A DNA stretch of 64,000 bases from Thermoanaerobaculia bacterium. Lineage in GTDB: Bacteria > Acidobacteriota > Thermoanaerobaculia > Multivoradales > SZUA-115. The notes beneath the pieces are model-generated. The model saw nothing but the letters and a program-made list of their open reading frames with translations. It did no database searches and was not told where the DNA came from. The DNA lies in assembly GCA_046331405.1 (NCBI GenBank), contig JAXLQX010000010.1, forward strand, positions 50,551 to 114,550. The letters are read 5' to 3'. The translations under genes were made by a program, and so were the position numbers. Below, one piece after another: positions 1 to 64,000 of this stretch; within the stretch, counting starts at the first letter, position 1, and each line of letters starts with the position of its first letter.

Positions 1-2
1 TC

Positions 3-1424
3 CTCGAAGAGCTGGCCTTCGCCCTTTCCCAGGGCGCTGGTGCCGGGGCCGTGCCGGACACTCTCCAGGGCCTGCTGGCGGCGCGCATCGACCGCCTGCC
101 CGCCGAGGAGAAGCGGCTGCTGCAGATCTCCTCGGTGTTCGGCCGGGAAGTCTCGGTGGAGCTGCTGCAGAGGATCTACCCGGAGCCCGACGCCCTGGCA
201 GCGAGGCTCGAGGAGCTGCAGCGCCGGGAGCTGCTGCTGGTCTCGCCGGAAGCCGGGCCGGGGATGCTGCGCTTCCACCATGCGCTGGTCAAGGAGGTGA
301 CTTACCAGAGCCTCTTGCCTAGCCGTCGCCGCGCCCTTCACGGCGCCCTGGCCGAGGCCCTCGAAAGCCTCTACGCCGGGCGCCTCGAGGAGGTCTACGA
401 CCGGCTGATCTACCACTTCCCCCGTGCGGGCGAGCCCGCCCGCACGGTGCACTATCTGCGCCTCTTCGCCGAGCGGGCCGCAGCCCAATACGCCCACCAG
501 GAGGCCGCCGCGGCCCTCGAGCAGGCACTCCGGGAGGCCGCTGCCCTGCCCCGGCAGCCAGGCGCCCGGCTGCGCACCGAGCTCCGCCTGGAGCTCGCGG
601 AGTCGCTTTTCCCGCTCACGCGCTTCCGCGACACCCTCGAGGTGCTCGAGGCCGGGCGGGCCGATCTCGAGGCCTGTGCCGAGCCGCGCTTGCATGCCCA
701 GCACCATTTCTGGCTGGCCCACACCTACACCTACCTGGGGGACTCCGGCGCCACCCGCGAGCATGCCCAGATTGCCGTCACGGCGGCCGAGGAGGCGCAC
801 GACGAGGTGACCGCCGGCAAGGCCCACTACGTGCTCGGCCGCGACGCTTTCTGGACCGGCCAGTACGCCCAGGGCCTCAAGCACAGCCTGGAGGCGGCGG
901 TGCTGCTCGAGAGGGGCGGCGAGGCCTGGTGGCAGGGCCAGGCCCATTGGGTGGCCGGCTTCAACCATTTCGGCCTGGGCGAGCTCGGCCAGGCCCGCGA
1001 GGCCTTTCTGCGCACCCAGCGCATCGGCGAGGCGCTCGACGACTACCGGCTGGACCCTTCCTGGTCCCTCGGCTTCCTGCTCACCAGCCAGGGCGACGTG
1101 GCAGCCGGCCTCGCCCAATGTCGCCGCGCCGTGGCCCGCGCCCAGGACTCGCTCAACCGCGCCGTGGCCCTGGGCTTTCTCGGCCACAGCCAGCTCGCCG
1201 CCGGCGAGCCGGCCCAGGCGGTGGTGAGCCTCAGCGAGGCCACGGCCACTCTCCGCCAGGCCGGCATGCAACAGCTGCTCGCCTGGCTGGGCGCCTACCT
1301 CGCCCAGGCCCACCGCGCCCTCGGCCAGGCCGAAGAAGCCGAAGAGATCGCCGAAGAAGCCCTCGAAGCCGCCCGCGGCGCCGGCTTCCCGTTCGGCGAG
1401 GAGCTGCTGCGAGGGGGGCGGTAG
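3..1424 (+). CDS. STAND/AAA-type regulator, C-terminal TPR-rich part (5' end lies outside the window)
   Basis: The frame is open from the window edge (LEELAFALSQGAG... precedes the first Met). It contains LLAARIDRLPAEEKRLLQISSVFGREV followed by long Ala/Leu/Glu helical repeats. This arrangement is found C-terminal to the NTPase domain in MalT/LuxR-type and cyclase-associated AAA-TPR proteins. Confidence 0.7.
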   Translation, partial: LEELAFALSQGAGAGAVPDTLQGLLAARIDRLPAEEKRLLQISSVFGREVSVELLQRIYPEPDALAARLEELQRRELLLVSPEAGPGMLRFHHALVKEVTYQSLLPSRRRALHGALAEALESLYAGRLEEVYDRLIYHFPRAGEPARTVHYLRLFAERAAAQYAHQEAAAALEQALREAAALPRQPGARLRTELRLELAESLFPLTRFRDTLEVLEAGRADLEACAEPRLHAQHHFWLAHTYTYLGDSGATREHAQIAVTAAEEAHDEVTAGKAHYVLGRDAFWTGQYAQGLKHSLEAAVLLERGGEAWWQGQAHWVAGFNHFGLGELGQAREAFLRTQRIGEALDDYRLDPSWSLGFLLTSQGDVAAGLAQCRRAVARAQDSLNRAVALGFLGHSQLAAGEPAQAVVSLSEATATLRQAGMQQLLAWLGAYLAQAHRALGQAEEAEEIAEEALEAARGAGFPFGEELLRGGR

Positions 1425-1445
1425 GGAAGTGCTACCGTTCAGGCC

Positions 1446-1676
1446 GTGTTGGAAATCGCGAATCTCGAGGAGCCGGAGTGGGTAGCGTGGTACCTGCTGA
1501 GCCCCCAGGAGCGCTGGGAGGAATCGGCCCGCCTCTGGCACCACTACCTGGCGATGGGAGGCTCCCTTGATCCCGAGCCCGATTCGCAAAGCCCTTTCTA
1601 CGATCCGGCAACATCGAGTCGCCCACCTGTTGATGGGCGGCCAGGCCTGCGTGTTGTACGGCGCAGCGGAGTTTAG
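1446..1676 (+). CDS. small hypothetical protein (possibly a decayed partner of the following fragment)
   Basis: This is a GTG-initiated 76-codon ORF. The first two-thirds (EEPEWVAWYLLSPQERWEESARLWHHYLAMGGSLDPEPDSQSPF) has normal composition. The tail looks like read-through. No function can be assigned. Confidence 0.3.
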   Translation: MLEIANLEEPEWVAWYLLSPQERWEESARLWHHYLAMGGSLDPEPDSQSPFYDPATSSRPPVDGRPGLRVVRRSGV

Positions 1677-1752
1677 CCGCGAACTCGATCTGGTTTCAGT
1701 TGCTCTGAGATCTCGGGCTAACCGGAGCCGGTGGAGAAGAGAAGTCCCAGCC
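1567..1752 (+). pseudogene. truncated nucleotidyltransferase-like fragment
   Basis: A TTG-initiated frame reads IPSPIRKALSTIRQHRVAHLLMGGQACVLYGAAEFSRELDLV. This resembles the N-terminal GG...(S/T)xDLDL nucleotide-binding element of small MNT-type nucleotidyltransferases. Sensible sequence ends after about 45 residues, and the rest runs antisense into the permease 3' end. Confidence 0.25.
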
Positions 1753-4185
1753 TCACTCTCCCCGGATCGAGCGGATCGGGTCTGCCTCGGTGGCACGGCG
1801 GGCGGGGAGGAGGCAGGCGAGGGCCGCTACGGCGAGGAGGGCGAAGGTGGCGCCTACGAAGGCGAGCGGCTGCACGGTGGCCACCCCGGAGAGCTGGCTG
1901 GTCAAGGTCTTGGAGAACGCCGCCGCCAGCGCCCCGCCCACGAGAGCCCCCACCAGGCAAAGGCGTAGGCCCTGGCGGAGCACCAGCTGGAGGATCTCCC
2001 CCTTCTGGCTGCCCAGGGCCAGGCGGATGCCGAACTCCTGATGGCGAGTTGAGACAGTGTAGGTCAAGAGCCCGAATAGGCCAGATAGGGCTAAGCCCAC
2101 AGCCAGCGCAGCAGCGCCCGCAATGAGCCAGGCTATGAAGCGGAGGCGAGCGAGTGAGTCAGAGAGGATCTCGTCGCCGGTCCTCACCCGTGCGATCGGT
2201 AGCTGGGAGTCGAGGGCACGAACGAGCCTAGCTACTGCAGGGACGAGGTTGGAAGGAGGCAAGCTTGATCGGACGACCAGGCTGAACTCCAGAGAAGGCC
2301 ACTGCCTGTAAGGGAAATAGAGCTCAGGCTCGGGTGGTCTCTGAAGTCCGAGGTTGTGAACGTCGCCGACTACTCCAACCACGGTGGTCCAGCGTTCAAG
2401 AGAGCCTGGCAGTCCAAGAGCCAGATGGGTGCCAATCGGGTTGACATCGGGCCAATAGCGCCGGGCCGCGGCCTGGTTTACGACCGCGACAGGCGGCGAG
2501 CCAGACCAGTCCCCGCGCGCAAACGACCGGCCAGAGAGCAAGGCAACTCCCAGAGTGCGGAAGTAGTCATCACTGACGCGTCGGATCTCGGCGAAGGGAA
2601 GCTGGTCGCGCAGGCCCGGTGGCGGCGGATCGATTTGGAAGTTGCTGTTGTGCCCGGCTTCCAAGACCGGCAGCAGATCGATCAGGCCCACCTGTTTCAC
2701 TCCGGGCAGTTCTCGAACCGTATCGAGCAAGTCGCCAGAGAACTCCGCCATGCGGTCGGCCGAACTGTACGAATCTTCGGGTAGAACGAAGCGAAGGCTA
2801 TGCAGGTCCCGCGGTTCGAAACCGGGAGAAACTCGCCTCAGCGCCAGTAGATTGCCGACCAACAGGGTCGAACTGACGAGAACCGCCTGCGCAAGCCCCA
2901 CCTCTGCTATTGCCAGGGCGTTCCGCAGTCTTCTCCCGGTAGAATCGATTACTCCGTGAGCTCGCAACCCTCCCCCATCTTCAAGCCGTCTCGAGTAGAC
3001 CAAGGCCGGCGCTAGCCCACATAGTAGAGCCGCCGCTCCTGAGACGAAGGCAGAAGCAAGCGCCACCTGCCAGTTCAGGCTCGACTTGGCTAGTGCGGAG
3101 CCGCCCAGTGCGAGCAAAGGTCTGAGGAACCGAAGTGCCAGGGAGCTAGCGGTGAGTCCAATGAGAGTTGCAGGGATCGCAAGGACCAAACCGTCGCTGA
3201 GCAGCTCTGCAATCAGGCGGGTCCTAGATGCGCCCAGAGCGGCCCTCAGTTTGAGCTCCCGACTTCGCCCGGCGGCCCGCGAGAGCAAGAGGCTCGTTGT
3301 ATTGCCGCAGCTGATAGCGAGAACAAGTAGTGCTGCGAAGCTGCAGACTGCTAGTGGCAGTTGGACCTGGCCGTAGATCGCTTTTCGCAAGCCGAGAACT
3401 CGCACGCCACCCCATCGCATCGTATCTGGGTACTGGCGCACGATTTCGTCCGTGATCGCACTGAGCTCTTGTTGGGCAATGGAGGGCGTTGACCCAGGAG
3501 CTAGCCTTGCGATGACGGAGACCCAGTGATCTCCTCGCTGAACCCTGCGAGGTCCTTGGAGCACGAGAGGGCGCCAGGCGAGAGCGCTTGACGTGAGCGG
3601 AAGCTCGAACTCCGGCGGCATGACGCCGACGATCGTACAGGGACGTCCATCCAGTTGGAGCTTCCTGTCGAGCACGGCTGGGTCTGAAGCGAAGAGATCG
3701 CGCCAGAGCGAGTTGCTGATCAGGACCACGTTGTCTTGGCCGGGTAGCGCTTCGTCATCGTTGAACTGCCGCCCTAGCAGCGGCTGAGTACCCAGGACCC
3801 GTAGCAATGAAGGCGTAGCGAGAGCTCCTCGCAGGTAGCGAACGCCGTCCTCCGTGCCAATTCGGAAGTCGTGACTTGCGTATGCTCCGAACTCCGCAAG
3901 CGAGCGACTGGCGCGCTGCCAGTCTGCGAAGTTGGGAAGCGAAACAGCCCCAATGCCGGTACGGCCTTCGTAGGTGAAAGTCTCGAAAACCTGCACCAAT
4001 CGCCCGGGGTCGGCGTATGGAAGAGGAGCGACTAGGGCGAGCTGGAGCAGACTAAGCACCAAGCTCGCTCCGGCGACGCCCAGACCCAAGGAACCTCCGG
4101 CCGCAAGATCCATTCCAAAGCGAAGCCGGCGTAGTGTCGCTCTCAAGTGACCTAGGTACACCGATCTTTGCCTGCTCTCGTTCAT
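1753..4185 (-). CDS. ADOP-type duplicated FtsX/MacB-like ABC transporter permease (orphan, no adjacent ATPase)
   Basis: This is an 810-aa ORF with an ATG start. It has an N-terminal TM helix, a large extracytoplasmic domain and a 4-TM FtsX-like block, and this module occurs twice. The N-terminus (LGHLRATLRRLRFGMDLAAGGSLGL...) is typical of acidobacterial duplicated orphan permeases. Confidence 0.85.
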   Translation of the reverse strand: MNESRQRSVYLGHLRATLRRLRFGMDLAAGGSLGLGVAGASLVLSLLQLALVAPLPYADPGRLVQVFETFTYEGRTGIGAVSLPNFADWQRASRSLAEFGAYASHDFRIGTEDGVRYLRGALATPSLLRVLGTQPLLGRQFNDDEALPGQDNVVLISNSLWRDLFASDPAVLDRKLQLDGRPCTIVGVMPPEFELPLTSSALAWRPLVLQGPRRVQRGDHWVSVIARLAPGSTPSIAQQELSAITDEIVRQYPDTMRWGGVRVLGLRKAIYGQVQLPLAVCSFAALLVLAISCGNTTSLLLSRAAGRSRELKLRAALGASRTRLIAELLSDGLVLAIPATLIGLTASSLALRFLRPLLALGGSALAKSSLNWQVALASAFVSGAAALLCGLAPALVYSRRLEDGGGLRAHGVIDSTGRRLRNALAIAEVGLAQAVLVSSTLLVGNLLALRRVSPGFEPRDLHSLRFVLPEDSYSSADRMAEFSGDLLDTVRELPGVKQVGLIDLLPVLEAGHNSNFQIDPPPPGLRDQLPFAEIRRVSDDYFRTLGVALLSGRSFARGDWSGSPPVAVVNQAAARRYWPDVNPIGTHLALGLPGSLERWTTVVGVVGDVHNLGLQRPPEPELYFPYRQWPSLEFSLVVRSSLPPSNLVPAVARLVRALDSQLPIARVRTGDEILSDSLARLRFIAWLIAGAAALAVGLALSGLFGLLTYTVSTRHQEFGIRLALGSQKGEILQLVLRQGLRLCLVGALVGGALAAAFSKTLTSQLSGVATVQPLAFVGATFALLAVAALACLLPARRATEADPIRSIRGE

Positions 4186-4485
4186 TTCGCACGCACCGGA
4201 ACTACCGCTCCCAGCTCGAAGAGGTGACTGTGGTTCACGCGCTAGCCCACGAGTATAAAGCCTCGAGCCAAGGTCCGCAGTCCAACACGCCTTGGGTCAA
4301 TAAATTTCCGCTATAGGGAGTAGCGTTCAGGGCCGTGGTCAAGCAGGTACTCGAACTGTGGTCGCCCGTCTGGCTGCGCACCTCAGGGTTCGGGTTCCGG
4401 CTGGTGGGCGGAAACTGGTTAGCCCGCGTCAAGAAGGGCTGCGTGGAGGGGCAGATGAACGCAAGGGCGACCGATACAACACAGT

Positions 4486-4510
4486 CACCCCGAGACGCCC
4501 TCTCGGGGTG
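4486..4510 (-). terminator. hairpin terminator downstream of the precursor peptide gene
   Basis: There is a perfect 10-bp stem, CACCCCGAGA / TCTCGGGGTG, with a 5-nt loop. It sits about 55 nt after the precursor stop. On the minus strand it is followed by ACTGTGTTGTAT, which is only moderately T-rich. Confidence 0.5.
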
Positions 4511-4565
4511 ACTTCAGAAGAACTCGGCTCCAGTTGGAGAGTCAACGGCTCTAGAGCCACGTGAA

Positions 4566-4727
4566 CTACAGTGCAACTTCCTCAGCAGGAGACTTCGGTG
4601 CACAGGGGCAGCCGCAGTTGCAGCCGCTGTTGCCAGCCGCTCCGCCGGCGACATCGTCGAGATCGCCGTCGCTTACCTCGGTTACTTCCAGGCTTGCAAG
4701 CTCGTCTTTGGGATCCGTGTCGCCCAT
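4566..4727 (-). CDS. RiPP precursor peptide with a double-glycine leader and a Cys-rich core (53 aa, not in the ORF track)
   Basis: My translation is MGDTDPKDELASLEVTEVSDGDLDDVAGGAAGNSGCNCGCPCAPKSPAEEVAL. The ATG lies 5 nt after AAGGAGAA, and that RBS overlaps the TAA stop of the upstream radical SAM gene. The leader is acidic and ends in DDVAGG. The core contains CNCGCPC. A hairpin follows downstream. Confidence 0.75.
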   Translation of the reverse strand: MGDTDPKDELASLEVTEVSDGDLDDVAGGAAGNSGCNCGCPCAPKSPAEEVAL

Positions 4728-4738
4728 AGCACTTCTCC

Positions 4739-6286
4739 TTACGCTCTTGTACCCGTAGGTACGGTGGTGGAGTAACCGGTCAGATCGGCAATCGGCCTGA
4801 CCGAATCGTCAGCTTCGGAAGCCGAGGTCTCGGCAACAGGGAGAGCGAGCTTCCGCCCTGCATCGCGCTGAGAAGCGACCTGGCGCATTTCTGACTTGAA
4901 GTTGGCCCGAGTCCAAGTGCAGGGGGACTTGTCCGTCTCGAAGCGCTCAAGCGGACAGGACATCCCCAGGCAGGTGGGCAAAATCACGCATTTTTGGCAC
5001 TGTTGGTCACTCTCAAAGGCTGGTTCAGTCCAGAGTGCAAAGCGATCTAGGTCGAGCTTGAGCTCACCGTCCTCGTTCAGGGAGCCGACGACGTTCCGAG
5101 GATTCTTGTCGAGCTCGACTGTACACTTCATCACCTTGCCTGTGGCTCCAATGATGAAGTTGTAGGGTCTGGCTGCATAACAGACGTCAGCACCGAACCG
5201 CTGCAGTTCAGTCAGTCCGTCCGTAACGCTGAGGCCGCGCAATTGCGCTTCCTTGGTGAGTTCCTTTCTCAACTCGATGCCGTCGCGGTAGCCGCAGACT
5301 TGAAGATTCGCATCGTTGTCGCCGCCCCAGCGACCTACAGGCCTGAAGCGCAGCTTGTACCGTGGATCACTACTCAGCTCAGACTGAACAAGATCCAGAA
5401 ACGAACCGAGATGGGGATAGCTCTGCGGATTGAAATTCACGCGCAAGTCGACGGTGAAGTCCTCCTGGCGCTGGTGAAGCGAGACCAAGTTGGTCAGGAT
5501 GGTGTCGAAAGTCCCGCTGCCATCACGGGCAGGTCTGCTCTGGTTGTGGAACTCCGCTGGACCGTCGAGCGTGATCTGGTAGTGGAGGATTCTCCACGAC
5601 AGGAGCCGCTCAGCTACTTCCGGGGACAGCAGGTAGCCGTTTGTAGTCATCTTGCTGTTGAAGGCGAGGCCATTCTCACTTGCCAGATCGTGGAAGAATG
5701 GGGCGAGGTCGTCGATCGCCTCGATGCCGTAGAGAGGTTCGCCTCCGAACCAGTTGACAGCCAAGCTGGTTAGGGCGGGAAGGCGCTTCAGGGTTAGGTT
5801 CTTGATGCCGTTTCGGACCCACCGCTTCATGGTGCCGCGAGCGAAGTCCTCATAGCAGTAGGTACAGCGGAAGTTACAGTCTTCGGAAGAAAGGAGGATA
5901 AGTTGAAACGTATCGGTGCGAAATTGTTGCTGGCCGAAGCGAATCCGAAGTCGGCGATACTCATCGGCTCCCTGAGGGACCACGTAACCCTTGGTCGAAA
6001 GGTAATGCACCACTCCTGAGTCTCTTGCCTCGAAACCCTCGCGCACGAGCAGTCGCTCGACCGTTTCCTTGTCCTTGCGTGAGAAGATGCACATGGCACC
6101 AGAAAAGGTGTTCCAGAGTACGAGTCTGCCGTCCTCGGTCGTGGCGCGCACGGTGTAGCGGGAGGGCAGCCACCTCTGGGTGCGACCTCGAGCAGCGTCG
6201 ATCGCCGGCTCCGCATGTGCATTGGAGGCGAGTTCGTAGGGGGACTCTCTGAGGATGTCGAATTTTGTGGAAAGCCCTAAAGACAT
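4739..6286 (-). CDS. radical SAM/SPASM-domain peptide maturase with an N-terminal RRE-like extension
   Basis: It carries the CNFRCTYC (CxxxCxxC) cluster motif and a GGEP motif. The C-terminal region is Cys-rich (CYAARP...KCTVE...CQKCVILPTCLGMSCP...C), as in SPASM/twitch auxiliary-cluster domains. A leader-binding-like segment of about 110 aa precedes the core. GAGGAG lies 6 nt before the ATG. Confidence 0.9.
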   Translation of the reverse strand: MSLGLSTKFDILRESPYELASNAHAEPAIDAARGRTQRWLPSRYTVRATTEDGRLVLWNTFSGAMCIFSRKDKETVERLLVREGFEARDSGVVHYLSTKGYVVPQGADEYRRLRIRFGQQQFRTDTFQLILLSSEDCNFRCTYCYEDFARGTMKRWVRNGIKNLTLKRLPALTSLAVNWFGGEPLYGIEAIDDLAPFFHDLASENGLAFNSKMTTNGYLLSPEVAERLLSWRILHYQITLDGPAEFHNQSRPARDGSGTFDTILTNLVSLHQRQEDFTVDLRVNFNPQSYPHLGSFLDLVQSELSSDPRYKLRFRPVGRWGGDNDANLQVCGYRDGIELRKELTKEAQLRGLSVTDGLTELQRFGADVCYAARPYNFIIGATGKVMKCTVELDKNPRNVVGSLNEDGELKLDLDRFALWTEPAFESDQQCQKCVILPTCLGMSCPLERFETDKSPCTWTRANFKSEMRQVASQRDAGRKLALPVAETSASEADDSVRPIADLTGYSTTVPTGTRA

Positions 6287-6443
6287 GAGGAGCTCCTCGC
6301 TTCATGGACGACTTCTAAAGGGCAGTGAGTTGCCTTCGCAGTGGTCTGGCTGGCGTTGGGAAGTTTTGCAGACAATTGGCAGAGGCTGACATACGGGTGC
6401 GTGCCCGATGCACAGAACAGGGGGCTTGGGCAGGAAGTGCGGC

Positions 6444-7688
6444 TCATGCGGAAAGCGCCTGCCTACGGAGCGGGGAGTCGGAGAGGAGCGGAAGGAAGAC
6501 TTCGGAGCGCGCGAGACTTCTTACGTGATCAACAAGTCGGTCTCTGTTTTCGGCGACGGCTTGTCCGTGGAGCTCGCACGTAAGGCGCTCGAGCAGAGCA
6601 TCTGTATCGAGGCCTTCGAGAAGGCCACGGAAGAGTACGCGGTTGGTCTGGTTGAACTCGAAACCGATGATCTCCTTGCCCGACATGCGCTCCACTGCCT
6701 CTTCGATCGTCGTCAGTGGATCAACATCGGGGTGCTGTTTCCGCACCACCTCCAGGATCGCGGTGCGGTCCGGGAAGAGCATGAGCAAGGCCAGGAGATA
6801 GCGAGCTTGAGGGTCGGAGACCTTGCCCCGCAGGGAGGTGATGATGCGAGTTCGGCGCTCCCAATCGCAGGCTTCGCGGAAGATCTGGATGGGTTCACCA
6901 TAGAGTCGCTCAGCGTGCTCGTAGAACTGAGCGAGCAGGGCAGGATCCGCCTTCCGGCGCGTCAGTAGCGAGAACATGGCCAAGAGGGTTTCGAGGTCTC
7001 CACTTTCGACCAGCTGGTGAACGCGATCCTGGAGTCCCCCCAGGTGGCCGCGGAGCATTGCTTCCAAGAAGAGCAAGCGGCGGGCTCGGAGAGGGTCGTA
7101 GGCCTCGTGATCGACTGCCAGCCCAGGCAGAAGGTACTGGTACTGCGGTAAGTGATCACGATCCACGTATGTCCGAACCACGACTGTTACGGATGGAACC
7201 TCGAGGTGGAAGAGCTGATGGATGAGCCGTGAGCCGGAGTAGATCTCTCGAGTGTCTCCAGGGCCGAGGACCTCGGTCGAGGCTCTTTCGAGGGCGCCCA
7301 GGATGAGTCGCGAGTTAACCTTCTGGTGCGTGTGGAAGTGCCAATGGCTGTGTACACTGCCTCCAGCAAGCACCGAGAAGGCTCCGGTAAAGGAGTGCTC
7401 GTGAATCTCGGTGGTAGCTGAGTGCCAGAAGAGTACTTCGATGAAGAATCGCGGTGCCTGGAAGACCATGACTGGCGGTTCGCCGAAGAGGCTTCGGTTG
7501 GCGGGCTGATTGAGTCCCTGTCCCCGAGCGAAAGTCCAAGAGACGATCTCTTCGACCTTGATGTGCTGGGCAGGTGGCAGCTTCTCTAGCTCTGCCACCG
7601 CAAGGCGCGGAAAGACTTCTTCGTCATAGCTGTGATGCAGCCACTGCAGCTCGATCCGGGCCCCAAGATCCTGGAAGTAGGGGATCAT
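6444..7688 (-). CDS. cupin-like protein (3-His, thiol-dioxygenase-like motif) with a C-terminal helical domain of about 220 aa
   Basis: It starts at internal ATG 7688, with GGAGGCGAGG 4 nt upstream. TTEIHEHSFTGAF is followed 59 residues later by GSRLIHQLFH. This resembles the xIH(D/E)H...H metal site of cysteine/thiol dioxygenase cupins. The C-terminal half is helical and carries no motif I recognise. Confidence 0.55.
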   Translation of the reverse strand: MIPYFQDLGARIELQWLHHSYDEEVFPRLAVAELEKLPPAQHIKVEEIVSWTFARGQGLNQPANRSLFGEPPVMVFQAPRFFIEVLFWHSATTEIHEHSFTGAFSVLAGGSVHSHWHFHTHQKVNSRLILGALERASTEVLGPGDTREIYSGSRLIHQLFHLEVPSVTVVVRTYVDRDHLPQYQYLLPGLAVDHEAYDPLRARRLLFLEAMLRGHLGGLQDRVHQLVESGDLETLLAMFSLLTRRKADPALLAQFYEHAERLYGEPIQIFREACDWERRTRIITSLRGKVSDPQARYLLALLMLFPDRTAILEVVRKQHPDVDPLTTIEEAVERMSGKEIIGFEFNQTNRVLFRGLLEGLDTDALLERLTCELHGQAVAENRDRLVDHVRSLARSEVFLPLLSDSPLRRQALSA

Positions 7689-7819
7689 TGGACCTCGCCT
7701 CCGCTCCCGGCCCGAAGGGCGGAGCCGGGCCTGTCGAAAAGTAGCGACTGCCGGTAACACCCTTGACTGGAGACTTGCCGAGTCTTCCCGCTAGGTCTAC
7801 ACAAAGCTCGCGCAGGCAC
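7685..7819 (-). CDS. candidate 44-codon small ORF translationally coupled to the cupin gene
   Basis: GTG 7819 lies 7 nt after AAGGAGGA. The product is MPARALCRPSGKTRQVSSQGCYRQSLLFDRPGSALRAGSGGEVQ. Its TGA stop overlaps the cupin ATG (ATGA). GC3 is about 64% by hand count. Support is the strong RBS plus the coupling only. Confidence 0.25.
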   Translation of the reverse strand: MPARALCRPSGKTRQVSSQGCYRQSLLFDRPGSALRAGSGGEVQ

Positions 7820-8141
7820 AGGAGCTTCCTCCTTGCTGAGGAGAGACCTGAGGTCTGAAAAAAGCCAAGTGTAGTTTGAGAGAAGTGCAGGAATGTGTCA
7901 AGAGGAAGAGGAAAGATAAGTAGAGCGTAAAGAGTCGAAAATTAAGATATATAGAAGTATGTTTCGAGAGTCCTCTGGTTGACGTGGCCGCGATGGCAGC
8001 TCTGTGACCGTTAAGCTGATGTGCCTATCGGTGCACCTGCCACGGAGCAGGCTTTGTGCAGAAGGCGTTGTTCAAGCGGTTCCCAACTTCGTGGCGAGAG
8101 GGCGACGCCAGGGCAAGCCCGAAGTGAAGGCTCGAGGGCGT

Positions 8142-9209
8142 TCATTGCGACGCAGCTCGCTGGCTGGTGGCTGCCGCCGGAACAGGACTCGGCAGACCCC
8201 TGAAGGCCAAGTAGGCTTTGGCCTGTCCCCGCCCCACCTTCACATGGCTGAGCGCCCTCACCAGATGGCTGCTCTGGCCGATGGCTTCTCTTGGCCAGCG
8301 TTCGGGGGCTTCGAGGAGCGTTTCCGTTCCTGGCCAGTGGAGGAGGGCTTGGGCTTTTTCGTCGCAAGCCAGGCCTTGTTGAACGAGGTGGCGAAGGAGG
8401 CTCGACCACCGGGGTTCCCGGGGTGGTTGGTGGCGGAAGGAGGCTTCGAGGCCGGGGTGGGGGAGGATCTCGTCCCCATTCTCGCCGCCCAAGTCGAAGG
8501 AGAGGTGGCAGCGGTCGGCCCGGGGGAGGAGAGGGAGGAGCTCCTGCAGGCTCCGGACGGCGGCTTCGGGGCCGATTCGGCGGAGGGTTGAGAGAAGGAG
8601 GGCCGAGTCCTGGCTGGCGAGCTCGAGGCGGAGGGGTTGGCCGGGCCGGGAGGCGAGGTGGAAGAGGTAGAAGAGCTGCACGCCGGGAGGGAGGGCTTCG
8701 AGGCAGCGCTCGAGGAGCCGAGCTTCCCGGCCGCGCGTTCGGCGGCCGCGAAGGGCCGGCACCAGGACCTCGACGAGCCAAGAGGCTGGCACCGGGTCGG
8801 CGAGGCGGGCGCAGAGGATCGGCGGCGGTGCCGGTGTGGCGCCGGGAGGCAAGTCCAGCTCCAGCCAGAGGGCTGAAACCGGGTGGGGAAAGCCGAGCTC
8901 CTGCCAGCCTCCCCGGAGCAGGCGCTCGAGGGACGGAGAGCCGCTTGAGAGCTGGACTTGCGCGGCCTCTCCCGGATGCGCGAGGCGGGCGGCGAGGTCC
9001 ACCTGGGGTGCGCCAGTGGCGAGCCGGAGCTCGAGAATGCCCAGGCAGCCGGGTGGGAAGCTCTCGGCCGCAAGAGCCGCCTGCTCGAAAGCGGCCTTGC
9101 TCACCAGGGTGGGCGGCAGGTGGGGGCGGCAGCAGCGGAGCCAACTTGCCAGGGAGAAGGGCGCGGTGTCGGGCTCCGGGCGGGCGGGAGCGAGCGGCTT
9201 AGCCTCCAC
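8142..9209 (-). CDS. hypothetical protein, candidate tailoring enzyme for the Nif11-type peptide (start uncertain: GTG 9209 or ATG 9272)
   Basis: This is the only frame in 8.0-9.3 kb with balanced amino-acid composition and strongly GC-biased third positions. Its 5' end overlaps the 3' end of the upstream precursor gene. It shows five hairpin-like strand pairs alternating with helical segments (see findings). I recognise no catalytic motif. Confidence 0.65.
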   Translation of the reverse strand: MEAKPLAPARPEPDTAPFSLASWLRCCRPHLPPTLVSKAAFEQAALAAESFPPGCLGILELRLATGAPQVDLAARLAHPGEAAQVQLSSGSPSLERLLRGGWQELGFPHPVSALWLELDLPPGATPAPPPILCARLADPVPASWLVEVLVPALRGRRTRGREARLLERCLEALPPGVQLFYLFHLASRPGQPLRLELASQDSALLLSTLRRIGPEAAVRSLQELLPLLPRADRCHLSFDLGGENGDEILPHPGLEASFRHQPPREPRWSSLLRHLVQQGLACDEKAQALLHWPGTETLLEAPERWPREAIGQSSHLVRALSHVKVGRGQAKAYLAFRGLPSPVPAAATSQRAASQ

Positions 9210-9453
9210 CCCCGGTTCCCGGCGGAGGCGGATCACCGGTCCAGCCTCCGGCAACGTCTTCCAGTTCCTCATCCGACAGCTCGGTGGTGCTTTCCGCCAG
9301 GCCGCGGGCTTCGTCGAGGGTCAGGTGGAAGCCCAGGGACGCGGCGTGGGCCCTCCAGGCTTCTGCGTCGAGGCCGAGGGCCGAGAGCTGTTCGAGGAGC
9401 CGAGGGTCGGCGCGTAGGGCCGCGGAGAATCGGTCGAGGTCTTGAATGGACAT
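9199..9453 (-). CDS. Nif11-like leader peptide family RiPP precursor (84 aa)
   Basis: It starts at an internal ATG with GAGGAGGA upstream. The product is MSIQDLDRFSAALRADPRLLEQLSALGLDAEAWRAHAASLGFHLTLDEARGLAESTTELSDEELEDVAGG followed by the core WTGDPPPPGTGGGG. The layout matches Nif11-type leaders, which end in LSDEELExVAGG. Confidence 0.8.
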   Translation of the reverse strand: MSIQDLDRFSAALRADPRLLEQLSALGLDAEAWRAHAASLGFHLTLDEARGLAESTTELSDEELEDVAGGWTGDPPPPGTGGGG

Positions 9454-9558
9454 CTTCGAGTCCTCCTCTCTCGTTGATTCCGGAGAAGCTAGTATGCCAG
9501 AGAATCGCCGCTTTGACTCTCTCGGTTCGGCTTGACCCCTGGTTCGGGGGAGGGCATC

Positions 9559-10707
9559 ATGCGTGGGCTCGAATCCGAAGCCCGAGGTGCCCGGTTGAAC
9601 CGTGATGGCAGGCTGATCCCGACGATCCACCCGGACATTGCCCAGGCCGAGACGCTGCCGGGCTGGTTCTATGGCGATACCTGCGTGTACCAGCAGGCGA
9701 AGGAGCGCGTCTTCGCCCGCTCCTGGCAGTGGCTGGGAGACCTCGACCGCTTGAAGGTGCCCGGCCAGGTGTGGCCGATGGTGCTACTGGAAGGTTGCCT
9801 GAACGAGCCGCTGCTCTTGACCCGGGACACCCGAGACGAGATCCACCTGCTGTCGAACGCCTGCACCCACCGAGGCAACCTGGTGTGCGAGGGCGAGGGT
9901 GTGGAGCAGGTGCTGCGCTGCCGCTACCATGGGCGGCGCTTCGGGTTGGACGGCCGGTTTCTCTCCATGCCGGAGTTCGAGGGTGTGGCGGGCTTCCCGT
10001 CGCCGGTGGACGACCTTCCCGCCGTGCCCTGGCGGCGCTGGCGGAAGTTCCTCTTCGCTGCCGTGGAGCCGGCCTTCCCGTTCGAGGAGTGGCTCGCCGA
10101 GGTGGAGGCCCGGGTGGGCTGGCTGCCGATCGAGCAGGCCACGTTCGATGCCTCGCGCTCCCGGGACTACCTGGTCCAGGCCAACTGGGCGCTCTACTGC
10201 GACAACTACCTCGAAGGCTTCCACATCCCCTACGTCCACGTGGGGCTCGCTGGCGCCCTGGACTACGGTAGCTACACCACCGAGCTCTATCGCTTCACGA
10301 ACCTGCAGCTGGGGGTGGCGAGCGGTGGAGAGGATGTGTTCTCGCCGCCGCCCGGCCACCCGGATCACGGCAAGGCGATCGCCGGCTACTACTACTGGCT
10401 CTTCCCCAACCTGATGCTCAACTTCTATCCCTGGGGCATCTCGGTGAACGTGGTGAAGCCGCTCGGGCCGGAGCGCACCAAGGTCTCCTTCTTGACCTAT
10501 GTGTGGGACCCGGAGCGCCTCGACCGCGGAGCCGGCTCCTCTCTCGATCGCGTGGAGCGCGAGGACGAGGCGATCGTTGAGGCCACGCAAACGGGGGTGC
10601 GTTCGCATTTCTACGGCCGGGGTCGGTACTCGGTGAAGCGCGAGGAGGGGGTGCACCACTTCCACCGCCTGCTGGTGGCGGCCCTGGGCTCGGGCGGGAC
10701 CGGATGA
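9559..10707 (+). CDS. Rieske [2Fe-2S] non-heme iron oxygenase, alpha-subunit type
   Basis: The Rieske motif is CTHRGNLV...CRYHGRRF. The mononuclear iron motif is NWALYCDNYLEGFHIPYVH. It starts at ATG 9559, after GGGGGAGGG. The track's 9532 start is a TTG extension. Confidence 0.85.
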   Translation: MRGLESEARGARLNRDGRLIPTIHPDIAQAETLPGWFYGDTCVYQQAKERVFARSWQWLGDLDRLKVPGQVWPMVLLEGCLNEPLLLTRDTRDEIHLLSNACTHRGNLVCEGEGVEQVLRCRYHGRRFGLDGRFLSMPEFEGVAGFPSPVDDLPAVPWRRWRKFLFAAVEPAFPFEEWLAEVEARVGWLPIEQATFDASRSRDYLVQANWALYCDNYLEGFHIPYVHVGLAGALDYGSYTTELYRFTNLQLGVASGGEDVFSPPPGHPDHGKAIAGYYYWLFPNLMLNFYPWGISVNVVKPLGPERTKVSFLTYVWDPERLDRGAGSSLDRVEREDEAIVEATQTGVRSHFYGRGRYSVKREEGVHHFHRLLVAALGSGGTG

Positions 10708-10714
10708 GCGGGGG

Positions 10715-12088
10715 ATGAGCGAGCCTTCGAAACAGCCGGAGCTGGTGCGAGGACTTTCGAGCTGGGATGCGGTGCTCCTCGCCGTGGGTGGGGTGGTGGG
10801 AACGGGGATCTTCCTCACCTCCGCAGACCTCGCCAAGGCCCTGCCCAGCCAGGGCTGGATTCTCGGGGTGTGGGTAGCGGGAGGGCTCTTGACCTTGGCG
10901 GGAGCCCTCACCTACGCCGAGATGGGGGCGATGTACCCGCGGGCCGGCGGCCTCTATCAGTTCCTGAAAGAGGCGTACGGGCCGTTCTGGGCTTTCCTCT
11001 ACGGCTGGACGGCCTTCACGGTGATCATGACCGGGGGCATCGCGGCGATCGCCGCCGGCTTCGGCGAGTACTTGGGCTCGTTCCTGCCGTTCTTCGGCTC
11101 GAGCCATGTGCTGGTGTCGGTGCCGCTCGGCTCCTTCACCTGGACCCTGGCGGGCAACCAGCTGGCGGCGGTGCTGGCCATTCTCTTTCTCACCGTGGTG
11201 AACGTCCTGGGCCTGAGGCAGGGGGCCGGCCTCCAGAACCTGCTCACGGTGGCCAAGGTGGGCTCGTTGGTGGTGTTCGTGGTGGCGGGCTTTTGGGTGA
11301 AGCCGGTCGCTGCCGCGAACCTTCCTGCGGCGGGGGCCCCCACGGGCTTGCTGACCGCCTTCGGCGTGGGCATGGTGGCGGTGCTCTGGACCTACGATGG
11401 CTGGTACGGCCTCACCTTCACCGCGGGAGAGATGCGCAAGCCGGAGCGCAGCCTGCCGATCGGGCTGGTGGTGGGAACGCTGATCGTGGCGGCCCTGTAC
11501 GTAGGCTTGCAGCTGGTGTACTTCCGGGCGCTGTCGCTCGCCGAGATGGCCGCGAGCCCGCGGGTGGGTGAGGCCGCGGCGGGCGCCCTCTTCGGGCCCA
11601 CGGGAGCGCGGCTGCTCTCGGCGGTGGTGCTCCTCTGCTCCTTCGGCTGCCTTTCGGCCACCATCCTCTACAGCGCTCGCATCTACCTGCCCATGGCCCA
11701 GGACGGCGTGTTCTTCCGCGCCGTGGGGGCCGTGCATCCCCGCTACCGCACGCCCCACGTCTCGCTCTGGGCGCAGAGCCTGTGGGCCCTGCTGCTGGCG
11801 GTTTCGGGCACCTTCACCCAGCTCTACACCTACGTGGTGTTCGCCAGCGTGCTGTTCCAGATGGCGACCGGCGGGGCTCTCTTCCGCCTCCGGGCCCTCT
11901 ACCCGCAGCTGCCCCGCCCCTACCGGGTGTGGGGCTATCCCTGGGTGCCGGCGCTCTTCATCCTGGCCTCCCTGCTGCTGGTGGCCAACACCCTCCTCGA
12001 GCGCCCGGTCGAGTCCCTGATCGGCCTCGGCCTGGTCGCCCTCGGCGTGCCGGCCTACTTCGCCTGGCGGCGCAAGGCTGGGGCTTAG
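10715..12088 (+). CDS. APC-family amino acid permease
   Basis: This 457-aa polytopic membrane protein starts SWDAVLLAVGGVVGTGIFLTSADLA...LTYAEMGAMYPRAGGLYQFL. That N-terminal signature is typical of amino acid/polyamine/organocation transporters. Confidence 0.85.
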   Translation: MSEPSKQPELVRGLSSWDAVLLAVGGVVGTGIFLTSADLAKALPSQGWILGVWVAGGLLTLAGALTYAEMGAMYPRAGGLYQFLKEAYGPFWAFLYGWTAFTVIMTGGIAAIAAGFGEYLGSFLPFFGSSHVLVSVPLGSFTWTLAGNQLAAVLAILFLTVVNVLGLRQGAGLQNLLTVAKVGSLVVFVVAGFWVKPVAAANLPAAGAPTGLLTAFGVGMVAVLWTYDGWYGLTFTAGEMRKPERSLPIGLVVGTLIVAALYVGLQLVYFRALSLAEMAASPRVGEAAAGALFGPTGARLLSAVVLLCSFGCLSATILYSARIYLPMAQDGVFFRAVGAVHPRYRTPHVSLWAQSLWALLLAVSGTFTQLYTYVVFASVLFQMATGGALFRLRALYPQLPRPYRVWGYPWVPALFILASLLLVANTLLERPVESLIGLGLVALGVPAYFAWRRKAGA

Positions 12089-12100
12089 CCTACCCTGGTA

Positions 12101-12128
12101 GGCAGGGGGGCTTCCCCTGCCTTGGGTT
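12101..12128 (+). terminator. hairpin after the permease gene
   Basis: The stem GGCAGGGG / CCCCTGCC (8 bp, 5-nt loop) begins 13 nt after the TAG stop. It is followed by TTGGGTT, a weak U-tract. Confidence 0.4.
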
Positions 12129-12257
12129 CGCCCTGCCTTGGCGGGAGAAGCGGTAGAGTAGGCGCTGTTGGTCCGAAGGGGTTCTCATGTCTGGCTTACA
12201 GCCCCTACAGCAAGCTTCTACATGGTTCTTCGCACTCCTCAGGAGGGAAGGCGAACG

Positions 12258-14624
12258 ATGATTCCGGAAATTCGCTCCATCGATTGCGACTGTGGGCGCG
12301 AGCTCGAAGCTCGGGCCCTTGCTGGTGCCACCTCGAACCGCTCCCGTCTGGGGGCGGTTCTCGCTGCCCTGGTGTTGGCTGCGTTGCCCTTTGAGGCCGC
12401 CTGGTCCGAGGCGGCTCCCACGGCGAGCGCCGATCCCACCACCTCGACAGCCGATCCATCCTCCCAGCCTCAGGCTTCCTTCTTCGAAGCCACCACGGTC
12501 ACGGCCACCGGCAGCGCCGTGGACGAGTTCGAAATCGCCACGCCGGTCACCGTGCTCGGCGCCTCCCAGATCGAGCAGCGGGCGCCGCAGAACGCCGCCG
12601 CGCTCTTGGCGAGCGAGCCGGGCGTGGACGTCAACGGCGTCGGCCCCAACCAGCCCCGGCCGGTGATCCGCGGCCAGCGGGGACTGCGGGTGCTGCTGCT
12701 GGAAGACGGCCTGCGGCTCAACAACGCCCGCCGGCAAACCGATTTCGGCGAGATCACCGGCCTGGTGGACATCGAAGACGTCGACGCCGTGGAGATCGTG
12801 CGCGGCCCGGCCTCGGTGCTCTACGGCAGCGACGCCCTGGGGGGCGTGTTGAACGTCATCACCAAGACTCCCAGCTACCGCCAGGGCCAGGCCCTGGGCG
12901 GTGCCTTCGGGGTCCGTTACGGCTCCGCGGGGGACGAGCAGCGGGTCTTCGGCTCGGCGGACGGCCGCGCCGGCAAGTTCTCCTACCGCCTGGGCCTCAC
13001 CTACCGCGACGCCAGCGAATACAAGGCCGCCTCGGGCAGCTTCGGGAGGGTTCACCTCGCCAAGGACACCCCGGTGCGCGATACCGGCGTCACCGACAAG
13101 AGCGCTTCCTTCCACCTCGGCTATCAGCTCAGCGACGAGCACTCCCTGGCGCTGCGCTGGCACCGTTACAAGGCCGGCGAAACCGGCTTCGGCTTCGTCG
13201 AGCCGAGCCTCCTGGGAGAAGGGGACGACGCGCGGATCCGCATCCTCTACCCGAACCAGGACTTCGACCGTTGGACGCTCTCCTATCTGGGCTCGAACCT
13301 GCACAGCTGGGCAGTGGACAACCTCGACGTCCAGGCCTACCGGCAGTCCAACCAGCGCGAGCTCGCCAACCAGATCGACGTCAACATCGGGCCGATCTTC
13401 CCCGGTGCGCCGAACTCGTCGGTCCACGCGGATACCCTCAACAAGACCGACCTCGACACCACCGGCCTGAGGCTCGAGGCGGTGAAGCTCGCCGGGCAAC
13501 GGCACCTGATCACCTACGGCTTTGAGGGCACTCAGGACGACTCCCACAACACCGACGCCTCGGTGATCACCACCACCATCCGCTTCCCCTTCCCGCCTTT
13601 CGAGCGGGTGCGGGTGACGAGCGACAACGTGGCCAACGCCCCCAACGCCACCAACCGGAACTACGGCGTGTTCGCCCAGGACGAGGTGACCGCCACGGAG
13701 AAGCTGAAACTCACCGTGGGCGGCCGCTACCAGCGGGTGGAGACCCAGGCCGAAGCCACGCCGGGCTGGGATACCCGCGGCCTCGACTTTTCGGACTCGG
13801 CTGTGGTGGGCGCGGTCTCGGGCCTCTATCGACTGAAGGACTACCTCCACCTGGTGGCGTCCTACGGCACGGCTTTCCGGGCGCCGAACATCATCGAGCG
13901 GCTGTTCAACGGCCCCACTCCCGAGGGCGCGGGCTACCAGATCTTGAACCGCGACCTGACCTCCGAGACCAGCTCGAACTTCGACCTTGGCCTCAAGTAC
14001 CGCCGCCAGAACGCGATCGCCCAGGCGACGGTGTTCCGCACCGAGATCAAGGACGGCATCGTGCAGGAGTTCCTCTCCCCGGCCGAGGTCGCCGCCCTGC
14101 CGCCCGCGGTCCAGGAGGCCATCCGGCAGTCCGGTGCCCGCTTCGTGGTGCAGCAGCAGAACGTGGAGAAGCTGCGCTACGAGGGAGTGGAGGTCTCGCT
14201 CGCCTACCGCTCGCCCCGCGGCCTTTCGGTGGGCGGCAACTACACCTATCTGGACGGCAAGCGGATCGACAGCTCGGCGGTGCCGATCGGCGACACTTTC
14301 GGCGAGAAGATCAACTTCTACGCCCATTACCAGCCCACCGGCGGCCGCTACTGGGTGGAGTACCGCTTCCGCCACAACGGCCGCGAGAAGGCGAATCTCG
14401 ATCCGGACGAGCCGGATCCGGCGGTGGGTCGCACGCTGCCGGCCTTCACCGTGCACACGCTCTCGGGGGGCGTCACCCTCTTCGAGCGAGGCAACCAGCG
14501 CCACTCGCTCGCCCTGGTGGTGGACAACCTGACCAACGAGCTCTACGCCGAGTTCTCCAACGCCACCTTCTTCCGCCCGCAGCCCAAGCGCAACGTCACG
14601 GCGACCTACCGGGTGGGCTTCTGA
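12258..14624 (+). CDS. TonB-dependent outer-membrane receptor
   Basis: Plug-domain motifs are present (VTVLGASQIEQRAPQNAAALLASEPGVDV and IVRGPASVLYGSDALGGVLNVITK). A long beta-barrel region ends in TYRVGF with a terminal Phe. ATG 12258 follows AGGAGGGAAGG, and there is a signal-like AVLAALVLAALPFEAAWS. Confidence 0.9.
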   Translation: MIPEIRSIDCDCGRELEARALAGATSNRSRLGAVLAALVLAALPFEAAWSEAAPTASADPTTSTADPSSQPQASFFEATTVTATGSAVDEFEIATPVTVLGASQIEQRAPQNAAALLASEPGVDVNGVGPNQPRPVIRGQRGLRVLLLEDGLRLNNARRQTDFGEITGLVDIEDVDAVEIVRGPASVLYGSDALGGVLNVITKTPSYRQGQALGGAFGVRYGSAGDEQRVFGSADGRAGKFSYRLGLTYRDASEYKAASGSFGRVHLAKDTPVRDTGVTDKSASFHLGYQLSDEHSLALRWHRYKAGETGFGFVEPSLLGEGDDARIRILYPNQDFDRWTLSYLGSNLHSWAVDNLDVQAYRQSNQRELANQIDVNIGPIFPGAPNSSVHADTLNKTDLDTTGLRLEAVKLAGQRHLITYGFEGTQDDSHNTDASVITTTIRFPFPPFERVRVTSDNVANAPNATNRNYGVFAQDEVTATEKLKLTVGGRYQRVETQAEATPGWDTRGLDFSDSAVVGAVSGLYRLKDYLHLVASYGTAFRAPNIIERLFNGPTPEGAGYQILNRDLTSETSSNFDLGLKYRRQNAIAQATVFRTEIKDGIVQEFLSPAEVAALPPAVQEAIRQSGARFVVQQQNVEKLRYEGVEVSLAYRSPRGLSVGGNYTYLDGKRIDSSAVPIGDTFGEKINFYAHYQPTGGRYWVEYRFRHNGREKANLDPDEPDPAVGRTLPAFTVHTLSGGVTLFERGNQRHSLALVVDNLTNELYAEFSNATFFRPQPKRNVTATYRVGF

Positions 14625-14650
14625 TCGCGGCGGCTTGATACACTGACGGG

Positions 14651-15841
14651 GTGATGAACCTGGCACCTTCCCACCGCCCCGTCGCGCAGATCCTGGACGA
14701 TGCGGTCGCCGGCCGGCGCATCTCGGCCGGCGACCTTCATACCCTGCTCCTCGAGGGCGACCTCCTGGAGCTGGGCCTGGCCGCCAACGAGGTCCGCAAT
14801 CGCCTGAACGACCCGCGGGTGGCGACCTACAACATCGACCGCAACATCAACTACACCAACGTTTGCGTCTACAAGTGCCGGTTCTGCGCGTTCTACCGCG
14901 AACCGGGGGACGCCGAAGGCTACCTGCTGCCCTTCGAGGAGATCGCCCAGAAGATCGAGGAGACCCTGGCGCTCAACGGCACCGGCATCCTGATGCAGGG
15001 CGGGGTTCATCCCGAGTTGCCGATCGGCTACTACGAGAACCTCCTGCGCCAGATCCGCGAGCGCTACCCGGAGCTCCACCTCCACGCCTTCTCCCCGCCC
15101 GAGATCAAGTTCATCGCCAAGAAAGAGCGGCTGAGCTTCTACGAGGTGATCGCGCGCTTGAAGGCTGCCGGGCTGATGTCGATCCCCGGCGGCGGGGCGG
15201 AGATCCTCTCGGACCCGGTGCGCAAGGAAGTATTGGCCTGGCCCAAGGCCTCGGCCGAGGAGTGGATCGACATCATGCGCCAGGCCCACGGCAACGGCCT
15301 GCGCACCTCGGCCACCATGATGTACGGCATGGGCGAGGAGCTCGTGTCGCGGGTGGAACACTGCCAGCGAGTGCGCGACCTCCAGGACGAGACCGGCGGC
15401 TTCACCGCCTTCATCTCCTGGACCTTCCAGCACGAGCACACCGATCTCGCACACATCCCCGAGACCTTCGCCGACGAGTACCTGCGCACCCTGGCCGCCA
15501 CCCGGCTGTTCTTCGACAACATCGTGCACTTCCAGACCAGCTGGGTCACCCAGGGCAAGAAGATCGGCCAGACCGCCCTCGCCTTCGGCGCCGACGACAT
15601 GGGCTCGATCATGATCGAGGAGAACGTGGTCTCCTCGGCCGGCACCTCCTACCGCATGAGCCAGGACGAGATGGAGCACTTGATCCGCGCCGCCGGCTAC
15701 GAGCCCCGCCAGAGGACCAACCTCTACGAGCGCCTGGTCACCCGCGAAGAAACCGCCCCCCTCGCCCGCAAGTACCGAGACGCCCTCACCCCCGCCAACC
15801 GCGACCTGGTCTCGAGCGCGCTGTTGCCGGTGGTGGGTTAG
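14651..15841 (+). CDS. MqnC/MqnE-family radical SAM enzyme (futalosine menaquinone pathway)
   Basis: It contains YNIDRNINYTNVCVYKCRFCAFYR (CxxxCxxC) and GGVHPELPIGYY. The length and layout match the CofH/MqnC/MqnE group. I cannot separate MqnC from MqnE by eye. The start is either GTG 14651 or ATG 14654. Confidence 0.75.
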   Translation: MMNLAPSHRPVAQILDDAVAGRRISAGDLHTLLLEGDLLELGLAANEVRNRLNDPRVATYNIDRNINYTNVCVYKCRFCAFYREPGDAEGYLLPFEEIAQKIEETLALNGTGILMQGGVHPELPIGYYENLLRQIRERYPELHLHAFSPPEIKFIAKKERLSFYEVIARLKAAGLMSIPGGGAEILSDPVRKEVLAWPKASAEEWIDIMRQAHGNGLRTSATMMYGMGEELVSRVEHCQRVRDLQDETGGFTAFISWTFQHEHTDLAHIPETFADEYLRTLAATRLFFDNIVHFQTSWVTQGKKIGQTALAFGADDMGSIMIEENVVSSAGTSYRMSQDEMEHLIRAAGYEPRQRTNLYERLVTREETAPLARKYRDALTPANRDLVSSALLPVVG

Positions 15842-15896
15842 AAGTTCGCTCGCACCGGGCCCTCGGGCGAGGTCCGGAGAGTTCAGGGCGGGCTCG

Positions 15897-17027
15897 CTAC
15901 TTCTTGTCGTCGTCCTCGTTGAGCCAGTCCTCGAACTCCTTGTTGTCGTTTTCCAGGAAGTCGAGGTTCACGTTCGCGAGGCTCGAGTTGTTCGACGAGC
16001 CGAACTCGATTTCGAGGAGGTTCGACGGGCGCTTGAACTTGTCGTGCTGCTTCACGTCGAAGTCCATGTACTCCTGCAGCTTCTTCTTGTGCCAGTCGGG
16101 AAGGAAGGCGCTGGTGACCTTGGCCATGTCGCGGAAGAGCTGGGACTCGTCGTGCGCGAGCGTGGTGTGGTGCAGGTCGCCGTGGAGGGGGTGCGGCCCC
16201 TTGTAGGAGGTCTTGTTGCGCAGGCGCCACTCGTCTTGGATGTCTTCGTCGCTCTCGCTGCCCTGCAGGCGCATCCATTTCGCGAACTGCCAGTAGTGAT
16301 GGGCGTGGATGGCCCACTCGTGGATCAGCGTCTGGAGCATGCTGGCCAGCCGGTTCTGGTGAATTCCGGTCTGGATGGCGATCACCAGCCGGATGCGGGC
16401 GTTCGCGTGGAGGTGCTGCACCATGGTGGGGTCCGAGTCCCGCACCCAGCCGTCCTTGCTCCAGACCTCGAAGCGAGTCTCGGCGGCAGTGGGCACCGTG
16501 TCTTCCGTGGTGAAGTAGAGCTCGGTCCGGGAGTCGTAGTCGAGCTCTCGGAAGTCCGAGACGGTACGACTCATGGTCTCGAAGAACACGCGGTAAGCCG
16601 TGGGATAGCGAGTCTTGTCGTTGTTGAAGTCGCCACCGCGGGCCAGAGTCGCCTGCACCGCACGTTGGGCCGCCTGCGGCGCCGCCCGCCCGGTGGGAGG
16701 AGTGCGGGCTCGCTGGATCGCTTGTGTCACGTGGAGAGGAGGCTGGTGGGGCAGGGCAGCCGAGCTGCGTTCGGGGCGCACTGGAGCGCCCGCCGGGCTT
16801 CGATGGCGGAGGATCGCCTGGGCGACGTGGGCGGCCGGCTGGGGGGACGTCCCTGGGCCGCCCGCGGCCTTGGCCTGGACTGCCTTCGCAACGTGGGGTG
16901 CTAGAGGGCGCGGGCCAGGAGCCGGACGGCTCTGAGCCACCTTCACCTGGTGGCGAGCCAGGGCCGCAGCAAGGTGAGGCGCGAGAGGTCGATTCATCGT
17001 CGGGGTCGGTTGGGCAAGCCCGCCCAC
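15897..17027 (-). CDS. hypothetical protein with N-terminal HVAxAxQ repeats and a low-GC C-terminal domain (HEWAIHAHH)
   Basis: The ORF runs to TTG 17054. GTG 17027 has AGGAGGGGGG 5 nt upstream, and ATG 16997 is also possible. The N-terminal 120 aa carries five related motifs. The C-terminal 260 aa is compositionally normal and ends in the acidic tail NEDDDKK. Confidence 0.6.
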   Translation of the reverse strand: MGGLAQPTPTMNRPLAPHLAAALARHQVKVAQSRPAPGPRPLAPHVAKAVQAKAAGGPGTSPQPAAHVAQAILRHRSPAGAPVRPERSSAALPHQPPLHVTQAIQRARTPPTGRAAPQAAQRAVQATLARGGDFNNDKTRYPTAYRVFFETMSRTVSDFRELDYDSRTELYFTTEDTVPTAAETRFEVWSKDGWVRDSDPTMVQHLHANARIRLVIAIQTGIHQNRLASMLQTLIHEWAIHAHHYWQFAKWMRLQGSESDEDIQDEWRLRNKTSYKGPHPLHGDLHHTTLAHDESQLFRDMAKVTSAFLPDWHKKKLQEYMDFDVKQHDKFKRPSNLLEIEFGSSNNSSLANVNLDFLENDNKEFEDWLNEDDDKK

Positions 17028-17061
17028 GATAGCCCCCCTCCTCGCCGGGATCAAGAACCCG

Positions 17062-17095
17062 TCAGCAAAGCAAAAGGCCCGCCTCGCGGCGGGCC
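17062..17095 (-). terminator. intrinsic terminator of the hsp20 gene
   Basis: On the minus strand, the stem GGCCCGCC / GGCGGGCC (8 bp, 4-nt loop) is followed by TTTTGCTTTGCT. It sits 26 nt after the hsp20 stop. Confidence 0.7.
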
Positions 17096-17120
17096 TGGCT
17101 GCCGGGCAGCGTGCCGCGGA

Positions 17121-17597
17121 TCAGAAGATCGCGATCTTGCGCGGCTTGGTCTCCTCGGCTTTGGGTACCGTGACGGTCAGGATCCCGTCCTTGAACTGAG
17201 CGTTGACCTTCTCGGCCACGACGCCGGTGCCCAGGCTGAAGGCACGGTTGAAGCTGCCGTAGGCGCGCTCGATGCGGTGGTAGTTGTCCTTGTCCATCTC
17301 CTTCTCGAACTTGCGCTCGCCGGCGAGGCGGAGCACGTTGTTCTCGAGCGTGATGCTGATGTCCTCCTTGGTGAGGCCTGGCAGCTCGGCGTGGATCACG
17401 AAGGCCTCATCGGTCTCCTTGATATCGACCGCGGGGACCCAGTTGCGGGTCGACATTTCCTCGCCCAGAGTCGGCATGAGCGGGAAGCGGAAGGGGTCGG
17501 CATTGAAGAAGCGGTCGAAGAAGGGGCCGAAGAAGGGGTCGCGCATGGCAGGGGCGCTTGGAGTGGCTTCGCGGCGGGTCACAGCGTTCTTGGTCAT
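17121..17597 (-). CDS. Hsp20/alpha-crystallin family small heat-shock protein
   Basis: The alpha-crystallin domain reads VPAVDIKETDEAFVIHAELPGLTKEDISITLENNVLRLAGER...YGSFNRAFSL...AQFKDGILTVTVPK. A strong RBS (TAGGAGGAGACGACC) precedes the ATG. Confidence 0.95.
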   Translation of the reverse strand: MTKNAVTRREATPSAPAMRDPFFGPFFDRFFNADPFRFPLMPTLGEEMSTRNWVPAVDIKETDEAFVIHAELPGLTKEDISITLENNVLRLAGERKFEKEMDKDNYHRIERAYGSFNRAFSLGTGVVAEKVNAQFKDGILTVTVPKAEETKPRKIAIF

Positions 17598-17809
17598 GGT
17601 CGTCTCCTCCTAGGTTCTGAGTCTGTCGCGGCTCCGGTGACCTTGTGGAACCGCTCGTTCTGCAGTCTAGAACACTAAGATCTCGTCAGAATATTCCAGG
17701 CTAGCCAGAAATCTTAGTTGGAGGCACTAACTTTCTGCCTTCGAGCGAGAGTTTGACCCATTTTCCCCCAGGCGACAGAATGGGCGAGCCCCCAGCTGGG
17801 CCCCGAGCC

Positions 17810-18337
17810 ATGCCGATCTACGAGTTCTATTGCCCGGATTGCCACACCGTCTTCAGCTTCTTCTCGGCGCGGATCAACACCGAGGCCCGACCGGCCTGTC
17901 CGCGCTGCGCCCGCCCCGGGCTCGAGCGCAAGCCCTCGAGCTTCGCCACCGTGCGAGCCGGTTCCGGCGAGGCCGGCGAGGATGAGGACCTCGGCCTGCC
18001 GGCTGGAGTCGACGAGGAGCGGCTGGGCGCTGCCATGGAGTCAGTGTTCGGCGAGCTCGAAGCCTCGGGCGAGGAGGATCCGCGGGCGATGGTCCAGGCC
18101 ATGCGGCGGTTCGGCGAGGCGGCTGGCGTGGAGCCCGGACCAAGGATGGAGGAGATGCTCCGGCGTCTCGAGGCCGGGGAAGACCCGGATGCCGTGGAAG
18201 CCGAACTGGGAGGGGGCGAAGAAGGGGCCGAGCCCGGGCTCGAGGAGCTCTTCCGAGCGCGGCGAGCGGCCCGCGGCCGGCGAAAGCAGCCGCGAATCGA
18301 CAAGGAGCTCTACTACCTCGAGAGCCCGAACTCCTGA
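17810..18337 (+). CDS. FmdB-family zinc-ribbon protein
   Basis: The N-terminus MPIYEFYCPDCHTVF...CPRC has a CxxC...CxxC ribbon, followed by an acidic low-complexity tail. It starts at an internal ATG (M20 of the track ORF). Confidence 0.75.
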   Translation: MPIYEFYCPDCHTVFSFFSARINTEARPACPRCARPGLERKPSSFATVRAGSGEAGEDEDLGLPAGVDEERLGAAMESVFGELEASGEEDPRAMVQAMRRFGEAAGVEPGPRMEEMLRRLEAGEDPDAVEAELGGGEEGAEPGLEELFRARRAARGRRKQPRIDKELYYLESPNS

Positions 18338-18344
18338 GGTCGGC

Positions 18345-18674
18345 TCACTCCCAGGGGATGTCGGGCATCAGGAGCCTCTCGACTACCTGGCCCTCACCCA
18401 CCACGGATTTTTCGAGGATCTCGTCGACGTCGGCCGGGGTGACGCGCTTGTACCAGAGGTTATGGGGCCAGATCGTGCAGGTGGTGCCGCGGCTGCAGTG
18501 CTTGAGGCAGCCGGTGCGCACCACCATCACCTCTTCGCGCAGCCCCAGGGCCTTCACCTGATCCTGGAATCGGCGATAGACCTCGACCGCCCCACGCTGG
18601 GCGCAGCTCGGCTTGTCGGCTCCCGGCGGGCGCTCGTTGGTGCAGACGAGGATCTGGACTCGGGGCTTGGGCAT
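18345..18674 (-). CDS. thioredoxin-like [2Fe-2S] ferredoxin
   Basis: It reads VQILVCTNERPPGADKPSCAQRGA...GCLKHCSRG. The Cys pattern and the 109-aa size match small (2Fe-2S) ferredoxin-domain proteins. Confidence 0.75.
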   Translation of the reverse strand: MPKPRVQILVCTNERPPGADKPSCAQRGAVEVYRRFQDQVKALGLREEVMVVRTGCLKHCSRGTTCTIWPHNLWYKRVTPADVDEILEKSVVGEGQVVERLLMPDIPWE

Positions 18675-18701
18675 CGCTTTCTCGGCCTCCCAGGCTGAAG
18701 C

Positions 18702-20774
18702 TCAACTGCCGTAAACGCGGATCCCCTCCACGGTGAGGGGGGTGCCGGAGATCTCCACCGTTTCGCCGGCCTTCTTGCCCAGCAGCAGCTTGCCGAGCTC
18801 GGATTCGTAGGAGATCACGCCGCCCTCCGGATTACTCTCCCAGGGGCCGAGGATGCTGAGATCGCGGCCGTCCGAGAGACGCAGCGTGGTGCCGATGCGG
18901 GCTTCGTCCGGCTCGATGGTGGCGAGATCGAGGGCCCGGGCCCGGGTCAGCTGGCCGTTGAGTTCGCCGGCTCGGGCGGTCAGGTACTCATGGCGCTGGC
19001 GGGCGGATTTGTATTCGAAGTTCTCGCGCAGGTCGCCCATCGCTCGGGCCTCTTCGATCGCCTTGCGGTTCGCCGGGATGTCCTTCTCGACGATGGCCCG
19101 CAGCTCCTGCTGCTTGGCCTCGAGGGTCCCGGGCAGAGAGTAGAGGGGAATCACCTCCGGCGCGCGGAGGGAGGAGAAGCGCAGCTCGAGGGCTCGCTGA
19201 AGGTCGTCCCGCCGGTAGGATTCGAGCCCCGCCGCCTTGGCCACGGCCTCGCTCGCCCGCGCAGCTTCGTCCTCGGACAGGAGCGGCAGGATCCTCGGTA
19301 CGGTGTTGCCGGAGTCGAAGAGGGAAAGCAGGCGCACCCGGTAGGGCGCGAGTTCGTTCAGGTTGAGGGCGACCAGGATCTGCTGCAGCAGGCGCAAGGG
19401 GCTTCGCCTGCGCAGGCTCTCCTCGCGCCCGGCGCGCTCGGCCAGCCAGGTGAAGGCGGCCGGGTTCTTGGCCGGCTGGGCCACGGCGGTGTCGAAGATG
19501 CGGTCGAAACCGGCCGGATCCTCCCTCACCAGGGCCGCAGCCAGGAACTCGAGGGTGCGCGCTTCCTCCTCCTTGAGCAGGGCGGAGCTGTATTGCTCGA
19601 GCCAGTCGCTGCGGAGCTCCGGTAGCAGCTGATAGCCCCGCTCGCGCAGCGCGCGGTCCTCGACGCCGGCCAGCACGGCTTTGGGGTCCGGCCGTTCGGA
19701 GAGCAACACTGGAGCCGACCAGTCTTCGTCCTGCGGCGCGATTCCTTCGCGGTCGAGAGCGAACCAGATCTCGACGGCGAGCCCAGGGTTCGTCGCCACC
19801 GCCGAGGCGGCGAGGGCGGCGAGGTCCTCGGCCATGCGCGCCTTGAGGTCGGCATCGCGGCTACCGTCGCGGCGGAAGAGTTCGAGCTTCTTCCTCGGCT
19901 CGGCCTTGGCGAAGGCGGTCCAGACGTTCGACAAGGCGGCCTCGTTGGTGGCCGCCCAGGTGTAGGTCTGGCGGCTGCCCGTGGTGGCCACCACCTGGGG
20001 GTGCTTGCGGGCGGCGGCCCACCAGGAAGTCCAGCCGGCTTCCGTGACCAGCCCGGAGAGGTCCCGCTTCACCTCCGCCGCCGTGAGCGGCTGAGGGTAG
20101 CTGGAGAGCAGGATCCGCAGCACCTCCGACGGGTTCTCACGAGCGAGCACGGCCAGAGTCTCGGGCTGGTTGAGCTTGCGGTGGAGGAAATGGTCGCGGG
20201 CGATCCGCTTGAGCAGTTTGGGCGCTGCGCGGAAGCCCACCGCCATTCGCGGCTGGCCAGGAATCTCCACGCGGAAGCTCTGCAGCTGGAGGTTCACCTC
20301 CACCACCCGCCCGGCCCCCTTGCCCTCCATGAACACCACCTCGCCGAGCTCGAAGGCCACCAGCTGCTCGAGGCGCTCCACCTTTTCCCAGGTCTTGGGG
20401 ATGTCGTGGGCGGCGCGCAGCAGGCCGACGTTCTCGAGCAGTCCGCGGAAGCTCGGCCCGCCGCCGTAGAGCTGCTCGAGGTTGCCGAGGATCGAGGTAT
20501 GGAGCTGCTCGGGGTCGCTGTGCAGGATGTCGCCGGCCCGCCGGAGCAGCGTCAGCCGGCTGCGGAACGCCGGCAGGCTGCCGAGGTGGTCGTAGAGCAT
20601 CTCGAGCAGACCGCGAGCCCGCTGGTCGGCCGCGTGCCCCACCAGCGCCCGGGCCACGCCGACGAAGTAGTCGAGCTCCTCCGGCCCCTCTTCGAGCTGG
20701 GAGAACCAGTCCCCTTCGACGGCGTCGAAATCGCCCTTGGCCAGCAGGTCCTGGGTGCGTCGTGAAATTGCCAT
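18702..20774 (-). CDS. GreA/GreB-domain protein with a long N-terminal extension
   Basis: The C-terminal roughly 150 aa (AMGDLRENFEYKSARQRHEYL...GETVEISG...VEGIRVYGS) matches the Gre-factor coiled-coil tip plus globular domain. The preceding roughly 530 aa is helical and uncharacterised. Confidence 0.7.
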   Translation of the reverse strand: MAISRRTQDLLAKGDFDAVEGDWFSQLEEGPEELDYFVGVARALVGHAADQRARGLLEMLYDHLGSLPAFRSRLTLLRRAGDILHSDPEQLHTSILGNLEQLYGGGPSFRGLLENVGLLRAAHDIPKTWEKVERLEQLVAFELGEVVFMEGKGAGRVVEVNLQLQSFRVEIPGQPRMAVGFRAAPKLLKRIARDHFLHRKLNQPETLAVLARENPSEVLRILLSSYPQPLTAAEVKRDLSGLVTEAGWTSWWAAARKHPQVVATTGSRQTYTWAATNEAALSNVWTAFAKAEPRKKLELFRRDGSRDADLKARMAEDLAALAASAVATNPGLAVEIWFALDREGIAPQDEDWSAPVLLSERPDPKAVLAGVEDRALRERGYQLLPELRSDWLEQYSSALLKEEEARTLEFLAAALVREDPAGFDRIFDTAVAQPAKNPAAFTWLAERAGREESLRRRSPLRLLQQILVALNLNELAPYRVRLLSLFDSGNTVPRILPLLSEDEAARASEAVAKAAGLESYRRDDLQRALELRFSSLRAPEVIPLYSLPGTLEAKQQELRAIVEKDIPANRKAIEEARAMGDLRENFEYKSARQRHEYLTARAGELNGQLTRARALDLATIEPDEARIGTTLRLSDGRDLSILGPWESNPEGGVISYESELGKLLLGKKAGETVEISGTPLTVEGIRVYGS

Positions 20775-20839
20775 GCGACTCGCTTTCTGGTTGAGGCTCG
20801 GGCTCTCCTCGAGTCCCGAGGACGCTAGAGTAGGAGAGG

Positions 20840-21580
20840 ATGGCAGACGGGATCAACGGCGAAGAGGATCAGGCCCGCTGGCTGCGGGAAGCAGACCGAG
20901 GCGAGCTGCTCGGCTGGCTGGCGGAGAACGCCCCGGGGCTCGACCTGCGACGGGTGCGGCAGATTCTGCTCAATCCCTTCACCGACCACGAGGTGCTCGC
21001 CGTGCTGCTGGCGGTGCCCCATCTGGTCAAGTCCCCCGAGGTGCGCAAGGCCCTGGTCGCTCACCCGCGCACCCCGGAGGCGGCTGCTCTGGGCCTGGTG
21101 GGCACTCTGTTCTGGCACGACCTGCTCGACCTCGCCGCCGATCTGCGCGTGCCGCCGGCGGTTCGCCACGCCGCCGAGCGCTATCTGATCGAGCGCTTGG
21201 TCGGCCTGACGGAAGGGGAGCGAGTCACCCTCGCCCGGCGGGCGAGCACGGCGGTGCTCACCCGGCTGCGGCTCGATCCCAGCCCGCGGGTGATCGCCGC
21301 CATGCTCGAGAACGGCCGGCTTACGGAAGGCCAGCTGCTGCCCATGCTGGCTTCGGACTCGACCCCGCCGGAGGTGCTGGCTCTGGTGGCCGGCAGTCGC
21401 TGGGGCCTGCGCTACGAGGTGAAGGTGGCGCTGGCGCGCAACCGGCGGACTCCCGTGGTGACGGTGCTGATGATTCTGCCCCACCTGCGGGAGTCGGATC
21501 TGCGCGTTGTGATGGCCGATCCACGGTTGGCTATGCCGGTGCGGCATGCGGCTCGGCAGCGGCTCTTCTCGCGCGATTGA
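20840..21580 (+). CDS. hypothetical protein (HEAT/ARM-like helical repeats)
   Basis: It has an ATG with GGAGAGG upstream and balanced composition. It contains repeated ...PRTP...AL... helical units. The overlapping opposite-strand ORFs are Arg/Pro/Gly junk. Confidence 0.6.
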   Translation: MADGINGEEDQARWLREADRGELLGWLAENAPGLDLRRVRQILLNPFTDHEVLAVLLAVPHLVKSPEVRKALVAHPRTPEAAALGLVGTLFWHDLLDLAADLRVPPAVRHAAERYLIERLVGLTEGERVTLARRASTAVLTRLRLDPSPRVIAAMLENGRLTEGQLLPMLASDSTPPEVLALVAGSRWGLRYEVKVALARNRRTPVVTVLMILPHLRESDLRVVMADPRLAMPVRHAARQRLFSRD

Positions 21581-21641
21581 CCGGCGCTTGTGAGCGCGGC
21601 TAAGCTATGTTGGAACAAGGTGTTAGCGGTCGAAGTGGACG

Positions 21642-22574
21642 ATGGCCAATCAACGCGGCAAGAACAAACCCCGTCCCTGGCAAGCGAACGGCGAAGAAGA
21701 GGTCTCTTTCGGCACCTGGCTGCGCCGGCAGCGGGAGGTTCGGGAGATCGGCCTCCGGGAGATCGCCGACGCCAGCAAGATCAGCCTGCGCTATCTCGAG
21801 GCCTTCGAACAAGATCGCTTCGATGTGCTGCCCGCGGTGGTGTTCGCTCGCGGCTTCCTGCGCGAGTACGCCAAATACGTCGGGCTCGACGCCGACGAGG
21901 CGGTGAACCGCTTCCTGGCCGCCTATCGGGACTCCGAGAGCGGGGAGGAAGTGGAGCCCCAGCGCCCGGAGCGCGCCGGCTCCAACCAGTGGCTCTACAA
22001 CCTGCTGATGTTCGTGGCGGTGGCCGCAGTGCTGGTGCTGATCGCCGTGGTGGCATTCAAGGCGGAGCGCCGCCGGAAAGAAACCGGGGAGCCGGTGGCG
22101 GCAGCCGCTCTCCCGCCTGCTCCCGCCGCTGGGGTTGAACGCCTTCCTGCGGCCGCCGCGCCGTCGCCCGCGGTTCCGCCGCCCGCCGAGGCCGCCGCCG
22201 CTCAGGTGGCGCCGAGTTCCGAGAAGCCGCCGGCCGCCGCCGCAGAGAGCCCTCCAGCCGAGCCGCCGCCGGGAGCCCAGAGCGCCCCGCCACCGGCCTC
22301 GACCGCCCCACTGGTGGTGACCCTGGACTTCGCCGACAGCTGCTGGGTGGAGGCTCGCCTGGACGGCAAGAGAAGCCAACAGCAGCAATACTCCCGGGGC
22401 GAGTCCCTGAGGCTCGAAGCTCAGGACTCGGTGGACCTCACCCTCGGCAACGCGCCCGGCGTGCAGATCTTCGTCAACGGCAAGCGCTACGCACCCGAGC
22501 TAGGAAGCAGCAAGGTCCTGCGAGGGCTCAAGATCGACTTGGCGACCGCCAAGGCCATCGCCGGAGGGCCCTGA
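21642..22574 (+). CDS. rodZ: RodZ-like cytoskeleton protein (HTH, TM helix, Pro/Ala linker, DUF4115-like C-terminus)
   Basis: It has an N-terminal HTH (FGTWLRRQREVREIGLREIADASKISLRYLEAFEQDRFDVLP) and one TM helix, then a Pro/Ala-rich linker. The C-terminus reads SCWVEARLDGK...LTLGNAPGVQIFVNGKRY. Confidence 0.7.
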   Translation: MANQRGKNKPRPWQANGEEEVSFGTWLRRQREVREIGLREIADASKISLRYLEAFEQDRFDVLPAVVFARGFLREYAKYVGLDADEAVNRFLAAYRDSESGEEVEPQRPERAGSNQWLYNLLMFVAVAAVLVLIAVVAFKAERRRKETGEPVAAAALPPAPAAGVERLPAAAAPSPAVPPPAEAAAAQVAPSSEKPPAAAAESPPAEPPPGAQSAPPPASTAPLVVTLDFADSCWVEARLDGKRSQQQQYSRGESLRLEAQDSVDLTLGNAPGVQIFVNGKRYAPELGSSKVLRGLKIDLATAKAIAGGP

Positions 22575-23608
22575 TGGCCTCGAGGGAGACCACCTCCCAC
22601 CTGGCGCAGCAGATCCTCTCCGGGGCCGCCAGTCCGGACCTTCGCTCGATGGCTGCCCGAGGGCTGCTGCCTCTGGCGGTGGAACAGCTGATCCCGATCC
22701 AGATCTTCCTCACCAACGACTCGGAGTCGAGCATCGGCGACGAGGCGCGCGCCAGTTTGCGCCAGATCGAGCCTCATCTGGTGGCGGACTTCGTGGCCCA
22801 TTCGGCGAACCCCACCGAGCTCGCCTACTTCGCCGCCAACTTCCAGGACAGCGCGCCGGTGGTGCTCGAGACCCTGATCCGGCGCCGGGACGTTCCTCGC
22901 AACCTGCTGGTGGCCATGGCGCCCCGGCTTCCGGTGGTCTACCAGGACATCCTCATCCTGCGCCAGGATGCCATCGTCGAAGCTCCGGCCATCCTCGACG
23001 CGCTCGAGGCCAATCCGGACCTCGAGCGCAGCATCAAGCGGCGGATCCTCGAGTACCGCGAGCATCTGATCCCCCGTGCGCGGCGTATCCTCCAAGAACT
23101 GGCGCCCGGGGAGAGCGGAGAACCGGCCAACGGTGAGATCATCGAGGCCATTCTGGAGGCGGACAGCGCGCCGCCTTCCGGGGAGCTCGAAGAAGTCACC
23201 GGACTGACCGAAGGGCAGATCCGGCTGTTGGCGATACCGGTGCGGCTGCGACTGTCGCGGGGAGCGCCGAGGACCTTGCGCAACATGCTGATCAAGGACC
23301 CTCACCCGCAGGTTGCGGTCTCGACGCTGGTCAACAATGCTCTGTCGGACGACGAGCTGGAGATGGCGGCGCGGAGCAGAGTGGTGGTGGAGGATATTCT
23401 GATCGAGATGGCCCGCCACAGAGAGTGGATGAACAAGCACTCGGTGGTCTCGGCGCTGGTGGGCAACCCGCGCACGCCGATCGCTATCGCCATGCGCCAC
23501 CTGCCTCGCCTGTCGGTTCGCGAGCTGCGCAGCCTGGCGCACAATCGCAACGTTTCGGACGCGGTGCGCAAGGCCGCCCAGCGTCAATTCCAGGCCAAGA
23601 CCTCCTGA
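22574..23608 (+). CDS. hypothetical protein (helical repeats)
   Basis: Its start overlaps the rodZ stop (TGATG). The composition is balanced across 344 aa, and I recognise no motif. Confidence 0.6.
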   Translation: MASRETTSHLAQQILSGAASPDLRSMAARGLLPLAVEQLIPIQIFLTNDSESSIGDEARASLRQIEPHLVADFVAHSANPTELAYFAANFQDSAPVVLETLIRRRDVPRNLLVAMAPRLPVVYQDILILRQDAIVEAPAILDALEANPDLERSIKRRILEYREHLIPRARRILQELAPGESGEPANGEIIEAILEADSAPPSGELEEVTGLTEGQIRLLAIPVRLRLSRGAPRTLRNMLIKDPHPQVAVSTLVNNALSDDELEMAARSRVVVEDILIEMARHREWMNKHSVVSALVGNPRTPIAIAMRHLPRLSVRELRSLAHNRNVSDAVRKAAQRQFQAKTS

Positions 23609-23613
23609 CCTCC

Positions 23614-24249
23614 ATGGCGAAGAGCTTCTACGACATCCTGGGAGTCCTGCAGAACGCCACCGAGGAGCAGATCCGGCTCCGCTTCCGCGAGCTCGCCCGG
23701 CTGCGCCATCCGGATCGCTTCCAGGGCGAGGAGAAGGCCCGGGCCGAGCGGGACTTCCAAGACCTGACCGAGGCTTTCAACGTGCTGCTGAACCCCGAGC
23801 GCCGCCGCCAGCACGATGCCGAGCTGGCCCGGCCCGTGGCGCAGAGGCAAGCGGCCGACCCCGAGCAGCTGGCGAAGGTCTACCTGCAGCGGGGCACCAA
23901 GGCCTACAAAGAAGGCAACTTCCTCGACGCAGCGGAGAACTTCGATCGGGCCACCAAGGCGCAGCCCACCAACGCCAAAGCCTGGCACCACCTCGCTCTG
24001 GCCTGCAGCCAACAGCGGCGCTGGCTCTCCCGCGCCACCGCCGCCATCACCCGGGCCTGCGAGCTCGAGCCGATGAACTCCACGTACTTGAAACTAGCCG
24101 GGCGGATCTACGAATCCACCGGGGCGTTCTCCCGGGCCGAGCAGTACTACAGCGAGGCCCTGAGCTGGGGAGGGGCCGATGCTCCAACCGAAGAGAGGCT
24201 GGCCGAAGTCCGGCGCCAGGCCCGCAAAGGCAAAGGCCTATTTGGCTGA
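23614..24249 (+). CDS. J-domain protein with C-terminal TPR repeats
   Basis: It reads MAKSFYDILGVLQNATEEQIRLRFRELARLRHPDRF...AFNVLLNPERRRQHD (J domain with the HPD motif). TPR-like YLQRGTKAYKEGNFLDAAENFDRA follows. Confidence 0.85.
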   Translation: MAKSFYDILGVLQNATEEQIRLRFRELARLRHPDRFQGEEKARAERDFQDLTEAFNVLLNPERRRQHDAELARPVAQRQAADPEQLAKVYLQRGTKAYKEGNFLDAAENFDRATKAQPTNAKAWHHLALACSQQRRWLSRATAAITRACELEPMNSTYLKLAGRIYESTGAFSRAEQYYSEALSWGGADAPTEERLAEVRRQARKGKGLFG

Positions 24250-24278
24250 AGCCGGCGACCCGAGATAGGCTCCCGAGA

Positions 24279-25043
24279 ATGCTGCGTGTGAGGGCTTGTG
24301 GTTTGTCCGACGTGGGGATGGCGCGTTCCCACAATGAGGACTGTTTCGAGATCGACTCGTCCCACCAGCTTTTCGTGGTGGCGGACGGCATGGGCGGCCA
24401 CAGCCATGGCGAAATCGCCTCGCGGATCGCCGTCGAGACCATCCGCGACTTCGCCCGCCGGGCCCTCGACCACGAAGGCACCTGGCCTTTCCCCTTCGAC
24501 GAGCGCTTCACCCTCCACTCGAACGTGTTGGCCAACGCCGTGCGCCTGGCCCATCGCAACGTCCTCAAGGCGATCGGCCGGGATGTCGCGCTCCAGGGCA
24601 TGGGCACCACGGTGGTAGGGCTGATCGCCTACCGCGACGCGGCAGCGATCGCCCACGTGGGAGACAGCCGTGTCTACCGCTGCCGGGAAGGGCGGCTCGA
24701 GCTGCTGACCCAGGATCACACCTGGGTCAACGAGCAGGTGGCCGCGGGCTTCCTCTCCGAAGAGCAGGCGCGAGTGCATCCCCTCAAGAACGTGGTCACC
24801 CGCGCCCTCGGCGGGGAAGGCGAGGTCGAAGTGGACATCCAGGAGCTGGGCCTCGAGCCGGGGGACCGCTTCTTGCTCTGCTCGGACGGCCTTACCACCA
24901 TGCTCGGAGACGAGCAGATCCAGCGGCTGCTCCTGGGCGACGGTGCGCTCGAGGAGATCTGCCGCCAGCTGGTGGGCGAGGCCAACCGCCGCGGCGGCAT
25001 CGACAACATCACGGTGGTCCTGCTGGAAGTCGAGCCGGTCTGA
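24279..25043 (+). CDS. PP2C-family Ser/Thr protein phosphatase
   Basis: Motifs present are GLSDVGMARSHNEDCF, FVVADGMGGHSHGEIAS, GMGTTVVG and LLCSDGLT...GGIDNITVV. Confidence 0.9.
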   Translation: MLRVRACGLSDVGMARSHNEDCFEIDSSHQLFVVADGMGGHSHGEIASRIAVETIRDFARRALDHEGTWPFPFDERFTLHSNVLANAVRLAHRNVLKAIGRDVALQGMGTTVVGLIAYRDAAAIAHVGDSRVYRCREGRLELLTQDHTWVNEQVAAGFLSEEQARVHPLKNVVTRALGGEGEVEVDIQELGLEPGDRFLLCSDGLTTMLGDEQIQRLLLGDGALEEICRQLVGEANRRGGIDNITVVLLEVEPV

Positions 25044-25302
25044 CCTCTCCTCGAAGCGGTACGGCTAGATAGCGGCCGCGCCTCCTTCGGTAATTCTCAC
25101 GAAAACCTTTCTGTTCAGCGTCCCGTCGGGCGCTCCCGCTGGCTTTCCGGTGGCATCGGAAGGCCTGTTGCGGGATCATAGGAATTATGGCTCTCCTTGC
25201 TGGAAATTATGATCGATCCCGAGTGTCTCCATTTTACTTTCTGGCGCCACTCTTGTCAGTGAACCCGAGCCCTTTTCGGCGACCACGAGACGGAGGAAAG
25301 CG

Positions 25303-26232
25303 ATGATGAGAGCCCCGAGGAGCGTCTTCGCAAAGTGGGTGGTGAGCGTTGCTGCCATGGTCCTGGCACCCGCGGCGTGGGCGGGAGGAGCCTGGGTGCC
25401 TGAGGTGGGCCAGGGGGACGTCGAGCTCGGGGCCAGCCAGAAAACCGCTCATACCTCCTGGGATTCTCGCGGCAAGAGCTTCGTCAACAAGGTGGGGAGC
25501 ACCGGTCAGATTACCTATCATGACTTTCGCTACGCCTACCTCTCGGGCGAGGTCGGCTTGTTCAAGCGCCTCTCGACGCGCTTCCTCATGACGTATCTCG
25601 ACGGCTACGAGGGGCCGAACGGAGCGAAGGAAGAGAACGCAGGCCTTTCGGACGCCTGGTTCGGATTGAAATATGCCTTGAGCACAGGGCGGCTGCCGAT
25701 GGCGGTGGCGGTGACCTATCGCAGCTCCTACTTCTACGATCTACCCGGCGATTACGATCGCCATCTGTTCGACAGCCGGGGCCAGGTGAAAGGCGTGAGC
25801 CCGGAGTGGCGGGGATTGCTCAAGGAGGACTACGGCGTCTCCTACTTGATCAGCCAGTCGTTCCGTGAAGGCAGAGGTTGGTGGAACGTCGAAGTGGGTT
25901 ACACCTACCGCAAGGGCGCACCGGCGGATCAGATTCCCCTCTACTTCGACCTCGGTTATCCTCTGCCCTTCTGGCGCAGCGCCGTCAAGGCGACCTTCAG
26001 CCACATCCAATCCCGGGGCAACGACTCCCGGCGCGAGGCCAACGACCGCTTCGGCTCACGGCCGGGCTTCAACTTCAACAACGCCACCTATGGCCGGGGC
26101 GGGGTCTCCTGGCTCGTGCCCCTGGGCCGAGCGCAGAAGTGGAGCCTGGAGCTGGGCTACAACCAATGGCTCTACGGCCGCTCTTCGCGCCGCTACCAGG
26201 AACCGTATCTGTCGATCGGCCGCCGCTTCTGA
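25303..26232 (+). CDS. putative outer-membrane beta-barrel protein
   Basis: It has a signal peptide (VVSVAAMVLAPAAWAGG), alternating aromatic/polar strand-like segments and a C-terminal Phe (...LSIGRRF). GGAGGAAAGCG lies before the ATG. Confidence 0.55.
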   Translation: MMRAPRSVFAKWVVSVAAMVLAPAAWAGGAWVPEVGQGDVELGASQKTAHTSWDSRGKSFVNKVGSTGQITYHDFRYAYLSGEVGLFKRLSTRFLMTYLDGYEGPNGAKEENAGLSDAWFGLKYALSTGRLPMAVAVTYRSSYFYDLPGDYDRHLFDSRGQVKGVSPEWRGLLKEDYGVSYLISQSFREGRGWWNVEVGYTYRKGAPADQIPLYFDLGYPLPFWRSAVKATFSHIQSRGNDSRREANDRFGSRPGFNFNNATYGRGGVSWLVPLGRAQKWSLELGYNQWLYGRSSRRYQEPYLSIGRRF

Positions 26233-26250
26233 AGTCCCAGCCCGGAGCCC

Positions 26251-27354
26251 TCAGCTCTGGGGCGCGACGTCCAGCCGGTGGCCCTTGCGGCCGCCTCGAG
26301 CGTGAGGTGCCTCGGCCAGGCTGCCCGCCACCAACAGTCGGGCCATGCTCACCGTGCGCTCGGCGAGGGCCCGGGCGGCGGCATGGAGCTCCTCGCTCGC
26401 GGCGACGTAGCGCACGTTGTTCTCCATGTCCTCGGCGCTCCAGCCACGGGAGTGGGCGATGTAGGGGAAGGGTGGAAACTGGCAGCCGATCTCGGCGAAG
26501 AAGCCCAGCAGCTGCCCGGCCACGGCCTGAACGTTGTCCTGGCCGCCGGTGATGATGAAAGCAGCGGCCTTGTTGACGATCAGGTGCCGGCGGGCGATGG
26601 TCTCCTGATTCTGGATGCAATTCATCCGCTCGACCATCTTGTAGTAGAGGCTCGAGGCCGCGCCCCAGCGAATCGGCGTGGCCACCAGCACGGCGTCCGC
26701 CCAATGCACCAGGGCCTCGTAGACTTGCTCCATCTGGTCCCGGCGATCCATCTGGGTGATCGAGCAGGGCCAGGTGCAGGCTCGAGCTCCCTTCGAGTAG
26801 AAGCCCTCGCAGGCTCGGAAGGAGAGCTCCCGCAGATCGATTCGTTTCGTCTCGCAGCCGAGGCTCGCAGCGTGCTCGAGGGCTGAGGCCAAGAGAGCAT
26901 CCGAGGTGGAATAGCGCGGCTCGCCCGGGGTCATCACCGTGGTGGAGAGGCCCAGCACCCGGATCGGCCCGGCCTCGCGGACCACCGGGCGCGCGAGCGG
27001 ATGCGGAGCGTGGGGCTTGCGGCTCCTGGGCGTGGGATTGGCGAGGTCCACGAGCACCCGCCCGCCCTCCACCTTCAGCGGGTAGGTCGGCACGCGGTCC
27101 TCCTCGAAGCCGGGCTCGCCCATTCCCGTGGCGCGATGGAACTTCCAGTAGTGCCAGGGGCAAACCACGTAGTCGCCCTCGAGGCGGCCGTCGCCCAGCG
27201 GGCCGCCGGCGTGGTTGCAGCTGCCGGAGAGGGCTGTGAGCTCACCGTTGCGGTAGCACAGGGCGAGTCTCACCCGCCGCACGGTCATCGACTGCAATTC
27301 GCGCCTGGAAAGCTCTTCGAACGACCCGAGATCGATCCATTCCGGTTCAGCCAT
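26251..27354 (-). CDS. Rieske [2Fe-2S] domain fused to a flavodoxin-like/NAD(P)H-dependent FMN reductase domain
   Basis: The N-terminal Rieske motifs are CNHAGGPL...CPWHYWKF. The C-terminal part reads IRVLGLSTT...ADAVLVATPIRWGAASSLYKMVERM..., like iron-sulfur flavoprotein/FMN-reductase folds. It starts at internal ATG 27354. Confidence 0.7.
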   Translation of the reverse strand: MAEPEWIDLGSFEELSRRELQSMTVRRVRLALCYRNGELTALSGSCNHAGGPLGDGRLEGDYVVCPWHYWKFHRATGMGEPGFEEDRVPTYPLKVEGGRVLVDLANPTPRSRKPHAPHPLARPVVREAGPIRVLGLSTTVMTPGEPRYSTSDALLASALEHAASLGCETKRIDLRELSFRACEGFYSKGARACTWPCSITQMDRRDQMEQVYEALVHWADAVLVATPIRWGAASSLYYKMVERMNCIQNQETIARRHLIVNKAAAFIITGGQDNVQAVAGQLLGFFAEIGCQFPPFPYIAHSRGWSAEDMENNVRYVAASEELHAAARALAERTVSMARLLVAGSLAEAPHARGGRKGHRLDVAPQS

Positions 27355-27512
27355 GGTGGCGCTATCCTCTGCCAAACCTCGATGGGCGACAAGGGCTGAA
27401 ACCCGGACGCCGTCGTTGCATCCAAGGCTGGGACGGGACGCTGGCTCGGGATCTGCACCTGCAGTGGGCTTTCCGTAGATCAACCCTAGACGGATGGAGG
27501 CTCGAGAACAGG

Positions 27513-28352
27513 ATGGAAGCTCAGAGCGTGCAGGACAACCCCGGCGGGCGTTATCGCCCGCTCCTCGGCCAGCGGGCGATCGTCACCGGCGCCAACTCGG
27601 GAATCGGCCTGGCGGTGGCCAAGGAGCTCGCGCGAGCGGGCGCAGCCGTAGCCGTGAACTACGTGCGGGCGCCGGAAGCGGCCCAACAGGTGGTGGAGGA
27701 GATCGTGGCCGAAGGCGGCAAGGCGATCCCGGTCTATGCGGACGTCTCCAAGGAGGAGGAAGTCCAGGCGATGTTCCGAGAGGTGGTCGAGCGGTTCGGC
27801 AGCGTGGACATTCTGGTGGCCAACGCCGGCCTGCAGCGAGATTCGCCGTTCGAGCAGATGTCGCTCGCCGACTGGAACTTCGTGCTCTCCGTCAATTTGA
27901 CCGGCCAGTTCCTCTGCGCCCGAGAGGCGGCTCGGGAGTTTCTGCGCCGCGGGCCGGTGCCGGAGCTCTCCCGTTCCCTGGGCAAGATCCTCTGCGTTTC
28001 CTCCGTGCATGACTGCATTCCCTGGGCCGGCCACGCCAACTACGCCGCCTCCAAGGGTGGCGTCATGCTGCTGATGAAGACCATGGCCCAGGAGCTCGCG
28101 CCCAAGGGCATCCGGGTCAACAGCATCTCGCCGGGGGCCATCAAGACGCCGATCAACCACACTGCCTGGGAAACCCCCGAGGCCGAGCACGCGCTGCTCA
28201 AGCTGATCCCCTACGGCCGAGTAGGCGAGCCGGTCGACATCGGCCGAGCGGCCGTCTGGCTGGCCTCCGACGACGCCGACTACGTCACCGGGACCACCCT
28301 CTACGTCGACGGCGGCATGACCCTCTACCCGGAGTTCCGCACCGGCGGCTGA
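27513..28352 (+). CDS. SDR-family oxidoreductase (glucose 1-dehydrogenase-like)
   Basis: It has VTGANSGIGLAVA (TGxxxGxG), NAG and the SSV...YAASKGG catalytic Ser-Tyr-Lys pattern, plus PGAIKTP. Confidence 0.9.
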   Translation: MEAQSVQDNPGGRYRPLLGQRAIVTGANSGIGLAVAKELARAGAAVAVNYVRAPEAAQQVVEEIVAEGGKAIPVYADVSKEEEVQAMFREVVERFGSVDILVANAGLQRDSPFEQMSLADWNFVLSVNLTGQFLCAREAAREFLRRGPVPELSRSLGKILCVSSVHDCIPWAGHANYAASKGGVMLLMKTMAQELAPKGIRVNSISPGAIKTPINHTAWETPEAEHALLKLIPYGRVGEPVDIGRAAVWLASDDADYVTGTTLYVDGGMTLYPEFRTGG

Positions 28353-28384
28353 AGCCCGGAGCCGGCTCGGTCGAAGGAGAAGGC

Positions 28385-28609
28385 GTGGACATCTCCACCG
28401 CACAGGCTCTGGTGCTCGGGCTCGGGCTTTACACCGGCCTGGGAGTGCTGGTCGCTCTCCCCTTCGTGCTTCGGGGGGCAGGGCGGGTGGACCCGGGCGC
28501 TGAGCGAGCTCCGTGGAGCTTCCGCCTGCTGATCCTGCCGGGAGCGGTCGCCCTGTGGCCGCTGGTGGCCCGCTGGTGGCTCCGGGCCCGCCGCCGGGAG
28601 GGGCCATGA
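28385..28609 (+). CDS. small membrane protein
   Basis: The GTG start follows AAGGAGAAGG. It has two predicted hydrophobic helices. Its stop overlaps the next start (ATGA). Confidence 0.5.
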   Translation: MDISTAQALVLGLGLYTGLGVLVALPFVLRGAGRVDPGAERAPWSFRLLILPGAVALWPLVARWWLRARRREGP

Positions 28610-28752
28610 TCGCGCCGCTGCGACGGTTCCATCGTTGGCTCTGGGTGGCCCTGGCCCTGGGCCTGCCCTGGTTGCTCTGGGCCGCGCTCGAGGCCCGGCC
28701 TCGGCCGACGGCCGTGGCACCGGCGAGACTCTCTGGAGAGCCCTCGCCGTGA
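28606..28752 (+). CDS. small membrane protein (48 aa)
   Basis: MIAPLRRFHRWLWVALALGLPWLLWAAL... forms one TM helix. It is coupled on both sides (ATGA upstream, GTGA downstream). Confidence 0.4.
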   Translation: MIAPLRRFHRWLWVALALGLPWLLWAALEARPRPTAVAPARLSGEPSP

Positions 28753-29843
28753 GCCACGGCTACAAGGCGGTGGGCTGGAACCGCCAGAAGCGGCTCTACG
28801 ACGGCGTTCTCGCCGCCGGCGTGGCGACCTACCTGCTGCTTTTCTGCGGCGGGATGCTGCTCACCCGGGACACCGCCACCCTCGAAACCGCCCTGATTCG
28901 TGACCTGGGTACCTGCGCCCTCCTGCTGCTTCACGTGGTGCTCGTAGTCGGGCCCCTCGCGCGCCTCGACCGCCGTTTCCTGCCCCTGCTCTACAACCGG
29001 CGCCATCTGGGCGTGACCACCTTCCTGCTCGGGCTTGCCCACGGGACGTTCGCCCTGGTGCAGTACCACGCGGGGGGCAACCGTCCCTGGCTGGTGAGCC
29101 TGCTCTCGGCCAATCCGCGCCTCGGCAGCTTCTCCCAGTTCCCCTTCGAGCTCCTCGGGGTGCTCGCCCTCTTGATCCTCTTCCTGATGGCCGCCACCAG
29201 CCACGACTTCTGGCTCGCCAACCTCGGCGCGCCGGTGTGGAAGGCGCTGCATATGGCGGTCTATCTCGCCTACGCCCTGCTGATCGCCCACGTGGCGCTC
29301 GGCGTGCTCCAGGCCGAGACCCACCCGGCTCTGGCCGGGGCCCTGGTAGCAGGGGCGAGCACGGTCGTGGGGCTTCACCTTCTCGCGGGTTGGCGGGAGC
29401 GGGCCGGGGACCGGCCGGCCGAGGCACGCCTGCCGAGCTCGAGCGAGGCAGACGGCGGCTTCCTCGAGGTTTGCCGGCTGGGCGAGATCCCGGAGAAGCG
29501 GGCGCGCATCGTGACCGTCGGCGGCGAGCGGGTGGCGGTCTTCCGCTACGACGGCAAGGTCTCGGCCGTTTCCAACGTCTGCCGGCACCAGAACGGCCCC
29601 CTCGGCGAAGGGCGGATCGTGGGCGGCTGCATCACCTGCCCCTGGCACGGCTACCAGTACCTGCCGGAAACCGGCAGCTCGCCGCCTCCTTTCGCAGAGA
29701 AGGTGCCCACCTATCGCGTTCGCCTCGAGGGGGATCGAGTGCTGGTCCACCCCTTCGCCCACCCTCCCGGCACCCGCCAGGAGCCTGCCTGTTCCGACAT
29801 GGCCACTCTAGCGACGGCGCCGCCGGCTTCGATCGAGAGCTGA
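28749..29843 (+). CDS. ferric-reductase-like transmembrane domain fused to a C-terminal Rieske [2Fe-2S] domain
   Basis: There are six hydrophobic helices with conserved His residues (LLLLHVVLVVGP, GLAHGTFAL, ATSHDFW, LIAHVALG). These are followed by CRHQNGPL...CPWHGYQY. I take the start as GTG 28749, which overlaps the preceding stop. Confidence 0.7.
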   Translation: MSHGYKAVGWNRQKRLYDGVLAAGVATYLLLFCGGMLLTRDTATLETALIRDLGTCALLLLHVVLVVGPLARLDRRFLPLLYNRRHLGVTTFLLGLAHGTFALVQYHAGGNRPWLVSLLSANPRLGSFSQFPFELLGVLALLILFLMAATSHDFWLANLGAPVWKALHMAVYLAYALLIAHVALGVLQAETHPALAGALVAGASTVVGLHLLAGWRERAGDRPAEARLPSSSEADGGFLEVCRLGEIPEKRARIVTVGGERVAVFRYDGKVSAVSNVCRHQNGPLGEGRIVGGCITCPWHGYQYLPETGSSPPPFAEKVPTYRVRLEGDRVLVHPFAHPPGTRQEPACSDMATLATAPPASIES

Positions 29844-29847
29844 GACC

Positions 29848-30630
29848 ATGCCCCAGCCACACCCGCTTGCCCAGCTGCCGCCGGTCGAAGAAGAGGGGGA
29901 TTTCTACGTCGGCTACTACCGCCAGGCGCCCCCGAGCCGAGCCCGCTGGGTGCAGCGAGCCGTGGCTCTGTTGGGCCTGGTGGCCTGCGGCTTGGCCCTG
30001 CTCTTTGCGTTCGCCCAGGCACCCTCTCCTCCGGCCCGTTTCGAGGCGAGTCAGCTCGAGACCTTCGAGGGCACTCTCGAGCTCCGCCCCCACCCCACCC
30101 TCTGGCTGGCCTCGCCGAGCCCTGGCCCGGCGCCGGCCTGGAGTCTCCTGGTGGCGCCGGGCAAGCACGGTGCCGAGGCCCTCGTGGCCGGCCTCAATGG
30201 CCGCGCCATCCGCCTCCAGGGCCGACCGATCCGGCGCGAAGGTGGGCTGATGATCGAGGTCGAGCCCGGAACGGTGGAGCCGCTTCCGGGCCCTGCCGCG
30301 ACCGCGCCGGCGCGTCGATCGCTGGGCAGGATCGAGCTCGAAGGGGAGATCGTCGACGGCAAGTGCTACCTGGGCGCAATGGTGCCGGGCGAGGGCAAGC
30401 CGCACCGGGGCTGCGCGGCGCGTTGCATCTCCGGCGGCGCGCCGCCGCTCCTGCGAGTGCGCGCCGAGAACGGGCCGGCTTTCCAGGTGCTCCTCATGGC
30501 GGAGGACGGCGGGCCCCTGGGGCCGGAGATCCTGCCGTTCGTGGCGGAACCGGTGCGAGTGAAGGGCACCCTCTACCGCCAGGGCTCGCGCTTGGTGCTG
30601 GCCCTCGGCGGCGCCATCGAGCGCCTCTGA
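29848..30630 (+). CDS. hypothetical membrane-anchored protein
   Basis: The ATG lies 4 nt after the previous stop. It has one TM helix (AVALLGLVACGLALLFAFA) and contains CYLGAMVPGEGKPHRGCAARCISGG. No family is recognised. Confidence 0.55.
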   Translation: MPQPHPLAQLPPVEEEGDFYVGYYRQAPPSRARWVQRAVALLGLVACGLALLFAFAQAPSPPARFEASQLETFEGTLELRPHPTLWLASPSPGPAPAWSLLVAPGKHGAEALVAGLNGRAIRLQGRPIRREGGLMIEVEPGTVEPLPGPAATAPARRSLGRIELEGEIVDGKCYLGAMVPGEGKPHRGCAARCISGGAPPLLRVRAENGPAFQVLLMAEDGGPLGPEILPFVAEPVRVKGTLYRQGSRLVLALGGAIERL

Positions 30631-30649
30631 GGGGAGCAGGCTTCGGCCC

Positions 30650-30688
30650 CTAGAACGACAAAAGCCGCCCCGCAGGAGCGAGGCGGCT
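30650..30688 (-). terminator. intrinsic terminator of the IPTL-CTERM protein gene
   Basis: On the minus strand, the stem AGCCGCC / GGCGGCT (7 bp, 12-nt loop) is followed by TTTGTCGTTCT. It sits 24 nt after the TAG stop. Confidence 0.55.
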
Positions 30689-30711
30689 CGAAGAGCAGGC
30701 CAGGCCGGAGC

Positions 30712-31839
30712 CTAGCTGCTGCGGCGCTGAAGCAGGATCAGACCGGCGGCTGCCAGCAGGGCGAAGAGCACGCCCAGGCCCACCCAGTTCAAGGTCGGAA
30801 CCGAGAGGGTGGTGAAGCCGGCCTCGAGGGTCACCGTCGAAGTGTTGTTGGCCGGGGTCGGGTCGTTGCTGGTGCCGGTGATCGTGGCGGTGTTGGCGAC
30901 GGCTCCGGGCGTACCCACCGTGGCGGTGACGTTGCACACCACCGAGGCCCCGTTCGCCAGGTTGCCGATGTTCCAGGTGAAAGGCGGGTTGTTGGTGCCG
31001 CCGCAGTCGTTCGAGGAGTACATCAGGCTCGCGGGCAGGGTGTCGGTCACCACCACGCCGGTGGCGTTGGAGGGACCGTTGTTGGTGGCCGTCAGGGTGT
31101 AGACCACCTGGTTGCCGTTGGCGACACCGGTCTTGGTGAGAGCCAAGTCAGCATCCAGACCCCCCACTTGGCCCCAGATGGAGAACAGCAAGTCCGGGCT
31201 GGCGCCGCCGCCCACGCCGCAGGTGCGCTGAGGAGTGAACGTGGTGCAGCCGGTGGCGAAGCCGTCGCCCGGGTTACGCCAAACGGACTCGCTGTTCGTC
31301 TGGGTGCTGCGGTTGCTCCAGAAGTGCTGGCCGAAAGAGCCGAAGTTCTGGTTGGTCTGGATGCGCACCCAGTGGGTGGCCGGGCCGAGGATGCAGGGCG
31401 TGGGGAGGTTGATCATGAAGGAACCGGCCGCGTCCGTGGGGCTGATGCCGGTGTAGGTGCATTCCGCAGCGCCGGGGAGGTCCGGGTTGCCACCACCGGC
31501 GGCGTTGGCGAAGAAGGTCACCGAGACCGTGGAACCGCCGGCGGTGCCCGTGGTGCCCACGGTGCGCACTTGCTCGACCGTCCAGCCTGAAGCGTCCGTC
31601 ACCACGAAGTCGTCCGCTGCCTCGGAGTCGTAGGCGTCGAAGCTCGCCTCGAAGTCCTGGTCCGGCACGCCGTTGCCCGCCGGGTTGTTGGTCTGGTCGT
31701 AGAGCAGGACCGGGACTCCATTGGGTGCGTTGGAGACGGCTCCGGTGCCGCCGGCGGCTTTCTGCAGCGCTGCCGACGAGGGAAGTGCCAGGACCACGGC
31801 CAGCGCTGCGCAGATCGAGCTCGTAGTGACGGTTTTCAC
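30712..31839 (-). CDS. secreted DUF11-repeat protein with an IPTL-CTERM sorting signal
   Basis: GTG 31839 gives the signal peptide KTVTTSSICAALAVVLALPSSAA. The DUF11-type repeat reads DLALTKTGVANGNQVVYTLTATNNGPSNATGVVVTDTLP. The C-terminus is VPTLNWVGLGVLFALLAAAGLILLQRR. ATG 31926 is an alternative start. Confidence 0.7.
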   Translation of the reverse strand: MKTVTTSSICAALAVVLALPSSAALQKAAGGTGAVSNAPNGVPVLLYDQTNNPAGNGVPDQDFEASFDAYDSEAADDFVVTDASGWTVEQVRTVGTTGTAGGSTVSVTFFANAAGGGNPDLPGAAECTYTGISPTDAAGSFMINLPTPCILGPATHWVRIQTNQNFGSFGQHFWSNRSTQTNSESVWRNPGDGFATGCTTFTPQRTCGVGGGASPDLLFSIWGQVGGLDADLALTKTGVANGNQVVYTLTATNNGPSNATGVVVTDTLPASLMYSSNDCGGTNNPPFTWNIGNLANGASVVCNVTATVGTPGAVANTATITGTSNDPTPANNTSTVTLEAGFTTLSVPTLNWVGLGVLFALLAAAGLILLQRRSS

Positions 31840-31954
31840 GGCTTCTTGCCCCCCACAGGTAAGTGGTTTCGAGGGATTCTTTCCGAGCCCACAGCCGATG
31901 TCAACTCCGCGCGAAAGGATTCTCATTTTCAAGCTCGCTTTCGGCCCGGTGGGC

Positions 31955-33916
31955 TCAGAGCCGAGTTTCGGAAGATTTTCGTAATCGCTCGATATTCTTT
32001 CGAAACAGGGCGTTCTCCGGCTCGATCTCGAGAGCTTTTTCGAGGGCCTCGAGGGCAGCTTTCCGGTCCCCCGAGAGGTAGGCCACGTTCGCCAGCTGCT
32101 GGTAGACCGCCGCTGCTCGAGGAGCGAGTCGCAGCGCCTCTTCGGCGAGCTGTTTGGCCAGCGGGTAGTCGCCGCGCCGCATCGCGGCGGAGGACTCGGC
32201 CAGCTTTCGGCTCGCCTCGGGGTGTGCCTGGGCGAACTCGTCCACCAGCGCTCCGAGGCGCGCCAGGGCCTGGCGGGAGGGCTGGTAGTCCGAGTCGTAC
32301 CTGAGAGCCCGCCGGTAGTCGGCGATCGCCTCCTGGCGCTTGCCCTGGCGCTCGAGCAGGATGGCGCGATTGTGGTACGCCGGGACGAAGATCGGGTCAA
32401 TCTCGAGGGCTCGGGCGAAGTGGCCGAGGGCTTCTTCGCCGCGCCCTTGCCCGGCGAGAGCGCTGGCCAGGCCGGTCTCGAGGGCAGCGTCCTCGGGGCG
32501 GGCCGCGAGCAGCAAGGTGAAGGCGTCCGCGGCCTCCTGGTAGCGGTGGTCCTTCAAGGCGAGGAAGGCGAGGTTGCGGTCGTTCGAGGCCGAGCTCGCG
32601 TTGCCCAGATAGCCCAGGCTCTTCAGCCGCCGGATCACCTCTTGATCCACTTGCGTGTTGGCCGGCGCCGCGGGGAGTGAGGGAGAACCTCCGGCTGGCT
32701 CGTAGCTCGCGACCCGGGCGAGCTCGGGAACCTCCACCAGGGCCTCGCGCAGCACCCTTCCGGGCATGTCGGCCGCCGCCGGCAGCCCGGCCAGCGTGAG
32801 CAGGGTGGGTGCCACGTCCAGCACTTGGGGCTCCTCGAGGCGCGTTCCGGGGCGGATCCGGTGGCCGTAGAGAAAGAGCACTCCGTGGTCCCGGTGGTAG
32901 CGCTCGGAGACCCGTCGCATGTCCGCGAGCTTGCTGGGGTCGGTGGGCAGCTCGCCGAGCAGGAAGCCGTGGTCCGAGAGCACCACCAGGGTGGTGCGGG
33001 CATCGAGCTCGGCCAGGAGCTGGCCCACCCCTTGATCGGCCAGGGCGTAGACCGCCTCGACCGTGCCGCCGTAACGGGCCTGCTGGGCCGCCAGCTCGCC
33101 CGCGAGCGGCTGCTGGCGGAAGAGGTGGCCGAAGAGATGGGCCGTGGAGTCCGTGGCCTCGAGGTAGACCATCAGCAGCTCCGGGTGGTCCTCCCGCCAG
33201 AGCTTGAGACCGAGATCGCGATAGGAGAAGGCGGTGGCGAGCGCCCAGCGCAGGTGCCAGAGCTCGTCGGCGAAGTCGAACGGCCGAGCGAGCTCGGCCG
33301 CCGTCACCTGGGCGTAGGGGGCGAGGTCGGCCGCCCCGAGGTCGGCCGGGCGGCGCACCCGCGCCAGCAGTTCAGCCATGCGGGCAGCCGGGGAGACGAG
33401 CGCCGCGGAGACCTCCGAGCCCACTCCCTGCTTCTCGAGGAAGTGGTAGCAGGCGTGGTCGCTCACCACCACTCCGTTGACGTCCTCGGCCGGCCAGGTG
33501 GCCCACCAGCCCACCACTCCCACTTTCTTGCCGGCCTCCGAGAACAGGTTCCACAGGGCCTTCACCCGGCGCATGCGGCTGGTGACCGGGATCTCCTGGC
33601 CGTCGACGTCCACCGCCGTGAAATGGCCGATGCCGTGGGCCTCCGGCCGCTTGCCGGTGGCGATGGTGGTCCACACCACCGGCGAGAGAAGGGGCGGGTC
33701 CACATGGAGCGGGCCGTAGGCCCCCTCCCGCCGCAGCCGCGCCAGGTTGGGCAGCTTGCCCTCCCGCATCAGTCGGTCCATCGCCACCGGGTCGAAGCCG
33801 TCCAGCCCCAGGACCAGGAGACGCGAAGGCCCCGGCGCCGGGGCCTTGCCGCAGGCAGAGAGAGCGCACAGGCAGAGCCATGTGGCTGCGAGTCTGCTTC
33901 GAAGCCTAGCCCTCAT
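31955..33916 (-). CDS. lipoprotein: alkaline-phosphatase-superfamily phosphodiesterase domain plus C-terminal TPR repeats
   Basis: It starts at an internal ATG with a lipobox (MRARLRSRLAATWLCLCALSAC). LLVLGLDGFDP...LLSPVVWTTIATGKRPEAHGI is typical of type I phosphodiesterase/nucleotide pyrophosphatase-like proteins. The C-terminal roughly 230 aa is TPR. Confidence 0.75.
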   Translation of the reverse strand: MRARLRSRLAATWLCLCALSACGKAPAPGPSRLLVLGLDGFDPVAMDRLMREGKLPNLARLRREGAYGPLHVDPPLLSPVVWTTIATGKRPEAHGIGHFTAVDVDGQEIPVTSRMRRVKALWNLFSEAGKKVGVVGWWATWPAEDVNGVVVSDHACYHFLEKQGVGSEVSAALVSPAARMAELLARVRRPADLGAADLAPYAQVTAAELARPFDFADELWHLRWALATAFSYRDLGLKLWREDHPELLMVYLEATDSTAHLFGHLFRQQPLAGELAAQQARYGGTVEAVYALADQGVGQLLAELDARTTLVVLSDHGFLLGELPTDPSKLADMRRVSERYHRDHGVLFLYGHRIRPGTRLEEPQVLDVAPTLLTLAGLPAAADMPGRVLREALVEVPELARVASYEPAGGSPSLPAAPANTQVDQEVIRRLKSLGYLGNASSASNDRNLAFLALKDHRYQEAADAFTLLLAARPEDAALETGLASALAGQGRGEEALGHFARALEIDPIFVPAYHNRAILLERQGKRQEAIADYRRALRYDSDYQPSRQALARLGALVDEFAQAHPEASRKLAESSAAMRRGDYPLAKQLAEEALRLAPRAAAVYQQLANVAYLSGDRKAALEALEKALEIEPENALFRKNIERLRKSSETRL

Positions 33917-34533
33917 GGGCCGGTACCGGGTGCTGGCTGAGCGCCGAGCTCCGCGAGGAGGCGAGCGGCCGAAGGAGCGGCGCGCGCCACCAGCCCGGGG
34001 TCCAGCAGCCCGAGCAGCCGAAAGCTGTGCTCTCCTTTCGCATAACCGCCTTTGGCCGTCGGGCGAGCCGCCCGGTCGAGCCCAAAGAGCACTTCCTGCT
34101 TGCCGACCTTCTCCACCTCGTTGCCGGCGGGCAGGCTGCTGGTCTGGAAGCCCTGGCCGAAGTAGCGAGAGAGAGCCTCTCGGTCGGCCAAGAACCAGCT
34201 TTCCATGCACTGGACCATCAGCTGGCACTGTCCCTCCCTCGCGCCGCTCGGCCTCTTCCAGCCGTCCTGGGTGGAAAGATGGTCCCAAGGGTTGGCAGCC
34301 GACACCGGCCCTTCGGCGTCGACCAGCAAGATCGAGTCCCCTTCGGCTCGGGCCGCGGTACAAGCCAGTGCGAAACTCTTGAAAGCGTCAGTTCTCGCTC
34401 CGCATGCCACCACTCTTGGCATCCGGCCAGCCAGCCCGGCGCGGGAGAGGAACTGTGCGAAGCCCCGCCGGCACTGAGCCCGAAGAGCCTTCGACTGGCC
34501 GCCGCCTTCGACGTATAGCCGGACGCTTACCAT
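33913..34533 (-). CDS. DUF4276-like protein (predicted Toprim-like nuclease partner of the upstream ATPase)
   Basis: This 206-aa protein starts MVSVRLYVEGGGQSKALR... and later contains SILLVDAEGP. This is the acidic E...DxE pattern I associate with DUF4276/Toprim-like proteins. Its ATG overlaps the ATPase stop (ATGGTAA). Its own TGA overlaps the next ATG. Confidence 0.6.
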   Translation of the reverse strand: MVSVRLYVEGGGQSKALRAQCRRGFAQFLSRAGLAGRMPRVVACGARTDAFKSFALACTAARAEGDSILLVDAEGPVSAANPWDHLSTQDGWKRPSGAREGQCQLMVQCMESWFLADREALSRYFGQGFQTSSLPAGNEVEKVGKQEVLFGLDRAARPTAKGGYAKGEHSFRLLGLLDPGLVARAAPSAARLLAELGAQPAPGTGP

Positions 34534-35696
34534 CGGGTACCGCCGATCTCCCCTCGGGTCCAGAGCTCGCCCAACCGGTACTGCTCGAGCCACGGCTTCA
34601 GCTTCTCGGGATCCAACCTCCGCAGCCGCGTGGCGCCGTCGTACTTCTCGCAGATCAGCACTGCTTCCGGTGTGGCGGAGAGGGCGTCGACCAGGATGTC
34701 CGAGTGGGTGGTGACCACCAGCTGCATCTTCTCGGAAGCCTCGACCAGGATCTGGGCCAGATGGGGGAGGACGTCCGGGTGGAAGCCGAGCTCTGGCTCT
34801 TCGAGACAGACCAGCGGCGGTGGCTGGGGATGGCAGAGCACCGCGAGCAGGGCCAGATACCGCAACGTGCCGTCCGAAAGGCGAGTGGCCGGGATCGCCC
34901 ACTTGCCTTCTTGGACGAAGATCTGAACGGTTCCCGCCTGCACATTCACGTGGAAGTCGTCCAGCCCCTCCGCGAGCTCCCCCAGGTGCGCCACCAGGCG
35001 TCGCTTGGTCTCAGGCTCCTTCTGCAGGCTGTTGAGTACCAGGCCCAGATTCCGCCCGTCTTCGGCCAGGAAGTCGTTGGCGAGGTCGGCGGGCTGGGGC
35101 AGGCGCGGCGGTGTGTAGCGGCCGAACGACCAGTCCCGATAGATCCGGATGCGGGCCAAGCTCTCGCCCAAGTAAGTGATCTCGGGATACTGGTCCGGAT
35201 CCTTGCGCTGGGAGAGGATCGAGCGTTGAGGGTCGATCTCCTCGCGAATCAGCTCTCGGCGATCGCCCTTGACGTTGAGCATTGGACGGCCGCGCTCGTA
35301 CCCGAAGTAGAAGTAAGGGCGTTCATAGCCGGGATCCGTGACAGCGTTCTCGATCCGCTCGTCGACTACCTCGAAGCGGGCCCCGGCCTCGGCGAAGGCC
35401 AGCCTGTAGCGCAGCGAGCTGCGCTGGGGGTAGCCGAAGACCCCCTCCAGCCGAGCCGTGGCCGGCCGTTGGGCTCCCTTCCAGAGCCAGTCCTGCACTC
35501 CTCCCCCCTCCCGCACCGGCGCTGCCAGGTCGCCGGGAGCGGATCGAAGCAAGCTGATGGCTTCGATCAGGTTCGACTTGCCGGAACCGTTGGGGCCGAT
35601 CAGCACGTTCAAGGGCCCGAGCTTGAGCGGCTCGGAACTGCCGCCGAACGAGAGCAGGTTGGTCAGCGTCAGCTCTTCGAGGAGTCTTGGCGGCAT
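34527..35696 (-). CDS. ABC-type (AAA_21-like) ATPase, OLD/AriA/AbiLi-like
   Basis: It has Walker A (GPNGSGKSN), a signature-like LSDGTLRYLAL, Walker B (LVCLEEPELGFHP) and an H-loop (VVTTHS). The size (389 aa) and the pairing with a small downstream gene are typical of two-gene defence ATPases. Confidence 0.8.
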   Translation of the reverse strand: MPPRLLEELTLTNLLSFGGSSEPLKLGPLNVLIGPNGSGKSNLIEAISLLRSAPGDLAAPVREGGGVQDWLWKGAQRPATARLEGVFGYPQRSSLRYRLAFAEAGARFEVVDERIENAVTDPGYERPYFYFGYERGRPMLNVKGDRRELIREEIDPQRSILSQRKDPDQYPEITYLGESLARIRIYRDWSFGRYTPPRLPQPADLANDFLAEDGRNLGLVLNSLQKEPETKRRLVAHLGELAEGLDDFHVNVQAGTVQIFVQEGKWAIPATRLSDGTLRYLALLAVLCHPQPPPLVCLEEPELGFHPDVLPHLAQILVEASEKMQLVVTTHSDILVDALSATPEAVLICEKYDGATRLRRLDPEKLKPWLEQYRLGELWTRGEIGGTRW

Positions 35697-35772
35697 TTCT
35701 GTACGGGCCTCCAGTAGGCCTCGAGGACGGGAGTGGCCGCCGGGGCGGTCAGTCTCTTGGGCACCACGGGCT

Positions 35773-37392
35773 TCACTGCCAGGCCGTGGTGCTGCCGGAC
35801 TCGAAGCCGTCGGCGAAGATCTCGTGCCAGTCCACGGCGTGGGCGCGATCCACCAGCAGGTTGCTGCGCTTGGTCAGCTTGCCGTCGGGCCACTCCACCA
35901 CCACTTGATCCACCCGGGTGGCGGTGCCGAGGCCGAAGAAGGACTCGGCCGGCTCCTGGCCCATGAAGCTGATGCCCGCCGTCACCAGCCGGCTCTGCAC
36001 GGTGGCCCCCACCCGGGCCCGTACCACCGCGCCGATGGCCTGGTGGTTGGGGGCGGGCATGCGTGGCACGATGCGTACCCAGTGGCGACCGGTGACGCCG
36101 CTGCCGAGCAGCAGCCGCAGGGGCCCGGGCGCTGGATGCACCTTGGTGGTCTGCACCAGGTCCGGCAGGCCGTCGTGGTTCAGGTCGAAGCACACCAGGG
36201 AGCTGCCCCAGAGGGTGTCGTTGAAGCCGATCGCGTCCGAGATGTCGGTGAAGCTCCAAGCCGGCGCGCCGCCATTCTGGAAGAAGCGCGAGGCGTCGTG
36301 CTCGAAGCCGGTCTCCGAGAAGCCGTTGGTCACCGCCAGGTCGAGGTCGCCGTCGAGGTCGGCGTCGAGGAACGTGGTGCCCCAGCCCCAGCCGGTGTTG
36401 TCCACACCCAGGCTGGCCGCCACCTCGGTGAAGGCCAGGCTGGAGCCCACCGAGTCGTTGCGGAAGAACACGTTGTGCTCGCCGGGGCTGCGCTGCCAGA
36501 CGTTGGTGACGTAGAAGTCGAAGTCGCCGTCGTTGTCGTAGTCACCCACGGCCACGCCCATCTCGTTCCAGGAGGAAGCCACGCCGGCCGCCGGCGCGCC
36601 GTCGACGAAGGTGCCGTCGCCCTGGTTGAGCCACAGCTTGTTGGGCCCGAAGTCCACCGAGACGAAGATGTCCAGCCGGCCGTCGTGGTTGAGGTCGAGC
36701 ATCACCGGCTGCCAGTCCTTGCGCTTCGCCACGCCGATGCCCGAGGAGAGGCTGGCGTCCAGGAAGGTGCCGTCGCCCTGGTTGAGGTAGAGGCTCGAGT
36801 GGCCGTCCCAGAGGGAGACGTAGAGGTCGAGGTCGCCGTCGCCGTCGAGGTCTCCGGCAGCCATGCCGCCTCGGTGGTCGGTCACCAGGAAATTGCCCGA
36901 GTCCTGGGCGAGGCCAGCGGGGCCGGTGATCTCGGTGAAAGTGTCCCCGGCGTCGTGCCGATAGAGGTGCAGCATCGGGATGCCGGCCTCGCAGGCGCTC
37001 GAGCCCGGCTCGGGGTTCCAGTGGCTGCCGAAGCAATCCGAAGCCACCACCAGGTCGAGGTCGCCGTCGCCGTCGGCGTCGAACCACAGGGCCGAGCGGC
37101 TGCGCAGCGTGGAGGCGAGGCCCGCCTGGGCGGCGATCTCCTCGAAGAAGCCGTTGCCCAGGTTGCGGTAGAGCTGATCGGGCACCCCTTCTTCGTTGGG
37201 GATGAAGAAGTCCACGTCGCCATCGTCGTCGAAGTCGGCCGCGGCGATGCCGCCACCCATCAGATTGGCCATGGTGTAAGGGCCGATGCCGCGCGCCGCC
37301 CCGGACTCCACGAACAGGGGCTGGGCGGCGAGAGGCAGGCCCGGAAGGAGCAGCACGAGTACCGTCGACGCCAGGAAGGAGATCGTTTTCAT
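35773..37392 (-). CDS. CRTAC1-family secreted protein (FG-GAP/VCBS repeats plus ASPIC/UnbV domain)
   Basis: It has a signal peptide (MKTISFLASTVLVLLLPGLPLAAQ) and repeated D-x-D/N-x-DGDLDL motifs. The C-terminus reads GISFMGQEPAESFFGLG.... Confidence 0.85.
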   Translation of the reverse strand: MKTISFLASTVLVLLLPGLPLAAQPLFVESGAARGIGPYTMANLMGGGIAAADFDDDGDVDFFIPNEEGVPDQLYRNLGNGFFEEIAAQAGLASTLRSRSALWFDADGDGDLDLVVASDCFGSHWNPEPGSSACEAGIPMLHLYRHDAGDTFTEITGPAGLAQDSGNFLVTDHRGGMAAGDLDGDGDLDLYVSLWDGHSSLYLNQGDGTFLDASLSSGIGVAKRKDWQPVMLDLNHDGRLDIFVSVDFGPNKLWLNQGDGTFVDGAPAAGVASSWNEMGVAVGDYDNDGDFDFYVTNVWQRSPGEHNVFFRNDSVGSSLAFTEVAASLGVDNTGWGWGTTFLDADLDGDLDLAVTNGFSETGFEHDASRFFQNGGAPAWSFTDISDAIGFNDTLWGSSLVCFDLNHDGLPDLVQTTKVHPAPGPLRLLLGSGVTGRHWVRIVPRMPAPNHQAIGAVVRARVGATVQSRLVTAGISFMGQEPAESFFGLGTATRVDQVVVEWPDGKLTKRSNLLVDRAHAVDWHEIFADGFESGSTTAWQ

Positions 37393-37444
37393 GGCAGGGC
37401 CCTCGGCCCCATTCTAATCAAGAGCCCGCTTCCACCACGGGCTG

Positions 37445-37945
37445 CTAGAGCTCTTTGCGGTAGCGCCGGGTGTCCGGCTGCCAGCCCAGCCGCTCGTAGA
37501 GGGCTCGCGCACGAACGTTGGCATGGAACACCGTGAGCGTGATGAACGGCAAGCCGCGCTCGCGCGCCCAATCATCGGTGGCCTCGAGCAGGGCTCGGGC
37601 CACTCCGCGCCCCTCGGCCTCGCGGCGCACCGCCAGGATCGACAGATGGGCGTGCTTCTCGCCGGTGAAGAAGTCCCGCTGGGTGAGCAACATCGCATAG
37701 CCCAGGCGCTCCCCGCCCGGCACCTGCTCGGCCACGATCAAGCCGAGGTCGGGGTCCGGCTCGGCGAGGGCGAGGCGGATCGGCGCATGCTCGATGGCGG
37801 CGATCTCCTCGCGGCTGCGCCAGGGCGGGATCTCGAAGTCGGCCAGGCGGTAAGTGAGCTCGATCAGGAAGTCGTAGTCGTCGGGGCGGGCCGGCCGCAG
37901 GCGGAGGGAGTCGGACATGGGCTGTTTCCAGCTCGAATCTAACAC
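37445..37945 (-). CDS. GNAT-family N-acetyltransferase
   Basis: This is a 166-aa protein. The acetyl-CoA binding segment is LSILAVRREAEGRGVARALLE. Confidence 0.85.
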   Translation of the reverse strand: MLDSSWKQPMSDSLRLRPARPDDYDFLIELTYRLADFEIPPWRSREEIAAIEHAPIRLALAEPDPDLGLIVAEQVPGGERLGYAMLLTQRDFFTGEKHAHLSILAVRREAEGRGVARALLEATDDWARERGLPFITLTVFHANVRARALYERLGWQPDTRRYRKEL

Positions 37946-37967
37946 CGCGTGGCAGAAAGGGGGCGGC

Positions 37968-40900
37968 TCAGGGAGTGCTCTCGGCGAGCCGCCGGGCCGC
38001 CTCCGCGGCCTCGGCGAACTCGAGGCTCAGCCAGGCATTGTCGCTCAGGGCTCGGGAGAGATCGAGGCTCGCCTGTCGAGCGAGCGCGCGGGCTCGGGTC
38101 TGGGGCCAGAGGCTGCGCGCGAGGATCCACTCGAGGCTGCCGGCCAGGGCCCGCGCCTCGGCTCCGGCGGGGTCGCTCGCCAGGGCCTCGCCGGCGGCGG
38201 CGAGGCCCTGCTCCACGCTCGATTGCGGAGAATAGCCGGCGGCGAGCGCCCACTCCGCCTGCCAGCGCTGGATCCGGGCTTCGGCCAGAGCGGCCTCGGT
38301 CTGCTCCCCCAACCTTGAAAGCCGGTGCTGGAAAGCGGCTGCGCGGGCGAGATCCGCGAGCGGAGCCCGGCCCTGGGCGATCGCCAGACCGGCGCTCTCG
38401 AGCTCGACGTCGATCGCCGCCGGGAGGCCACGGATCGGGTCGCCGCCCGCGGCCAGGAAGCGCTCCGCGAGGCCTCGTCCCTCGATCACCCAGGGCTCGG
38501 CCGGCTGGCCCTGGCGGCGCGCCAGCCGGGCTTCCAAGAGGTCGAGCTCGAGGCGGGCGAGAAGAGGCGATGGGTCCTGGGGCTCTGCGAGCAGGGCTTG
38601 GGAGGTCACCCGGAAAGCCTGCTCGAGGGGTTCGGTCGGATCGCTGCCTGCGAGCTCGCGCTGCAGTGCACGGCGGGTGTAGACCTGGCCCAGGCAGGAG
38701 GCCACCAGGGGATCCTGGGGGCGCAGTCGGGCCGCCTCGCCGAGGGCCTTCTCGGCGGCTGCGAGCGCAGGGCTGAAGCCGCGCCCGAGATGGCGATGAG
38801 CTTCGGCCTGGCGCAGGTAGGCGAGAGCCAGGTTGAGCCAAGGCCCGAAGCAGTCCGGAGCGAGCGCCACAGCGCGCCGGAAGAGCGTCACCGCCTGGGT
38901 GACGAGGGCGAGATCGTCAGGGCCGTTCGAGCTGGAGGCCTCGAGCTGGCGCAAGTAGGTTCCGCCCAGTGCGTTCGCGGCGAGCACCTCCTCCGGGTCG
39001 AGCTCGAGAGCCTGGACCAGGCTGGCCCGGGCCTCCTGGAGCAGCCGTGCCGAGTCGCCGCGCTCGAGCTCGGCGGCGCGCAGCTCGGCGGTGCCGAGCA
39101 CCAGCCAGGCCGTGGAGGCCTCGGGCTCGAGCCGGGTGGCCTGGCGGGCGGCCCGCATCGCGAGCTCGAGGGAAGGGGCAGGATCCGCGGCCTCGCTGTC
39201 GCTCCGGGTGGACTGCCAGAGGGCGATCTGGGCCAGGCTCTCGAGGGGCTCGGCCGCTTCGGAGTCGAGTTCCTCGGCGAGGTTGCAGGCGGAGAGGGCG
39301 GTCCCGGCCGGCGAGGCGCTGGCCCAAGGTCCGCTTCCCTGGCTCGAGAACAGGCTCGCCAGCTCGAGCCGGCAGGCCTCGAGGGCGAGGAAAGCGGCGC
39401 TCGGAGCCCGGGCCAAGCCCCGGGCGAGAGCCTCCCGCGCCTGACGCAGGCTGGAGGAAGCCTCCTCGCCACGACCCTCGAGAGCCTCTTCGCGGGCCTC
39501 GGCCCAGCCGGCCGCAGCCTCTACACGCAAGGATTCCAGAGCGTCGACGCCGGCCTCCTGAGCCTTCCGGGCCGCGGCTTTCGCTTCGGCCCAGCGGCCT
39601 TGGGCCAGGAAGCCCAGGCTTTCGAGGTAGGCCGCCGAATAGCGGGAGCCCTGCCGCCCCCGGGCGAGGGCCGCGAGCGCCGGCTCTCGGACCGTGCGCG
39701 CCAGCAACGCGCTCCGGCGAGCCCGAAGCCCGGGCTCGGCCAACCGCTCCAGGCGATGGCGGGCCCGCTCGTGGAGGTCGGCCGAGAGAACTCCCGAGAG
39801 CGCGGCGATCTCCGGACCCTCCGGGTCGTCGCGCCGCGCCAGCTCGAGCGCCGCCAGGGCGAGGCTTGGCTGGCCGAGAGCCAGCCGCGCTCGCGCAACC
39901 AGCAGCCGGGCTGTGGGATGAGCCGCGAGCCCGTCGTGGCCGAGATCGGCTTCGAGCGCGGCGAGGTCGCTCTCCAGGGAGCGACGGTCGCCGGCGAGAT
40001 CGTGCGCCGGTCGGCTCCAGGCGGCGGCCATCTTCCGCTCGATCTCCCCGACCCGGCCGGCGTAGGCGGCGAGCACCCCGGCGCGTAGCGCGCGCTCGGA
40101 AGCAGCGTCCTCGAAGCGGGCGACGGCGCCGGCCACCACCAGGGCGAGGGCGGCGAAGCCCAGCCAGGGGCCCTTCCGCCCGCGGCTCGACGGCAGCCGC
40201 AGGGGCCAGGGGCCGCGCGTCCGTGTCGGCCGTTCTCCGCGCAGCCAGGCGCCGAGGTCGGCCTCGAGCTCCGAAGCGTCTCGATAGCGCTCGCCGGGCT
40301 CCTTGGCCAGGCAGCGGAGCACCACGGCCTCGAGGTCCGGGGAGGCTTGAGGCGCCAGCGAGCGCAGGCCGACGGGCGGCTCGAAGAGCAGCTGGCGCCG
40401 GGCTTCGGCGCGGCTTCGTGCCTGGAAAGGCGGGGCCCCCGCGAGCAGCTCGTAGAGGATCGCCCCGAGGGCCCAGACGTCCGTGGCCGCGGAGATCCGC
40501 GCCTGCTCGCCCCGCACCTGTTCCGGCGCCTGGTAACCCGGCGTGCCGGAGAAGGCGCCGGTGGCGTCGAGCGACGGCTCGGCGACCTGCTCGGCGAGGC
40601 CGAAGTCCACAACCTTGGGCCGCCAGCGCCCCTCGGCGGTGCGTTCCACCAGGATGTTCTCGGGTTTGAGGTCGCGATGGACGAGGCCCAGCCGATGAGC
40701 GCTCGCGAGCCCTTCGGCCACCTGGCGAACCACCTCCACCTTCTCGCCGAGGTCCATCTTCCAGGCCACTCGGCCGAGCTCCTCGCCGAGCGCCAGCTCG
40801 AGGACCACACAGGGGCGGCCGTCGAGCTCGCAGATCTCGTGAACTAGGCAGAGGCAGGGATGATCGAGCAACGCCTGCAGGCGGGCCTCGCGCAGCATGC

Positions 40901-41030
40901 TCTCGGCCGCGACCGGATCGTCGCGCCGCGGCAGCTTCAGCGCCACCTCGCGATCGAGGGCGCTGTCGTACGCCCGGTAGACCTCACCGCTCGCGCCCCG
41001 GCGCAGCAGGCTGGCGGTGAGGTAGCGCAA
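37968..41030 (-). CDS. Ser/Thr protein kinase with a TM segment and a long C-terminal TPR-like region
   Basis: Kinase motifs are VALKLP, HRDLKPENILV, DFGLA and GTPGYQAPE. After the TM segment comes about 700 aa of helical repeats. It has a TTG start 17 nt after the OPT stop. Confidence 0.9.
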   Translation of the reverse strand: MRYLTASLLRRGASGEVYRAYDSALDREVALKLPRRDDPVAAESMLREARLQALLDHPCLCLVHEICELDGRPCVVLELALGEELGRVAWKMDLGEKVEVVRQVAEGLASAHRLGLVHRDLKPENILVERTAEGRWRPKVVDFGLAEQVAEPSLDATGAFSGTPGYQAPEQVRGEQARISAATDVWALGAILYELLAGAPPFQARSRAEARRQLLFEPPVGLRSLAPQASPDLEAVVLRCLAKEPGERYRDASELEADLGAWLRGERPTRTRGPWPLRLPSSRGRKGPWLGFAALALVVAGAVARFEDAASERALRAGVLAAYAGRVGEIERKMAAAWSRPAHDLAGDRRSLESDLAALEADLGHDGLAAHPTARLLVARARLALGQPSLALAALELARRDDPEGPEIAALSGVLSADLHERARHRLERLAEPGLRARRSALLARTVREPALAALARGRQGSRYSAAYLESLGFLAQGRWAEAKAAARKAQEAGVDALESLRVEAAAGWAEAREEALEGRGEEASSSLRQAREALARGLARAPSAAFLALEACRLELASLFSSQGSGPWASASPAGTALSACNLAEELDSEAAEPLESLAQIALWQSTRSDSEAADPAPSLELAMRAARQATRLEPEASTAWLVLGTAELRAAELERGDSARLLQEARASLVQALELDPEEVLAANALGGTYLRQLEASSSNGPDDLALVTQAVTLFRRAVALAPDCFGPWLNLALAYLRQAEAHRHLGRGFSPALAAAEKALGEAARLRPQDPLVASCLGQVYTRRALQRELAGSDPTEPLEQAFRVTSQALLAEPQDPSPLLARLELDLLEARLARRQGQPAEPWVIEGRGLAERFLAAGGDPIRGLPAAIDVELESAGLAIAQGRAPLADLARAAAFQHRLSRLGEQTEAALAEARIQRWQAEWALAAGYSPQSSVEQGLAAAGEALASDPAGAEARALAGSLEWILARSLWPQTRARALARQASLDLSRALSDNAWLSLEFAEAAEAARRLAESTP

Positions 41031-41046
41031 AGGAGTTCCCCGGTGA

Positions 41047-43110
41047 TCAGGCCCGAGCGGCGCGGCCGAGCGGGATCTTCACCAGCACCCACACCACGGC
41101 CGCGAGAGCCACGAGCGACATCCAGCCGCCCGCCGGGCCACCCACCCAGCTGAACTGGTCGACGCCGAAGATCAGGTGAGTCACCGAGCTGAAGCGGTCA
41201 GAAAGCAGCACCGGCACCGCGAGCATCACACCGGTGATCGATTCTCCGGCGATCAATCCCGAGGCGAGCAACATGCCGCTGCTCTCCAACTGTTCGAGTC
41301 CCGCCGAGCCCAGCTTGCGCCGCTTCGCCAGGGCATCTACCAGAGCCTTGATGCAACCGCCGACGAAGATCGCGCCGGTGGTTTCGAACGGCAGGTACAT
41401 CCCCACTGCGATCAGCATCGGCGAAGGAGCTTTGAACAGGATCAGCGCGATCGAAAAGAACATGCCGAAGAGGATCAAGCCCCAGGGCATTTCGCCGCCG
41501 ACGATTCCCTGCGCCAGCTGCGCCATCAAACCGGCCTGCGGCGCCGGCAAGGCCGTTCCGCCGATTCCCGTGCCACCCTGCTTGAGATCCGCGGCGTGGA
41601 GCAAGATCATCGGCCAGACCAGCGTCGCAGCCACCACCACCGTGGAGACGATCTCCGCGAGCTCCATCTTCCACGGTGTGCCACCGAGGAAATGGCCGAC
41701 TTTCAAGTCTTGGATCAAGCTACCGGATACCGCGGTGGCGCAGCACACCACCGCAGCCACGCCGAGCACGGCTCCCACGCCCGGCAGGCCGGTGACGCCG
41801 AAGCCCACCAGCAACAGCGCAGCGATGATCAACGTCGAAAGCGTCAAGCCGGAAATCGGTTGGTTCGAGCCGCCCACCAGACCCACGAGATAACCGCCGA
41901 CCCCGGAGAGAACGAAACCGAGCACCATCATCACCACTGCCGCGACAGCTGCTCCCACCAGGCTCTGGCTGAAGTAGTAGTAGAGCAGGAACATCGGCAC
42001 CGCGAGCGCGGCCGTGCTGACGAGCACCACCTGCGGGCTCAGATCTCGCTCCAGGCGCGATGCGGCCGTCACTCGGCTGCCCTTGTGGAAGGCACCCTTG
42101 AGCGCGCTGCCGATCGAGTCGCGCATGCTCCACATCGTCTTGGCGGCACCCACCAGCATGGCGCCCACGGCGAAGGGGCGGATCTGGTTGTACCAGACGG
42201 AATAAACCACTTCCGACATCGGCGCGGGCTGCCCGCCATGGCCCAAGAGATTCGGCAGCTCAGGGCTCAGGAACACGGCGAAGGGGATCAGAACCAGCCA
42301 GGCGAGCACGCCGCCCGCGAAATTGATCGCCGAGAGCTCGTAGCCGATGATGTAGCCCACGCCGATCAGGGCGGGGGAAATCGACGGTGTGGACAGCGAA
42401 AAAAGGCCTTTGTGGGTGACGTCGCCCAGCGCCTGGCGCTTGGTGTCGAAGTGGTGGATCACCGAAGAGGGTAGATCCTTGGCGAAGGAAAGGCTCTCCT
42501 GGAAGAGCTGAATGCCGCGGCTATCCTTCAAGAACTGCAACAATGCCCCGAGCCCCAGCGCTCCGAAAACGTAACGAGCTCCGCTATCGCCCTTTTCGCC
42601 GGCCTTGACGATCTCGGTGCAGGCGCGACTCTCCGGCCAAGGCAGATCCGCGTCCACGGTGAGCGTGCGACGCAGCAAGGTGATGAACAACACGCCGAGA
42701 ACGCCACCGAGCATCAGGATGAGGGTGGTTTCCCAGTAGCGAAAACTCTCCCACAGATGCTGCCCGCCCACTTGCGCAAGGAGGAAGGCGGGGATGGTGA
42801 AAATCGCTCCGGCAGCGAGGGCTTCGCCCACCGAAGCGGTGGTTCGGGCGATGTTCTGCTCGAGCAGGTTGCCCGGCAGGAAGCGCGAGCGAAACACCGC
42901 CATGGCGATCACCGCGGCTGGAAACATTCCAGAAACCGTTTGTCCGGCTTTGAGCGCCAGATAGACGTTGGCGGCGCCCAGAATCACGGCCAGGATCAGA
43001 CCCACCAGCAGGGCCTTCACGGTGAGTTCCGGCAGCTGGCTGTCCGCGGGCACCACGGGTTTGGCGTCGTCCTTGCTCTTGAGGCTGGGGCTCTGCGACG
43101 GCTCGCTCAT
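41047..43110 (-). CDS. OPT-family oligopeptide transporter
   Basis: This polytopic protein of about 690 aa has the N-terminal LTVKALLVGLILAVILGAANVYLALKAGQTVSGMFPAAVIAM, typical of OPT transporters. It starts at an internal ATG (MSEPSQ). Confidence 0.85.
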   Translation of the reverse strand: MSEPSQSPSLKSKDDAKPVVPADSQLPELTVKALLVGLILAVILGAANVYLALKAGQTVSGMFPAAVIAMAVFRSRFLPGNLLEQNIARTTASVGEALAAGAIFTIPAFLLAQVGGQHLWESFRYWETTLILMLGGVLGVLFITLLRRTLTVDADLPWPESRACTEIVKAGEKGDSGARYVFGALGLGALLQFLKDSRGIQLFQESLSFAKDLPSSVIHHFDTKRQALGDVTHKGLFSLSTPSISPALIGVGYIIGYELSAINFAGGVLAWLVLIPFAVFLSPELPNLLGHGGQPAPMSEVVYSVWYNQIRPFAVGAMLVGAAKTMWSMRDSIGSALKGAFHKGSRVTAASRLERDLSPQVVLVSTAALAVPMFLLYYYFSQSLVGAAVAAVVMMVLGFVLSGVGGYLVGLVGGSNQPISGLTLSTLIIAALLLVGFGVTGLPGVGAVLGVAAVVCCATAVSGSLIQDLKVGHFLGGTPWKMELAEIVSTVVVAATLVWPMILLHAADLKQGGTGIGGTALPAPQAGLMAQLAQGIVGGEMPWGLILFGMFFSIALILFKAPSPMLIAVGMYLPFETTGAIFVGGCIKALVDALAKRRKLGSAGLEQLESSGMLLASGLIAGESITGVMLAVPVLLSDRFSSVTHLIFGVDQFSWVGGPAGGWMSLVALAAVVWVLVKIPLGRAARA

Positions 43111-43516
43111 GCCGGCCTGACTCCTTCTGGTTGGTCGAGAGACTCGAGATCTGGGTCGAAAACTACCACGAGTGCGCGGCGCCCGACCGGGCCGATTCAC
43201 CCCGCCGCTCCGCGGAGAGCGGCTCGCCGGCGCGCAGAAACACCGCTTCTGCGGAATCTGCGAACCATGCGCTGACGAGATTCACAGGATCTCCAAAATC
43301 GCCCGCGGAGAAGATCTCTCCAGCCCTGTTTGTCCTCTGCTCAACGATCCGGGGCCGATCGAGAGCGCCTCGAGAGTCTTTGCAATAGGTCCGCTTGAGA
43401 ATTAAGTCGTCCCGTTTCGGGCAAATGGTCATACTTCATCGGTAGCGCCGTACGCGGGCAACGAGGCCGTGGTGGCCGCCTGACGTCTCGCGGCGGCGGA
43501 TGAGGAGGCATTCGCC

Positions 43517-43816
43517 ATGACTCGAACGATGAAATTGTCGGTCGTCGGCCTGATGTTGGCTCTTGCCATCGTGATGACATTCCCCGCCTCGGCGGCTCCG
43601 CGCAACGACGCTGCCGGCTGGTGGAGCAGTTTCAGCTCCTGGTTGGTGAGTGTGGTGGAGAAGATCGGTATGCAGATCGATCCCTTCGGTTACAGCGGAG
43701 ATCGCAACACCGCGTCGGCGCCGAACGACACCACGAGCCTGCAGCTCGTCCATGCCGGGCAGAGCATCGAGCCGGCTGCCGAGGCGGACAGTCTCGGCAG
43801 GGGGCTGCGGCAATGA
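43517..43816 (+). CDS. small secreted hypothetical protein
   Basis: GAGGAGG lies 8 nt before the ATG. The signal peptide is MKLSVVGLMLALAIVMTFPASAAP. The gene sits in a lower-GC stretch. Confidence 0.5.
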   Translation: MTRTMKLSVVGLMLALAIVMTFPASAAPRNDAAGWWSSFSSWLVSVVEKIGMQIDPFGYSGDRNTASAPNDTTSLQLVHAGQSIEPAAEADSLGRGLRQ

Positions 43817-43973
43817 GACGATGCTGATCGCCCCATAGAACTCAAGCATCTGCTCCTGGAGCCTCTGCCTAGGTTCCAGGAGAAGGCCACTCACGAGTGC
43901 GAAGCCTGGCCGGCACCTCGAGAGCGCAGGCAGCTGGCCTAAGAGGACAGACTTGCCGTAGAATGCTCCGTTA

Positions 43974-45161
43974 ATGCGTGGCCCGGAGAGCACCTATCGC
44001 GAAGCTTTCGAGAAAGCTCTTGCGAGTGCGTTGGCCCAACGGCCGACGCGGCTCGATGCCACGAGGGTGGAGAGGCTCTGCACCAGTCTGACGCAACGAG
44101 ATCCGGCCTCCCAGGATCTGATGCTGCGCAACAGTCCCCAGTACGGCCATGTCGACGTCTGTCGAGGCCTGATCGACCGTAGCTACGCCCTACGCCACGA
44201 CGACCCTGCCAGGATGCTGGATCTCGCCCTGCTCGCGGTCCGTTCGGCCGGCAAGCTGCAGACGGGCTCCACGCTCCCGGGTTTCCTTGCGGCCGACCTC
44301 CGAGCCTCGGCCTGGCTCGCTGCCGCCAACGCCCTCCGCGTCAACTTCCGCTGGCAGCCGGCCACCGAAGCCTTGGCTCATGCGGACAAGCAGCAGCGGC
44401 TGGGGTCGAGCGATCCCATGCTCGCGGCCCGGGCAGCCGCCTATCGCGGCGCCTTGCTCGCAGACCAGAGCCACTTCGAAGAAGCCATCCAGGAGCTGCG
44501 GCGGGCCCATCACCTGGCGGCCTCCGTCGGGGATGGGCAGCTAGCCAGCGAGACGATGGTGGCTCTGGGCCGTATCGAAGTGCTCTCGGGCCAGACCGAA
44601 ACCGGCATCCGCACCCTGAAGAAGGTACTCCTGAGCCTCGAGCCCGGTCTCGACAGTCGCCTCCTGGTCGCCACGATCCAGGCCCTGGCTCGAGCGCTCG
44701 AGATCAAGGGCCTCGTCCGCGAGGCCGTCGCGGTACTGCGCGAAGCGATGCCGCTTCTGGATCGCATCACGGACCACGGCATCGTCTGGCGCGTCCGGTG
44801 GTTCGAGGGCTATCTGCTGGCGAAGCTGGGACACTACGCTGCCGCCCAGCCGATCTTCGAATTGGTTCGCCAAGCCGCCCTCGCCAAGGGACAGCTCTAC
44901 GACGCTGTCTCGGTAGCTCTCGACCTGGCGGCCCTTTGTCTTCGAAGCGGTCGGCTGGATCGCCTCGAAGAGCTCTTCGAGCAGATGGCTGCGACCTTCA
45001 CCTCCGAGCGGATCCACCCCGAGGCCCGGCGCGCCCTGTCCCGGCTGACCTCCTCCGCCGGCGTCCGTGGGCTCGACCTCGAGACCCTCGAGAAGGTGCG
45101 CGGGAAGGTCGAGCAGGCGCGGCGTTACCGGCGCCAGCCCGCCGGCGCGGCTCGCTCCTAG
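43974..45161 (+). CDS. hypothetical protein with TPR-like helical repeats
   Basis: This is a 395-aa ORF with an ATG start and balanced composition. Repeated Ala/Leu helices occur throughout, for example AAYRGALLADQSHFEEAIQELRRAHHLA. Confidence 0.55.
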   Translation: MRGPESTYREAFEKALASALAQRPTRLDATRVERLCTSLTQRDPASQDLMLRNSPQYGHVDVCRGLIDRSYALRHDDPARMLDLALLAVRSAGKLQTGSTLPGFLAADLRASAWLAAANALRVNFRWQPATEALAHADKQQRLGSSDPMLAARAAAYRGALLADQSHFEEAIQELRRAHHLAASVGDGQLASETMVALGRIEVLSGQTETGIRTLKKVLLSLEPGLDSRLLVATIQALARALEIKGLVREAVAVLREAMPLLDRITDHGIVWRVRWFEGYLLAKLGHYAAAQPIFELVRQAALAKGQLYDAVSVALDLAALCLRSGRLDRLEELFEQMAATFTSERIHPEARRALSRLTSSAGVRGLDLETLEKVRGKVEQARRYRRQPAGAARS

Positions 45162-45167
45162 CCGGCT

Positions 45168-45563
45168 CTACTCCACCTCAGGCTCGGTCCCAGGCCCTCC
45201 CGAGGGCGCGGCGAGTTCGTCGCGCACGGCGCGGCGCACTTCTTCCATCAGGCTGCCGAAGCTCAGCCCTTCGGCTACCGGTGTGTCCGGGTCGAGGTGG
45301 GCGATCTCGATTCCCTCGAGCAGGGAGGCCGTCCGTTCCGGCCGGCTGATCTGGGAGAAGAAGCGGGTGGGAGGGATCTCGAGGACGGCCAGGAGGTCGT
45401 AGAGATCCTCGAGTTCGAGAGGCATCTCGCCGGCCAGGAGGCGCTCCAGCCGGGCCGGCTCCCAGCCGAGGTCGCGGCAGAGCTCGGCGCTGGTGCGCCG
45501 CGCCTCGAGCAGACGCACCCGCAGCAGCTTGCCGATCTGCATCGCCCGGTTCTGGCTCACCAT
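45168..45563 (-). CDS. XRE-family helix-turn-helix transcriptional regulator
   Basis: IGKLLRVRLLEARRTSAELCRDLGWEPARLERLLAGE is an HTH_XRE-like segment. Confidence 0.7.
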   Translation of the reverse strand: MVSQNRAMQIGKLLRVRLLEARRTSAELCRDLGWEPARLERLLAGEMPLELEDLYDLLAVLEIPPTRFFSQISRPERTASLLEGIEIAHLDPDTPVAEGLSFGSLMEEVRRAVRDELAAPSGGPGTEPEVE

Positions 45564-45584
45564 GGCGGCAGCATAGCGCGAGGC

Positions 45585-46706
45585 TCAGGGCGCCGCGAAT
45601 TCCGGCTGCCGCTCGCGGCGAGGCCTCTGGGCCTCGAGGTAGCCGAGGCGCCAGAGCAGCTCGGCGTTGAGTAGGGCGCCGCCCACGGCACCACGTACCG
45701 TGTTGTGCACCAGGGCAACGAAGCGGATATCCGCCACCGGGCAGCGGCGCAGCCGGCCGATCGACACCGTCATGCCGGCGCCCAGGCCGGCATGGAGTCG
45801 CGGCTGCGGAAACTCTTCCTGGTCGAAGAAGTGCAGCGCCCGAGCCGGCGCCGAGGGCAGATTCCAGGCGGCGAGTGGTTGGCCGAACTCCTCGAAGGCG
45901 CGGCGCACCTCGCCGATCTCGGCCCGCCTCCCCAGGCGAGCCGAGATCGACAGCAGATGCCCATCCAGCACGGCCACGCGATTGGTCTGAGCCGAGATCC
46001 CGAAGCTCGCCGGCACCACCCGCTCGCCGCTCAGCCGCCCGAGGATCTTGAGCGGCTCGCTTTCGAGCTTCTCTTCCTCGTTGCGGATCCAGGGGATCAC
46101 GTTGCCCAGGATGTCGAAGGAGGCCACACCCGGGTAGCCCGCCCCGGAGACCGCCTGCAGGGTGGTGACCTGCAGGCTCTCGAGGCCGAAGCGATCGGCG
46201 AGCGGCTTGGCAGCCATCACCAGGCCCACGGTGGAGCAGTTGGGGTTGGTGGCGATGAAGCCGGGGAAGCTCTGGGTGGCCACCAGCGCCGCGTGGTCGG
46301 CATTCACCTCCGGCACCAGGAGAGGCACGCTCGGCTCCATGCGGAAGGCCCCGGCGTTCGAGATCACCGGGATGCCGGCCTGGGCCAGGCGGGGTTCGAT
46401 CTCGCCCGCGGCGGCGCTGTCCAGGCCCGAGAAGGCGAAGTCGCAGTCCGGCACGGCGTCGGGCGGGAGCACCGTCATCGGCGCCACGGCCGGAGGCACC
46501 AGGCTCGGCTCGAGCCAGTGCACCACCTCGCCGTAGCGCCGACCGGCCGAACGGTCCGAAGCGAGCAGGGCGGAGATCTCGAACCACGGATGGTTCGCCA
46601 GCAGCTGGACGAACTTCTGTCCCACGGTGCCGGTGGCCCCCAGGATGGCAGCCCGCAACCGCGGCGCGGGGGCGTCGGGTCTACGGATGGCTTCAGGCGA
46701 GCGCAT
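45585..46706 (-). CDS. asd: aspartate-semialdehyde dehydrogenase
   Basis: It has AILGATGTVGQKF (NAD(P)-binding), a catalytic-Cys region (ATNPNCSTVG) and C-terminal HNTVRGA. It overlaps the thrA 3' end by 14 nt. Confidence 0.9.
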   Translation of the reverse strand: MRSPEAIRRPDAPAPRLRAAILGATGTVGQKFVQLLANHPWFEISALLASDRSAGRRYGEVVHWLEPSLVPPAVAPMTVLPPDAVPDCDFAFSGLDSAAAGEIEPRLAQAGIPVISNAGAFRMEPSVPLLVPEVNADHAALVATQSFPGFIATNPNCSTVGLVMAAKPLADRFGLESLQVTTLQAVSGAGYPGVASFDILGNVIPWIRNEEEKLESEPLKILGRLSGERVVPASFGISAQTNRVAVLDGHLLSISARLGRRAEIGEVRRAFEEFGQPLAAWNLPSAPARALHFFDQEEFPQPRLHAGLGAGMTVSIGRLRRCPVADIRFVALVHNTVRGAVGGALLNAELLWRLGYLEAQRPRRERQPEFAAP

Positions 46707-49160
46707 CGGCGGCCTCCAGCACGTCGGAAAGCACCCCGGCCGCCGTGATCTCCGGCCCGGCTCCCGGCCCGGAGATGGTCAACGGCACGCGATGGTAGTG
46801 GTCGGTCCAGAGCATCACCACGTTCTCTCCCGGCTGGACCCGGGCAAGGGGCGACTCGAGCGGCTCGGAGCGCACCTCCACCCAGGCTCCGGCCGAGTCG
46901 TAGCCGGCCAGATACACCAGCCGCTCACCGCCGCGGCGCGCTCGCTCGGCGCGCTCCGCCCAGAGGCCGTCGGCGGCTGCCAGGAGTTGGCAGAAGCGGC
47001 TCGGGTCGCGCTCTCCTGCCAGCTCGATGGGAACCAGGCTCTCCACCCGGAGCTCCTCGCGCTCCACCACCAGGCCGGCTTCTCGCAGCAGAATCACCAG
47101 CTTGCGTGCGACGTCCTCGCCGGCGAGGTCGTCCGCCGGATGCGGCTCGGTGTAGCCCAGCCGCCGCGCCTCGGCCACCGCGGCGGAGAAGGCCACTCCT
47201 TGGTTGAGCTGCGAGAGGACGTAGGGGATCGAGCCGGAGAGAATGCCCGCGCAGGAGCGCAGTCGATCGCCCCGGCGGACGATCTCCCGCAGGCTCTTGA
47301 GCACCGGCAGGGCCGCGCCGACGGTGGTTTCGTAGCGGAACGGCAGGCCCCGCTCGCGGGCGAGCTTCTGCAGCTGGTCGTAGCGGGCGTAGCCCTGGCT
47401 GCCGGCGAGCTTGTTGGGGGTCACCACCGAAACGCCGTGCTCGAGCAGAGCGGCGTAGTCCGCGGCGAGTTCGGGGCTCGCGGTGCAGTCCACGAAGATG
47501 GTTGGCGCCGGTCGGCGCTCGGTGAGTCGAGCCTTGACCTCCCGCCAACCCACCGGGCCGGCCTCGAAGAGCAGCCGGGCGAGCTGATCGAGTGGCAGGC
47601 CGGACGGATCCCAGGCCAGAGCCTTGCGGTTGAAGGCTCCCACCACCTGGAGGTCGATCCCTTCCTCCTCGAGCAGGCTCGGTCGCCGGGTCTCGAGTTG
47701 TTGCACCAGGGCCTTGCCGATCTGGCCGGTGGCGCCGGCCACCACCACGCTGACCGTGCGGCGGCCGAGAACCAGCTGGTCGTGCACGGTCTGGGCGGCG
47801 CGAGGCAGGTCCCTCGCCTCCACCAGAACCACAGCCGAGCCAGGGGAAAAGCCCTGCGCCACGGCGAGAGCACCGAGGCCCGAGCTCTCGAGGGCCGCGA
47901 GCAGGGCCCGAGTGGGCGAATGGGCCTCGTTGCCCGCTCCTACCACGGCCAAGGTGGCGAGGCCGTCCTGGCGACGGGGCCTCTCCACCAGCCCCACGGC
48001 AATCTCTTCGGCGAGCTCCCAGCTGATCGCCTGATGAATCGCGCTCGCCGCCTCGCTCGCCAGAGTGAGCGAGAAAGTGGGCCGGCTCGAGGTCTGGGTG
48101 ATCAACAGCGGCGTGGTGTGGAAGCGCTTGAGCAGGGCGAGCACCCGGGCGGAGGCTTCGGCGAGCTCGATCTCCCGGCTGGCTTCCAGCTGCAGCGTGG
48201 AGACCGCGGCGACCGCCGCGAAGGCTCGCACCCGATGGCTGCCACGCCGTGAAGGGTTCGCCGGCGGCGCCTCGGCCTGGATCCAGGTGCCGGGCGCGTC
48301 GGGGTGGAAGGTGTTGCCCACCCAGATCGGAATGGCCTGGTTGCGCGCCGGGGCGATCGAGCGCTTGTGCAGCACCTTGGCGCCGTAGAAAGCGAGCTCG
48401 GCCGCCTCGTCGTAGCTCAGGCGGGGCAGGGGGAAGGCATTCCCCACCAGCCGGGGATCTCCGGAGAGGACTCCGTCGACATCGCTCCACAGCTCCACCC
48501 TCTCGGCGTCCAGGCAGGCCGCGAGCAGGGTGGCGGAGGTGTCCGAGGCGCCGCGGCCGAGCAAGGCGGTGCGCCCGGCGGCGTCGGCACCGAAGAAGCC
48601 GGTGACCACCTTCACCGTGTGGCGATCCCCGAGCCGCTGGCGAACCTGGGTGCGGGTGACCGCCAGGTCCACCTCGGCTTCGCCGAAGCGGGAGTCGGTG
48701 CGGATCAAGGCGCTGGCATCCTCACCCTCGGCGGGAATGCCAGCGCTCTCGAGAGCGGCCACCAGCACGGGCACGCTCAGCCGCTCGCCGGTGGCGAGCA
48801 CTTGATCGTGGCGCGCGGCGTCGATCTCGCGCTCGCCGGCGGCCCGGCCGAGCTCGGCCTCGAGCACCGCGAGCTCGGCGGCCAGGGCGCGCTCGCCCCG
48901 CTCGGCCGGCTGACCGCTCGCCAGGGTGGCGAGCTGCGCCAGATGCCGGCTCCCCAGGCTGTTGACGAAGCGGGAGACATCGAGCCGGCCGGCTCGAGCT
49001 TCGAACAGGGCGGCCTTCAACTCGTCGGTGACCCGAGAGAGGGCCGAGGCCACCACCACCGGTGGGCCCTGGGCCGAGGCCCGGGCGATGATGCTCACCA
49101 CCCGGGCCATCGCTTCGGCCGAGCCGACGGAAGTGCCTCCGAACTTCAGGACGCGAGGTT

Positions 49161-49164
<4 letters not shown>
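46693..49164 (-). CDS. thrA: bifunctional aspartokinase / homoserine dehydrogenase
   Basis: The TTG start (TTGA overlap with the metX stop, GGAG 9 nt upstream) gives MKPRVLKFGGTSVGSAEAM..., as in ThrA. The length of 823 aa fits. The homoserine dehydrogenase part begins VVVAGATGQIGKAL. Confidence 0.9.
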
Positions 49165-51595
<2,431 letters not shown>

Positions 51596-51629
51596 TCATT
51601 CCGCCGCGAGGGCCCGTCCACCGCACCGG

Positions 51630-51671
51630 CCGAAAACGAAAAGACCCGCTTCGGCGGCGCCGTTGCGGGTC
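51630..51671 (-). terminator. intrinsic terminator inside the metY 5' leader (attenuator or riboswitch expression platform)
   Basis: The minus strand reads GACCCGC-AA-CGGCG-C-CGCCG-AA-GCGGGUC followed by UUUUCGUUUUCGG. It lies about 60 nt upstream of the metY ATG. Confidence 0.6.
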
Positions 51672-51812
51672 TCGGGTCAGTTGAACCTGGTTATCGATGC
51701 GTCAGGTTCGCGACGCTCCCATCCCGCTGGCAGGGCCAGTACACATGCACAGGGACATCCCGCGCACGGTAGTTCGAGAATGAAGCGCCATACCGTAGTT
51801 CATCGCTCTGGT

Positions 51813-51841
51813 TTTGTAGCTGAAACGGCGCCGCATGTCAA
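51813..51841 (-). promoter_or_regulatory. sigma70-like promoter candidate for the metY operon
   Basis: The minus strand has TTGACA, a 17-nt spacer and TACAAA, about 245 nt upstream of the metY ATG. Confidence 0.4.
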
Positions 51842-51944
51842 TGCATGAGTGCGCGGCTATCGACGAGGTGGGACACCTTTCTCGCCGCGGAGGGAGGGCG
51901 GCCGTCGCCTCCCGGCCAGCTCGACGGGCCTGCTTCGCCGCGGC

Positions 51945-52316
51945 TCAGGCCGCGCAGAGCCGGCAGACGCCGTAGAGGATGATCTCGTGGCCCTCCGAGC
52001 GGAAGCCGGGTGGGGCGAGTTCCTTGATCGATCCCGGGCAGGCTTCGATCTCGAAGACCCGATCGCAGAGGCGGCAGTGGAAGTGGTGGTGATGGTCCTT
52101 GCCGGCCACTTCGTAGCGGCTGGACTGGCCGGGCAGGGCCACTTCCTGCAGCCAGCCCTCCTCGAGCAGGCTGCGCAGATTGCGGTAGACCGTGGCGATG
52201 CCCAGGCTGGGAACTTCGCTCTGGGCGGACTCGAGGATCTCGATCGGGCTCAAGGGGCGGCCCGAGACAGTGATGGCTTGCCGAATCGCGGTACGTTGCA
52301 GAGTCTTGCGTTGCAC
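51945..52316 (-). CDS. Fur-family metalloregulator
   Basis: The GTG start has GGAGGGG 5 nt upstream. A winged-helix segment (IATVYRNLRSLLEEGWL) is followed by HHHHFHCRLC...CRLC metal sites. Confidence 0.85.
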   Translation of the reverse strand: MQRKTLQRTAIRQAITVSGRPLSPIEILESAQSEVPSLGIATVYRNLRSLLEEGWLQEVALPGQSSRYEVAGKDHHHHFHCRLCDRVFEIEACPGSIKELAPPGFRSEGHEIILYGVCRLCAA

Positions 52317-52603
52317 AGGATCCCCTCCGGACTCGTGAGATAAGGATACCGCAGTCGCAGTTTCCGGCCTCCAGAAGATGCAGGCCGTATGCCCACTCGT
52401 CCCCGTTCCTCGACTAGAAGGCTGTGGGGGCGCAGCACGCTGCGCCCGGTATGCCGAGGCCACCGGACCCTGGGCCCAGCAAGCTGCGCCCCTACAGCCC
52501 GGGCCGGGTTTTCTGGCGGCACCGCCTTCGAGCCCCTGCGATAAGCTGCGATGGCCTGGAAGGTGTCCAGGCCTCTCATGCTCGACGTGGAGGTGATCCA
52601 GCG

Positions 52604-53119
52604 ATGCATTCCCCGCTTCTGAGGCGCGCCCGAATCAGCCTCGCCGGCTGCCTGCTGGCAGCCCTCGCCATTCCCGGCTTCGCTGCCCAGGCTCCGGCTG
52701 CCGGCGGCAAGAAGGAAGCCAAGCCCAGCCTGCTGCCGGATACCCTCGCCGCCAAGGCTTTGACGGACTGGCTGGTGATCGTCAACGGCGGCGACGAGAA
52801 CAAGATCGTCCAGTTCCTGGGCAGCCGCTTGAGCCAGGAGTTCCTGAGCCGCTTCCCGATGGACGCCCTCAAGTCTTTCCACCTCAACATCCTGGGCGAA
52901 TACGGCAAGCTCCAGCCGGAGTCGGTGAAGGCCTCGCGCCCGGAGAAGATCCTGGTGGTGGCGAGCGGCGCCAAGGGCAAGAAGGCGGAAGTCACCATCG
53001 GCGTCGACGAGGCCGAGCCCCACAAGATCAACGTGTTGCGGGTGGTGGAGGCTCAGCCCGAGCCACCGCCTCAGCCAGCCACCGCCACCCCCGCCAAGCC
53101 CCCCGGTGGCGGGCGATGA
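52604..53119 (+). CDS. secreted hypothetical protein
   Basis: It starts at an internal ATG with a signal peptide (MHSPLLRRARISLAGCLLAALAIPGFAAQA) and has a Pro-rich tail. Confidence 0.55.
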   Translation: MHSPLLRRARISLAGCLLAALAIPGFAAQAPAAGGKKEAKPSLLPDTLAAKALTDWLVIVNGGDENKIVQFLGSRLSQEFLSRFPMDALKSFHLNILGEYGKLQPESVKASRPEKILVVASGAKGKKAEVTIGVDEAEPHKINVLRVVEAQPEPPPQPATATPAKPPGGGR

Positions 53120-54000
53120 AGGCCCCGGCGATGCGCGGCGCGGCGGTCGCCTGGGTGATGGCCGCCGGCCTCTTCGGTGTCGCCCGGCCGGCCGCGGCCG
53201 ATCTCGAGGACGCGCTCGCCGAGCGCTGGCGGGACCGCTTCGTGGTGGTCTCCACCGAGGTGGTCTCCGGCTGCGACGGCGGCTACACCAACAACGAGCT
53301 CGCCGGCCGGCGCGTGGTCTCCCGCGCCGCCGAGCACTTCGCCCCCGGTGAGCTCGGCCGGGTGCACAAGGTAGAGGTGAAGCGCAATCGCCTCGAAGTC
53401 CTGGTGGACCTGGTGGAGGGGCTGCTCGAGCCCTTCGACGATGGCCCGTTCCACCTCTTCGAGCAGAAGAGCTGCAAGGTGGAGCTGCTGATCGAAGTAC
53501 CGCGGGAGGCGATCAAGGGGCGGGACGTCGAAGCCCTCGACCGCCTGCTCGTCGGCTACCTCGAGCGCTATCCGAGCGAGCAGGACGCCCGTGGCGCCAA
53601 GAGCTGGAACCGTCGCCGCCAGCCGCCCCTGCCGCGGGACTACGAGCGCACCCGTGCCGAGTACGAAGAGTGGAAGCGCCGCCAGCTCGCCGCCCGGGTG
53701 GGCTCGGCCCTGGACCGCGCCCTCGGCGAGCTCGCCGAAGTGCGGGAGCGCATGCGCATCGACGACGAGTACCTGGAAGGCTTCGCGGCCGGCCTGATCG
53801 AGCAGCGCCACCTGACCTTCTACGACTGCGACGATGCCCTGAGGGCGAACTTCTACGGCTGCAAGCGCTCGCCACCGAGCCTCCACGACCGCGATCGGGA
53901 CTGGGTCAAGGGTTTCGACGACGGCCAGCTCACGGCCTTTGATCTCGAGATCGTAAGGCGGCTGAGAAGCTGCCTACCGCCCCCTCCCGAATCCCGCTAG
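53116..54000 (+). CDS. secreted hypothetical protein
   Basis: Its start overlaps the previous stop (ATGA). The signal peptide is AVAWVMAAGLFGVARPAAAD. The composition is balanced and no family is recognised. Confidence 0.55.
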   Translation: MKAPAMRGAAVAWVMAAGLFGVARPAAADLEDALAERWRDRFVVVSTEVVSGCDGGYTNNELAGRRVVSRAAEHFAPGELGRVHKVEVKRNRLEVLVDLVEGLLEPFDDGPFHLFEQKSCKVELLIEVPREAIKGRDVEALDRLLVGYLERYPSEQDARGAKSWNRRRQPPLPRDYERTRAEYEEWKRRQLAARVGSALDRALGELAEVRERMRIDDEYLEGFAAGLIEQRHLTFYDCDDALRANFYGCKRSPPSLHDRDRDWVKGFDDGQLTAFDLEIVRRLRSCLPPPPESR

Positions 54001-54002
54001 AT

Positions 54003-62957
<8,955 letters not shown>

Positions 62958-62988
62958 GGCGGGCTCCTGGCAGGCAGAGAGGTTTCGC

Positions 62989-64000
62989 TCAGGCTTCCTC
63001 GGCGGCGAGCAGCTCGGCGAGCAGGGCTTCGACCGCGCCATCGGAGAGCCCGTCGAGGTCGGGGCGGAGATCCGCGGCAGCGACGGCGGGGCTCGGCGTC
63101 GCCTCGGGCGCGGCCGTTCCCGCGCCCCGGACAGCGAGTTCGGCCGCCAGCTCGGCCAGCACGGAACGCTCGAAGACCGCGGCGAGCGGCAGCTCCACCC
63201 CGAAGCCGAGGCGCAGGCGGGACACCAGCTGGGTGGCGAGCAGCGAGTGGCCGCCGAGGGCGAAGAAGTCGTCCTGCCGGCCGACGTCGCGCACTCCCAG
63301 AAGCTCGCTCCAGAGGCCGGCCAGGGCCTCTTCGAGCGGGCCCCGGGGCGGCTCGAGCTGCTCGCCCGGCCCGGTTGTGGGCTCTGGATGGGGCAGCGCT
63401 GTGAGGTCCACCTTGCCGGTCGCCCCGAGCGGCAGCCTCTCGAGCACCACCACGAAGCTCGGCACCAGGTGCTGGGGCAGCCGCGCCCCGAGTTCGGCCT
63501 TGAGGCCCTCGGAGGACAGCCCCTCCTGGCCACAGACGTAGGCGGCCAGGCGCTTGCCGGCGAGCGGATCGTCGAGCATCTTGACCGCCGCGGCGCTCAC
63601 TCCGGGCAGGCTTTGGAGCTGGCTTTCGATCTCGCCGGGCTCGATCCTGAAGCCGCGGATCTTCACCTGGCGGTCCAGCCGGCCGAGGTACTCCACCACC
63701 CCGTCCGGGCGCCAGCGCACGCGGTCCCCGGTCGCGTAGAGCCGCTCGCCGGGAGTGGCGGCATGGGGGTCCGGCCGGAACTTCTCGGCGGTGGCCGCGG
63801 GGCGGCCCAGGTAGCCCCGGGCGAGGCCGGCACCGCCCAGGAAGAGCTCACCGGGCACGCCGATCGGCTGCAGGGCGAACCGGGAGCCGAGCACCAGGCC
63901 CCGAGTGGCCCCGATCGGCCGCCCGATCGGCAGCGGGTCTCGCACCTCGGCCGGGGAGTCCATGGCGAACGTATGCGAGAAGGTGGTGCTCTCGGTGGGG
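62989..64000 (-). CDS. non-ribosomal peptide synthetase, 3' part (A-T plus docking-like tail; continues beyond the window)
   Basis: The frame is open to the window edge (…PTESTTFSHTFAMDSP). Motifs present are GELFLGGAGLARGYLG, QVKIRGFRIEPGEIE, LPLGATGKVD and FFALGGHSLLATQL. The acidic C-terminal tail is DGAVEALLAELLAAEEA. Confidence 0.9.
   Translation of the reverse strand, partial: PTESTTFSHTFAMDSPAEVRDPLPIGRPIGATRGLVLGSRFALQPIGVPGELFLGGAGLARGYLGRPAATAEKFRPDPHAATPGERLYATGDRVRWRPDGVVEYLGRLDRQVKIRGFRIEPGEIESQLQSLPGVSAAAVKMLDDPLAGKRLAAYVCGQEGLSSEGLKAELGARLPQHLVPSFVVVLERLPLGATGKVDLTALPHPEPTTGPGEQLEPPRGPLEEALAGLWSELLGVRDVGRQDDFFALGGHSLLATQLVSRLRLGFGVELPLAAVFERSVLAELAAELAVRGAGTAAPEATPSPAVAAADLRPDLDGLSDGAVEALLAELLAAEEA

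What the first reader, a model, noticed from the sequence alone, without database searches (positions are those of the whole stretch)
4566..4727. Unannotated 53-aa double-glycine-leader, CxCxCxC-core peptide directly behind a radical SAM/SPASM maturase
Seen directly: translating the minus strand after the rSAM stop gives MGDTDPKDELASLEVTEVSDGDLDDVAGG|AAGNSGCNCGCPCAPKSPAEEVAL. At 53 aa it falls below the 60-aa cutoff of the supplied ORF track. The ATG lies 5 nt after AAGGAGAA, and this RBS overlaps the TAA of the rSAM gene. A perfect 10-bp hairpin follows. The leader is strongly acidic and ends in DDVAGG. The 24-aa putative core has four Cys at every second position and two N-x-x-C spacings (NSGC, NCGC). 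Established knowledge: GG-type leaders are removed by C39-peptidase transporters or related proteases. RRE-containing rSAM/SPASM enzymes install thioether crosslinks on Cys-rich cores in sactipeptides and ranthipeptides. NxxC repeats are substrates of beta-thioether-forming rSAM enzymes. Inference: this peptide is the substrate of the adjacent enzyme. I do not recognise the CNCGCPC core as a described family.
Basis: partly seen in the sequence, partly recalled or inferred. Interest (0 to 1): 0.85.

Follow-up and report, generated by a model that had tools for sequence, protein, structure and literature searches.

The report
Cysteine-rich peptide precursor beside radical SAM enzyme
The 53-codon gene is real: it encodes the precursor of a modified peptide made by the neighbouring radical SAM enzyme, and it belongs to a widespread but unstudied family in soil Acidobacteria and myxobacteria.

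Summary
ORF 4566-4727(-) encodes the stated 53-aa peptide. Its AAGGAGAA ribosome-binding site overlaps the stop of the radical SAM (rSAM) gene. A 13-bp terminator hairpin follows it.

It is not a chance ORF. In 23-24 of 24 genome loci with a 48-58% identical rSAM and a GG-type peptide, a small same-strand ORF lies just downstream. Its leader is conserved, (F/L)EVTELDDxxLExVAGG, and its core is short and rich in Asn and Cys. A profile search found 74 such peptides, none carrying a functional name.

Across 55 dereplicated cores, 105 of 179 Cys have Asn at -3 (21.9 expected, z=20). NxxC is therefore the family motif, often interleaved as N-x-N-C-x-C.

The enzyme has CX3CX2C, all eight SPASM cysteines, and a CteB-like fold with an N-terminal RRE-like domain. 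It reaches no curated family cutoff.

Best reading: a thioether-crosslinked RiPP, Asn to Cys, in the manner of NxxcB. The chemistry is inferred.

An unexpected extra is the upstream 414-aa gene. It folds like thiol dioxygenases and recurs in these clusters. An ADOP permease and a cyclase/TPR regulator also recur. The window encodes no C39 transporter, although relatives have one.

Verdict: new variant of a known kind.

The parts
4566..4727 (-). Precursor peptide gene, 53 aa plus stop. The leader is residues 1-29 (4641-4727) and ends in DDVAGG. The core is residues 30-53 (4569-4640): AAGNSGCNCGCPCAPKSPAEEVAL.
   Evidence: Translation. Leader-HMM hit E=1.4e-8. 74 family members found by profile search. 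Synonymous-versus-non-synonymous pattern against P0150.
4733..4740 (-). Shine-Dalgarno AAGGAGAA, 5 nt upstream of the ATG. It overlaps the rSAM stop codon, which suggests translational coupling.
   Evidence: Read directly from the sequence.
4739..6286 (-). Radical SAM/SPASM peptide maturase, 515 aa. Residues about 37-121 form an RRE-like N-terminal domain. The rSAM cluster motif is C137-x3-C141-x2-C144. The auxiliary-cluster cysteines are C331, C369, C388, C430, C433, C439, C444 and C456.
   Evidence: Pfam Radical_SAM. Best NCBIfam hit is TIGR04463 at 196 bits, below its 525 cutoff. These cysteines are invariant in 120 homologues. AF2 model pLDDT 78. Foldseek top hits are CteB at E=1.4e-16 over 465 columns, then TigE, anSME and SuiB.
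4483..4513 (-). Intrinsic-terminator-like hairpin with a 13-bp stem and a T-rich tail, about 53 nt after the peptide stop. It probably marks the end of the operon.
6444..7688 (-). Conserved 414-aa partner protein. The start is probably M at 7688; the ORF list gives a GTG at 7760. It has N-terminal helices, a cupin barrel of thiol-dioxygenase fold and an all-helical C-terminal domain. H96, H98, H113, H157 and H161 are invariant.
   Evidence: No Pfam or NCBIfam hit. 166 word-index homologues, all 'hypothetical'. AF2 pLDDT 88. All top 50 Foldseek PDB hits are thiol dioxygenases: MDO 6xb9 at E=1.4e-6, then CDO, ADO, PCO and ergothioneine dioxygenase. It lies beside rSAM plus peptide in L011, L012, L015, L017, L028, L081-84 and L087-89.
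1753..4185 (-). ADOP-family duplicated MacB/FtsX-type permease, 810 aa. It lies downstream of the terminator and may serve export or self-protection.
   Evidence: TIGR03434 at 719 bits, above its 622 cutoff. An ADOP gene is adjacent in L012, L082 (two copies), L083/84, L088/89 and L090.
1..1424 (+). C-terminal AAA/TPR part of a large regulator of the zinc-ribbon, adenylate/guanylate cyclase, AAA_16, TPR type. The window start cuts it off.
   Evidence: TIGR03903-like and TPR hits. It is 48-54% identical to regulators beside homologous rSAM clusters in L086, L087, L016 and L013.
7780..7980 (-). AT-rich intergenic region upstream of the partner gene. It is the likely promoter region of the partner-rSAM-peptide operon.
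   Evidence: Lowest GC of the region, 0.56. The sequence was read. The sigma-70 consensus scan found no site, so this is inference only.

Best explanation
A three-gene operon on the minus strand makes a crosslinked ribosomal peptide (RiPP). The genes are the dioxygenase-fold protein (7688->6444), the rSAM/SPASM maturase (6286->4739) and the precursor (4727->4566). A terminator at 4513-4483 ends the operon.

The proposed steps are as follows.
1. The enzyme's N-terminal RRE-like domain binds the acidic leader through its conserved (F/L)EVTE(L/V)xDxxLDDVAGG segment.
2. The rSAM cluster generates a 5'-deoxyadenosyl radical. The radical abstracts a hydrogen from the residue three positions N-terminal of a Cys, which is usually Asn.
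3. The Cys sulfur, held on a SPASM auxiliary cluster, closes a thioether ring.
4. In this peptide the predicted rings are N33-C36 and N37-C40. C38 and C42 are left over, for further rings onto G35/G39, a disulfide, metal binding or oxidation.
5. The leader is cut after Gly-Gly by a C39-peptidase ABC exporter. Relatives encode one next door, but this window does not.

The thiol-dioxygenase-fold partner probably adds an oxygen-dependent tailoring step. The ADOP permease probably serves export or self-protection.

Shown here: the gene, its conservation, the linkage, the motifs and the folds. Inferred: every chemical step.

The confidence of 0.6 is for the whole statement. That the ORF is a genuine rSAM-modified precursor I rate at about 0.93. 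An Asn-Cys thioether at either carbon I rate at about 0.7, and the beta-carbon form specifically at about 0.5.
For: Gene and coupling.

Conserved enzyme-then-peptide synteny: 23-24 of 24 GG-type genome loci and the metagenome loci L081-L089.

Peptide family: 74 members, with E-values down to 6e-12 in a database of 5.8 billion proteins.

Asn at -3 of Cys: 171 of 293 Cys against 36.5 expected, z=25.7. After dereplication: 105 of 179 against 21.9 expected, with a maximum of 38 in 5000 shuffles.

Enzyme: rSAM and SPASM cysteines are invariant. The fold is closest to the thioether synthase CteB, including its N-terminal domain. The nearest NCBIfam families are all Cys-peptide rSAM/SPASM maturases.

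Precedent: NxxcB forms Asn-C-beta to Cys-S thioethers at NxxC motifs (PMC9389541).

Leader: the GG-leader consensus is met, with V-4, L-7, D-8 and V-12. NHLP-type C39 exporters TIGR03796/03797 or Peptidase_C39 ABC genes are adjacent in L001, L013, L016, L081, L086 and L090.

Partner: fold and linkage.
Against: There are no product data, so the crosslink type, the acceptor atom and the ring pattern are all unproven.

Homology to NxxcB itself could not be tested because no sequence was available.

About 40% of family Cys lack Asn at -3. Some cores use N-x-x-x-C, or have no Asn spacing at all, as in GSGCGCGCGC. In the non-GG subgroup the rule is weaker: CNNC and WCDDCSC.

The window has no C39 exporter.

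The dioxygenase-fold protein also sits beside Cys-free, Asn-rich peptides with a B12-rSAM in L090 and L011. Its target therefore need not be sulfur.

An O2-dependent enzyme next to an O2-sensitive rSAM is unexplained.

There is no expression evidence.
Confidence: 0.6

Rival explanations
1. The system is the same, but the rings are sactionine (sulfur to alpha-carbon) links, or use a different acceptor atom. It would then be a sactipeptide-type product, as QmpB makes (Asn C-alpha to Cys S), rather than a beta-thioether ranthipeptide. Gly35 and Gly39 could then also act as acceptors, giving four interleaved rings.
For: QmpB links Asn C-alpha to Cys S, and GggB links Cys to Gly/Ser C-alpha (PMC11851443). 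Every Cys in this core has Asn or Gly at -3. Gly can only accept at the alpha carbon. Fold and sequence do not separate alpha- from beta/gamma-forming enzymes.
Against: The strong preference for Asn at -3 rather than any residue mirrors the NxxcB substrate. No positive evidence favours the alpha carbon.
Confidence: 0.2
2. The rSAM performs other chemistry, such as epimerisation, C-C or C-O crosslinking at Asn, or Cys oxidation. The CxCxCxC cysteines would stay as free thiols that bind a metal, making the product a small metallophore or metallothionein-like peptide.
For: CxC spacing is strongly enriched, with C at +/-2 at z=17. CxC clusters are classic Cu/Zn/Cd ligands (general knowledge). The partner protein and a B12-rSAM also occur with Cys-free, Asn-rich cores, so Asn rather than Cys may be the shared target. 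SPASM enzymes catalyse many reaction types; TigE and SuiB are among the top structural hits.
Against: Much of the CxC pattern follows from interleaved NxxC motifs. The nearest curated families are Cys-peptide maturases. The SPASM-rSAM loci examined always have Cys in the downstream core.
Confidence: 0.12
3. The ORF is a chance open frame in GC-rich DNA and is not expressed.
For: It is short, and GC-rich genomes carry many spurious ORFs.
Against: It has a strong RBS, a terminator, in-frame conservation with synonymous substitutions, and a position-conserved family across phyla.
Confidence: 0.02

Closest known systems
NxxcA/NxxcB (streptococcal NxxC RaS-RiPP; Asn-C-beta to Cys-S thioether)
   Same: The cores are built from N-x-x-C motifs, and a SPASM-type radical SAM enzyme is encoded next to the precursor. 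The proposed chemistry is the same (PMC9389541).
   Different: The phyla differ: Acidobacteriota and Myxococcota rather than Streptococcus. There is no shp/rgg quorum-sensing context. The leader is a double-glycine type with the EVTELDD motif. The motifs are interleaved as N-x-N-C-x-C. There are extra partners: a dioxygenase-fold protein, an ADOP permease and a cyclase/TPR regulator. Enzyme orthology was not tested.
Ranthipeptide/SCIFF maturases (CteB, PapB) and sactisynthases
   Same: The architecture is RRE, rSAM, then SPASM. CteB is the best structural match and the best PDB sequence match. PapB, SCIFF and CcpM models hit the enzyme. The substrates are Cys-rich.
   Different: All of these models score far below their cutoffs. 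Identity to CteB is about 16%. The acceptor here would be Asn at -3, rather than Asp/Glu (PapB) or Thr/other residues (CteB).
NCBIfam TIGR04463 (rSAM_vs_C_rich), Clo7bot maturase and CefB
   Same: These are the best-scoring curated enzyme families (E=1e-57 to 1e-40) and align almost full length.
   Different: The score is 196 bits against a cutoff of 525, so the enzyme is not a member. The precursor matches none of their peptide models.
NHLP/Nif11-type double-glycine leader systems with C39-peptidase ABC exporters (TIGR03796/TIGR03797)
   Same: The leader ends in Gly-Gly with the usual hydrophobic and acidic spacing. Relatives carry exactly these exporters next door. A true Nif11-leader precursor lies 4.5 kb away in the window.
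   Different: The leader is short (29 aa) and is neither a Nif11 nor an NHLP domain. The window has no exporter.
Thiol dioxygenases (CDO, 3-mercaptopropionate dioxygenase, ADO, plant cysteine oxidase), compared with the partner protein
   Same: The fold matches: N-terminal helices plus a cupin barrel, and all 50 top PDB hits belong to this family. The H-x-H motif plus a later His is invariant, and Gly replaces the cupin Glu (and direct reading of the sequence).
   Different: No sequence-level match was found. The protein has an extra 215-residue helical domain. It sits in a RiPP cluster. It also occurs with Cys-free peptides.

Membership tests
Double-glycine leader peptide | Gly-Gly at -2/-1, hydrophobic residues at -4, -7 and -12, and an acidic residue at -8 | tested here: met
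   G28 G29, V26 (-4), L23 (-7), D22 (-8) and V18 (-12). The pattern is conserved in 20 aligned relatives.
Double-glycine leader peptide | A C39-peptidase ABC transporter encoded with the precursor | tested here: not met
   tblastn with a PCAT from L013 finds nothing in the 64-kb window. Related loci L001, L013, L016, L081, L086 and L090 do have one.
rSAM/SPASM RiPP maturase (sacti- or ranthipeptide synthase type) | CX3CX2C radical SAM cluster motif | tested here: met
   C137, C141 and C144 are invariant in 120 homologues. Pfam PF04055.
rSAM/SPASM RiPP maturase (sacti- or ranthipeptide synthase type) | SPASM cysteines for two auxiliary clusters | tested here: met
   C331, then C369-x13-G-x4-C388, then C430-x2-C433-x5-C439-x4-C444, then C456. 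All are invariant. The last spacing is x4 rather than the usual x3.
rSAM/SPASM RiPP maturase (sacti- or ranthipeptide synthase type) | N-terminal RiPP recognition element | tested here: met
   In the AF2 model, residues 37-121 form strands plus three helices at pLDDT 78-93. The Foldseek alignment to CteB spans 465 columns of a 440-residue chain, so it covers the N-terminal domain. No Pfam PqqD hit.
rSAM/SPASM RiPP maturase (sacti- or ranthipeptide synthase type) | A thioether crosslink in the product | not testable with these tools
   Needs MS/MS and NMR of the modified peptide.
NxxC RaS-RiPP (NxxcA/NxxcB) | Repeated N-x-x-C motif in the core | tested here: met
   NSGC and NCGC in this peptide. 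Family-wide, Asn at -3 of Cys has z=25.7 and z=20.2.
NxxC RaS-RiPP (NxxcA/NxxcB) | A maturase orthologous to NxxcB | not tested
   No NxxcB sequence could be obtained; the supplements are not held.
NxxC RaS-RiPP (NxxcA/NxxcB) | shp/rgg quorum-sensing operon context in streptococci | tested here: not met
   The neighbours are a dioxygenase-fold protein, an ADOP permease and a cyclase/TPR regulator. Relatives are Acidobacteriota and Myxococcota.
NCBIfam TIGR04463 and other curated rSAM maturase families | Score at or above the curated cutoff | tested here: not met
   The best score is 195.9 bits against a cutoff of 525. All 25 listed families fall below their cutoffs.
NCBIfam TIGR04149 (GG_sam_targ_CFB precursor) | Score at or above 25 bits | tested here: not met
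   14.6 bits, E=0.023, on the leader region only. Only 3 of 20 relatives hit weakly.
Thiol dioxygenase (CDO/ADO/PCO), for the partner protein | The CDO-type cupin fold | tested here: met
   All top 50 Foldseek hits are thiol dioxygenases. Best E=1.4e-6, target-normalised TM 0.62-0.64.
Thiol dioxygenase (CDO/ADO/PCO), for the partner protein | A three-His iron site | tested here: inconclusive
   H96, H98 and H157 are invariant with CDO-like spacing. The model coordinates could not be inspected, and there is no sequence-level alignment to a CDO.
Thiol dioxygenase (CDO/ADO/PCO), for the partner protein | A match to Pfam CDO_I or PCO_ADO | tested here: not met
   No Pfam or NCBIfam family at E<=1.

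The most novel reading that the evidence does not exclude
The 414-aa partner would be the first thiol-dioxygenase-fold enzyme used as a RiPP tailoring enzyme. It would oxidise a peptide cysteine, a thioether sulfur or an asparagine in a core first crosslinked by an oxygen-sensitive radical SAM enzyme. The product would be an interleaved Asn-Cys thioether ladder carrying oxidised sulfur. The large unnamed family it belongs to (about 2000 clusters at 50% identity, some fused to LanC-like, JmjC or methyltransferase domains) would then be a general, unrecognised class of peptide-modifying oxygenases.
Probability: 0.3. Interest if true: 0.8.

Novelty: new variant of a known kind. Interest (0 to 1): 0.62.

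Why it matters
The finding defines a large, uncurated RiPP family in poorly studied soil phyla: Thermoanaerobaculia, Holophagales, Polyangium and Sorangium. The family has a clear and testable substrate rule, Asn three residues before Cys, often interleaved.

If the rule reflects Asn-Cys thioethers, NxxC chemistry extends well beyond streptococci. It would also predict compact, laddered bicyclic peptides of 6-13 residues, which are attractive scaffolds.

The recurrent thiol-dioxygenase-fold partner has no family name, although it has about 2000 sequence clusters. It offers a direct route to new peptide oxidation chemistry.

The finding also shows that gene calls with a 60-aa floor miss the key gene of such clusters.

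Tried and rejected
These attempts led nowhere or were set aside.
- Spurious ORF: rejected on conservation and codon evidence.
- Further copies of the peptide in the window: none. The search found only a Nif11-leader precursor that shares the ELSDEELEDVAGG end.
- Curated family membership: the peptide and the enzyme fall below every NCBIfam and Pfam cutoff.
- Sequence-level link of the partner protein to solved structures: nothing useful, either with the full profile or with the cupin-domain profile. Only the fold comparison worked.
- NxxcB sequence for a direct comparison: no supplement is held.
- Literature search for FlmE/OhkG/CefB: only unrelated papers. Searches for Acidobacteria, Thermoanaerobaculia, ranthipeptide and thiol-dioxygenase RiPP papers found no characterised member.
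- Mobile-element borders of the low-GC stretch: no tRNA and no flanking repeats.
- Rfam elements in 1-12000: none.
- Sigma-70 promoter scan: no site.
- Extra domains of the 700-750-aa fused relatives of the partner: not the 350-aa neighbour protein, by BLAST.
- One search used an out-of-frame range and is void. The 39% match of the 376-aa protein to L013 rests.
- The idea that the partner acts on 'spare' Cys lacking Asn at -3: not supported. Most cores linked to the partner have Asn or Asp at -3 of every Cys, and two linked peptides have no Cys at all.

Full report
**Observation.** The minus strand of 4566-4727 translates to MGDTDPKDELASLEVTEVSDGDLDDVAGGAAGNSGCNCGCPCAPKSPAEEVAL. AAGGAGAA lies at 4740-4733 and shares its first two bases with the TAA stop of the 515-aa radical SAM gene (4739-6286). 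It sits 5 nt before the ATG. A 13-bp perfect stem with a 5-nt loop and a T-rich tail lies at 4513-4483. The region folds better than 199 of 200 shuffles. GC by codon position in the ORF is 0.70/0.52/0.65, like its neighbours and unlike the overlapping frames.

**Is it a gene?** The radical SAM protein has more than 2200 relatives at E<=1e-20. The closest are 53-72% identical and are named only 'radical SAM protein', mostly from Thermoanaerobaculia. I fetched 80 genome loci. In L001-L020, L022, L028 and L037 the enzyme is 48-58% identical. There, a small ORF on the same strand starts within roughly 150 nt of the enzyme's stop, in a few loci overlapping it. L011 was added by hand. These ORFs share a leader, (F/L)EVTELDDxxLExVAGG, and carry short cores such as NGNCSC, NNNCIC, GNYNCGC, NNGCNIGC and NPGCNPSCTNPGCNPGC.

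A profile of 20 such peptides found 74 proteins in a 5.8-billion-protein collection. None has a functional name. The nearest is P0150, with core AAGNSGCNCGCPCSPKEPELPVE. It follows an enzyme fragment 85% identical to the window's. Against the window gene it has 18 identical codons, 16 synonymous-only differences and 16 non-synonymous differences. The non-synonymous changes lie outside the GG-NSGCNCGCPC block. The ORF is a conserved, protein-coding precursor gene.

**The motif.** In 88 cores, 171 of 293 Cys have Asn at -3, against 36.5 expected from within-core shuffles (z=25.7). Cys at +/-2 (z=17) and Asn at -1 (z=13) are also enriched. After dereplication to 55 cores the count is 105 of 179 against 21.9 expected, with a maximum of 38 in 5000 shuffles. 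The consensus N-x-N-C-x-C is two interleaved NxxC motifs. The window core has N33-x-x-C36 and N37-x-x-C40, while C38 and C42 have Gly at -3.

A second enzyme subgroup occurs in Sphingomonadales, Luteibacter, Myxococcus and Blastocatellia. Its precursors lack the GG site (...EFEIIELEDRLELAGRCNGRCD and ...LEFVAWCDDCSC). They share the (F/L)E(I/V)xEL(E/D)xxLE leader segment but follow the Asn rule less strictly.

**The enzyme.** C137-x3-C141-x2-C144 and eight further cysteines in SPASM spacing are invariant in 120 homologues. The AF2 model has pLDDT 78. It shows an N-terminal domain of strands plus three helices at residues 37-121. Foldseek ranks CteB first (E=1.4e-16, 465 columns), then TigE, anSME and SuiB. 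By sequence, CteB is also the best PDB hit, but only at E=5e-12.

The best curated families are TIGR04463, the Clo7bot maturase, CefB, the geopeptide maturase and PapB. All score far below their cutoffs. The precursor reaches no NCBIfam or Pfam cutoff. The enzyme is therefore an RRE-rSAM-SPASM peptide maturase outside every curated family.

**Context.** The stretch from about 1750 to 8100 has 56-62% GC, against 68-73% around it. No tRNA or repeat borders were found. Upstream of the enzyme lies a 414-aa protein (start probably at 7688) with no family match. Its AF2 model (pLDDT 88) has N-terminal helices, a cupin barrel and a helical domain. All 50 best PDB fold matches are thiol dioxygenases: 3-mercaptopropionate dioxygenase, CDO, ADO, plant cysteine oxidase and ergothioneine dioxygenase. 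H96, H98 and H157 are invariant. Sequence searches against the PDB find nothing.

This protein lies beside enzyme plus precursor in L011, L012, L015, L017, L028, L081-L084 and L087-L089. An exhaustive profile search gives 2027 clusters at E<=1e-3. Some of these are fused to LanC-like, JmjC, methyltransferase or TPR domains. However, in L090 and L011 it sits next to Cys-free, Asn-rich GG peptides and a B12-radical SAM gene. Its target is therefore open.

The downstream ADOP permease is a true TIGR03434 member. It recurs next to these clusters in six of twelve partner-containing loci. The ORF cut by the window start is 48-54% identical to the cyclase-AAA-TPR regulators beside clusters in L086, L087, L016 and L013.

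No C39-peptidase exporter exists in the window. NHLP-type exporters, or Peptidase_C39 ABC genes, flank the clusters in L001, L013, L016, L081, L086 and L090.

**Mechanism.** The best reading has four steps: leader binding by the N-terminal domain, radical hydrogen abstraction at the residue three before Cys, thioether closure by a cluster-bound thiolate, and Gly-Gly cleavage with export. The only direct precedent is NxxcB, which forms Asn-C-beta to Cys-S links at NxxC motifs and tolerates Ala, Gln and Asp as acceptors (PMC9389541). QmpB links Asn C-alpha to Cys S (PMC11851443), so the acceptor atom is not settled.

I rate 'genuine rSAM-modified precursor' at about 0.93. I rate 'Asn-Cys thioether, of either carbon' at about 0.7, and the beta-thioether form specifically at about 0.5. 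Rival readings are alpha-thioether rings, other rSAM chemistry with metal-binding thiols, and a chance ORF, which is rejected.

**Comparison and novelty.** The system works like the NxxC, ranthipeptide and sactipeptide systems. It fails the membership tests that could be run: score cutoffs, genomic context and taxonomy. Orthology to NxxcB was not testable. No paper describing this family was found in the open library. It is a new variant of a known kind. The thiol-dioxygenase-fold partner is the most original element.

Noticed in passing
window 9199-9453 (-) and 8142-9272 (-); L013 13298-13465 (-) and 12235-13275 (-): A second RiPP-like pair. The first gene is an 84-aa Nif11-leader precursor (TIGR03798, 48.8 bits, above cutoff) that ends ...ELSDEELEDVAGG|WTGDPPPPGTGGGG. 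It is followed by a ~376-aa protein with no family. L013 has the same pair near its rSAM cluster, with core DTAWPPV and a protein 39% identical.
   Followed up: partly
window ~1750-8100: This stretch has 56-62% GC, against 68-73% in the flanks. It covers the ADOP permease, the precursor, the rSAM and the dioxygenase-fold gene. That may point to horizontal acquisition, but no tRNA or repeat borders were found.
   Followed up: partly
window 6444-7688 (-); P0315-P0464: The thiol-dioxygenase-fold plus helical-domain protein belongs to a large unnamed family. It has 2027 clusters at E<=1e-3 in the 50%-identity library. Fusions occur to LanC-like (P0446), JmjC (P0391), leucine carboxyl methyltransferase (P0356) and TPR (P0343) domains.
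   Followed up: partly
L090 8900-9019 (-); L011 3173-3286 (+): GG-leader peptides with Cys-free, Asn-rich cores (ETEDSGNNNNNNPQLA and DAKPDDNNNIINNPN) lie beside a B12-binding radical SAM gene and the same dioxygenase-fold protein. This is a sister system with different chemistry.
   Followed up: no
L011 7570-7703 (+) and 7782-8360 (+): The precursor ends in ...NNNGGC and is followed by a PF02441 flavoprotein (EpiD/LanD type). Many family cores end in C-x-C at the C-terminus. Some members may therefore undergo C-terminal Cys decarboxylation.
   Followed up: partly
L021, L023, L025-L036, L038, L048: A non-GG subgroup in Sphingomonadales, Luteibacter, Fulvimonas, Myxococcus and Blastocatellia. 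The gene order is rSAM, a 370-aa unknown protein, a precursor (…EFEIIELEDRLELAGRCNGRCD) and a membrane protein with an HELGH motif that may be the leader protease.
   Followed up: partly
window 1-1424 (+); L013 8978-12319; L086 896-4165; L087 7466-10750: A large regulator of the zinc-ribbon, adenylate/guanylate cyclase, AAA_16, TPR type recurs beside these clusters. Small cNMP-binding proteins often accompany it (L081, L087, L090, L013, L016, L001). This suggests cyclic-nucleotide control of production.
   Followed up: partly
window 54003-63533 (-): A 3176-aa non-ribosomal peptide synthetase with two modules and condensation, adenylation, methyltransferase, carrier and thioesterase domains. 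It is unrelated to the finding.
   Followed up: no
L083 6242-7294; L087 6254-7303; L088 3819-4925; L016, L015, L013, L007, L003, L004: A ~350-aa protein with no family is often translationally coupled to the dioxygenase-fold gene or lies near the precursor. The window lacks it. L081 and L028 instead carry a stand-alone Lant_dehydr_C protein.
   Followed up: no

Follow-up and report, generated by a model that had tools for sequence, protein, structure and literature searches.

A Nif11-leader precursor with a single-tryptophan core and an overlapping gene for a putative MppC-like peptide prenyltransferase in a Thermoanaerobaculia bacterium

What could be made from a precursor peptide whose short core contains no Cys, Ser or Lys, and which enzyme would act on it? 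This question is raised by an 84-aa open reading frame (ORF) in the window, the whole 64,000-nt stretch of Thermoanaerobaculia (Acidobacteriota) DNA that was analysed. The ORF is probably the precursor of a small prenylated RiPP, its Trp being prenylated by the product of an overlapping gene, ORF-B, and the mature peptide being exported by a C39 exporter encoded outside the window.

The precursor, its leader and its tryptophan core

The precursor gene and its parts are as follows.
9453..9199, minus strand: precursor, 84 aa, translation MSIQDLDRFSAALRADPRLLEQLSALGLDAEAWRAHAASLGFHLTLDEARGLAESTTELSDEELEDVAGGWTGDPPPPGTGGGG followed by the stop
9461..9468, minus strand: ribosome-binding site GAGGAGGA, read from the sequence, 7 nt 5' of the precursor ATG
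9244..9453, minus strand: leader, precursor residues 1-70, with a Nif11 domain, an acidic linker and a double-glycine end
9202..9243, minus strand: core WTGDPPPPGTGGGG, from the translation, starting after the Gly-Gly site
9199-9201, minus strand: precursor stop codon

The gene is enclosed by a mechanically called 143-aa GTG ORF (9199..9630, minus strand), and the plus-strand tcctcctc at 9461-9468 corresponds to GAGGAGGA on the minus strand. Translation and sequence reading bear out an earlier note on this DNA, which had placed an 84-aa ORF with this ribosome-binding site inside the longer one. The leader comprises a Nif11 domain (residues 1-48), an acidic linker carrying the L(X)4L motif LSDEEL and the end VAGG, so that the acidic segment is followed by the double glycine and then by Trp (TELSDEELEDVAGG, then W). 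It belongs to the Nif11-like leader family, scoring above the curated cut-offs of both NCBIfam TIGR03798 leader_Nif11 (48.8 bits against a cut-off of 32.3, E 6.4e-13, residues 1-70) and Pfam PF07862 Nif11 (36.5 bits against 23.8, residues 1-48), which upholds the earlier assignment. The description of a RiPP precursor with a LSDEELEDVAGG double-glycine end and a core without Cys, Ser or Lys is likewise correct as translated, and Trp71, at core position +1, is the predicted modification site.

In 67 of 74 related Thermoanaerobaculia loci (28 of 32 genome loci and 39 of 42 metagenome loci), an ORF-B homologue is directly preceded by such a precursor, a conservation far beyond what chance would give; conservation in relatives was a condition that the earlier note had set for its reading. 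The double-glycine end and the L(X)4L motif are common to all 67 homologous precursors, while the homologues in loci L012, L029 and L030 have short leaders without a Nif11 domain, yet still place GG before a Trp core. The 49 distinct homologous cores have a single Trp each, within core positions 1-5, and are otherwise devoid of aromatic residues (no Tyr, Phe or His). The strict retention of this single Trp is as expected of selection by an indole-directed enzyme, and it agrees with the earlier choice of the +1 Trp as the key residue. The Pro4 and Gly4 runs that had also been singled out do not define the family, as Pro and Gly runs differ among the 49 cores and the single Trp alone is invariant, but a W-x-x-D-PPPP-G-rich subtype like the window core does recur (L028, L066, L008, L054 and L073). 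The shortest linear cores of the clade are five residues long (AWPPP). The same system is combined with a LanM and with Cys/Thr-containing cores in three genome and six metagenome loci. In L019, L026, L044, L059, L060 and L067, the LanM gene immediately precedes the system and the cores are of the WCGNExTTG type. The clade that pairs an MppC-type enzyme with linear cores was seen in Thermoanaerobaculia only and has at least 49 distinct cores.

The overlapping gene and its predicted fold

Directly 3' of the precursor lies the candidate modifying enzyme.
8142..9209, minus strand: ORF-B, putative MppC-like ABBA (PT-barrel) peptide prenyltransferase, from its fold model, hhalign and invariant residues

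The two genes are translationally linked, with the GTG start of ORF-B at 9209 overlapping the last precursor codons by 11 nt, including the precursor stop. The protein database entry for the ORF-B product (P0001) has 364 aa, which fits an alternative GTG start at 9236. ORF-B had no significant match in Pfam, NCBIfam or PDB sequence searches; together with 25 aligned homologues it found no Pfam match even at E<=10, and no NCBIfam match was found at E<=0.01. Its identification comes solely from fold comparison and from direct comparison with an orthologue of MppC, a leader-dependent Trp prenyltransferase. The earlier statement that none of the usual maturases is adjacent does not stand, since a gene with a predicted prenyltransferase fold overlaps the 3' end of the precursor and a radical SAM/SPASM gene lies 3 kb downstream; because Pfam and NCBIfam are blind to ORF-B, the adjacent candidate maturase was invisible from sequence without tools.

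The AF2 model of ORF-B (pLDDT 89, pTM 0.87) shows five alpha-alpha-beta-beta repeats, and the best 50 Foldseek matches against the PDB are all ABBA prenyltransferases, including NphB, DMATS1, PagF, LimF, PirF, KgpF and PatF, with modest TM-scores of 0.4-0.5. As modelled, ORF-B is thus an ABBA, or PT-barrel, protein. Aligned by hhalign with the MppC orthologue of Moorena producens, it matches over its full length (315 columns, 99.9%, E 9.4e-34), and BLASTP gives about 26% identity (E 2e-19). The stand-in for MppC is a 375-aa gene at L033:10745-11872 in M. producens, an orthologue rather than the published protein itself; it is the sole PT-barrel candidate in that locus, which also encodes a LanM and an MppE orthologue that shares 87% identity with the published peptide.

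ORF-B keeps all the residues that are invariant across 118 sequences of its family, MppC orthologue included (E60, D71, E117, D119, R194, G253, G294, K324, K331 and Y333). The charged residues and the Tyr among them fall on successive predicted strands, and the invariant set presumably forms the active site. For Trp336 and Phe340 of the published MppC, no confident position was found in the numbering of the Moorena orthologue. The family comprises about 4,000 representatives at 50% identity, and the occurrence in it of fusions with squalene-hopene-cyclase-like domains is indicative of isoprenoid chemistry. A prenyl-diphosphate synthase gene was not observed in the surroundings of the precursor/ORF-B cluster, and the activity, donor and regiochemistry suggested for ORF-B rest on the similarity to one characterised enzyme at about 26% identity.

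ORF-B could also be a PT barrel that does not prenylate Trp, whether silent like PatF, a leader-binding chaperone, an immunity protein or an enzyme of some other core chemistry. Such a role would be compatible with the low identity to MppC, the modest TM-scores and the presence of the inactive PatF among the fold matches. It is nevertheless quite unlikely, as the family-invariant charged residues and Tyr are all retained on successive predicted strands, the single Trp in every core fits an indole-directed enzyme, and the family includes the fusions to terpene-cyclase-like domains. As ORF-B is a relative of MppC and overlaps the precursor, the product of the two genes is most likely a short lipidated peptide.

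Neighbouring genes and the proposed product

Between ORF-B and the left end of the window lies a block of lower GC content (55-63% over about 2000-8000, versus 66-74% on both flanks) containing the following features.
6444..7688, minus strand: ORF-C, thiol-dioxygenase-like cupin domain, then a helical domain
4739..6286, minus strand: radical SAM/SPASM peptide maturase of a separate module (TIGR04463, 195.9 bits, below the equivalog cut-off of 525 bits; PF04055)
4566..4727, minus strand: second precursor, Cys-rich with a GG leader, MGDTDPKDELASLEVTEVSDGDLDDVAGG followed by AAGNSGCNCGCPCAPKSPAEEVAL, from the ORF list
4483..4513, minus strand: terminator-like hairpin with a 13-bp stem, 3' of the second precursor, from a consensus scan
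1753..4185, minus strand: ADOP-family duplicated permease, last gene of the block (TIGR03434, 718.7 bits; cut-off 622.3)

The radical SAM enzyme might be regarded as the true maturase, cross-linking the Trp or modifying it in some other way, as in streptide or darobactin, and leaving ORF-B an accessory role. It is encoded on the same strand about 3 kb downstream, it matches RiPP-maturase families, and several other loci have radical SAM homologues within 5 kb of ORF-B. This reading is very improbable and was rejected. The gene directly precedes its own Cys-rich precursor (4727..4566), which is likely its substrate; a homologous peptide adjoins the radical SAM gene in L034 and L020, and in L034 the pairing recurs without a Trp peptide. 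Conserved co-occurrence with Trp-core precursors was not found, as a radical SAM homologue with 50-53% identity was located near ORF-B in no more than 3 of the 32 genome loci, and a radical SAM match of any kind in only 9 of 72 tabulated loci. In addition, the cores have no second conserved residue for a cross-link to Trp, and the radical SAM block is set apart by its distinct, lower GC content and by a gap of 450 nt after ORF-B.

ORF-C was likewise considered as an enzyme that might tailor the Trp peptide. Its Foldseek matches are without exception thiol dioxygenases, and it has 174 homologues at 52-61% identity. It was rejected in this role because its companions are the radical SAM gene and the Cys-rich peptide, as in L034, where its homologue lies beside both, and no homologue was present within 8 kb of ORF-B in any of the other loci examined. 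Together with the radical SAM gene and its Cys-rich peptide, ORF-C probably forms a separate RiPP module that was inserted between ORF-B and a convergent gene at the left end of the window.
3..1424, plus strand: C-terminal TPR part of an adenylate/guanylate cyclase-AAA_16-TPR (STAND) gene, truncated at the left window end (TPR_12 and TPR_MalT matches)

The TPR part clusters with cyclase-STAND proteins of about 1100 aa. Among the 50 loci whose sequence continues for 1.5 kb or more downstream, 39 have the cyclase-STAND gene converging on ORF-B within 1 kb. In the loci nearest the window core type it is the last gene of an operon with a 180-aa cNMP-binding protein and Nif11/NHLP ABC exporters, and exporters matching TIGR03797 and Peptidase_C39 adjoin it in homologous loci. 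The scan of 30 long ORFs in the 64-kb window, a set other than its 3176-aa ORF and several shorter ones, revealed neither a C39 peptidase nor an exporter of this kind. Many homologous loci also carry, upstream, an RsbRD_N histidine kinase that is soluble, having no predicted transmembrane segment, and that is absent from the window; a ComQXPA-like circuit acting through this kinase is, for both reasons, unsupported.

These neighbours allow two further readings. The prenyl-Trp peptide could be a signal made by the cell itself and not an antibiotic, with the cytoplasmic TPR-STAND cyclase sensing the peptide or the precursor load and cAMP or cGMP gating export or expression. We consider this unlikely; if true, it would represent a prenyl-peptide to cyclic-nucleotide circuit in Acidobacteriota, a ComX-like function assembled from unrelated parts. 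Alternatively, the small protein could be a stand-alone Nif11-domain regulator that acts together with the cyclase-STAND protein or the histidine kinase and undergoes neither cleavage nor export, but, despite the conservation of these soluble signalling neighbours and the lack of a peptidase among the scanned window ORFs, this is hardly credible given the canonical double-glycine end and L(X)4L motif kept in all homologues, the dedicated Nif11/NHLP exporters (a C39 peptidase ABC transporter included) that flank homologous loci, the presence of GG and a Trp core even where the Nif11 domain is lacking (three loci), and the classical RiPP logic of the loci with a LanM and Cys/Thr cores.

In the favoured reading, that of a leader-guided, prenylated peptide, ORF-B would bind the precursor leader and move an isoprenyl group from DMAPP, GPP or a longer donor onto the indole of Trp71. 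The cut after Gly70 would then be made by a C39-peptidase ABC exporter, encoded beyond the window, that releases the lipidated W*TGDPPPPGTGGGG peptide from the cell, while the Pro/Gly-rich tail of the core would be a variable appendage that is probably unmodified. To our knowledge, leader-dependent Trp prenylation of the MppC type was first shown biochemically in 2024-2025 and solely on lanthionine-cyclised peptides of cyanobacteria and actinobacteria, and we know of almost no natural products characterised from the Thermoanaerobaculia. As the ORF-B family goes unrecognised by Pfam, NCBIfam and genome annotation, standard RiPP mining misses such clusters. If confirmed, the system would provide a minimal genetically encoded tag for leader-guided Trp lipidation (leader plus W) and a way into the function of prenylated peptides in soil Acidobacteriota.

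Comparison with known systems

Prochlorosin-type Nif11 lanthipeptides and the brominated-Trp proteusins of the srp type have long, structured Nif11 or NHLP leaders with a GG end and NHLP-type ABC exporters, and the srp system modifies a Trp near the leader end. Their maturase is a LanM or a flavin-dependent brominase, whereas a prenyltransferase is predicted here.

The ComX/ComQ system of Bacillus also involves a short ribosomal pheromone with a single isoprenylated Trp, adjacent precursor and prenyltransferase genes and a histidine kinase next door, ComP, which is a membrane kinase. ComQ has an all-helical fold resembling isoprenyl-diphosphate synthases and is not a PT barrel (PMC13290415). 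The loci described here resemble this arrangement in the short peptide, its single Trp, the adjacency of the precursor and putative prenyltransferase genes and the kinase of homologous loci, but they differ in the predicted PT barrel of ORF-B, in the leader type and in a kinase without a transmembrane segment. With neither an isoprenyl-diphosphate-synthase-like enzyme nor a membrane sensor kinase, the ORF-B loci are not of the ComQXPA type.

The cyanobactin F-family (PagF, KgpF, LimF, PirF and PatF) consists of PT-barrel proteins that are leader-independent and act on excised, usually macrocyclic cores; KgpF prenylates Trp, while PatF is an inactive member. In published similarity networks, MppC and PagF do not overlap. 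ORF-B resembles these proteins in fold only, with peptide side chains as the presumed targets, and differs in that it matches no Pfam or NCBIfam model that would place it in the family.

A further parallel is NctPC, work on which is reportedly that of Hubrich et al. in Chem in 2024. A review describes it as an ABBA-fold prenyltransferase domain, joined to a class II terpene cyclase, which attaches a geranylgeranyl group to the Trp of a ribosomal peptide and resembles cyanobactin prenyltransferases only at low similarity (PMC13290415). Compared by this description, both would be ABBA-fold peptide Trp prenyltransferases, and the ORF-B family has its squalene-hopene-cyclase-like fusions, although ORF-B itself consists of one domain, lacks a cyclase domain and has no terpene cyclase gene nearby.

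The closest counterpart is the mpp cluster of Moorena producens, in which MppC geranylates Trp at C5 of the Nif11-leader peptide MppE (Wakeel, McShan and Agarwal, JACS 2025, PMC12715784). MppC strictly requires the MppE leader and its L(X)4L motif; MppE is a Nif11-leader lanthipeptide with the core ACWRWSG, and MppC preferred the lanthionine-cyclised core (PMC12715784). The two systems have in common a leader of the Nif11 type that carries an L(X)4L motif and ends in GG, a very short Trp core and a prenyltransferase gene, putative in the window, directly 3' of the precursor. In contrast, the window pair comes from the Acidobacteriota rather than a cyanobacterium, ORF-B has about 26% identity to the Moorena enzyme, and a convergent cyclase-STAND gene accompanies the pair. 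With no LanM in its cluster and no Cys in its linear, Pro/Gly-rich core, the window system is not a prenylated class II lanthipeptide of the mpp type, and as MppC favours a lanthionine-cyclised core, substrate handling must differ between the two. Together, these comparisons suggest that the window encodes a new, lanthionine-independent variant of leader-guided Trp prenylation.

The Nif11-leader precursor and its relatives

An earlier note had claimed an 84-residue peptide with a Nif11-type leader and its own ribosome-binding site, nested within a longer mechanical ORF (9199..9630), and the translation bears this out:

Plus-strand positions 9461-9468, minus-strand feature: ribosome-binding site GAGGAGGA, read from the sequence, 7 nt 5' of the precursor ATG.
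9453..9199, minus strand: precursor of 84 residues.
9272..8142, minus strand: ORF-B, overlapping the precursor 3' end.

Residues 1-70 scored 48.8 bits against NCBIfam TIGR03798 (leader_Nif11; cut-off 32.3, E 6.4e-13), and residues 1-48 scored 36.5 bits against Pfam Nif11 (cut-off 23.8); with the translation and ribosome-binding site, these scores confirm the sequence part of the finding. After LSDEELEDVAGG, at which the leader stops, come the 14 residues of the core, WTGDPPPPGTGGGG, beginning with Trp71.

We collected 32 genome loci (3 by protein look-up and 29 by pattern scan, with one contig appearing twice) and 42 metagenome loci, in which all named genomes were Acidobacteriota or Thermoanaerobaculia MAGs. 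In 28 of the 32 genome loci (one frameshifted) and 39 of the 42 metagenome loci, the ORF-B homologue had beside it a GG-leader ORF whose end lay no more than a few tens of bases away; the ORF is thus conserved in related genomes, and a lack of such conservation was what the earlier note had named as refuting it. The 67 precursors (including that of the window and leaving out the duplicate contig) have 49 different cores, 5-26 residues long, each with exactly one Trp, at core position 1-5, and none with Tyr, Phe or His; the remainder was mostly Gly (25%), Pro (23%), Thr (13%) and Asp. From these comparisons, Trp is the predicted conserved target of the precursor cores. The commonest subtype was a short (D/E)0-3-W-P-P-x (e.g. 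AWPPP, DTAWPPV), while others were a W-x-x-D-PPPP-G-rich form like that of the window (WTGDPPPPTS, WTDPPPPGTGG, AWGDPPPPGSGP, AWNDPPPPEEPG), cores with Gly/Thr-rich tails, and WCGNExTTG cores, which are mpp-like lanthipeptides with a LanM directly upstream (L019, L026, L044, L059, L060 and L067). The Pro4 and Gly4 runs singled out in the earlier note recur in related cores but, given the variation across the 49, are non-essential decoration. The window core lacks Cys, as had been observed, and its cluster lacks a LanM, placing it in a linear, lanthionine-independent branch.

ORF-B and its kinship with MppC

The earlier view that no maturase is adjacent was overturned by ORF-B, whose most plausible starts are GTG 9209, overlapping the final three precursor codons, and GTG 9236, which fits the 364-aa database version (P0001). 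Searches of Pfam, NCBIfam and PDB sequences with ORF-B returned no match, and its approximately 30 homologue clusters in the protein database, all from Thermoanaerobaculia or other Acidobacteriota, are without exception labelled hypothetical. The alignment contains repeated strand motifs (WLELD, RLE, HLSFD, GIEGS, SHVKV, AKAYL), and a confident AlphaFold2 model built on it (pLDDT 89, pTM 0.87) has five alpha-alpha-beta-beta repeats. The best 50 Foldseek matches in the PDB were all ABBA/PT-barrel prenyltransferases, including NphB/Orf2, DMATS1, PagF, PirF, LimF, KgpF, PatF, AmbP1/3, EpzP and DciF (E 1e-7 to 1e-3, probability 0.99-1.00), at TM-scores of just 0.34-0.50 and 8-13% identity.

MppC, a soluble alpha-beta-beta-alpha prenyltransferase from Moorena producens, acts on MppE, a Nif11-leader lanthipeptide precursor with the heptapeptide core ACWRWSG, in which it geranylates one Trp at indole C5. 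The reaction depends strictly on the leader, of which the structured nucleus and the L(X)4L motif are both needed (PMC12715784, 2025). With published MppE as query, an 87% identical orthologue was found on an M. producens contig (L033) encoding a LanM, the MppE-like precursor and, directly downstream, a 375-aa gene with no Pfam hits; as the remaining unannotated genes there encode a pentapeptide-repeat protein and a helical protein, the 375-aa gene is the sole candidate for the MppC orthologue. It aligned end to end with ORF-B (BLASTP 26% identity, E 2e-19) and with the ORF-B family profile (hhalign 99.9%, E 9.4e-34, 315 columns). This sequence comparison, made with the MppC orthologue and not with published MppC itself, assigns ORF-B to the MppC-like family. 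Across 118 single-domain family members, including the MppC orthologue, E60, L63, D71, E117, D119, R194, G253, G294, K324, K331 and Y333 (ORF-B numbering) were invariant, and ORF-B retains them all. Most lie on successive predicted strands, a pattern that would suit the lining of a diphosphate-binding barrel.

When the ORF-B profile was run in full with HMMER against 1.84 billion representative proteins, 3,983 matched at E<=1e-3, and 1,473 did so at E<=1e-30; the family, of approximately 4,000 representatives at 50% identity, is without a Pfam model. Some members are two-domain proteins fused to squalene-hopene-cyclase-like (P0132, P0152, P0180), 2OG-Fe(II) oxygenase (P0122, P0182) or methyltransferase (P0142) domains. 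The cyclase fusions share the architecture reported for NctPC in a review (PMC13290415), an independent pointer to isoprenoid chemistry.

The precursor and ORF-B probably form a prenylated-Trp RiPP system, a reading for which the leader family, gene overlap, PT-barrel fold, homology to the MppC orthologue, retained invariant residues and single invariant Trp are all observed. In such a system, ORF-B would dock on the Nif11 leader and prenylate the Trp71 indole with an isoprenyl cation drawn from a prenyl diphosphate, after which a C39 ABC exporter would cut after Gly70 and secrete the lipidated peptide. ORF-B is unlikely to be a non-prenylating or silent barrel.

Neighbouring genes and probable export

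Downstream of ORF-B, a gap of approximately 450 nt is followed by four genes on the same strand, and the window's left edge cuts a further gene:

7688..6444, minus strand: ORF-C, 414 aa, conserved in Thermoanaerobaculia.
6286..4739, minus strand: radical SAM/SPASM peptide maturase, top match TIGR04463.
4727..4566, minus strand: second small ORF, leader and core MGDTDPKDELASLEVTEVSDGDLDDVAGG and AAGNSGCNCGCPCAPKSPAEEVAL.
3' of the second small ORF: terminator-like hairpin with a 13-bp stem.
4185..1753, minus strand: ADOP-family permease.
3..1424, plus strand: C-terminal 474 residues of a cyclase-STAND gene, running off the left edge.

The radical SAM gene scored 196 bits against TIGR04463, below this and every other equivalog cut-off, and adjoins what is a second, unannotated RiPP precursor, with core AAGNSGCNCGCPCAPKSPAEEVAL after a GG leader; homologous pairs were found in L020 and L034. 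The radical SAM enzyme could be proposed as maturase of the Trp peptide, but its close homologues accompany ORF-B in just 3 of the 32 genome loci, and we consider this highly improbable, as we do the suggestion that the Nif11-leader ORF is a non-RiPP regulatory protein.

ORF-C had no match in Pfam or NCBIfam, and the other ORF-B loci had none of its 174 close homologues within 8 kb. In L034, the neighbours of its homologue are a radical SAM gene and a 53-aa Cys-containing GG peptide homologous to the second precursor. The ORF-C model comprises an N-terminal cupin, with invariant HEH and H...H motifs and PDB matches exclusively to thiol dioxygenases (cysteine, 3-mercaptopropionate and cysteamine dioxygenases), and a helical C-terminal half; this fold and company make ORF-C a candidate peptide-cysteine dioxygenase in a RiPP pathway. 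As ORF-C and the radical SAM gene travel together elsewhere and the latter is rare with ORF-B, we take 4566..7688 to be a RiPP module in its own right. GC is 55-63% in the block from ~1750 to 8100 (permease, Cys-rich peptide, radical SAM gene and ORF-C) and 66-74% in both flanks, and its GC3 is 0.68-0.70 versus 0.8-0.92 in flanking genes. The block separates ORF-B from the cyclase-STAND gene and looks like an insertion or rearrangement between ORF-B and its usual next gene. The two modules are interleaved in a pair of metagenome loci: a Cys-rich GG-leader peptide with core AEQAINNQCTVNTGNCVAGCACGSAQ (L052:~4200-4345, L075:~570-719) directly precedes the Trp precursor, and a radical SAM homologue lies ~700 nt upstream of the ORF-B homologue.

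Elsewhere, a convergent gene of ~1,100 aa follows the ORF-B homologue within 1 kb in 39 of the 50 loci with at least 1.5 kb of downstream sequence, encoding a double zinc ribbon, an adenylate/guanylate cyclase, an AAA_16 (STAND) ATPase and MalT-like TPRs. In three loci that include the cores closest to that of the window (L026:2893-10668, L028:9117-16962, L029:8945-16885), this gene points the same way as an ABC exporter passing the TIGR03797 (NHLP ABC2) cut-off and almost abuts it, with a 179-aa cNMP-binding protein between them in L026 and a further ABC transporter upstream in L029. On the contig common to L032 and L035, a C39-peptidase ABC transporter, an HlyD-like protein and an outer-membrane factor follow. 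Judged from this synteny, the window peptide probably has its leader peptidase and exporter encoded just beyond the window. Gene order in the three loci suggests a coupling of Nif11/NHLP peptide export to cyclic-nucleotide control. A less likely reading, for which gene order is the only support, is that the prenyl-peptide feeds a circuit of cyclic-nucleotide signalling or export control.

Many related loci have, upstream, genes for a soluble RsbRD_N histidine kinase and an SRPBCC protein; the window has neither. A Rieske ring-hydroxylating oxygenase alpha subunit (9532-10707, plus strand), divergent from the precursor, and a Rieske-FMN reductase fusion (26251-27483, minus strand) have no counterpart in related ORF-B loci and are therefore unlikely peptide-pathway enzymes. 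A 3176-aa ORF (54003-63533, minus strand) is probably a real gene because its GC3 is 0.91. In the same Thermoanaerobaculia islands there is a further apparent RiPP pair, in which a GG-leader peptide of 52-72 aa precedes a JmjC_2 protein of 414 aa (L034:2160-3711, L001:15293-16788, L002:15320-16833), with Lant_dehydr_C genes nearby; the L034 peptide, the sole one translated, has a core with spaced Cys repeats (...GGTCQSGAAGCSTSGGVCESSGGNCETSGGTC...).

Comparison with known systems

In every computational test of membership, ORF-B grouped with the MppC-like enzymes, and the precursor/ORF-B pair fell outside the lanthipeptide subclass, the cyanobactin F-family, ComQ systems and radical SAM systems. 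Literature searches combining Thermoanaerobaculia with RiPP or Nif11 found no paper, and a wider search (Acidobacteria, tryptophan, Nif11, RiPP) found no described system of this kind. Among published MppC-like sequences, 87 share their locus with Nif11 ORFs and 76 theirs with LanMs, and the dominant phyla, Cyanobacteriota, Myxococcota and Pseudomonadota (64% of nodes), do not include Acidobacteriota (PMC12715784, supplementary text). The difference between 87 and 76 means that LanM-less Nif11/MppC-like pairs may be present in that set. To our knowledge, none of these has been characterised. By analogy, the precursor and ORF-B would work like MppE and MppC; the system is not a new principle, but its locus points to a large clade, so far unannotated, whose Trp cores are minimal and linear and whose phylum is under-explored.

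Follow-up and report, generated by a model that had tools for sequence, protein, structure and literature searches.

NctPC geranylgeranylates a Trp residue and then cyclises the attached chain (Hubrich et al., Chem 2024; as described in section 2.3 of PMC13290415). MppC, an ABBA prenyltransferase, is a Nif11-leader-dependent Trp C5-geranyltransferase of lanthipeptides (PMC12715784, Dec 2025); it prefers a lanthionine-cyclised core and has been placed with the cyanobactin prenyltransferases, which are leader-independent and act mostly on N-C macrocycles (PMC12715784). ComQ-type enzymes are trans-IDS-like and have an all-alpha isoprenoid-synthase fold (PMC13290415 section 2.4); aspartate-rich FARM/SARM motifs characterise this group. 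Peptide Trp prenylation by barrel prenyltransferases on Nif11-type precursors is thus published chemistry and no longer new, and the view of the initial annotation that a Nif11 leader and a PT-barrel enzyme would be a new combination was not upheld, as MppC (2025) and NctPC (2024) precede it.

The window, i.e., the whole 64,000-nt stretch of a Thermoanaerobaculia bacterium contig (JAXLQX010000010.1) that was analysed, contains a PT-barrel protein gene that overlaps a Nif11-leader precursor gene (Table 1). The function that we infer for this protein, and regard as probable, is that of a leader-guided Trp prenyltransferase. As in the case of MppC, a soluble ABBA-type prenyltransferase that depends on a Nif11-type leader and acts on a single defined Trp (the logic proposed here for the window pair), the window gene adjoins a Nif11-type precursor with a Trp-containing core, which is the genomic arrangement of an MppC-like system. 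However, a macrocyclase is absent from the window cassette, and the window enzyme has no Pfam or NCBIfam match. The pair also resembles ComQ/ComX (and PalQ and ChrPC) in being a minimal set of precursor and enzyme with a predicted short ribosomal peptide product carrying a prenylated Trp. Unlike the ComQ enzymes, the window protein is modelled as a beta-barrel, so that it would work in a ComQ-like manner without kinship; no isoprenoid-synthase Pfam match, which would place it with ComQ and the trans-IDS enzymes, was found in the protein.

Table 1. Features of the window and strand pairs of the modelled PT-barrel protein
Feature	Position	Strand	Details
Large STAND protein, C-terminal TPR part, cut by window start	51..1424	+	TPR_12, TPR_MalT
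PT-barrel (ABBA-fold) protein gene, predicted leader-guided Trp prenyltransferase	8142..9272	-	376 aa; AF2, Foldseek, homologues
Nif11-leader RiPP precursor	9199..9453	-	84 aa; PF07862 E 6e-9, TIGR03798 E 6e-13
Core peptide WTGDPPPPGTGGGG	9202..9243	-	14 residues after VAGG, linear, Cys-free
AF2 strand pair beta1-2	77-83 / 91-97		376-aa numbering
AF2 strand pair beta3-4	132-139 / 152-157		376-aa numbering
AF2 strand pair beta5-6	199-205 / 214-220		376-aa numbering
AF2 strand pair beta7-8	254-262 / 274-278		376-aa numbering
AF2 strand pair beta9-10	335-347 / 350-361		376-aa numbering

The sequence comparisons indicate that the barrel gene is a genuine open reading frame and not a chance one, because 110 homologues of its product were found at E ≤ 1e-3 by a word-indexed search and an exhaustive profile search collected 4,328 representatives of 50%-identity clusters for the barrel family. 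Three in-frame starts are candidates (ATG 9272, GTG 9236 and GTG 9209), and the homologue alignments begin only at about residue 38-40. The overlap with the precursor that had been reported initially was confirmed, being 74 nt from ATG 9272 and 11 nt from GTG 9209 (codon 22). The additional start at GTG 9236 gives an overlap of 38 nt and a product of 364 aa, which is the length of database entry P0001. No Pfam or NCBIfam family was found for the protein at E ≤ 0.1, and searches of the same collections with 89 of its relatives returned no prenyltransferase family at E ≤ 1. The models of the Orf2/NphB (PF11468), DMATS (PF11991) and LynF/TruF/PatF sequence families gave no significant match to the window protein, and sequence and profile searches of the PDB with its family (phmmer, hmmsearch) yielded nothing relevant.

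An AlphaFold2 model of the protein was obtained with a pLDDT of 94.8 and a pTM of 0.92. DSSP analysis of the model gave an (alpha-alpha-beta-beta)x5 arrangement with two helices before each strand pair, and the five hairpin-like segments noticed in the initial annotation matched the strand pairs beta1-beta10 one to one. Structure prediction combined with Foldseek, which had been proposed there as a check, yielded a ten-stranded barrel with ABBA/PT-barrel aromatic prenyltransferases exclusively at ranks 1-42 of the PDB matches (probability ~0.9-1.0 for ranks 1-41), bearing out the earlier guess of a PT-barrel fold. The matches after rank 42 (porins, proteasome) had probabilities of <0.2. The best matches were 1zb6 (NphB/Orf2; E 7.5e-7) and 8daz (E 2.1e-6); DMATS1, EpzP, AnaPT, FunA, CloQ, AtaPT, AmbP1, FamD1 and MpnD were also included, as were the peptide enzymes LimF, KgpF, PatF and DciF. 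The TM-scores of the PT-barrel matches were just 0.34-0.49, with an rmsd of ~8-9 Å. A Foldseek search against viral structures gave nothing informative for the barrel protein. Based on the model, the window protein is assigned to the ABBA/PT-barrel superfamily at the level of fold.

The cyanobactin F-family (PagF, LimF, KgpF, DciF and the inactive PatF) resembles the proposed window enzyme in its PT-barrel fold and in acting on peptides, and appears among its structural matches, although the sequence identity to the window protein is ~7-12% over the Foldseek structural alignments. NphB/Orf2 and the DMATS-type enzymes, which include the best structural matches, have the same (alpha-alpha-beta-beta)x5 topology with Lys, Arg and Tyr on the strands, whereas their acceptors are small molecules. 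A profile comparison with an aromatic prenyltransferase family, also named in the initial annotation as a check, was negative: hhalign of the family alignment (A2) against an NphB/Orf2 alignment (A4), seeded with an NphB sequence 100% identical to 1zb6_A, gave a probability of 0.2%. In view of this negative hhalign result, residue equivalences, e.g., D92 = D62 or K352 = K284 (NphB), are conjecture and are not claimed. The invariant residues differ as well, being K119, N173, Y175 and R228 in the NphB family (native numbering; +2 in alignment A4), as compared with E81, D92, WxExD, R215, H343, K345, K352 and Y354 in the window family.

Among 132 diverse representatives of the barrel family, E81, D92, W136, E138, D140, R209, R215, D260, G274, E276, R339, H343, K345, K352 and Y354 were at least 94% conserved, giving the signature E..D..WxExD..R..R..D..GxE..RxxxHxK..KxY. 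Within this set, R209, R215, R339, H343, K345, K352 and Y354 occupy alternating strand positions, and their predicted lumen facing was read from this alternation. Conserved polar residues that alternate and would thus lie on the same face are the pattern expected of a barrel-lumen active site. The six near-invariant acidic residues of the family are E81, D92, E138, D140, D260 and E276, and the lumen would, by the strand alternation, be unusually acidic in comparison with the canonical ABBA enzymes.

The barrel-family profile also matched the N-terminal halves of four proteins of 700-745 aa (P0183, P0193, P0201 and P0239) over 320-330 positions (E 1e-71 to 1e-80). In BLASTP, P0201 and P0239 were 27-29% identical to the window protein (E 5e-14 and 3e-18), with the signature motifs kept. 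The C-terminal halves of the four proteins matched SQHop_cyclase_C, and that of P0239 matched MstE, a class II terpene cyclase (phmmer E 2.9e-82), with the cyclase motif VDADSTAW in P0239 corresponding to GDADTTGW in MstE. By sequence similarity, the window protein is thus judged to be homologous to the N-terminal domain of prenyltransferase-cyclase fusion proteins. This architecture of a barrel joined to an MstE-like cyclase is the published architecture of NctPC, with which the comparison was made through architecture only. An N-terminal family domain with all signature residues and a C-terminal MstE-like cyclase are found in the profile-matched proteins, an architecture shared with NctPC, whose P domain may belong to the same family; the window protein, by contrast, is stand-alone without a cyclase domain, and its proposed substrate is a short, linear and Cys-free core. 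The fusion of family members to a terpene cyclase of the MstE type supports a link to isoprenoid chemistry, as does locus L024, where the cluster of a methyltransferase-fused family member also contains genes for a separate cyclase-like protein, a LanM protein and a Nif11-like precursor. The +68 Da (C5) shift put forward in the initial annotation gained no specific support, and the cyclase-fused relatives suggest that longer donors are possible. On the other side, no isoprenoid-supply gene was found among the called genes of the three related loci with precomputed Pfam annotation.

The precursor gene is preceded by a GGAGGA Shine-Dalgarno sequence, starts at ATG 9453 and stops with TAA at 9199-9201. 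Its leader comprises residues 1-70 and ends in ...ELSDEELEDVAGG, and the core contains one Trp (W71, codon 9241-9243). A genome scan with an alignment of 13 closer sequences was used to fetch 22 related acidobacterial loci, 21 of them distinct. A Nif11-type precursor was present in all 21 distinct loci in addition to the window, so that the linkage of homologues to Nif11-type peptides, on which the initial proposal had been made to depend, was found throughout. In 19 of the 21, the precursor lay directly upstream of the prenyltransferase gene or overlapped it. The co-transcription assumed in the initial annotation is plausible, because the two genes repeatedly adjoin or overlap in these loci. 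The cores are divergent (DNWPPA, AWPPP, DSWPPP, EENWPPV, EDGWTPPPPPPPAE, WDGDTTGGSGG..., WCGNELTTG and WTGG), and each of the 21 distinct loci has one Trp in its core, within positions 1-5. Among the cores, Asp, Thr, Pro and Gly vary or are absent; AWPPP, WTGG and WCGNELTTG have only W in common. W71 is the predicted modification site, because Trp is the sole residue kept among the otherwise divergent cores, and the earlier choice of the core Trp as the target thereby gained support.

According to the proposed mechanism, a stand-alone and soluble PT-barrel enzyme would work on the precursor encoded directly upstream. The enzyme would bind the Nif11 leader of the precursor, and W71, at the N-terminal end of the core in ...VAGG|WTGDPPPPGTGGGG, would be brought to the mouth of the barrel. 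Inside the barrel, an isoprenyl diphosphate (C5 to C20) may be held by K345, K352, R215, R209, R339, H343 and Y354, and at least one of D92, E138 and D140, which are acidic and conserved, probably binds Mg2+. The indole would be alkylated by the allylic cation arising from ionisation of the diphosphate. The leader would then be cut off at the GG site by a protease or exporter whose gene lies elsewhere, which would release a short prenyl-Trp peptide. A scan of ten larger open reading frames of the window for a C39 peptidase/ABC exporter found none.

Other roles were weighed against leader-guided Trp prenylation. PatF is a PT-barrel protein without prenyltransferase activity, and PT-barrel proteins of RiPP clusters can be inactive. 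The window protein could accordingly have the fold but be an inactive scaffold of the PatF type that binds the leader or core, or catalyse a different peptide reaction, as would agree with the lack of profile similarity to known prenyltransferase families, the modest TM-scores, the acid-rich invariant set (E81, D92, E138, D140, D260, E276) and the presence of PatF among the Foldseek matches. We regard this as unlikely: the strand residues that are polar or aromatic and conserved at the level given above number 15 and include five Lys/Arg together with His and Tyr, which would be unexpected in a passive scaffold, the MstE-type terpene cyclase fused in family members needs a prenylated substrate, and NctPC, with the same fused architecture, is reported in PMC13290415, in its account of this enzyme, as an active Trp prenyltransferase. 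Prenylation of an acceptor other than Trp, such as the N-terminal amine after leader cleavage, a Thr, Ser or Asp side chain or a residue of the Pro/Gly-rich tail, appears less likely still. In its favour, the acceptors of cyanobactin-type PT-barrel enzymes include Ser, Thr, Tyr, His, Arg, Trp and N-termini (PMC12715784; PMC13290415), and the precursor next to a distant family member (locus L024) contains Tyr and Cys in its core and no Trp; in the clade of the window gene, however, Trp alone is present in every core.

A further alternative concerns the radical SAM/SPASM gene at 4739..6286. Radical SAM enzymes cross-link Trp in other RiPPs, and this gene is close by on the same strand, in the order precursor, barrel gene, 414-aa gene and radical SAM gene. 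It is nevertheless very improbable that the radical SAM enzyme is the real Trp maturase of the Nif11 precursor and the barrel protein a mere accessory. The radical SAM gene has its own GG-leader Cys-rich precursor (4566..4727), which is followed by a strong hairpin, and the trio of radical SAM enzyme, 414-aa protein and Cys-rich peptide is found again in other places where no Nif11 precursor was called; at locus L026 the neighbouring 350-aa gene is without barrel-family motifs. Among the 22 fetched loci, a close radical SAM homologue (52% identity) occurred in L014 only, L009 and L016 had distant radical SAM matches (25-27% identity), and the 414-aa protein was found in 0/22. The GC content is 0.57-0.62 across 2000-8200, as compared with 0.73 in the barrel gene, and an AT-rich gap separates the radical SAM unit from the barrel unit. 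The radical SAM and 414-aa proteins were rejected as parts of the prenyltransferase pathway, since a Cys-rich precursor and a terminator of their own accompany them, their GC content differs and almost none of the related loci has a close counterpart; their genes belong to a separate low-GC RiPP module. No flanking repeats were found around this low-GC island.

For the barrel family, which is very large and unannotated (the 4,328 representatives mentioned above) and has no Pfam or NCBIfam model, the proposed leader-guided Trp prenylation provides a testable function together with a fold. With two genes and a linear 14-residue core containing one Trp, the window cassette is approximately the simplest test case and a convenient entry to the donor length, regiochemistry and leader dependence of the family, and it might find use as a tool for leader-guided Trp lipidation.

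The divergent Rieske oxygenase gene at 9532..10707 is conserved in none of the related loci. Orthologues of the STAND/TPR protein (46-58% identity) were found in 21 of the 22 fetched loci (20 of the 21 distinct ones). They are the usual convergent neighbour, mostly ending within ~250-450 nt of the end of the barrel gene on the opposite strand; in the window, the low-GC radical SAM module splits the two genes. This tight linkage across related acidobacterial loci suggests a signalling or regulatory role. Tentatively, and with considerable doubt, the Nif11 precursor, whose Trp core is tiny (often xxWPPx), the barrel prenyltransferase and the convergent STAND/TPR protein, as a peptide receptor or dedicated regulator possibly with cyclic-nucleotide output, might form a three-gene signalling system based on a prenylated-Trp peptide in Thermoanaerobaculia and related Acidobacteriota, a functional analogue of ComX/ComQ with an unrelated enzyme fold. 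The convergent protein is ~900-1,200 aa long and combines zinc-ribbon, cyclase-homology, AAA_16 and TPR regions. A full-length STAND orthologue showed the arrangement DZR + AAA_16 + TPR and resembled TIGR03903 (TOMM kinase/cyclase fusion) with E 7e-85, below the family cut-off.

The barrel gene of the window lies against a Nif11-leader precursor gene that is preceded by a ribosome-binding site (GGAGGA, ahead of its ATG at 9453), and the residues that follow VAGG, WTGDPPPPGTGGGG, make up the precursor core. The overlap sizes in the initial annotation were exact (74 nt from the ATG at 9272 and 11 nt from the GTG at 9209). Translation could also begin in frame at GTG 9236, in which case the product would have 364 aa, the same length as the database entry P0001. 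Homologue alignments begin only at about residue 38-40 of the barrel protein (376-aa numbering) and so leave all three starts as candidates; the precursor is overlapped from each of them.

Features of the window and of related loci (locus handle given where the feature lies outside the window)
Feature	Position	Strand	Remarks
STAND protein, TPR end, truncated ORF	51..1424	+	orthologues in related loci
Hairpin, 13-bp stem	4513..4483		after Cys-rich precursor
Second GG-leader precursor, Cys-rich	4566..4727	-	MGDTDPKDELASLEVTEVSDGDLDDVAGG/AAGNSGCNCGCPCAPKSPAEEVAL; directly downstream of rSAM gene
Radical SAM (rSAM)/SPASM maturase	4739..6286		best match TIGR04463, 1e-57, below family cut-off
414-aa protein	6444..7688	-	no Pfam match; 55-60% identity within Thermoanaerobaculia
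Barrel ORF	8142..9272	-	376 aa; 5' end overlaps 3' end of precursor gene
Nif11-leader RiPP precursor	9199..9453	-	84 aa; PF07862 E 6e-9; TIGR03798 E 6e-13
Rieske/ring-hydroxylating oxygenase alpha subunit	9532..10707	+	divergent from precursor
Barrel paralogues, W-C-C precursors, Nif11 precursor region	L001 688..2401, 6884..9017, 9189..9413		
Full-length STAND orthologue	L006 8987..12598	-	1,203 aa; double zinc ribbon, AAA_16, TPR repeats
P0239 gene	L023 2353..4587		barrel-cyclase fusion
Barrel-methyltransferase fusion locus	L024 874..2028, 5530..7431		

No Pfam or NCBIfam model, those of the DMATS and LynF/TruF/PatF families included, matched the barrel protein; none of 89 relatives matched a prenyltransferase Pfam family, and a search of the PDB sequences with the profile of these relatives gave nothing meaningful. 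The AlphaFold2 model built from the 89-relative alignment was very confident (mean pLDDT 94.8, pTM 0.92), with two helices followed by a β-hairpin repeated five times, and the five hairpin segments picked by eye in the initial annotation corresponded to strands β1-2, β3-4, β5-6, β7-8 and β9-10. When the model was compared with the PDB by Foldseek, the PT-barrel fold proposed from periodicity was recovered: ABBA/PT-barrel aromatic prenyltransferases occupied all of ranks 1-42, including NphB/Orf2 (E 7.5e-7), DMATS1, EpzP, AnaPT, FunA, CloQ, AtaPT, AmbP1, FamD1 and MpnD, as well as the peptide enzymes LimF, KgpF, PatF and DciF, and the matches past rank 42 (proteasome subunits, porins) had a probability <0.2. 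At the fold level, the predicted structure places the protein in the PT-barrel superfamily, and the modest TM-scores (0.34-0.49) and sequence identity of 7-15% point to a divergent member with no close solved relative. This kinship did not extend to the sequence level: when the family profile was compared with that of an NphB/Orf2 alignment, the seed NphB sequence of which was verified as identical to 1zb6_A, the probability was 0.2%, and by that comparison the protein falls outside the Orf2/NphB family.

A word-indexed search yielded 110 relatives, each unnamed or 'hypothetical', the few organism-named ones being from Acidobacteria, Thermoanaerobaculia and Sorangium, and an exhaustive profile search returned 4,328 cluster representatives with E<=1e-3, of which 2,071 reached E<=1e-30. 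Among 132 diverse representatives, 15 residues were at least 94% conserved (E81, D92, W136, E138, D140, R209, R215, D260, G274, E276, R339, H343, K345, K352 and Y354). Conserved strand residues alternate (E81/R83, D92/S94/R96, W136/E138/D140, R215/E217, H256/S258/D260, G274/E276/S278, H343/K345 and K352/Y354), the pattern expected for the lining of one barrel face, and from this alternation, rather than from coordinates, we infer that the face is the lumen. The presence of Lys, Arg, His and Tyr together is compatible with diphosphate binding. The six conserved acidic residues exceed the number in canonical ABBA enzymes.

Of 22 related loci fetched, two (L002 and L004) are one contig, leaving 21 distinct; all organism-named loci were Acidobacteriota MAGs (Thermoanaerobaculia, Holophagales). 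The link between barrel homologues and Nif11-type precursors, on which the initial annotation had made its proposal depend, was present in 21 of 21, with the precursor overlapping the barrel gene or adjoining it on the upstream side in 19 loci, directly downstream in L001 and 1.6 kb downstream in L005. The leaders were alike (...ELSDDELDQAAGG) and the cores dissimilar, being either short (DNWPPA, AWPPP, DSWPPP, DGWPPS, EENWPPV, DTWPPA, DDNWPLP, WCGNELTTG, WTGG) or longer and Gly/Ser/Thr/Pro-rich (EDGWTPPPPPPPAE, WDGDTTGGSGGSGGG..., WPDGSDPSGSTTSGGGG, DTAWSPGSTTGS..., WTGDPDDPDNDPPPPPGTGG), and across the 21 distinct loci their only constant was a single Trp at core position 1-5.

Locus L001, in which the Nif11 precursor core is the four-residue WTGG, carries two tandem paralogous copies of the barrel gene and six extra short, non-Nif11 GG-leader precursors with W-C-C cores (e.g., SSWCCDKAEAI, TSSWCCGPPAP). 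Its genes also match Lant_dehydr_C, JmjC and P450, and a C39 peptidase ABC exporter lies ~8 kb downstream of the barrel genes.

Four database proteins of 712-744 aa (P0183, P0193, P0201 and P0239) were found to fuse an N-terminal barrel domain to a C-terminal SQHop_cyclase_C match with the motif DADST[AV]W. The C-terminal 348 residues of P0239 matched the monodomain class II terpene cyclase MstE (E 2.9e-82) with the acid motif preserved (VDADSTAW vs GDADTTGW in MstE). The window protein aligned over its full length with the N-domain of P0201 (29% identity, E 5e-14) and over its C-terminal three-quarters with that of P0239 (27% identity, E 3e-18), and family motifs including WLExD, GxE, SHxK and AKAY were retained in the aligned regions; on these alignments, it belongs to the family in which fusions to MstE-like cyclases occur. 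The same architecture is that of NctPC, reported to carry an MstE-like cyclase as a fused domain and to transfer geranylgeranyl to Trp before the chain is cyclised (Hubrich et al., Chem 2024); from this match in architecture, rather than from the NctPC sequence, we infer that the barrel family may be the NctPC family. Further fusion partners were SAM methyltransferases and one 2OG-Fe(II) oxygenase; in L024, a barrel-methyltransferase fusion is accompanied by genes for LanM and for a separate cyclase-like protein, and by a Nif11-like lanthipeptide precursor without Trp.

Its fold and family, its association with Nif11 precursors that bear a Trp and the fusions of relatives to cyclases make it probable that the window gene encodes a Trp prenyltransferase that stands alone, is guided by the leader and modifies the overlapped precursor. 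PatF provides a precedent for the main alternative, a barrel protein with another catalytic activity or none, but such a reading is unlikely here, being contrary to the strong conservation of the charged strand residues and to the fusions to cyclases. A prenyl acceptor other than Trp is unlikely, because Trp is the sole residue common to all cores.

The predicted Trp prenyltransferase would work in a mode like that of MppC, a Nif11-leader-dependent Trp C5-geranyltransferase (PMC12715784), and a barrel prenyltransferase paired with a Nif11 precursor, proposed as a new combination, is thus not new. What is new is an uncharacterised stand-alone clade with a STAND partner, whose cassette is minimal and whose Trp cores are tiny and linear. 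The predicted product type is similar to that of ComQ/ComX, although the ComQ fold is all-α and unrelated to the barrel.

Of the 22 fetched loci, 21 (20 of the 21 distinct ones) yielded an orthologue of the STAND protein (46-58% identity). In most of them its gene converges on the barrel gene and lies no more than about 250-450 nt away, and the STAND protein was conserved better than the barrel enzyme. The full-length orthologue resembles TIGR03903, a TOMM kinase/cyclase fusion family, and precomputed matches add a guanylate-cyclase homology region in two loci (L001 and L003). A tentative and rather doubtful proposal is that the short peptides, carrying prenyl-Trp, serve as signals, with the TPR protein as their receptor or regulator. 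The Rieske oxygenase is probably unrelated to the peptide, since no counterpart was found in the 22 fetched loci.

The GC content was 57-62% across 2000-8200 vs about 73% in both flanks, and the gene GC3 was 0.68-0.70 vs 0.81-0.94. This low-GC island (~1500..8200), separated from the barrel gene by an AT-rich gap, holds a MacB/FtsX permease, the Cys-rich precursor, the rSAM gene and the cupin protein described below; no repeats flanking it were found. Among the 22 fetched loci, rSAM homologues were close only in L014 (L009 and L016 had only distant radical SAM matches), and the 414-aa protein was found in none. The rSAM gene, the 414-aa protein and the Cys-rich precursor are a module separate from the barrel gene. 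In the window, the STAND/TPR gene and the barrel gene, usual neighbours elsewhere, have been parted by insertion of the island. The Cys-rich precursor is probably the real rSAM substrate. The AlphaFold2 model of the 414-aa protein (pLDDT 88.8) showed a helical C-terminal domain and, at the N-terminus, a cupin domain for which the Foldseek matches (E about 1e-6) were thiol dioxygenases, namely those of cysteine, 3-mercaptopropionate and cysteamine. As the protein recurs with such rSAM genes and similar Cys-rich GG peptides in two further loci without a called Nif11 precursor (L025, L026), it could be a peptide-cysteine dioxygenase.

What the first reader, a model, noticed from the sequence alone, without database searches (positions are those of the whole stretch)
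33913..35696. Overlapping ABC-type ATPase and DUF4276-like gene pair: an OLD/PARIS/AbiL-style defence candidate inside a housekeeping-looking gene string
Seen: the 389-aa ATPase has Walker A (GPNGSGKSN), a signature-like LSDGTLRYLAL, Walker B (CLEEPELGFHP) and VVTTHS. Its stop overlaps the ATG of a 206-aa protein by 7 nt (ATGGTAA). That protein starts MVSVRLYVEGGGQS and carries LLVDAEGP. The small gene's TGA in turn overlaps the ATG of the downstream phosphodiesterase lipoprotein (ATGA). Established: ABC/AAA_21-type ATPases paired with, or fused to, Toprim-type nucleases form anti-phage modules such as OLD nucleases, Gabija GajA, PARIS AriA/AriB and AbiL. From memory, DUF4276 proteins are about 200 aa with exactly this N-terminal hEG and a downstream acidic motif, and they are routinely found beside such ATPases. 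Inference: this is a two-gene abortive-infection or nuclease defence system. To my knowledge its DUF4276 variant lacks experimental characterisation.
Basis: partly seen in the sequence, partly recalled or inferred. Interest (0 to 1): 0.7.

Follow-up and report, generated by a model that had tools for sequence, protein, structure and literature searches.

The report
HEC-01 ATPase–Toprim defence gene pair
This is an intact copy of an already catalogued two-gene candidate anti-phage module, an ABC ATPase plus a small Toprim-like nuclease that PADLOC calls HEC-01, which was acquired horizontally and sits wedged between two ordinary envelope genes of a Thermoanaerobaculia bacterium.

Summary
On the minus strand, a 389-aa ATPase (34527-35696) overlaps a 206-aa protein (33913-34533) by 7 nt. 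That protein's stop overlaps the ATG of a phosphodiesterase-TPR lipoprotein gene by 4 nt.

Family assignment:
- The ATPase matches Pfam AAA_21 (E 3.8e-38) and the small protein matches DUF4276 (E 5e-17).
- Both match full-length PADLOC models of the candidate system HEC-01 (HEC-01A 589 bits, HEC-01B 248 bits).
- They do not meet the models for PARIS, AbiL, OLD or MADS.

Structure:
- The ATPase model is an SMC/Rad50/PtuA-type ABC head.
- The small protein's only credible fold matches are OLD Toprim regions and a phage RloB-like protein. These matches are weak (E 0.02-0.17). It has an invariant Glu9 and an Asp72-x-Glu74 motif.

Context:
- The closest relative has the two flanking genes adjacent, without the pair. 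None of 80 orthologous loci carries it, so the pair is an insertion.
- Elsewhere the same subfamily sits inside BREX, inside a type I R-M locus, on integrative elements, and in housekeeping operons.

Published tests of HEC-01 are mixed, with one negative and one positive. The related MADS genes mad3 and mad4 are needed for defence. This is a new member of a known candidate kind, of modest interest.

The parts
34527..35696 (-). HEC-01A: 389-aa SMC/Rad50-type ABC ATPase (Pfam AAA_21)
   Evidence: The ORF is listed. It matches Pfam AAA_21 at E 3.8e-38 and PADLOC HEC-01A model PDLC04177 at E 9.8e-178 over residues 4-389. The AlphaFold model has pLDDT 88.6. Its best PDB fold matches are the SMC head 4i99 (E 4e-16), PtuA and Rad50.
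33913..34533 (-). HEC-01B: 206-aa DUF4276 protein, predicted Toprim-fold nuclease
   Evidence: It matches Pfam DUF4276 at E 5.2e-17 and PADLOC HEC-01B model PDLC04201 at E 1e-74 over residues 1-197. The model has pLDDT 91.7 with a beta-alpha repeat. The top four PDB fold hits are OLD C-terminal Toprim regions (probability 0.69-0.96, E 0.02-0.11). The start at 34533 is supported by the conserved N-terminus in 49 homologues.
34527..34533 (-). 7-nt stop/start overlap (ATGGTAA) between the two genes; presumed translational coupling
   Evidence: The overlap is read directly from the sequence. A 4- or 7-nt overlap lying within the invariant C-terminal Arg-Trp-stop of the ATPase is found in all six loci checked.
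35574..35597 (-). Walker A / P-loop, GPNGSGKS (residues 34-41)
   Evidence: G34, N36, G39, K40 and S41 are invariant in 37 homologues.
34848..34880 (-). ABC signature segment LSDGTLRYLAL (residues 273-283)
   Evidence: S274, D275, G276, T277, L278, R279 and L281 are invariant.
34791..34808 (-). Walker B segment CLEEPE (residues 297-302), with Glu299 where many ABC ATPases have Asp
   Evidence: C297, E299, E300, P301 and E302 are invariant in 37 homologues.
34701..34718 (-). H-loop segment VVTTHS (residues 327-332)
   Evidence: T329, T330, H331 and S332 are invariant.
34498..34515 (-). YVEGGG (residues 7-12): Toprim-type catalytic Glu9 in the loop after strand 1
   Evidence: E9, G10, G11 and G12 are invariant in 49 homologues. 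Strand 1 of the model spans residues 5-8.
34312..34320 (-). Asp72-Ala73-Glu74: the acidic pair at the end of strand 3, at the position of the Toprim DxD motif
   Evidence: D72 and E74 are invariant. Strand 3 of the model spans residues 67-72. The sequence was read directly.
35697..35772 (-). 76-nt spacer between the FG-GAP gene stop and the ATPase ATG; upstream edge of the inserted segment
   Evidence: No sigma-70-like promoter or terminator was found here.
33913..33916 (-). ATGA overlap of the DUF4276 stop with the start of the host phosphodiesterase/TPR gene; downstream edge of the insertion
   Evidence: The same ATGA arrangement with the downstream host gene is seen in L006 and, from ORF coordinates, in L106.
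35773..37392 (-). Flanking host gene (FG-GAP/ASPIC repeat protein); not part of the system but defines the insertion site
   Evidence: Pfam assignment. In relative L014 it lies directly next to the phosphodiesterase gene.
31955..33916 (-). Flanking host gene (type I phosphodiesterase + TPR lipoprotein); not part of the system
   Evidence: Pfam assignment. All 80 orthologous loci lack the ATPase/DUF4276 pair.

Best explanation
The locus is an intact, horizontally acquired copy of the two-gene candidate defence module that PADLOC calls HEC-01.

Shown:
- An SMC-head-like ABC ATPase (HEC-01A) and a DUF4276 protein with a Toprim-like fold and a conserved acidic triad (HEC-01B) are encoded as overlapping genes.
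- The pair is an insertion between two host envelope genes.
- Relatives of the same subfamily are embedded in BREX and type I R-M loci and are carried on integrative elements.

Inferred by analogy with PARIS (AriA/AriB), OLD/Gabija and MADS Mad3/Mad4:
- The two proteins are made in fixed proportion by coupled translation and form a complex.
- The ATPase holds the nuclease inactive and acts as the sensor of an infection cue.
- On sensing, with ATP binding or hydrolysis, the Mg2+-dependent Toprim nuclease is released or activated. It then cuts nucleic acid, which stops phage replication or causes abortive infection.
- Whether the target is DNA or tRNA, and what the trigger is, are unknown.
- Expression probably rides on the host gene string, because no promoter-like or terminator-like site separates the four co-directional genes.
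For: Family:
- Pfam AAA_21 and DUF4276 are both above their cut-offs.
- PADLOC HEC-01A scores 589 bits and HEC-01B 248 bits, both full length.

Integrity:
- All ATPase motifs and the Toprim acidic residues are intact and invariant across homologues.
- The locus is 99.7-99.8% identical in four other contigs.

Folds:
- The ATPase model matches the SMC head, PtuA, Rad50 and OLD at E 1e-12 to 4e-16.
- The top four PDB hits for the DUF4276 model are OLD Toprim regions. Three have probability 0.85-0.96 and TM 0.41-0.51; the fourth has probability 0.69. The next hit has probability 0.16.
- The top viral hit is an RloB-like protein.

Coupling:
- A 4- or 7-nt overlap is found in all six loci checked, five of them from other lineages.

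Insertion:
- Relative L014 has the FG-GAP and phosphodiesterase genes adjacent without the pair, and 0 of 80 orthologous loci carry it.
- DUF4276 has the lowest third-position GC in the window (z = -2.9).

Defence association of the same subfamily:
- Between BrxC and PglX of a BREX system.
- Inside a type I R-M locus with PemK, SLFN/AlbA_2 and MNT/HEPN genes.
- Beside GmrSD, methylase and recombinase genes.
- Beside a TIR-domain protein.
- On integrative elements.

Literature:
- HEC-01B shares the OLD metal site (10.1101/2024.01.29.577857).
- DUF4276 is placed in the Toprim superfamily (PMC12065111).
- A HEC-01 representative protected E. coli against at least one phage (10.1101/2024.09.26.614923).
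- mad3 and mad4 are required for MADS defence (10.1101/2023.03.30.534895).
Against: - The one HEC-01 representative tested by its discoverers gave no protection against any phage (10.1101/2024.01.29.577857).
- The positive report is a spot assay on a different representative, with no mechanism.
- The Toprim fold match is weak by E-value (0.02-0.04, TM about 0.45-0.5). No sequence profile links DUF4276 to solved Toprim structures.
- No defence gene lies near the pair in this window.
- About five of the twelve sampled contexts are plain housekeeping.
- The family is nearly absent from phages and from catalogued plasmids.
- Complex formation, nuclease activity, substrate and trigger were not tested here and could not be.
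Confidence: 0.65

Rival explanations
1. The pair is chiefly a selfish addiction (toxin-antitoxin-like) cassette. The Toprim nuclease is a toxin held in check by the ATPase. The pair persists and spreads because losing it is harmful, and it gives the host no net anti-phage benefit.
For: The distribution across phyla is patchy at 62-76% ATPase identity. The pair inserts into unrelated operons and mobile elements. A negative phage screen is reported in 10.1101/2024.01.29.577857. PDB depositors label PARIS AriA as an 'antitoxin'.
Against: A frameshifted DUF4276 gene sits next to an intact ATPase gene in L006, which shows the nuclease gene can decay. One HEC-01 representative did protect against phage (10.1101/2024.09.26.614923). 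Toxin-antitoxin behaviour and abortive-infection defence are not mutually exclusive.
Confidence: 0.12
2. The pair has a housekeeping role in nucleic-acid repair or RNA processing, as a RecF/SMC-like ATPase with an RNase M5-like Toprim enzyme, rather than in immunity.
For: Sequence conservation is very high, with 69% mean column identity for the ATPase. The setting here and in L006, L095, L102 and L105 is housekeeping. The fold resembles SMC and Rad50 heads.
Against: The pair is absent from the closest relative at the same site and from all 80 orthologous loci. Its distribution across phyla is patchy. It is embedded in BREX and R-M loci and carried on integrative elements.
Confidence: 0.08
3. 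The copy is an inactive relic that is no longer expressed or functional.
For: No promoter-like site of its own was found. There are no companion defence genes nearby. A decayed copy exists elsewhere, in L006.
Against: Both reading frames are full length and every invariant motif is intact. The ATPase protein is identical in four independently assembled contigs, and the locus is 99.7-99.8% identical at the DNA level. The genes sit in a co-directional string that would provide transcription.
Confidence: 0.05
4. The ATPase and small protein work with the neighbouring FG-GAP and phosphodiesterase lipoprotein genes as one envelope or transport operon.
For: The four genes are co-directional. The DUF4276 stop overlaps the phosphodiesterase ATG. 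No terminator was found between them.
Against: None of 80 loci encoding orthologues of the phosphodiesterase carries the pair, and L014 has the two host genes directly adjacent. The ATPase is an SMC-type head, not a transporter subunit. Other copies of the pair have entirely different neighbours.
Confidence: 0.02

Closest known systems
HEC-01 (Hma-embedded candidate 01; PADLOC-DB v2; Payne et al., bioRxiv 10.1101/2024.01.29.577857)
   Same: It has the same two components: an ABC ATPase and a separate Toprim-like protein. Both window proteins match HEC-01A and HEC-01B models over their full length at 589 and 248 bits, and the genes are adjacent.
   Different: This copy is not embedded in an Hma system or any other defence locus. 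It lies between envelope genes. The family is a candidate with mixed evidence, negative in the original screen and positive for another representative in 10.1101/2024.09.26.614923. Which HEC-01 subfamily was tested in either study is not known to me.
MADS Mad3/Mad4 (methylation-associated defence system, P. aeruginosa)
   Same: It has an AAA_15/21-type ABC ATPase followed by a DUF4276 protein (PMC12065111; PMC11464382, section 11). Both genes are needed for defence (10.1101/2023.03.30.534895).
   Different: The window ATPase scores 86.8 bits against NCBIfam MAD3, whose cut-off is 420. The small protein hits no Mad4 model. None of the six other mad genes, including the methylase, is nearby.
PARIS (AriA ABC ATPase + AriB DUF4435 Toprim nuclease)
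   Same: It is a two-gene system of an ABC ATPase plus a separate Toprim effector. It offers a plausible shared logic, in which an ATPase scaffold restrains the nuclease until a trigger arrives.
   Different: The effector family differs, DUF4276 rather than DUF4435, and no AriB model is hit. The AriA hit is only to the generic AAA_21-length model at 120 bits, against 589 bits for HEC-01A. The ATPase is 389 aa with no long coiled coil.
AbiL (AbiLi ATPase + AbiLii RloB-like protein)
   Same: It is an ATPase plus a small Toprim-superfamily partner. The best viral fold match for the DUF4276 model is an RloB-like protein.
   Different: The AbiLi match is weak (75 bits). The small protein hits no RloB or AbiLii model.
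OLD-family nucleases / Gabija GajA
   Same: They combine an ABC ATPase with a Toprim nuclease. The best PDB fold matches of the small protein are class 2 OLD Toprim regions.
   Different: In OLD and GajA the two domains are fused in one polypeptide, whereas here they are two genes. The Old model matches only about 70 residues of the ATPase (50 bits). The second acidic residue of the motif is Glu rather than Asp.

Membership tests
PADLOC HEC-01 | A protein matching a HEC-01A (ABC ATPase) model | tested here: met
   PDLC04177 matches at E 9.8e-178 and 589 bits, covering residues 4-389 of 389 and profile positions 3-393 of 393.
PADLOC HEC-01 | A protein matching a HEC-01B (Toprim-like / DUF4276) model | tested here: met
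   PDLC04201 matches at E 1e-74 and 248 bits, covering residues 1-197 and profile positions 1-197 of 202. Pfam DUF4276 scores 63.2 bits against a cut-off of 30.2.
PADLOC HEC-01 | The two genes are adjacent on the same strand | tested here: met
   They overlap by 7 nt on the minus strand.
PADLOC HEC-01 | Anti-phage activity | not testable with these tools
   Literature only: negative for one representative (10.1101/2024.01.29.577857) and positive for another (10.1101/2024.09.26.614923).
Toprim superfamily (for the small protein) | Four-stranded parallel sheet built from beta-alpha units | tested here: inconclusive
   The model (pLDDT 91.7) has strands at 5-8, 40-43, 67-72 and 103-106, each followed by a helix. 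The top four PDB matches are OLD Toprim regions, but at E 0.02-0.11 and TM 0.41-0.51. Strand order was not checked.
Toprim superfamily (for the small protein) | Conserved Glu after strand 1 and an acidic DxD motif after strand 3 | tested here: met
   Glu9 is invariant. Asp72-x-Glu74 is invariant, so the motif is DxE rather than DxD in this subfamily.
ABC ATPase (SMC/Rad50/OLD clade) | Walker A, Q-loop, signature, Walker B and H-loop motifs, and an ABC head fold | tested here: met
   Invariant residues include G34, N36, G39-K40-S41, Q163, S274-D275-G276, E299-E300, and T329-T330-H331-S332. Fold matches to SMC, Rad50 and PtuA heads have probability 1.00. Walker B has Glu299 where Asp is usual.
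PARIS | AriB effector of the DUF4435 Toprim family next to AriA | tested here: not met
   The small protein hits only HEC-01B models in PADLOC and only DUF4276 in Pfam, even at E up to 10.
AbiL | AbiLii (RloB-like) partner next to AbiLi | tested here: not met
   No AbiLii or RloB sequence match was found. The AbiLi match is only 75 bits. The RloB-like resemblance exists only at the fold level.
OLD / Gabija GajA | ATPase and Toprim domains fused in one polypeptide | tested here: not met
   The two are separate ORFs of 389 and 206 aa.
MADS | Mad3 equivalog score, and the presence of methylase and other mad genes | tested here: not met
   NCBIfam MAD3 scores 86.8 bits against a cut-off of 420. 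Neighbouring genes encode FG-GAP, GNAT, kinase, OPT transporter, phosphodiesterase and Rieske proteins.

The most novel reading that the evidence does not exclude
The HEC-01 pair may spread as a minimal, promoterless two-ORF cassette. It would insert co-directionally into existing operons of any kind, abutting or overlapping the neighbouring reading frames, and rely on host transcription. On this reading, the 'embedding' in BREX, R-M and Hma loci reported for it would be a property of how the cassette integrates and is expressed, not a sign of functional cooperation with those systems.

Observations that fit:
- The upstream neighbour is co-oriented in all 12 sampled pairs.
- In 9 of 12 the gap to the upstream gene is under 130 nt.
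- In three independent cases the DUF4276 stop overlaps the ATG of the downstream host gene: the window, L006 in a Bat/MoxR operon, and L106 in BREX.

No recombinase, repeat or att-like boundary was identified.
Probability: 0.15. Interest if true: 0.5.

Novelty: new member of a known kind. Interest (0 to 1): 0.25.

Why it matters
It matters little as a discovery. The gene pair belongs to a family already present in defence-prediction databases, and the DUF4276 protein is already named as such in nr. It is useful in three smaller ways:
- It is a clean, intact example of HEC-01 outside any defence island, with a datable insertion site because a relative has the empty site.
- It shows that the same subfamily occurs both inside BREX and type I R-M loci and inside ordinary operons. 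This bears on how 'guilt by embedding' should be read.
- It recalls that the ABC ATPase + DUF4276 branch of the OLD-like systems still lacks a biochemical mechanism, substrate and trigger, and has conflicting phage assays.

Tried and rejected
- **Link to the phosphodiesterase/FG-GAP genes:** rejected. I ran tblastn of the ATPase, DUF4276 and FG-GAP proteins against 80 loci encoding orthologues of the phosphodiesterase. It found the pair in none and found the empty site in L014.
- **Plasmid carriage:** tblastn of both proteins against PLSDB gave no match.
- **Phage carriage:** INPHARED gave only a 30%-identical orphan 'recF' ATPase next to blaSHV in phage RCS47, with no DUF4276 partner. IMG/VR gave a single locus.
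- **Sequence-level link from DUF4276 to solved structures:** a profile search of the PDB found nothing at E up to 1. Pfam at E up to 10 returned only DUF4276. PHROGs found nothing for the small protein.
- **Promoter and terminator scan of 31800-37600:** nothing was found between the four genes. The scan uses E. coli-type consensus sequences, so it is weak evidence in an acidobacterium.
- **Cassette boundaries:** by-eye inspection of 160 nt on each side in six loci showed no shared flanking sequence. No formal repeat search was run.
- **Compositional test for recent transfer:** only the DUF4276 third-position GC stands out (z = -2.9). The ATPase does not (z = -0.76).

Full report
**Observation**

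- The 389-aa ATPase is encoded at 34527..35696 and the 206-aa protein at 33913..34533.
- On the coding strand the junction reads ATGGTAA (34533..34527). The ATPase stop and the next ATG therefore overlap by 7 nt.
- The small gene's TGA overlaps the ATG of the next gene as ATGA (33916..33913).
- That next gene encodes a 653-aa type I phosphodiesterase with C-terminal TPR repeats. The gene upstream of the ATPase, after a 76-nt spacer, encodes an FG-GAP/ASPIC repeat protein.
- The quoted motifs are real and conserved (see 'Integrity and anatomy' below).

**What the two proteins are**

Sequence matches:
- The ATPase matches Pfam AAA_21 over the whole model (132.7 bits, cut-off 27). The small protein matches DUF4276 over the whole model (63.2 bits, cut-off 30.2).
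- Against PADLOC-DB v2 the ATPase matches HEC-01A model PDLC04177 end to end (E 9.8e-178, 589 bits). The small protein matches HEC-01B model PDLC04201 end to end (E 1e-74, 248 bits).
- Matches to AriA, AbiLi, mad3, NsnB and Old are far weaker and partial. The small protein hits nothing but HEC-01B models.
- NCBIfam MAD3 scores 86.8 bits against a cut-off of 420.

The pair is therefore a member of the candidate system HEC-01. It is not PARIS, AbiL, OLD/Gabija or MADS, although it shares their ABC-ATPase-plus-Toprim architecture.

Structures:
- An AlphaFold model of the small protein, built from 49 homologues, is confident (pLDDT 91.7). It shows four strand-helix units.
- Its top four PDB matches are all C-terminal Toprim regions of class 2 OLD nucleases (6nk8, 6njv, 6njx). 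Probabilities are 0.69-0.96 and TM 0.41-0.51. The next hit drops to probability 0.16.
- The E-values (0.02-0.11) are not significant on their own. No sequence profile links the family to a solved structure.
- The best hit among viral models is an RloB-like protein (probability 0.82).
- This agrees with published assignments. Payne et al. found that HEC-01B shares the OLD metal-binding site (10.1101/2024.01.29.577857). The Menshen study places DUF4276 and RloB in the Toprim superfamily (PMC12065111).
- The ATPase model (pLDDT 88.6) matches SMC heads, PtuA of Septu and retron systems, Rad50 and OLD, all with probability 1.00. It is a compact ABC head without a long coiled coil.

**Integrity and anatomy**

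In 37 ATPase homologues the following are invariant: G34, N36, G39-K40-S41, Q163, S274-D275-G276-T277, E299-E300-P301-E302, T329-T330-H331-S332, and several residues of the C-terminal tail, including the final R388-W389. Walker B has Glu299 where Asp is usual, throughout the family.

In 49 DUF4276 homologues, E9-G10-G11-G12, D72, E74, E111 and D117 are invariant.
- Glu9 follows strand 1.
- Asp72-x-Glu74 ends strand 3. These are the positions of the Toprim Glu and DxD motif, here in a DxE form.

The stop/start overlap lies inside the invariant Arg-Trp-stop codons. It recurs as a 4- or 7-nt overlap in all six loci checked, five of them from other lineages. Coupled translation therefore appears to be a conserved feature of the pair.

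**Origin and context in this genome**

- The nearest named relative of the small protein is from a Thermoanaerobaculia bacterium.
- The same locus is 99.7-99.8% identical in four other assembled contigs.
- The wider window encodes housekeeping functions. These include a GNAT acetyltransferase, an OPT transporter, aspartate-pathway enzymes, Rieske proteins, RodZ and GreA, together with a 1020-aa ORF read as a Ser/Thr kinase from its sequence alone. There is no other defence gene nearby.
- Among 80 loci encoding orthologues of the phosphodiesterase, none contains the pair. The closest, L014 (another Thermoanaerobaculia genome), has FG-GAP, phosphodiesterase and the next downstream gene in the same order, with about 230 nt between the first two.
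- The pair is therefore an insertion. Its overlap with the phosphodiesterase start is not a conserved functional link.
- Composition is largely host-like (ATPase third-position GC z = -0.76), but DUF4276 has the lowest value in the window (z = -2.9).
- No promoter-like or terminator-like site separates the four co-directional genes. This is weak evidence in this phylum.

**Distribution and neighbourhoods elsewhere**

- The DUF4276 search returned 1763 clusters. The ATPase search hit its candidate limit (7998 of the 8000 candidates scored passed E 1e-10). The top 120 ATPase hits are 62-76% identical and come from Planctomycetota, Alphaproteobacteria, Gallionella, Desulfosoma and Thermoanaerobaculia. 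The DUF4276 hits also include Myxococcota. This fits horizontal spread.
- Twelve pairs were sampled, in eleven contexts:

| Context | Loci |
|---|---|
| Integrative element with RP-C/ParA/SprT/ProQ genes and copper resistance | L001-5, L099-101 |
| Edge of an element with integrase, relaxase and ArdC | L097 |
| Beside a TIR-domain protein | L008 |
| Inside a type I R-M locus with PemK, SLFN/AlbA_2 and MNT/HEPN | L103 |
| Beside GmrSD, ParB-methylase, ImmA-like, recombinase and HsdM genes | L104 |
| Between BrxC and PglX of a BREX system; same subfamily by PADLOC | L106 |
| Plain housekeeping settings | window, L006, L095, L102 (two pairs), L105 |

- The family is absent from PLSDB plasmids and INPHARED phages. 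It is found once in IMG/VR.

**Literature status**

- HEC-01 was defined by its embedding in Hma systems. It was described as an ABC ATPase plus TOPRIM and gave no protection in E. coli (10.1101/2024.01.29.577857).
- A cold-seep HEC-01 representative protected E. coli B against at least one of T4, T5 and T7 (10.1101/2024.09.26.614923).
- In MADS, deletion of mad3 or mad4 reduces defence. The mad5 gene could be deleted only together with mad2 or mad3 (10.1101/2023.03.30.534895). The Menshen study identifies Mad4 as a DUF4276 homologue (PMC12065111).
- The PARIS study lists AbiL and MADS3-4 among ABC ATPase + TOPRIM systems (PMC11464382).

**Mechanism**

Shown: family membership, intact motifs, conserved gene overlap, insertion, and recurrent association with defence loci and mobile elements.

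Inferred by analogy with PARIS, OLD/Gabija and MADS: the proteins form a complex; the ATPase senses an infection cue and controls the Toprim nuclease; the nuclease then cleaves nucleic acid to block the invader or the infected cell. Substrate and trigger are unknown. I give this reading 0.65. Rivals are a mainly selfish addiction cassette (0.12), a housekeeping nucleic-acid function (0.08), an inactive relic (0.05) and a role in the flanking envelope operon (0.02, essentially refuted).

**Verdict**

The claim of no experimental characterisation is out of date, and the system already has a name. It is a new member of a known candidate kind, with interest 0.25.

The least ordinary aspect is that the pair repeatedly sits tightly wedged, co-directionally, inside operons of any function. 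In three cases the DUF4276 stop overlaps the downstream host ATG. This hints that 'embedding' may be a property of the cassette itself. That idea is untested (probability about 0.15).

Noticed in passing
L010 5846-6262, L011 2521-2937, L012 2519-2935 (the same locus as window 33913-34533): Public gene calls start the DUF4276 gene at an internal codon. This gives 138 aa instead of 206 aa, leaves a false 197-nt gap after the ATPase gene, and drops the conserved N-terminus with the catalytic Glu9. The nr entry (P0001) is 200 aa. Homologue alignment supports the overlapping ATG at 34533.
   Followed up: partly
L106 1793-10081 (IMG/VR contig IMGVR_UViG_3300045256_000750): The same HEC-01 subfamily (62% identical ATPase) is wedged between BrxC (DUF6079) and PglX of a BREX system. 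It begins a few nt after the BrxC stop, and its DUF4276 stop overlaps the PglX ATG.
   Followed up: yes
L102 1195-3071 (-) and 6784-8615 (+): One genome carries two separate ATPase+DUF4276 pairs within 7 kb, on opposite strands, among metabolic genes.
   Followed up: no
L006 11161-11779: In a Planctomycetota genome the pair sits between the DUF58 and BatA genes of a MoxR/Bat operon. The DUF4276 frame is broken by a frameshift after about residue 105, which could be decay or an assembly error. The C-terminal piece still ends in an ATGA overlap with the BatA start.
   Followed up: partly
window 34791-34808 (ATPase residues 297-302): Walker B reads CLEEPE, with Glu299 in place of the usual Asp. 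It is invariant in all 37 homologues aligned, so it is a family trait rather than a defect of this copy.
   Followed up: partly
12 sampled HEC-01 pairs (window, L001, L006, L008, L095, L097, L102 x2, L103, L104, L105, L106): The upstream neighbour is co-oriented with the pair in 12 of 12 cases. In 9 of 12 it lies within about 130 nt. No shared flanking sequence was seen by eye in six loci.
   Followed up: partly
window 54003-63596 (-): A single open reading frame of about 3200 codons with strong coding-type third-position GC (0.91). It was not analysed.
   Followed up: no
L094 3893-5038 (Escherichia phage RCS47, NC_042128.1 22709-23854): A 30%-identical 'recF'/AAA family ATPase lies next to blaSHV-2 and an IS26 copy in a P1-like phage. 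It has no DUF4276 partner and appears to be an orphan relative of this ATPase class.
   Followed up: partly
L014 11384-12901 (-): The relative that shows the empty insertion site also has a second FG-GAP paralogue (59% identical), in inverted orientation, downstream of the syntenic block.
   Followed up: no
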